Part shown: piece after piece, positions 1-39,160 of the stretch
Numbering within the stretch: position 1 is the first letter of the stretch
How the letters are laid out: each line of letters opens with the position of its first letter
Assembly: GCA_964493175.1 (NCBI GenBank)
Contig: CAZBMU010000001.1
Location: forward strand, 1-39,160
From: an uncultured Clostridium sp.
GTDB taxonomy: Bacteria > Bacillota > Clostridia > TANB77 > CAG-508
DNA: 39,160 bases
Direction of reading: 5' to 3'
The notes under the pieces: generated by a model
Database searches by the model: none
What the model saw: only the letters and a program-made list of their open reading frames with translations
Told to the model about the DNA's origin: nothing
Program-made: the position numbers and the translations under genes

Positions 1-9700: not shown

Positions 9701-10123
9701 TTAATAGTTAAATCCAATAACTTTTGTTATTAAAACAACATCTGTTGATATATCAGAACCAACATCTCCGTTAGTCATATTGACTCTTTGATTATAATTA
9801 AATGTTATAGATGTTCCCGAAATTGATATTTCTGCCGTATACAAATATTGATAAGTTCCATTATAATGTGAAAATAATACAGAACTTTTTCCATTTGGAT
9901 TAAATATTTCTATTGTATTGTAAAAGCTATTTCTGATATTTTTATATTCTATTTTTATTCTTTGAAAATTTGCAACACTTTCGTTTAATGTTATAGTTCC
10001 AGTTGTCCCGCTTGAATTATCATATAATGTAGTTCCTTCTAATAAATCACTTAATTTTTTTCTTCCATGCACTATGCTTGTACTGTCTAAATATGTTTCA
10101 TTCTTAAATTTTACACTCTTCAT
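9701..10123 (-). CDS. Small structural-module protein, paralog B (candidate receptor-binding or fiber-tip module)
   Basis: 140 aa, similar along its whole length to the neighbour 10148..10591 (shared ..LEGT.LY.NS.G....ITL.ES..NF.. and C-terminal ITKVIG). Confidence 0.5.
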   Translation of the reverse strand: MKSVKFKNETYLDSTSIVHGRKKLSDLLEGTTLYDNSSGTTGTITLNESVANFQRIKIEYKNIRNSFYNTIEIFNPNGKSSVLFSHYNGTYQYLYTAEISISGTSITFNYNQRVNMTNGDVGSDISTDVVLITKVIGFNY

Positions 10124-10147
10124 CTCTTAATTAGCTTAAGATGATAA

Positions 10148-10591
10148 TTATTTATATCCTATTACTTTTGTTATATAAATCATTCCACCATTGTCAAAAA
10201 TAGCACTACCATTATTTGTAAAATATACCCTCCTATTGTTTTCCAAAGAGATATTTGTTTCTGAAATAATTCCCCTAGCAACAATAAAATAAAGATTGTT
10301 TACACCACTTATAGGTGCTAATAATGTTATTTGTTTATCGTTAGGATTATTTATTTTAAGGAAATTATAATTGTATATTGAACCTTGTTCTCCTGCAAAA
10401 TATATTTCTAAACAATCAAAGTTTTCTGCACTTTCACTTAATGTTATTGATGTACCACTTCCTGTGCTATTGTTATATAAAACTGTTCCTTCCAATGTTT
10501 CATAAACACTTTTATGTTTTCCATTTTTACTATGTATTACTGATTTGTCATCTATATAATTACCATCTTCTAATTTATAACTTTTAGCCAT
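10148..10591 (-). CDS. Small structural-module protein, paralog A
   Basis: 147 aa. There is no SD within 12 nt of its ATG; the nearest SD-like sequence is inside an upstream hairpin. Confidence 0.5.
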   Translation of the reverse strand: MAKSYKLEDGNYIDDKSVIHSKNGKHKSVYETLEGTVLYNNSTGSGTSITLSESAENFDCLEIYFAGEQGSIYNYNFLKINNPNDKQITLLAPISGVNNLYFIVARGIISETNISLENNRRVYFTNNGSAIFDNGGMIYITKVIGYK

Positions 10592-10603
10592 TTTATTTTT
10601 TTC

Positions 10604-10679
10604 GAGGAAGTTTAACTTACTCTACTTCCTCCTTTGCTCCAAATAAAAAGGAAGAAGTTATAAATAAGCTTCCTCCTTT
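10604..10679 (-). promoter_or_regulatory. Two hairpins, each built on an AAAGGAGGAAG repeat
   Basis: Hairpin 1: arms 10679-10669 and 10657-10647, 11 bp with one G-U, followed by UUAUUU (terminator-like). Hairpin 2: arms 10631-10624 and 10611-10604, 8 bp perfect; it sequesters the GGAGG 13 nt upstream of the ATG at 10591. Confidence 0.5.
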
Positions 10680-10753
10680 CTTTGTAAAATACTCGTGTGT
10701 GTGTGTGTGTGTGTGTGTGTTACAGCCCCAAGGCTTTTATTGATTTTTTTCAT
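10658..10753 (-). CDS. 31-codon ORF containing the dinucleotide repeat
   Basis: ATG at 10753 immediately follows the upstream stop, with GGAGG 8 nt upstream; translation MKKINKSLGAV(TH)4TSILQRKEEAYL. The C-terminus depends on repeat length. Confidence 0.35.
   Translation of the reverse strand: MKKINKSLGAVTHTHTHTHTSILQRKEEAYL
10695..10720. repeat. Perfect (GT)13 microsatellite
   Basis: 26 nt of uninterrupted GT read directly; it is (AC)13 in the sense of the minus-strand operon. Confidence 0.97.
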
Positions 10754-10954
10754 TTATGATTCCTCCCATTCTTCTACCTCTACAAATGATGGTAGATCCA
10801 TTTCGTTTAAGTCATCTACTAGTTTATTAAATTTTGTTTTTATTGTTTTATTTCCTTTGTCAAATTCTGCTTTTAACTCTGTTGACGTCATTGCTGGTGT
10901 GTCTGACAATAAGCTTATGTTTTCAACATTTTCTGTAATTTTCTCAAATTCCAT
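10754..10954 (-). CDS. Hypothetical acidic 66-aa structural-module protein
   Basis: ORF track; SD present. Confidence 0.5.
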   Translation of the reverse strand: MEFEKITENVENISLLSDTPAMTSTELKAEFDKGNKTIKTKFNKLVDDLNEMDLPSFVEVEEWEES

Positions 10955-10965
10955 ATTTTCCTCCT

Positions 10966-12864
10966 TTATAAATAATTTACTGATTTTACATATCCACCTA
11001 TAAAAGCTTCTAATGTAGCATTGAATATTCCAAATGGTTTGTCTAATTCATCTGAATAGAATGTCATTGATATTTGACTCCACTTCTTCTGTTTGATTTT
11101 ATATTTCATAAATGACTTACTAGATGTTGTAAATGCAAAATCAATAAACGAAAAATCATCAAAAGAAAAACCACTAGATATGTATCTAGTGACATAAGTT
11201 TCATCTATTTTATCCGTTTTTACTTTTAATTTGCAAATACTATTTTGAATTGTTTTCATACTAGCAATTCCGCCTCTTTTATTAGTTGTCTTCAAATGGT
11301 TTTCTGATGTAAAACTATCATCAGGTGTTTGCCATTGACTGTATATTAATCTTCCATTATCGTTGTATCTGTTATCGACAAACTTTGCTACTACTCCATT
11401 TATTGTTCCAAAGTATAAACTCTCATCATATTCTTTAAGTAATGTTGCTTTATAAAATGTACCTTCTACTACATCGCCTATATTATCCCAATAATACCAT
11501 TCGTATTCTTGCTGTTGAGTTCCTTTATTTAAGAATTGTTGTCTGTTGTCTGCTAAGTATATATGTCCATTTATTAAGCATAAAAGATAACCCCTCCATT
11601 GTTCTAAGTGAACATTTTCTAAATCGCTTTCATTTACAAGTTTACTGTCTACCATTGTTGATTTATGTTCTATACTTCTTTCATAACCTAAATTAAGTTT
11701 TGTAAAACTTTTTAGTCCTAACCTGCTCATAAATACTGGTTCATCTAAAAAGTTTTTACTTCCCCAGAATGATATACATCCTACTCCTGCTAATCCTTGT
11801 TTTGTTGGATATACTGTTTCAGTTTCGTCATTTGTAGTTATTTCTTTAGGGGTATGATAATAAACTACAGAGTCTTGTTGGTCATCTTTCTTAATTACAA
11901 GTATACTATCTCCTACTCTCATTAAAGACGTTATTGATACGTTATCGCTTCCATCTTGATAATATGCAGTATCTGAAATATATGTAGGGTCATTTAACAT
12001 ACTATGGAATAAAGCATTTGGAAAGTCTGAATTTCCACTATAAAACACTCTATTGTCAAATATACAACTTAATATACATTTGCTTATTCTTGTCGAATAT
12101 CCACTTACTGTCTTGGCAAACGTGATTACTACATTATCTTGTCCTGCTGTACTTGGTGCAGATGGTGCTGTGTTAAATGTTACTACTCCTGTTGTTCTAT
12201 TTACTGTAAAATCTGTTCCTTCTGTTTTATTTGTTCCATTTACTGTTGCTGTTACTGTAGTTGAATCTAATCCACTTGAATCTAATGTATAATTTCTATC
12301 TGTTCCGTTTCCTAAAAATGAGTTCTTACGTTTAGGCTGTAATACGTTTACAGGTTGATAAAGTGTTCCTCCACCTGATGGTGCTCTTGCAATTGTTGTC
12401 GTGGGTATAAAAGCATCACTTGACACAGGTTGAATTGTATTTCCATCATAATATAAATAATTTGTTCCGTCGTTTATATACATTTTATTATTATACACAA
12501 ACGATACTGATTTTTTTTGTGCCATTGTTGAGTATAACTCTGTCATGTTTGATTCTTCTTGTGCATTTGGATAATCACTCCACAATAAAAGTTTAGTTCC
12601 ACTATGTACTATTACTTTTAAAGAGTTCGTCTTGATAAAATGTATTCCAAATATTTCAGAGTTCAATTCCAATATATTTATAAACCCTGGTCTAGTTTCA
12701 ATTGCTTGTCCTAAACTAGACTTATAATCTTTATACATATTTACACAATTTGGACTTCTATTAAGCTGTACTTGAGAACTGTCAGATGTATAATCTACTC
12801 CTGCAAAATTGCTATACACTCTTGTTTTAGGTGTCTTAGGTGTAAAACTTGGTATGGTTGCCAT
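10966..12864 (-). CDS. Large structural protein (tail or adsorption apparatus candidate)
   Basis: ORF track, 632 aa, located between the head genes and the fiber-like genes. No family recognised by eye. Confidence 0.5.
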   Translation of the reverse strand: MATIPSFTPKTPKTRVYSNFAGVDYTSDSSQVQLNRSPNCVNMYKDYKSSLGQAIETRPGFINILELNSEIFGIHFIKTNSLKVIVHSGTKLLLWSDYPNAQEESNMTELYSTMAQKKSVSFVYNNKMYINDGTNYLYYDGNTIQPVSSDAFIPTTTIARAPSGGGTLYQPVNVLQPKRKNSFLGNGTDRNYTLDSSGLDSTTVTATVNGTNKTEGTDFTVNRTTGVVTFNTAPSAPSTAGQDNVVITFAKTVSGYSTRISKCILSCIFDNRVFYSGNSDFPNALFHSMLNDPTYISDTAYYQDGSDNVSITSLMRVGDSILVIKKDDQQDSVVYYHTPKEITTNDETETVYPTKQGLAGVGCISFWGSKNFLDEPVFMSRLGLKSFTKLNLGYERSIEHKSTMVDSKLVNESDLENVHLEQWRGYLLCLINGHIYLADNRQQFLNKGTQQQEYEWYYWDNIGDVVEGTFYKATLLKEYDESLYFGTINGVVAKFVDNRYNDNGRLIYSQWQTPDDSFTSENHLKTTNKRGGIASMKTIQNSICKLKVKTDKIDETYVTRYISSGFSFDDFSFIDFAFTTSSKSFMKYKIKQKKWSQISMTFYSDELDKPFGIFNATLEAFIGGYVKSVNYL

Positions 12865-12876
12865 GTTTCCTCCTTT

Positions 12877-13458
12877 CTACAAATTTCCTATCATTTGATT
12901 TATTGTTATTAATCCGTTATCTTCTTTTTTTACACTATTCATTAATATTTCTAATTTAGCATTATATTTTGCTTCAAAAGCTGTGTAATTAGCTGATACA
13001 TCACTTTTTAAAATATCACTTGCTACATAATAAGGTAAAACTTGTTGTGCTTCTAAATCTATTTCAAGTTCATAGCCGTCATCAGTTTCATTTGTTATCT
13101 CTTGAGGTTTTGCAAAATACTCAAATTCGAAATTTCCTAAACAGTCTTTATGTATTTTTAATTTGTTGTCTTGTATATAGTAATTTAGCAAACTACCATT
13201 ACTTGAATAATATCTCATTCTGTTTTCTTCCATATAATTTTCTGGAAGTGCTATAACGTTATACTCTGTTTCTGATTCCTCATCAATACTAAACTCATAA
13301 GTCTTTTTTATTTTTTTTATTAGTGAAAGTTCTATTTGTCCTAAATTACATAGACCGTTTAATTTTAACCTGATGTCTTCATCATCAGTTAAATTAGAAT
13401 TATTAGAATATTCATCTATTAACTTTACAGCTAATTCTTTTATTTGAGAAAGTGTCAT
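12877..13458 (-). CDS. Structural-module protein (head-tail connector candidate)
   Basis: ORF track, 193 aa; assignment from position only. Confidence 0.45.
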   Translation of the reverse strand: MTLSQIKELAVKLIDEYSNNSNLTDDEDIRLKLNGLCNLGQIELSLIKKIKKTYEFSIDEESETEYNVIALPENYMEENRMRYYSSNGSLLNYYIQDNKLKIHKDCLGNFEFEYFAKPQEITNETDDGYELEIDLEAQQVLPYYVASDILKSDVSANYTAFEAKYNAKLEILMNSVKKEDNGLITINQMIGNL

Positions 13459-13462
13459 TAAC

Positions 13463-13849
13463 TTATCCTCCTATTTTTTCTATTTGCTCTTTTATCTTGT
13501 TTATGTCTTCATATGACCTTAATGTCGTATAAGTATTGTCTGCAAATACTACTCCTATTGCATAATCTTTTATTGAATCAACAAATACACATTCTATTTT
13601 TGCGACTTCTTTATCGAATAACTTTTTAATATCTTCTAGTTGTTCATCTGTTTTCATTTCTGTTTTGTATTCGTCTTTGATATTTTTTTCTGTCTCCTCT
13701 ATAAACTCTACTATTTCATCTTCTGTTATTAATCCTTTGTGAAGCATTAATGCCATTGCATAAAATCCTACACTATAACTTATTTTTGTATCTTTTAATC
13801 TTTCTAATAAACTCTCTATCATATTTTCTCCTTTCCCTTTTATAGGCAC
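13463..13849 (-). CDS. Hypothetical protein downstream of the capsid gene
   Basis: ORF track, 128 aa. Confidence 0.45.
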   Translation of the reverse strand: MPIKGKGENMIESLLERLKDTKISYSVGFYAMALMLHKGLITEDEIVEFIEETEKNIKDEYKTEMKTDEQLEDIKKLFDKEVAKIECVFVDSIKDYAIGVVFADNTYTTLRSYEDINKIKEQIEKIGG

Positions 13850-13898
13850 ATTAAAAGGTACTATATACCCTTTAAGCTACCTATAAAAGGTAGCTTTT

Positions 13899-14756
13899 TT
13901 ATGCAGATAATGAACCGCTTTCTTTTACTTTGAATAATACTAATTCTTTTGGTTTGATTATTTTAGCACCAAATACGTGTAAAGAACTATATAATCCTTC
14001 AAATGCATTTTCTGCTTCAGCTATGAATCTTGACTTAACAATTTGGTCAGCATAAACGATAGCATTGTAAGAACCTGCTAAGCAGTAATGAACTCCAGCT
14101 GTTACTTTTACATTGTTACTTACGAATGTTTTCATTCCTAAATAGTCAGCCCATTCAAGACCACCTTCAAATCCTTTCATACCTTCGTTAACTCCAAATT
14201 TTAAACCTGCATTTGTTGCATATTCTTGTACCATTGGGTCGATTACGAAGAATCTTTGTCCTGCAGGTACGTTAGCTTCGTTAAGCTTTCTTGCTACTCT
14301 TGAGAAATATTGAAGAGCATTATCTTCAGATATTTCATTTCCTGCACCTGTTGCATCTACTACTGTTGTAATAGAGTTATCAGAAGCTAATGCTAATACA
14401 TAAGCATCAGCATTATCTTTTAATTCGTATGCTGCTCTTTCAACTTGAGTTCCTTTAATATCTATAGCACTTTGAAATGCTTCTATATCATCAACTTTAA
14501 ATGCTACATATTTTCTTTGATTGATTACTAAAGTTACTCCTTCATCGTTTAATGATTCATATGTAATTGTTCCTTCATAATCTTTTACTGTTGGTTTATC
14601 AAGTCCTGTGAATGTTACTTGGTCACCATATTTTTTAATTTGTGAACCTGTATCCATTGTACAGATTCTTTTTGCTACTAAATTTTTTTCTAATTCTTTT
14701 ATTACCTTTGCACTTACTAGTTTAGGTATTGATACTGTTATTGCATTATTTGCCAT
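13899..14756 (-). CDS. Major capsid protein
   Basis: 285 aa, directly after an acidic scaffold-like gene; codon usage and composition typical of a highly expressed gene; strong SD. Confidence 0.7.
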   Translation of the reverse strand: MANNAITVSIPKLVSAKVIKELEKNLVAKRICTMDTGSQIKKYGDQVTFTGLDKPTVKDYEGTITYESLNDEGVTLVINQRKYVAFKVDDIEAFQSAIDIKGTQVERAAYELKDNADAYVLALASDNSITTVVDATGAGNEISEDNALQYFSRVARKLNEANVPAGQRFFVIDPMVQEYATNAGLKFGVNEGMKGFEGGLEWADYLGMKTFVSNNVKVTAGVHYCLAGSYNAIVYADQIVKSRFIAEAENAFEGLYSSLHVFGAKIIKPKELVLFKVKESGSLSA

Positions 14757-14778
14757 TTTAAATTCCTTCTTTCTTTAA

Positions 14779-15615
14779 TTAATTTTTTAATCCAGCTATT
14801 TTTCTAAACTCTGGGTCGTCCCATATTTTAGCTATTTCTTGAGCTGTCATATTATCAAGTTTTGCCTGAGTATACTTGCTTGTTTCACTTTCATTGTTTT
14901 TAACACTTCCAGCACTAGCTGGTCTTTGTACTGGTTTGTTATTTAATTTTGTATAGGCTTGATATATTTCTTTAACTGAGACATTGTTTGACCATTTGCT
15001 TGCAAAATCTTTAAATTTACTGTCGTTTAACACTTTGTCAGGGTCTGCCCCTAACTCAAGCAAATCTTTCTTTGCCATTCTTTTTGAGTGTTCTTGCGAG
15101 ATAAGATACATAAGTTCTTCTTCTCTAACACTTCTATCTGGTTTTGAATAAAGCTCTGCAAATGTTTGTCTCATTACTTCTTCGCCTAAATCAATTACTT
15201 CTTCAGCATCTGCTTTTGCCAATGCTTTTTGCTCTTTTTCTGTGAGCATTTGGTCGTATTTAGGAATGTTTATTCCTTGATTTTCATAGCTTTTTTGAAG
15301 AGAATTTGTTAACTCAGGGATAGTATCTTCTTCAAATCCTCCTGCTTTTAAAGTGTTTATTAAAGGATTAATTTGTTTCTCATACTTGCTTCTTTCTCTT
15401 GCTATGATTTTGTTAATAGCTCTTTGATACTCTTCCTCTGTGTAAGTTCTTGGTTCTTCTACAGGTTCTTCTGTAGTTTCCTCAACAGGGTCATCTTGAG
15501 CTACTTCTAAGTCTTCATTTGAAGTCTCAATTTCTCCTTGTTCTTCTTGAACTTCCCCAACGTTTACGTCGTTGTCAACGATAGTTTCTTCAACTATTTC
15601 CTCATTTTCTTCCAT
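14779..15615 (-). CDS. Scaffolding protein
   Basis: 278 aa with a highly acidic N-terminus and helical character; sits between the portal region and the capsid gene. Confidence 0.6.
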   Translation of the reverse strand: MEENEEIVEETIVDNDVNVGEVQEEQGEIETSNEDLEVAQDDPVEETTEEPVEEPRTYTEEEYQRAINKIIARERSKYEKQINPLINTLKAGGFEEDTIPELTNSLQKSYENQGINIPKYDQMLTEKEQKALAKADAEEVIDLGEEVMRQTFAELYSKPDRSVREEELMYLISQEHSKRMAKKDLLELGADPDKVLNDSKFKDFASKWSNNVSVKEIYQAYTKLNNKPVQRPASAGSVKNNESETSKYTQAKLDNMTAQEIAKIWDDPEFRKIAGLKN

Positions 15616-15724
15616 AAGTTTCCTCCCGTTTAACGTCCGTCGACTAATTCCCAGTTGTTCTTTTAAGCCTACAAACAGTAAAAAGGCATAAAAAATAAGA
15701 GCCTGAGCTCTTAATGTTAAAAAC

Positions 15725-15871
15725 TTATTTACTTTCCCTTTCGTTGATTTCTTGTTCTTCTTCTACTGTTATTTTTGCTATATCTTTACATTTAGGGCAA
15801 TAATATACGACTTCTTTGTCATTTCTAACCATTACTACCATTTCAACTAAGGTATCTTTTTTACACTTCAT
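15725..15871 (-). CDS. Hypothetical 48-aa protein
   Basis: ATG at 15871 with a GGAGG SD; translation MKCKKDTLVEMVVMVRNDKEVVYYCPKCKDIAKITVEEEQEINERESK. Confidence 0.4.
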   Translation of the reverse strand: MKCKKDTLVEMVVMVRNDKEVVYYCPKCKDIAKITVEEEQEINERESK

Positions 15872-15883
15872 ATTTTCCTCCTA

Positions 15884-17122
15884 TTACTCTGTCCATTCAT
15901 CTAAAACCGTAAAAGACAGAAAGCCTGAATCTTCTATATAATCATATACACATTTTGCACTTGGATATTGTGTATTTGTTGAGCTTGAACTTATTGAAGT
16001 TACTTTATTTGATGTATTTTCTTTTCCGCTTATATCTTGATGAGAAGTTATTACAGTTCCTAAATCTACTACACCAGAAGTACCTTTAGAACTTCCATTC
16101 ATTTTTATTCCTGTAATAGTCCCTGTATATTGTTCTGTGTAAGACTGTAAAGCTGTATTTGCTTTGCCTAGACTTGTCTGTACACTACTTGCTAAATCTG
16201 TCTTAGGTATTCCTCCACTTGGTTTGCTATAAGTACCTTTATCATTCCATGTTTCTTTTTCTGCGTCTGTTACTAATCTATGCGTTGTGTCATCGTTTAA
16301 CTCTGATAAATCACTTGGAATGTCTATTCCCAAATCATTTAAAGATTTGTTCCCTGATAGTTCAACATTATTTATTTTAGGTTTGTTGGAAAGGTCATCG
16401 TAATCAGATGTTCCACCACTTCCATCACCTGTAATTTGTACCCATTTTTTATTTTTTCTTCCATATGTCTTATTATCTTTTGGAGCATCACTAAAAGCTC
16501 TCATTCCTCTTAGCTCTATATCTTTTCCATCTTTACCATGTAAACTCTTTATCCATTCCTCTGCAGTTCCTTTAAAACCTAATTCACAAGCTATATCATA
16601 AGCAGATTTTCCTGTATCTCCTTTTTGTAATTCTAACTTTTCAAACATTTCTTTTAAATCTTTAATGTTTGTTTTCAATATTAGATTCTCTTTTGTTATT
16701 TCAGAAAGTTCTTTATCTTTTATAGCTTTATTATTATTTATTTGTTTTGCTTGTGCATTTATTTTTTTTAATATATCATCTTGTATCTTTTCTATAGAGT
16801 TATTAATCTTTTCATATATTAACCCTAAATCATTTTTAATTTGATCTATCTTTCTATCTAAATCTTCTTTATTCTCTTGTCCTTCATAAGACAATTTTTC
16901 TCCTTGCTCTTTTATAGTGCTTATTTCTTCTGACATTTCCTTTTGAGCAATATTTATATAATTCTCATATGTGTTAACTACATCGTTTGTAAATTTCTTG
17001 TACTTTTCTAATTCGTTGTTAACAAATATTAAACCTTTAAAATTCTTTACTTGAGATAGCTCTTTTAATTCATTGTCTATAGCATTGATTTTTCTTGCTA
17101 ACCTTATTAGCTTATCGTCCAT
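15884..17122 (-). CDS. Fiber-like protein (coiled coil plus fiber-type repeats)
   Basis: 412 aa with an N-terminal coiled coil. Contains the motif GKSAYDIACELGFKGTAEEWIKSLHGKDG and ..DYDDLSNKPKINNVELSG.., both typical of Firmicute phage fibers. Confidence 0.5.
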   Translation of the reverse strand: MDDKLIRLARKINAIDNELKELSQVKNFKGLIFVNNELEKYKKFTNDVVNTYENYINIAQKEMSEEISTIKEQGEKLSYEGQENKEDLDRKIDQIKNDLGLIYEKINNSIEKIQDDILKKINAQAKQINNNKAIKDKELSEITKENLILKTNIKDLKEMFEKLELQKGDTGKSAYDIACELGFKGTAEEWIKSLHGKDGKDIELRGMRAFSDAPKDNKTYGRKNKKWVQITGDGSGGTSDYDDLSNKPKINNVELSGNKSLNDLGIDIPSDLSELNDDTTHRLVTDAEKETWNDKGTYSKPSGGIPKTDLASSVQTSLGKANTALQSYTEQYTGTITGIKMNGSSKGTSGVVDLGTVITSHQDISGKENTSNKVTSISSSSTNTQYPSAKCVYDYIEDSGFLSFTVLDEWTE

Positions 17123-17123
17123 A

Positions 17124-19013
17124 CTAACCTCCCATTAATTGATTAAACTCTTCTTCTTGTTGTGCTTCTTGTATCATTTGGTTCAATTGTTCTTGCTGTG
17201 CTTCAACATTACTTGCAACATCTTCTACTTCTTGTTCTTGTTGTCTTTGTTGAATAATATTATCAGCTTCCATTTGTTTGTTTTTAATGTCTTCTTCTAT
17301 GTTCATAAGTTCTCTTTCTTTATTTCGTCTGTTTCTTACTATCTCTTCTAATTTAGCTTTATTATATTTAGAATTGTCACTTAATCCATCTACCCATTCT
17401 TCAAATGTAATTGCACCTTTTACAAATAGGTTGTCCCACATTTCTTCTTGTGCATAAATTGAATATGGGTCTGTTTGTGCTACATTTACTTTTACTTTTA
17501 TTTTAAGCTGTGCCATTACTTCATGAGGAATAGTTTCTACTGTTACATTCGTTTTTCCTGTTTCCTCGTCTGTTTCCTCTATTATTATTCTTTTTCCTTC
17601 TACGTCTACATTTTGCCAAAAGTCAAATAATACTCTTGCAATATCTTCAAAGAATTTCTTGAATCTTGTTACGTGAATATTTAAAGGTACTGCAGCAGCA
17701 TCCCTTACTGCTATAACAGAACGTCCACTTGTCTTCTCAGGGTCTATTGTTCCTAGTGCTGCATCTGAAGCTGATGCATTATCTTTTGTTTTTTGTGATA
17801 ATTCATCATTAAACTGTTTAGCATCAGGACTAACCTGTGTAGGGTTTAAATAATCTATTGCACTTCTTATATCTTGTACTGCTTCGCCTTCAACTGCTAT
17901 TGCTACTCCTACTTTATTCAAGCTACTAGGGTTCTGTATTTTCTTTCTTAAATATGCTAGTTTAGGATATGCAGACATTTGAATTGCTATATCTCTTCTT
18001 GCTAGTGTTTGGTTTATTTCTATTTGATTACCTATCTTATCTTGAGGTTCCCCTCTTCCTCTTGCGTTGTTCTTCTCTCTTATCCATATCATTTTAGATA
18101 AAGGATATAGTGTTAAACCTAAATCTGTTTCTTGAACATAAACTACATTCTTTGTTGATTTAACCATATGTACTGTTGTTTTTGTTTCTGTTCCTACTTC
18201 AACTTCTATTTCCTGAGCATTACCATATTCATCTATTATTTGTCTTTTTTCTGTTTTCTTTATCTTCTTTGTTTTCTTGTATAGCTTTAATATACATAGA
18301 ACTTTACCTGAACCTACTTCTGTTTCTTTTTTGTTTCCTATTTGCTCATCTGTATCATTATCAGCTAAAATCTGTCGTACTTTATCTTCACTTAAACCAT
18401 TCCTTCTTGCTTCTTCTCTTACTTGTTCTACTGGTCTTCTAAAAGTTATTAATATAAACTCTTGATTTTGTATTTCAGGGTCGTTTTCATCTGAAAAGTA
18501 TATATTATTACCTTCTACCATTTCAGCTCTTTCAAGGTCATTCTCGTCTTTATAGATGTACATACATACCATACCACTTATACAGTTTTCTGTATTGTAA
18601 TCCCATATCTCTGTTTCTAAGTTGTTTGACTCAAAGAATGTATTAGCATTTTTGTTTAATAGCTCTACTGCTTTTTCGTATATCTTACGTTTAGAAGTTG
18701 TTTGTACTTCGCCTGTTTCATCTGTATATTCTATTTCCTTAAAATCTTCTTCATCTACATTTTCAGATGAATAAACTATAGTCATATTATTTTGATTTAC
18801 ATTACCTATCTTATAATTACATATTGAAGCAATTATATTATCCATAGGCATTGCATTGTTGCCACTTTCTAACCCTTTCCATTGGTCACCCATATAAAAG
18901 TTATAATTCTTTTCTAGTTGTCTATAATATCCCTTAGAGGTTAAATAATCTTTTATTTTTTGATATTGTGCAAATATTGTTGTTAAATCCTTTTCTTCAT
19001 TTTTGTTTTCCAT
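17124..19013 (-). CDS. Portal protein
   Basis: 629 aa, immediately downstream of TerL and a small ORF; acidic Q/E-rich C-terminus. Confidence 0.7.
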   Translation of the reverse strand: MENKNEEKDLTTIFAQYQKIKDYLTSKGYYRQLEKNYNFYMGDQWKGLESGNNAMPMDNIIASICNYKIGNVNQNNMTIVYSSENVDEEDFKEIEYTDETGEVQTTSKRKIYEKAVELLNKNANTFFESNNLETEIWDYNTENCISGMVCMYIYKDENDLERAEMVEGNNIYFSDENDPEIQNQEFILITFRRPVEQVREEARRNGLSEDKVRQILADNDTDEQIGNKKETEVGSGKVLCILKLYKKTKKIKKTEKRQIIDEYGNAQEIEVEVGTETKTTVHMVKSTKNVVYVQETDLGLTLYPLSKMIWIREKNNARGRGEPQDKIGNQIEINQTLARRDIAIQMSAYPKLAYLRKKIQNPSSLNKVGVAIAVEGEAVQDIRSAIDYLNPTQVSPDAKQFNDELSQKTKDNASASDAALGTIDPEKTSGRSVIAVRDAAAVPLNIHVTRFKKFFEDIARVLFDFWQNVDVEGKRIIIEETDEETGKTNVTVETIPHEVMAQLKIKVKVNVAQTDPYSIYAQEEMWDNLFVKGAITFEEWVDGLSDNSKYNKAKLEEIVRNRRNKERELMNIEEDIKNKQMEADNIIQQRQQEQEVEDVASNVEAQQEQLNQMIQEAQQEEEFNQLMGG

Positions 19014-19264
19014 TATCTAATCCTCCTTTGTCCTTCATCGTCGCCTTTGTAATTGTTGACGTTTTCTAGTAATTGGTTTAACTCATTTATTCTTGCTTCT
19101 TCTTCTTTTAATTCTTTGTGCTCTTCTGTGAATGGTATTCTCTTTTTGATTTTCTCCATATTTATCTCAGGCTGTATTTCTTCTTTGTTTGCAACTCTGT
19201 AACCTAATATAAAGCCAAAATAAAAGATAGCCGTTGTGACTATCATTAATAATATTTGTAACAT
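19013..19264 (-). CDS. Small membrane protein
   Basis: 83 aa with an N-terminal TM helix (ILLMIVTTAIFYFGFILGY). Confidence 0.45.
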   Translation of the reverse strand: MLQILLMIVTTAIFYFGFILGYRVANKEEIQPEINMEKIKKRIPFTEEHKELKEEEARINELNQLLENVNNYKGDDEGQRRIR

Positions 19265-19273
19265 TGTTCCCTC

Positions 19274-21061
19274 CTATATTATTTTTATGGTTTTTCCATA
19301 ATCTCCTTTTGTTTCTTCTTCTTCAAATTCAAATGTAAATTCTTTACTTAGTCTTTTTTCTATTTCTGTTTTCTTGACTGTCATTTCTTGTTGTGTTCTT
19401 ATATGGTAAGCTATTGCTAATGCCATTACTAAGTCATCATGGCAACCTTGCTGTGCCTCTGGTCTGCCTTTTTCATTTCTTACGAACACTAACATTTCTT
19501 CTAGTGTTTCTTTGTCGTTTATGTTTTCTATGTGGTCATTTACTATTGCTTGTAACTCACTTAATATAAGCGGTCTTGTTATTCTGTCTGTTCTAAATCC
19601 ATAAGCTTTTACTATGTTTCCTGTGAATGTATCTTCTTTTTCTCTTACATATTGCTTTGTGTAACCTAGTCTTTGTAATTCTTTTATTGGGAATGTATCA
19701 AAATTACTTTCTATGCCGATTAATGCATTCTTATAGTATTTACCTAGACAATACATTTGTCTTGTATATTCATCAGCATCAAATTCTTTTCTTAATACAG
19801 CTACTTGTTTTCCGTTGGTATTATCTAATATTTGTCCTATAAAATAATCAGATCCTTCACCTGATGTATCACCACTTAAAACATAAGGATAATTATCTTT
19901 TGGTTTTTCATATATCTTTATAAATCCGTTAATGTCATTCTTAAATCTTATGTTTGTTATTTTGTCGCCATCATAATCATAAATAAAAGAACCTACTTTT
20001 AAAGGCTCTTTAAGTTGTGCTATTCTATTTATAATCTTCTCTTTGTCAAAATAACAATTTCCTGATGCTAAAAAAGCTTCTTCTGCACTACATGGGTACT
20101 CTTGTTTGATTAATTCTTTATCTATATATCCTTGATACTTTTTATAATACCAATATACTTGTTCTAATTCTAAGTGCTTTTCTTCTATTAATATCTTTAT
20201 TCTATTAAATATCCAGTTGTTATTATTCTTTATATTTTTTATAAAGGTTTCTTTAATCTCTTCTGTTTCAAAATCTGTTCTATATTCTTTTGTTCTCCAC
20301 CACTCAAAGAAACAATTTATTGCATTCTTGCTTTTCCATAGCTTTTGGAAATCATTAAATCCATTTGCTGTACTTTCATATATTTCTATACAGTCTGCTG
20401 TAAATGCTTCTCCTAAACCTGCTTGTATTTTAGCCATGCTCTTCCAAAAAGCACATTCAGAACCATGAAAGAAATTTACCGTTTTAGAACGTCCAACATT
20501 TTCTGTTGCTGTATCTACACTCCAATCAGAATTTAGTTTTTCAAATAATAATTGTCTTCTGTTGTTAAACTTTTCTGTAGGTCTTAATTCTTCTGGTAAC
20601 TGCTCTTTTGGAAATTTAGCTTTATTTTGAAATATTGCTTCTGCATTTTCAGAAGTATCAGCCAATGTAAAGCCTTGAAAGTTTCTTTTGGTTATAGAAC
20701 ATGCTAGTTGATATTCTGTAATAAGTGTTGTGAATCCTTGTTGTCTTCCTTTTAGTATCAAAAAACGCAACTGTGTTATTTGTCCTTTATTATATTTTTC
20801 TTTTGCATCATTAATTATCTGTATAAATTCTCTCTGTACATCGTTTAAAAAAAATGGTACTGTTCTTTGTTTTTTATCTACTACTACAAACTCTAATTCA
20901 ATTAAATATTCAGGATTATCTTTTATTTCTTGTAATAATTCTTTATTTTCTAAAAGCTCATTTGCAACTGCTTCTCTAAACTTTCTGTCTTCTTCTAAAC
21001 TATGTGTTGTTTCCCATTTCTCTTTTCTTTTTTCTATTAAATATTTTGCTGTATATTTCAT
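19274..21061 (-). CDS. terL: Terminase large subunit
   Basis: 595 aa with a Walker-A-like ILKGRQQGFTT and a C-terminal nuclease-type region (..CHDDLVMALAIA..); preceded by TerS. Confidence 0.85.
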   Translation of the reverse strand: MKYTAKYLIEKRKEKWETTHSLEEDRKFREAVANELLENKELLQEIKDNPEYLIELEFVVVDKKQRTVPFFLNDVQREFIQIINDAKEKYNKGQITQLRFLILKGRQQGFTTLITEYQLACSITKRNFQGFTLADTSENAEAIFQNKAKFPKEQLPEELRPTEKFNNRRQLLFEKLNSDWSVDTATENVGRSKTVNFFHGSECAFWKSMAKIQAGLGEAFTADCIEIYESTANGFNDFQKLWKSKNAINCFFEWWRTKEYRTDFETEEIKETFIKNIKNNNNWIFNRIKILIEEKHLELEQVYWYYKKYQGYIDKELIKQEYPCSAEEAFLASGNCYFDKEKIINRIAQLKEPLKVGSFIYDYDGDKITNIRFKNDINGFIKIYEKPKDNYPYVLSGDTSGEGSDYFIGQILDNTNGKQVAVLRKEFDADEYTRQMYCLGKYYKNALIGIESNFDTFPIKELQRLGYTKQYVREKEDTFTGNIVKAYGFRTDRITRPLILSELQAIVNDHIENINDKETLEEMLVFVRNEKGRPEAQQGCHDDLVMALAIAYHIRTQQEMTVKKTEIEKRLSKEFTFEFEEEETKGDYGKTIKII

Positions 21062-21414
21062 AAAACATCTTCCAATTTTAATTTTCCTGAATGTTCTATC
21101 TCTTGTTTTTCTCTCCAGTCATAATTGTTTTTTAAATTAAATATTATTCCTGTTACATTGCTATTTTTTACTAATCTCTTTTCTAAGTAATTTTCTACTT
21201 TTGCCTTTGCTCTTTTTATAGTGGGGAAAAACTCTTCTTTATCACTGTAATTCAATAATGTTTTCCTGTCTACATCTAATGCTATTGCTAAGCCTGTTAC
21301 AGTATATGGTTCATGTTCTCTATCACATTCTTCAAAATACTTATCTATCTTTTCTTGCATTTCTTCTACTGTTTTGAATTTTGGTGGTCTTCCACCTGGA
21401 TGTTTTTCTTCCAT
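21058..21414 (-). CDS. terS: Terminase small subunit
   Basis: 118 aa; N-terminal GGRPPKF..EEMQEKIDKYF and a central PYTVTGLAIALDV HTH typical of TerS; overlaps terL by 4 nt. Confidence 0.75.
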   Translation of the reverse strand: MEEKHPGGRPPKFKTVEEMQEKIDKYFEECDREHEPYTVTGLAIALDVDRKTLLNYSDKEEFFPTIKRAKAKVENYLEKRLVKNSNVTGIIFNLKNNYDWREKQEIEHSGKLKLEDVL

Positions 21415-21426
21415 AGTATCATCTCC

Positions 21427-21681
21427 CTATTTTAAAGAGTTTTGTTGAACTATAATTTTTTTACATACAGATTTTATTTCTTTGTCTAATAAATCTTTGT
21501 TTTTAAAAGGTGCCATAAAAAAGCCTACTCCATTTACTGTTTTTGCTGTTATAAAATCCTCATCGGTATTATAAAGTCCAACGTTATATCTTATATCTCT
21601 TATTTTGGTATTTGTTTTAGATTCAATCTGCTTTTTTATTTCATTTAGTTGTTCTTTGTTTTTATATTCTAAATCAAACAT
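21427..21681 (-). CDS. Hypothetical protein
   Basis: ORF track, 84 aa. Confidence 0.45.
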   Translation of the reverse strand: MFDLEYKNKEQLNEIKKQIESKTNTKIRDIRYNVGLYNTDEDFITAKTVNGVGFFMAPFKNKDLLDKEIKSVCKKIIVQQNSLK

Positions 21682-21690
21682 AATCTCTCC

Positions 21691-22029
21691 CTACTTTATA
21701 GTGTTTTGTTCCACTTTATACTTTTCTACTACTTCATTGATAAAGTTGTTACTACTTGCTACTAAATCACATATTACTTCTTCATTTACATCTGTTACAT
21801 TATATAATCCATATTCCCATATATAGCAATGTGTTAATTCATGCTTTAGTGTTTTTATCTTTTGGTCATAACACATATCTTTGTTTATATAAATAATATG
21901 TTTTGACTTTTGTGTTAATCCGAATACAAAGTATGCTTTCTCTTTCATGTTGTCTTCATACATTTTATTTAATTCGTCTTTGCTTAATTCTTTTATCTCC
22001 CATGTGTCATTATTAATTACGAATTTCAT
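21691..22029 (-). CDS. Putative zinc metallopeptidase (HExxH)
   Basis: 112 aa containing the motif LKHELTHCYIW. Confidence 0.5.
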   Translation of the reverse strand: MKFVINNDTWEIKELSKDELNKMYEDNMKEKAYFVFGLTQKSKHIIYINKDMCYDQKIKTLKHELTHCYIWEYGLYNVTDVNEEVICDLVASSNNFINEVVEKYKVEQNTIK

Positions 22030-22037
22030 TTTATAGG

Positions 22038-23142
22038 TTAAATCTCCTTTATTACTTTAATTAGACCTAAATCATTTAAATACTCCATACGTAAATAATC
22101 TACTTCCCATTGTTCTCCTGTTTCTATCCATTTGTTTATTACTACGTCTGTATATGCTTCTATACATTCTACTAAATATGTCTTCTTCCAATCTGATTTA
22201 TAATTGCTTCTTCCTTTTGCTAGAATCTTATCCCAGTCATCTTTAAGTGGTGTATATTCAAAAGGTTTTACTTCTTTTTCAAATATTTGTCTTGCTACTT
22301 CGTCTGCATTTTCGCAATCCCAATCTAATACTATATGCTCATTATCTGTTATTGGTAATTCTTTTAGTATTGATAAAGGTGTTGTTATTATTGGTACTCC
22401 ATATCCTAAGGCTTCATTTATTGTATAACAGTATGTTTCCATATCATTGCTTAATTGTAATACATAATCTGCATCTGCTATAAATGTTCTTACATCTAAT
22501 CTAGGTTCCATTTGTATTACGTTTGGAGAATTTATTTTTATCTTTGTTGGATTTGTAAATATAGTCCATATATAATTTCTGTTGTGTTCTGCACAGTATC
22601 TATCTAATGCTTCTATTAGCTTTAATGTTCTTCCTCCACCTTTTACTGTATCATCTAATCTACAAGCACTTACTAAATGAATTAGCTTTTGCTTTGGTTC
22701 TAGTGTTAATGGGTTATAGCATTTAATTGTTTTTATATCTTTGCCTATTTTCTTTCTATATTCTTCTAACTTGTCTGTAGCAAATTGTGATACTCCTATA
22801 TAGTGTGTTAGCTTTGGATTATCTATAGGTGGTATATATCCTCCATGCTCTCTATGTAATTCTTTATAATTAGCATGAGATACAAAATAGTATTCTTCTG
22901 CTTCTATATCGTCTATCATGTCTAAATTAAAATTTAAAAAGGCTTTCTCACATTTAACCTTTTCTCCTTGTATATGTTTTTTACATCTTACTAATTCTCT
23001 TAATCTCTTTAATTGAATCGGGTCTGCTTCATCATAATATATTGTTATATCTTTGTTTTTATATTTTTTTGCTATCTCATAAAGAAATTGTTCCGTTCCA
23101 CCGTATCTTACTTATTTTTCTAAAATAAAATATGTTTTTCAT
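22038..23142 (-). CDS. GT-B (family 1/4-like) glycosyltransferase, 367 aa if joined
   Basis: ATG at 23142 overlaps the upstream stop (ATGA). In-frame CGG (23101-23103) is codon 14; skipping its C gives MKNIFYFRKISKI|GGTEQFLYEIAKKY.., in frame with track ORF 22038..22919. The C-terminus has the E-x7-E-type motif ETYCYTINEALGYGVPIITT. Confidence 0.75.
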
Positions 23143-23333
23143 TTCTTCTCCTCTTCAAAACATTCTTTTTCTTTATCACAAGTCTTACACTTATTTTTCA
23201 TACATCTTTCAAAACTTTCACATTTTAAACTTCCGTCTAGTTTAATATGCAATTCTTCATTACATTTTTTATTTTTACATATACTGCATACTGTTCTTGT
23301 ATATGTTTGGTATATTGTTTCTTTAGTTTTCAT
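23139..23333 (-). CDS. Cys-rich 64-aa protein (9 Cys)
   Basis: ORF track; CSIC..C..C..C..CKTC..C pattern; translationally coupled to the glycosyltransferase. Confidence 0.55.
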   Translation of the reverse strand: MKTKETIYQTYTRTVCSICKNKKCNEELHIKLDGSLKCESFERCMKNKCKTCDKEKECFEEEKK

Positions 23334-23459
23334 AGGCTTTAACCTCTTTATTCATTAAAGCCCACTAGGAAGGCTTTTATATTAAATGGAGAACATATCT
23401 ATTTTTAACTAAAACTGAATGTTTTTATATTAATTTACCTAGTATAATTAATAACTAAT

Positions 23460-23488
23460 TTGACAATTTACATAATATCTGTTATAAT
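23460..23488 (+). promoter_or_regulatory. Consensus sigma-70 promoter of the + strand moron
   Basis: TTGACA (23460-23465), 17 nt, TATAAT (23483-23488), with a TGn extension. Confidence 0.7.
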
Positions 23489-23531
23489 ATTTATTGTAAC
23501 TTATGTTTTTCATACTTAAAGGAGGTTAACT

Positions 23532-23702
23532 ATGGCAGAAAAGTACACTTGCGGAATTTGTGGTAAAACTATCACACCTAGCAACTCTCCGTCTTTCTTC
23601 GATTGGCGGGGCAAACCTTACAGCACAGTATTTCCTGTTTGCGACAAATGCGCAGAAAAATCTGGTGCTTCTAAATGGTCTTCCGATAAGCCTCGGAGAT
23701 AA
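23532..23702 (+). CDS. 56-aa zinc-ribbon protein (moron)
   Basis: AAAGGAGG SD; translation MAEKYTCGICGKTITPSNSPSFFDWRGKPYSTVFPVCDKCAEKSGASKWSSDKPRR with CxxC...CxxC. Visibly richer in G+C than its surroundings. Contains two in-frame CGG codons. Confidence 0.65.
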   Translation: MAEKYTCGICGKTITPSNSPSFFDWRGKPYSTVFPVCDKCAEKSGASKWSSDKPRR

Positions 23703-23737
23703 GTATTAATTTATTTTTCTGTTAATAACAACCTTAA

Positions 23738-23770
23738 GACCTGTCTCTTATTTGAGGCAGGTCTTTTTTA
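23738..23770 (+). terminator. Rho-independent terminator of the moron
   Basis: 11-bp stem AGACCTGTCTC/GAGGCAGGTCT (one G-U pair) followed by a T6 run. Confidence 0.7.
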
Positions 23771-23839
23771 ACTAAATAAAATTAGGGCTTTATTTAATTT
23801 ATTCTCAATTATATATATATCATTTTTTTAGTTCCTGAT

Positions 23840-24262
23840 TCAACCTTTTTTTTCCTGAACTTTTTCAAATTCATCTAATGCTTCTTTTTTTAAATCATAT
23901 ACATATTTTTCTTTATAGTGTAAGACCTCTTTAGCTATGTACTTTATACTATCTCCTAAAATGTAATGATGGTATAACAATAAACCATATTTAGGTTCTA
24001 ATAAACTAAGTTGTTCTTTTAGTTCTTCTTCTACTCTTATTGATTCTTGTTCTATGTCTTTTTTTACTTGATTTATTTTGTCTAATAAAGTAGATAGACT
24101 TTCAGCCTCAACATCTTGTACTTTTCTACTTCCTTTTGGCATATCTGATAATATTGAAGTAAGTCTTCCTATTGTTTTTATCTGCTCTTCAAAAAAACTT
24201 ATTCTCGCTTTTCTCCATCTCTGACTTATATTAAAATTTATTAATTTTTCCTTCATATTCAT
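23840..24262 (-). CDS. ArpU/RinA-type late transcriptional regulator
   Basis: 140 aa, positioned ahead of the packaging genes; sigma-region-4-like C-terminus (..YHHYILGDSIKYIAKEVLHYKEKYVYDLKKEALDEF). Confidence 0.6.
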   Translation of the reverse strand: MNMKEKLINFNISQRWRKARISFFEEQIKTIGRLTSILSDMPKGSRKVQDVEAESLSTLLDKINQVKKDIEQESIRVEEELKEQLSLLEPKYGLLLYHHYILGDSIKYIAKEVLHYKEKYVYDLKKEALDEFEKVQEKKG

Positions 24263-24579
24263 TTGTGCCTCCTTATTCTTCTAATTTTTCTTCAATATAT
24301 GATATTATGTCTGAAACATCTTCTTTGTCTTCTTCACTCTCTAGTACATTATATAAAGTGTCAAATCTTTTCTTTAGATTATTTACTATTCTTTTGATTT
24401 TCTTTGTCATAGGTAAATCACTCCTTATATATATTTTGGAACTTTTTCTTTTCTCTTTTCTTTAATATGTTCTAGTTCATCTTCTTTAAAACATTCTTTT
24501 ACTCCTGTTATCATATCTTTATATTGTATAAAATTAGGATATTCTTTTACTAGTATGTATTCTCTATTGTTTTTACTTA

Positions 24580-24825
24580 TTATTTTTGGTATTTCCATTT
24601 ATTCCTCCTCTTTACTTCTTTTCTGTATTTTCTTGAGTATTTATACAATATGTCGTGTACTATTTCACAATTTATTTGAACTGTACTTATTGGGTTCACT
24701 GAGTACCAATCTTCTCCCAATAAATATTTTTGTAAAAAATTTAAAGCTATTTGTGCGTCTAATGGTGGTGGAAAAATATTATTTTTTTCCCAATTATTAT
24801 CAAGCCATTTTGTAAATGTTCTCAT
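24580..24825 (-). CDS. Hypothetical protein
   Basis: ORF track, 81 aa. Confidence 0.45.
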   Translation of the reverse strand: MRTFTKWLDNNWEKNNIFPPPLDAQIALNFLQKYLLGEDWYSVNPISTVQINCEIVHDILYKYSRKYRKEVKRRNKWKYQK

Positions 24826-24841
24826 AATACTCTTTTCCTTT

Positions 24842-25123
24842 CTACTCCTCTATCTTTTCTACTAGTCCTGCTTGGATTAAGTCGTATAGTGTATCAATAT
24901 CGTAATAATCTTTATACGGATTAATTCTCCAATCTGTTTTTGTTCTTTTGAAAATGCGAAATTGACTTTTTAGTGTTTCTTTTGTTATTCCAAGTCCCAT
25001 ATATTCTTTCTCGTAATTTTTCTTTATATATGCATTTATTCTTCCTGTATCTTCATCATATTTAGGCTTAAACCCAAATTTTTCTAATTCTTTCAAATCT
25101 ACATCATCTTTTATCTTTAACAT
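24842..25123 (-). CDS. Hypothetical protein
   Basis: ORF track, 93 aa. Confidence 0.45.
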   Translation of the reverse strand: MLKIKDDVDLKELEKFGFKPKYDEDTGRINAYIKKNYEKEYMGLGITKETLKSQFRIFKRTKTDWRINPYKDYYDIDTLYDLIQAGLVEKIEE

Positions 25124-25365
25124 TATTCTTTCCCCTCCTCATATTTATTTGTGAAATAATCTATAATTTGTTCTTTTGTCTTTATACTATTATCAAAATC
25201 ACAACCTTTTTCAATATGTTTTGCCATATCATTTATTATGTTTTGTTGTTTTTGGATTAAGTCTATTGCTTTTTTTATTACTGAAGCATAGCCTAAATGA
25301 TTTTGTTCTATGTATTCATTTTGTATTATTTTTAAATCTTTTATTGTTTGTTTATCTTCACTCAT
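25123..25365 (-). CDS. Hypothetical protein
   Basis: ORF track, 80 aa. Confidence 0.45.
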   Translation of the reverse strand: MSEDKQTIKDLKIIQNEYIEQNHLGYASVIKKAIDLIQKQQNIINDMAKHIEKGCDFDNSIKTKEQIIDYFTNKYEEGKE

Positions 25366-25596
25366 TTAATTACCCTCTGCTTTCTTCTCAAAATAATCTA
25401 TAACCCATTTTTTATTGTGTACTGGTGTTGTTAATTGTTCTGCCATTAAATCTATTATTTTGTCTTTCTTATCTAGTTCAGATAATACAACTTCTATTGC
25501 TTTAGAATATCTAGCACTAATAAATTTTGCATCTATTTCTTTTTTATGTTTTAATAGTTGTTCTTTTGCTTCTTCTATATCCATATTATTAATCAC
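25366..25596 (-). CDS. Hypothetical protein
   Basis: ORF track, 76 aa. Confidence 0.45.
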   Translation of the reverse strand: MINNMDIEEAKEQLLKHKKEIDAKFISARYSKAIEVVLSELDKKDKIIDLMAEQLTTPVHNKKWVIDYFEKKAEGN

Positions 25597-26014
25597 TCTC
25601 CTTTAACTTATTTTTAAGTATATTTTCTATCATTTTTTCACCATCTTTTCTTGCTTGAATTGCACTCTCTAATGTACTATGTGTTCCTAATGTATGTTGT
25701 TTTCCAAATAAAGTTATATATGCTCTATATTTTATTTCTCCTGTTCTCTTTAATGCTCTCATGTCTTGACATACACCATTGACACCATATTTGTTTAATT
25801 TGTTTGTTTTTTTATATTTCATTGTTCCGTTTTTTCTTTTTCTACTTTTAAATTCAAGTATATCTTCTAATTCTTTTATTCTATCTTTATCTGATTGTCT
25901 TTCTTTTAATAGGTTTTCTATGGCTTTAAACACTATTTTTGCGTCATATTCTGGTAAATTTACTAAATCTGTATAGTTTTTCACATATTCTTCTAATATC
26001 TCTATATCATTCAT
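25589..26014 (-). CDS. AP2-domain DNA-binding protein
   Basis: 141 aa; C-terminal GV....YRAYITLFGKQHTLGTHSTLESAIQARKDGE matches the AP2/HNH-associated fold pattern. Confidence 0.55.
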   Translation of the reverse strand: MNDIEILEEYVKNYTDLVNLPEYDAKIVFKAIENLLKERQSDKDRIKELEDILEFKSRKRKNGTMKYKKTNKLNKYGVNGVCQDMRALKRTGEIKYRAYITLFGKQHTLGTHSTLESAIQARKDGEKMIENILKNKLKESD

Positions 26015-26166
26015 CTTTCTTCTTCCTCTCTATCAATTTTTTCTCGCTCGTAATTGTATAGTTTTGTTATCATTTCTCCTATGGCTTGATATTCTTTTTC
26101 TAATTTATTTATTTTCTCTAACTTTTCTTTTCTCATTTGTAATAATGTTTTAATGTGTTCTTCCAT
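26011..26166 (-). CDS. Hypothetical 51-aa coiled-coil peptide
   Basis: ATG at 26166 with a GGAG SD; its stop overlaps the next ATG (ATGA). Confidence 0.35.
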   Translation of the reverse strand: MEEHIKTLLQMRKEKLEKINKLEKEYQAIGEMITKLYNYEREKIDREEEER

Positions 26167-26168
26167 AT

Positions 26169-26312
26169 TTACTCCTTTACTTCTAAACGTTTTGCTAAAC
26201 TATATGCTCTTTCCATTGATTCTTTTAAATATTCATCTGTTTGTTCAATTAACATTCTATAAACCATATAAAATCCATATATTACAAATAAAATTATAAA
26301 AAATATTTTCAT
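26169..26312 (-). CDS. Hypothetical 47-aa membrane peptide
   Basis: ATG at 26312 with a GGAG SD; translation begins MKIFFIILFVIYGFYMVYRMLIEQ.. Confidence 0.35.
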   Translation of the reverse strand: MKIFFIILFVIYGFYMVYRMLIEQTDEYLKESMERAYSLAKRLEVKE

Positions 26313-26317
26313 CTCTT

Positions 26318-26683
26318 CTACTCCTTTTCTAAAAGTGATTGCAAAACTTTCTTTCCATATTTCGCTTCATCATATTCGTAATCTTTTAATTCTGCCATTC
26401 CTTCTTCTGTTTCTGCATAATATAAAGTTTCATCATATTCTTCTATTTTTGCTTTTATTTTGTCTTCAACTGCTCTTTGCCCTGTATATATTCCGTTTTG
26501 ATATATTTGGTCATAATAAGCTAAATTTGCATCAGCTTTTTCTTTCAATTCTTCTATTTCTTTTTGTTGTTTTTCTATTAGATTTAAAATTATTTTTATA
26601 TTTTCCTCTAATCCTTCTTCTCCTACATACCAATATGTACCTTTTAAATTTTCTATTGCTTTCCTTTCTTCATCACTTAACAT
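26318..26683 (-). CDS. Hypothetical protein
   Basis: ORF track, 121 aa. Confidence 0.45.
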   Translation of the reverse strand: MLSDEERKAIENLKGTYWYVGEEGLEENIKIILNLIEKQQKEIEELKEKADANLAYYDQIYQNGIYTGQRAVEDKIKAKIEEYDETLYYAETEEGMAELKDYEYDEAKYGKKVLQSLLEKE

Positions 26684-26686
26684 TGT

Positions 26687-26965
26687 TTACTCCTTCCAAC
26701 CTAATTCTTCACATTTTTTATTTATTGCTTGTAGTTCTTGCATATTAATTGGATATGTATTTTTATCGAAAGTTTTTACTGCTCCATAAAATGCTATTAT
26801 TTCATGACTACTAGTGCTATATCTTACATCTGTTGAATTTTCATGAAATTTTTTATATCCTAATTCTTCAAACATCATATCAGCTGTTTTTTCTTTATCT
26901 AATCCATACATTTTTCTTGTAGCTCTTAATTCGCTATCATCAAGGTCAAATGCCATTTTTATCAC
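26687..26965 (-). CDS. Hypothetical protein
   Basis: ORF track, 92 aa. Confidence 0.45.
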   Translation of the reverse strand: MIKMAFDLDDSELRATRKMYGLDKEKTADMMFEELGYKKFHENSTDVRYSTSSHEIIAFYGAVKTFDKNTYPINMQELQAINKKCEELGWKE

Positions 26966-26973
26966 TCCTTTTT

Positions 26974-27165
26974 TTATAAATCATCTTCACTCCAACAAAA
27001 TTCTTCCCAATCTCCACAATAATATTTTTTTCCACATTCTTCACATTCAAATACTGCTTGTCCTAATGTACCTACATCAAATACATTATCTTTATCAACT
27101 AAATCTAATACTCTGTGAGTTGCTTTTCCTCCACATTCACATTCAAAATATAATTCTTTTCCCAT
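26974..27165 (-). CDS. Small zinc-ribbon protein
   Basis: 63 aa with two Cys pairs, CECGG and CEECGKKYYC. Confidence 0.5.
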   Translation of the reverse strand: MGKELYFECECGGKATHRVLDLVDKDNVFDVGTLGQAVFECEECGKKYYCGDWEEFCWSEDDL

Positions 27166-27298
27166 TTTTCCTTCCTTTCTGGTATTCCATACCCGTTAGT
27201 TTCACTCCATTTTACTGGCTTACATTTTTCTTTATTGCAAGTATATTGCTTGCTACATTGTTTACAGGTCATTATTCCTCCTTTTGTAATATGCTATA

Positions 27299-27940
27299 TT
27301 ACATACTTACTATTTTTAGATTTTTTACAAAATTATTTCTTTTATTTCCATCTATATGTATAACTCTCTCATTCTTTTCTAAATGTCTTATAAACATTTC
27401 AGCTACTATTCTTGATACTGTTATAGTTTGTCCTTTACTTTTATCCCAAAGTACAACTTGCATACCATATACTTGATATTTTAGTTTTTTGAGCTTATTT
27501 GTTTGAATATTTTTAATTCTTCCATAGTTACTTACTTCATAATTTGAAGTTCCTATTCTTTTCCATTTCTCATCTTCATAATTGTTTTCAATATAATTTC
27601 TATTGAAGTCCTCTTTTGTTTCACTGTATATAGGAAACTTCTTTATACATTTACTGATGTTTTCTATTTTATAAATTTTAAATATTTCTTGTTTTACTTT
27701 ATCCTGCATATATTTTGATTCTTTATAATATCTTGTTTTTATCTGTTCATCTTGAAGTTTCTCTAATTTCTCCCATTCATTATCTGGAATATTTTTATAT
27801 ATATCTTTTATTCCATTTAATTTAAGTTCTTCAGATATATCAGCAACTTTCTTTATAGTAGTATTTAAATCATCTGCAAGTTGTCTTAATGTAAGCATTT
27901 CTTCATATTTAGCAACATATATTTTGTCAAATTCTTTCAT
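27299..27940 (-). CDS. HNH homing endonuclease (NUMOD4/HNH_3 type) with an N-terminal HTH
   Basis: 213 aa; ..EKWKRIGTSNYEVSNYGRIKN.. followed by ..VIHIDGNKRNNFVKNL.. Confidence 0.65.
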   Translation of the reverse strand: MKEFDKIYVAKYEEMLTLRQLADDLNTTIKKVADISEELKLNGIKDIYKNIPDNEWEKLEKLQDEQIKTRYYKESKYMQDKVKQEIFKIYKIENISKCIKKFPIYSETKEDFNRNYIENNYEDEKWKRIGTSNYEVSNYGRIKNIQTNKLKKLKYQVYGMQVVLWDKSKGQTITVSRIVAEMFIRHLEKNERVIHIDGNKRNNFVKNLKIVSM

Positions 27941-28380
27941 TACCTCTCACTTCCTAAATAATCTTCTACTAACTTTCTGTCTTCTTCTTTCTTTTTAGCT
28001 CTGTCGTATTTACCTCTTTCATCTATTTTAAATTCAGTAAATTTTATCTCAAACGGCAATTCTAAATCATCTACAAATTCAACTTTAAGTTCTTTATATT
28101 TTTGAAACATATCATTCATCATCCTTTGCTTTTCTTTTGGCTGTTTATGAAACCAAGAATGATTTTCTGCTGAAATCAATGCACCGTTCTCCAATGTTGC
28201 TTTTCCACCTTTTCTGCGTTCCTTTATATGATGAAAAGTTAGTTGTTTCATTCTTTTCATTTGCCCTTTTGATTTATATTTTCTCGGTTCTGTATCTTTT
28301 CTTAAATGTAATTTTTCTATAAAACATTCGTTACCGTATAATTTAATAAGTTTTTCTTTTACTTTTTTATTGCTTTTCAA
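27940..28380 (-). CDS. HNH endonuclease
   Basis: 146 aa; LTFHHIKERRKGGKATLENGALISAENHSWFH. Confidence 0.7.
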   Translation of the reverse strand: MKSNKKVKEKLIKLYGNECFIEKLHLRKDTEPRKYKSKGQMKRMKQLTFHHIKERRKGGKATLENGALISAENHSWFHKQPKEKQRMMNDMFQKYKELKVEFVDDLELPFEIKFTEFKIDERGKYDRAKKKEEDRKLVEDYLGSER

Positions 28381-28392
28381 TTTTATTCTCCT

Positions 28393-28680
28393 TTATAGTT
28401 CCTTAATAAATTTATGATACTTTGTTGCTATTTCGTGTTCTATGATACAACCTCTTGCATTTTCCCAACCTTTCATAAAAATTATTGCATCTGCTTTATC
28501 TAAAAATTCTATTGATTTTGCTAGATAAAAAATTGGAGATACTTCGCAATCAAAATCTTCAAATATTGTATTCAAAACTTCGTGTCCTTCTTCTTCCAAT
28601 TCTTTAACTAAATATTTTCTCTCATCTCTTATTTGTTTTTCTGTTTTGCCATTCATAGGCTGACTAATCATTATTTTCAT
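28393..28680 (-). CDS. DUF4406 / nucleoside 2-deoxyribosyltransferase-like protein
   Basis: Pattern MKIMISQPMNGKT...FMKGWENARGCIIEHEIA. The start is placed at the ATG at 28680, which has a GGAGG SD; the ORF track starts 18 nt upstream. Confidence 0.55.
   Translation of the reverse strand: MKIMISQPMNGKTEKQIRDERKYLVKELEEEGHEVLNTIFEDFDCEVSPIFYLAKSIEFLDKADAIIFMKGWENARGCIIEHEIATKYHKFIKEL

Positions 28681-39160: not shown

Follow-up and report, generated by a model that had tools for sequence, protein, structure and literature searches.

A dinucleotide repeat in a conserved leader cassette as a candidate contingency switch for the translation of phage fibre-tip genes

In this work, we have asked why a long and perfect dinucleotide repeat should lie inside a very short reading frame between a phage fibre anchor gene and two fibre-tip genes that have no SD sequence. 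The locus belongs to a 39,160-nt stretch of DNA from an uncultured Clostridium sp., which was analysed as a whole and is called here the window. Since the genes at the repeat are on the minus strand, the mRNA reads (AC)13. On the sequence comparisons described below, we consider it rather likely that fibre-tip translation is gated by a conserved contingency-leader cassette of which (AC)13 is the hypermutable part, and that with this cassette the phage probably turns host recognition on and off. The parts of the locus, in the order in which they are transcribed, are the following.

10754..10954, minus strand: fibre anchor ORF, 66 aa; its last codons (EEWEES*) carry the leader SD
10761..10767, minus strand: leader SD, GGGAGGA, read directly from the sequence
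10658..10753, minus strand: leader mini-ORF, 31 codons plus TAA, MKKINKSLGAV(TH)4T-SILQRKEEAYL
10721..10735, minus strand: conserved flank on the 5' side of the repeat, forming a small hairpin (AGCC-UUGG-GGCU, -4.8 kcal/mol), then GUA
10695-10720, unstranded: perfect (GT)13, (AC)13 in the mRNA, 26 nt; slippage-prone, sets the reading phase of the leader
10641..10679, minus strand: hairpin 1 (AAAGGAGGAAG / CTTCTTCCTTT) and its U-rich tail, -15.2 kcal/mol when folded alone; present in the consensus structure
10604..10631, minus strand: hairpin 2 (GAGGAAGU / ACUUCCUC), -10.8 kcal/mol; present in the consensus structure
10592..10603, minus strand: A-rich pre-start spacer without SD, adjoining the tip-1 AUG; relatives have CGTGAT plus 4-5 nt
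10148..10591, minus strand: fibre tip gene 1, 147 aa; conserved peptide MAKSYKLxDGNYID at the N-terminus, then a beta-sandwich distal domain
10124..10147, minus strand: inter-tip spacer without SD (TTATCATCTTAAGCTA...), kept in unrelated phages
9701..10123, minus strand: fibre tip gene 2, 140 aa; paralog of tip 1, without SD

The original prediction took the repeat to be strongly non-random, and our results bear this out: the next longest non-homopolymer dinucleotide run within the 39 kb measures 10 nt, the longest dinucleotide run in 300 first-order Markov simulations did not exceed 14 nt, and the number of (GT)13 or (AC)13 tracts expected by chance is 8e-12. The tract is perfect, has a unit that is not a triplet and is of a length prone to slippage, as in known SSR loci; it is unstructured and, as read from the sequence, has no stop codon in any frame. 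That it might be an assembly artefact can be set aside, as the same 26 nt are found in all five of the independent ENA assemblies that span it. In its 5' flank the motif GCCTTGRGGCTGTA is kept as DNA and is translated as SLGAV, KPWGC or ALRLY depending on the lineage; the conservation is therefore at the nucleic-acid level, and the same holds for the leader as a whole, whose peptide is not conserved and whose DNA is read in different frames by different lineages. The flank may conceivably derive from a group II intron: in L031/L032 it adjoins domain V of such an intron, where Rfam placed the intron domains and did not resolve the 3' splice site.

Residues 1-53 of the anchor ORF match the N-terminus of the tail fibre protein phrog_14469, and they align with residues 2-60 of a fibre protein that relatives encode as a single gene of 171 aa (E 3e-18); residues 33-147 of tip 1 match the C-terminal part of fused fibre genes in relatives. 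An AlphaFold2 model of tip 1 (pLDDT 86.5) gave Foldseek matches to a phi812 baseplate chain (9euf_8, E 6.8e-6) and to the C-terminal domains of phage K gp144 (5m9f, E 3e-4). The description of the tips as tandem paralogs without SD was correct (36% identity, E 4e-22), and this sets them apart from most of the roughly 50 minus-strand ORFs, which have a GGAGG-type SD; as in translationally coupled cistrons, the downstream gene brings no ribosome-binding site of its own. The tip genes of relatives also lack an SD beside neighbours bearing GGAGG, and many of them start with TTG.

The leader is as first described, a 31-codon mini-ORF with its own GGAGG that adjoins the preceding stop. Its ATG (10753-10751) comes straight after the anchor TAA (10756-10754), its GGAGG (10766-10762) lies 8 nt 5' of that ATG, and its TAA occupies 10660-10658. 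A strong SD followed by an ATG is present here in every cassette examined. In the window, the anchor, the leader and tip 1 share one frame, which could be taken as a sign of read-through or fusion, but three stops intervene and the frame relation of the ORFs is not kept in relatives. A ribosome bypass of the T4 gene 60 type was likewise rejected: the take-off codon would be UCA, and no matching landing site lies in frame before the tip ORF. The frame relation between anchor and leader also changes, the anchor stop and the leader ATG being 0 nt apart in the window and 16 nt apart in L025, and this likewise counts against bypassing.

What the repeat does to the leader can be read from a simulation of its phases. 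With the present 13 units, the leader stops 66 nt before the tip-1 AUG (10591), at the TAA that forms the last three bases of the loop of hairpin 1. With one unit less or more, the stop shifts to one of two TAAs, at 10619-10617 and 10614-10612, which are 25 and 20 nt upstream of the AUG and are both held in the hairpin 2 loop. Both shifts had been foreseen, as had the present stop beside hairpin 1; at gaps of 66, 25 and 20 nt, no phase in the window makes the stop overlap the start. Hairpin 1 has arms of 11 bp with one G-U pair (10679-10669 / 10657-10647) and a UUAUUU tail, and hairpin 2 has arms of 8 bp (10631-10624 / 10611-10604), ending 12 nt before the tip-1 AUG. It had been proposed that the 5' arm of hairpin 2 buries the only SD-like sequence upstream of tip 1. 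The location in the arm is right, but AAAGGAGGAAG is present twice (10679-10669 and 10635-10625), each copy being the 5' arm of one hairpin.

The spacer of about 160 nt that contains these elements recurs as a conserved cassette in uncultured Firmicute-type phages of gut and rumen, in 10 lineages or more. Nearly always, a fibre shaft or anchor gene lies on one side of it and one to three small tip genes lie on the other. While the genes beside it vary, the cassette itself is kept: in L017, L023, L024, L033, L025, L026, L029, L034, L035, L036, L038 and L042, the same hairpin sequences join different anchors or shafts to different tips. At the homologous position, the repeat is (AC)6-14.5, (AG)15 of 30 nt (L029/L030) or (TACA)20 of 80 nt (L042); the (AC)n and (AG)n tracts of relatives measure 12-30 nt, and the unit is never a multiple of 3. 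One member, L046, has the 5' module and (AC)11 but lacks the hairpins, and the gene downstream of it carries an SD, which argues against a switch. RNAalifold recovered the two-hairpin consensus, and for most members this is also the fold predicted to have the lowest energy; hairpin 1 is missing from the L040 group. In L036, five double changes keep the pairing (two compensatory pairs in hairpin 1 and three in hairpin 2), a count from one divergent lineage whose arms were aligned by hand, with the alignment fitted to the structure; the MAFFT alignment misplaced the L036 hairpins, and RNAalifold counted no compensatory pairs on it.

Searches outside this set of phages returned little. With blastn, neither the cassette nor the 5 kb around the locus gave anything relevant among 50,697 GenBank phage records, and tblastn with the tip protein gave one weak match there; the cassette thus appears from these comparisons to be carried by no cultured phage. 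Two exact-pattern scans of species-representative genomes found nothing, and the best match of the cassette to Rfam 15 (E 0.48) was far under any gathering score, so that no family matches. A promoter within the cassette was considered and rejected, as the conserved TTTACA 3' of the repeat has no properly spaced -10 and the scan lists no promoter at this place.

The relation between phase and stop is clearest in these relatives. In nearly every lineage, one phase is open through both hairpins, up to a stop codon overlapping the tip start (ATGA, TTGA or TTGGCTAA), and in the remaining two phases the stops fall 19-30 or 59-75 nt before that start. Simulation of one-unit changes in nine lineages always gave an overlap of -4 or -8 nt, a gap of 19-27 nt and a gap of 60-75 nt; the phases are -8, 18 and 59 nt in the tetranucleotide form of L042, and -4, 22 and 30 nt in the single-hairpin L040 group. 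Overlaps of -4 or -8 nt were found in L024, L025, L026, L029, L034, L035, L036, L038, L040 and L042. The claim that the repeat sets the leader phase, and with it the delivery of ribosomes to genes without SD, is thus strongly backed by comparative anatomy, but the lineage of the window and L017 has no phase with such an overlap. Since it also lacks CGTGAT, and has an A-rich tract before the start instead, the switch may be weakened or vestigial in the window. In relatives, a weak pairing with the 3' end of the 16S rRNA is conceivable for the conserved CGTGAT, which precedes the start by 4-5 nt, and the A-rich tract of the window might allow tip 1 to be initiated independently.

Does the repeat change in length? 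A comparison with related prophages had been suggested, and repeat number differs between near-identical genomes, as at SSR loci. The window and L017, which are 96% identical, have 26 and 16 nt; L040 has 24 nt and is in the ON phase, L043 has 28 nt and is in an OFF phase, and apart from the repeat the two differ by one substitution and 1 nt of a poly-A run over about 540 nt. In the protein clusters P0013, P0018 and P0028, the same N-terminus is followed by post-repeat DNA that is read in all three frames. There are also hints of heterogeneity in the window phage: its contig L011 exceeds 13 units, and four contigs (L003, L008, L011 and L012) are interrupted within the tract. The pair L048 and L033 (99.5% identical) has the same 22-nt repeat, and its difference in phase is due to a 2-nt indel beside the repeat, not to slippage within it. 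Homologues of the leader ORF fall into 33 protein clusters, found with the +1-frame version of the 31-aa leader as the query, and retrieval by the leader peptide favours long, ON-phase ORFs. The eight members found through their DNA are free of the bias to long ORFs, and two of them (L024 and L040) are in the ON phase, close to the neutral expectation.

We propose the following mechanism. Ribosomes would load at the leader SD, which appears to be the only good ribosome entry site of the region, and the number of repeat units would fix the phase in which they read the two hairpins, whose arms are SD/anti-SD-like. In most relatives, an ON leader would stay open through the hairpins and end on a stop overlapping the SD-less, often TTG, start of the tip gene, where the terminating ribosome would reinitiate. 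A weak state would result if the leader ended within the hairpin 2 loop, 19-30 nt from the tip start, and an OFF state if it ended within the hairpin 1 loop, 59-75 nt away, with hairpin 2 remaining closed; hairpin 2, which is in the consensus fold and has three compensatory pairs in one lineage, may mask the tip-1 start until translation from upstream opens it. Slippage of the polymerase by one unit (2 nt, or 4 nt in the tetranucleotide form) would move a lineage between these states, so that, if slippage is frequent enough within a population, phage progeny would differ in whether, or how much, tips are carried, and hence perhaps in host range. The dependence of tip translation on the leader that we postulate has a parallel in E. 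coli, where the activity of an SD-less cistron coupled by reinitiation falls with the stop-start distance and is at background at 40 nt (PMC2268962). The cassette of the window is a derived form: its 13 units give the far stop, and the state is predicted to be OFF or low, whereas with 12 or 14 units the leader would open hairpin 2 and a partial ON state is predicted. Tip 2 is probably gated together with tip 1 across the 24-nt spacer without SD. A broader proposal, to which we give slightly less than even chances, is that the same set of parts (an SD, a leader ORF, a non-triplet microsatellite, one or two hairpins and a stop overlapping the next start) may constitute a horizontally shared plug-in contingency cassette, which in gut and rumen Firmicute phages would gate an entire array of exchangeable tip genes without SD. 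Among the progeny, alternative receptor-binding tips would then be expressed in ON, weak or OFF states that arise stochastically, are inherited and can revert.

The most serious alternative, which we nevertheless regard as unlikely, is that the spacer is a module-boundary linker through which anchors and tips are exchanged by homologous recombination, the microsatellite being a neutral passenger whose phase has no regulatory consequence. The same cassette does stand between one tip and different anchors (L024 vs L033), and one type of anchor is joined to different tips (window/L017 vs L024). The SD-less spacers between tip paralogs are also kept across phages, the DNA-ascertained members are spread over all three phases at about random frequency, and the absence of a stop-start overlap in the window lineage also speaks for this reading. 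A neutral linker, however, leaves unexplained the strong SD and ATG in every cassette, an open frame of 40-60 codons that in DNA of 28% G+C ends exactly on the next start, three repeat motifs none of which is a triplet, and the compensatory changes in both hairpins. The roles of linker and switch are, moreover, mutually compatible.

Much less probable is transcription attenuation, in which hairpin 1 and its U-tract would be an intrinsic terminator, and the position of the ribosome, as set by the phase, would decide whether transcription enters the tips. In the window, the 11 bp of hairpin 1 are indeed followed by UUUUUAUUU (the last three U of the 3' arm plus UUAUUU), as had been noted when this hairpin was called terminator-like, and the four arm segments can also pair 1:4 and 2:3, an arrangement that is the predicted minimum-energy fold. 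These features are not conserved: instead of a G+C-rich stem with a U-tract throughout, L026, L029 and L035 lack the U-tract, the L040 group does without the hairpin, and the arms of L036 no longer allow the alternative pairing. Even in the window, the terminator scan did not flag hairpin 1, because its loop is of 11 nt. Essential genes in the same orientation lie further downstream (virion genes of 276, 85 and 1614 aa here, holin and lysin genes in relatives), which also speaks against attenuation.

We find it quite improbable that the repeat acts through non-heritable slippage of RNA polymerase or ribosomes, giving a fixed mixture of leader phases in each infection. A tract that is unstructured and free of stops in all frames would permit this, and a fixed mixture would account for the many assembled consensus genomes in an OFF phase, but heritable differences in DNA length are seen directly between near-identical genomes. 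The documented cases of programmed transcriptional slippage, to our knowledge, occur on long A or T runs and not on dinucleotide repeats. Least probable of all is that the repeat serves as a DNA structure (Z-DNA or a recombination hotspot), that its role lies in a functional (Thr-His)n micro-protein which it encodes, or that it is an assembly artefact, as had been raised earlier: (GT)n can form Z-DNA, but (AG)n and (TACA)n fill the same position; the peptide frame varies by lineage over the same flanking DNA, and an (Arg-Glu)n version exists; and the Logan contig L006, which joins foreign DNA at the tract, has exactly 30 nt in common with the phage sequence at the junction, that is k-1 if its assembler used k = 31, as we presume, so that a chimera is likely.

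How does the proposed contingency cassette compare with known systems? In Haemophilus influenzae lic1A (CAAT repeats) and in outer-membrane protein genes of Helicobacter pylori (CT or AG dinucleotide repeats), as proposed here, slippage in a perfect non-triplet repeat shifts the phase and gives ON, intermediate or OFF states. Unlike in those loci, the repeat here lies outside the regulated gene, in a separate upstream leader ORF; its effect would pass through stop-start coupling across two hairpins, and the cassette is phage-borne and horizontally shared. The classical switches of phage tropism are the invertases of the Mu G segment and the P1 C segment and the diversity-generating retroelement of Bordetella phage BPP-1. 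The likely outcome would be similar, a heritable and reversible variation of the distal, receptor-binding module of the fibre, but in the window no invertase or reverse transcriptase gene lies near the locus, the only recombinase found is a tyrosine integrase (34384-35511), and the tip genes are in direct orientation.

Contingency loci are known in phages as well, as homopolymer tracts in T2/T4 genes (PMC12633550) and, as cited in other papers, as poly-G tracts in receptor-binding genes of Campylobacter phages. In both, a hypermutable tract carried by the phage could diversify the progeny for interaction with hosts, as we suggest for the present one; those tracts are homopolymers inside the affected ORF, whereas here a di- or tetranucleotide repeat sits in a dedicated leader cassette, and the text of the preprint PMC12633550 mentions neither dinucleotide repeats nor translational coupling. 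The proposed coupling resembles that of f1/M13 genes V and VII, with termination and reinitiation onto an SD-less cistron (PMC2268962): the upstream stop overlaps or abuts the start, and efficiency drops steeply with distance. That geometry is fixed, and here a hypermutable repeat would pick among three. Finally, the SSR in the 5'-UTR of H. influenzae hmw1A gives rise to an RNA hairpin that RNase III processes (PMC12721329) and is, like ours, a transcribed repeat 5' of an adhesin-type gene that would act post-transcriptionally together with RNA hairpin structure; in hmw1A, however, the heptamer repeat is the hairpin arm and expression scales with its number, whereas here the repeat is unstructured and translated, and would act by phase.

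What would such a cassette mean for these phages? Reports of phage contingency loci are recent and concern homopolymers inside genes. If the proposal is true, translational coupling would serve to pass phase variation on to other genes, a regulatory logic that would be new, and uncultured gut and rumen phages would have a bet-hedging switch of host range that needs neither an invertase nor a reverse transcriptase. It would also give a reason why some fibre genes are split into an anchor and separate tips, and flag a class of loci at which assemblies of metagenomes are interrupted or give a wrong picture of the expression state. In engineered phages, it could moreover be used as a simple stochastic switch with three states.

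Our analysis suggests that the (GT)13 tract, which reads as (AC)13 in the mRNA, belongs to a contingency leader in which a microsatellite would set the phase of a short leader ORF translationally coupled to fibre-tip genes that lack a Shine-Dalgarno sequence (SD); we consider this reading probable, if well short of assured. The window is prophage DNA from a genome low in G+C (about 29%), with the structural genes encoded on the minus strand.

Features of the prophage, structural genes in order of transcription
13899-14756, minus strand, major head protein
12877-13458, minus strand, SU10 adaptor-like protein
10966-12864, minus strand, 632-aa virion protein
10754-10954, minus strand, 66-aa ORF (anchor)
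10658-10753, minus strand, mini-ORF (leader)
10148-10591, minus strand, 147-aa gene (tip 1), paralog of the 140-aa gene
9701-10123, minus strand, 140-aa gene (tip 2), paralog of the 147-aa gene
downstream of the tip genes, minus strand, genes of 276, 85 and 1614 aa, the last (3698-8542) with a MuF_C domain
1592-2557, endolysin
34384-35511, tyrosine integrase
35593-35669, tRNA-Met, with a host aminotransferase gene beyond

The elements listed in the original prediction, which had proposed the repeat as a phase-variable switch, are all present. The tract is perfect (10695-10720), the other non-homopolymer dinucleotide runs in the window reach at most 10 nt, and in simulated sequences the longest dinucleotide run was at most 14 nt, the chance expectation of (GT)13 being 8e-12. 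The mini-ORF starts at the base right after the TAA of the 66-aa ORF and is preceded, at a distance of 8 nt, by GGAGG. The last three loop bases of hairpin 1 (11 bp, with a U-rich tail) are the mini-ORF's stop codon, and both alternative TAA stops lie in the loop of hairpin 2 (8 bp), the 3' end of which is 12 nt ahead of the AUG at 10591. The two paralogs lack an SD, while most genes of that strand carry GGAGG; a recognisable SD is likewise missing for the 1614-aa virion protein, which starts 19 nt past the 85-aa gene's stop. When the window cassette is folded to its predicted energy minimum, UAUUUUA just past the repeat (10685-10691) pairs with UAAAAUG (10589-10595), which includes the tip 1 start codon; this predicted pairing is weak and AU-rich, may be due to chance, and is kept in the relative L017, where only one of the two sides has changed.

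The repeat lies exactly at the point where a fibre gene is split. The match of the 66-aa ORF to its tail-fibre family is limited to the first 53 residues, and six IMG/VR relatives, whose counterparts of the 632-aa protein are 74-89% identical, carry one gene of 171-176 aa at this position. In three of them (L014, L016, L020) the N-terminus of the single gene corresponds to the 66-aa ORF (E 3e-18) and its C-terminus to residues 33-147 of the 147-aa ORF (E 2e-11); L013 has the anchor N-terminus in common and a different C-terminal domain. Since the single gene of L014, L016 and L020 comprises anchor and tip, the fibre of the window is a divided one, with the anchor and each of the two distal tips encoded separately. 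The C-terminal domain of the tip (~115 aa) also terminates other fibre proteins, one of them with Phage_fiber_rpt; it is modelled as a beta-sandwich (pLDDT 86.5), with a phi812 baseplate chain and the phage K gp144 C-terminal domains as best structural neighbours. Tip proteins with unrelated C-terminal domains, compared in the window (10148-10591, 9701-10123), L017, L025, L026, L029, L034, L035 and L038, conserve an N-terminal peptide of 20-30 aa, M[AS]KS[YV]K[LF]K..NY[IL]DS.S[IV].H, and the upstream shaft/anchor proteins have in common a C-terminal motif, ..EF(E/Q)(I/V)V(D/E)(S/T)W or ..EEWEES; the two look like a docking pair for the split fibre. Between tandem tip genes lie spacers that lack an SD and are themselves conserved among unrelated phages; they fall into two groups, TAAATCACAGCTCTTGAAAAA..ATG and, as in the window, TAATTATCATCTTAAGCTATA..ATG (window 10124-10147; in L025, 3564-3586 and 3956-3982; at the same positions in L026, L029, L035 and L038); they may have a role in reinitiation or module exchange.

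Relatives of the cassette were gathered by exact-pattern scans and by protein search with the leader, and their DNA was then retrieved. L017, 96% identical to the window, is split in the same way and matches it exactly in the hairpin region; its repeat is (AC)8, and its mini-ORF has 43 aa in another frame. The same element was found in many uncultured phages and was absent from the cultured phages searched; Rfam has no matching family. The layout is constant: a fibre shaft/anchor gene ending in ..EF(E/Q)(I/V)V(D/E)(S/T)W* or ..EEWEE(S)*, a strong SD and ATG, about 10 variable codons, the motif GCCTTGRGGCTGTA, the repeat, hairpin 1, hairpin 2, an SD-less start and 1-3 small tandem genes, followed in siphovirus-like loci by holin and endolysin genes. 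The hairpin core is near-identical among phages with unrelated flanking genes, and L024 and L033 have cassette and tip in common and different anchors; that the cassette is only a neutral recombination linker we regard as unlikely, though worth keeping in mind.

In L046, on the reverse strand (about 8030-8300), the 5' module (SD, ATG, ..CCTTGGGGCTGTA, (AC)11) occurs without hairpins after it, and the next gene has an SD of its own, AGGAGGTGA, so the repeat module also exists outside the coupling arrangement. L031 (1-2234) and L032 (1-1899) contain a group II intron (RVT_1 and GIIM ORF; Rfam D1-D4 match). One copy starts directly past the (AG)7 in a leader-like mini-ORF and another ~65 nt past an (AC)14.5 cassette; a leader SD and ATG lie within ~20 nt after intron domain V. 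In L032 the reverse-transcriptase ORF also harbours the domain V-VI of another intron, an arrangement resembling a twintron.

The leader of each lineage was translated as found and with one repeat unit added or removed. In L024/L033, L025, L026, L029, L034, L035, L036 and L038 exactly one phase is open across both hairpins, and its stop overlaps the downstream start by 4 or 8 nt (ATGA, TTGA, TTGGCTGA, TTGGCTAA or ATGGCTGA). With one unit fewer the leader stops at a TAA in the hairpin 1 loop, 60-75 nt short, and with one unit more in the hairpin 2 loop, 19-27 nt short. The stop-start distances are -8, 18 and 59 nt in L042 (tetranucleotide repeat) and -4, 22 and 30 nt in the L040 group (single hairpin). 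In E. coli, reinitiation at an SD-less coupled cistron becomes less efficient as this distance grows and is down to background at 40 nt (PMC2268962); the three phases would fit ON, weak and OFF states. Ribosome-controlled termination at hairpin 1 would also link leader translation to the tips, and in the window this hairpin has a U-rich tail; such termination is improbable because neither the U-tract nor even hairpin 1 is conserved. The window/L017 lineage is an exception, with a shorter hairpin 2 loop containing stops and an A-rich tract instead of the conserved CGTGAT ahead of the start; in the window the leader stops 66 nt (present phase), 25 nt or 20 nt before the AUG, and the stop-start adjacency of tight coupling is seen in the relatives but not here. 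Two further observations concern downstream genes. The first tip gene past the cassette in L038 (1891-2262), like its counterpart in L039 (two contigs, different samples), is frameshifted (GATCGGAAAACC vs D-G-K-P in relatives), possibly a pseudogene in an otherwise ON-phase cassette. In the L040 lineage the cassette does not follow a fibre gene but is flanked by holin and endolysin genes, and ~95 nt into the following ORF a poly-A is A7 in L040 vs A8 in L041, L043 and L044; the shorter run cuts the 109-aa ORF to 41 aa, and L040 is the only genome there whose leader is in the ON phase.

The repeat varies between close relatives: 26 nt in the window vs 16 nt in L017, 20 nt in L023 and 22 nt in L033, and 24, 28 and 21 nt in the near-identical L040, L043 and L041. 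All three frames of the same downstream DNA are in use among protein clusters whose N-termini are identical, and phases look roughly random among members found by DNA rather than via the leader protein. L048 and L033 (99.5% identical) differ in phase by a 2-nt indel beside the repeat, not inside it. For the window phage itself the evidence for length variation is thin: 26 nt in all five spanning assemblies, at least 13.5 units in contig L011, and four contigs ending within the tract. In the Logan contig L006 (1-172), ~140 nt of unrelated, non-coding-looking DNA joins the phage at the repeat; the shared CTGTA(AC)12A is exactly 30 nt, so this is likely a k=31 chimera, and its last repeat unit is AT, not AC. 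Slippage that is not inherited is a quite improbable account of the tract.

Least probable of all is a role in DNA structure, a role of the peptide or an artefact. The five metagenome assemblies are independent and reproduce the same tract, so it is not an artefact. The repeats are (AC)n of 12-29 nt, (AG)15 in L029/L030 and (TACA)20 in L042, all non-triplet and without a stop in any frame; the preceding motif is read as SLGAV, KPWGC or ALRLY depending on lineage, and compensatory stem changes in L036 alter the leader peptide, which places the constraint on the nucleic acid and not on the peptide.

That tip translation depends on the leader is inferred, as is the rate of slippage; the proposed contingency leader resembles a bacterial SSR contingency locus to which coupling as in f1 gene V-gene VII has been added. 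The contingency loci so far described in phages are homopolymers within genes (PMC12633550), and in the Haemophilus influenzae hmw1A leader the SSR acts via RNase III and a hairpin that the repeat itself forms (PMC12721329). A search of the literature found no microsatellite-bearing leader cassette of phages. Repeat type and length polymorphism between relatives are those of a contingency locus. The copy in the window is a derived, probably weaker form of the switch, and is predicted to be in a low state at present.
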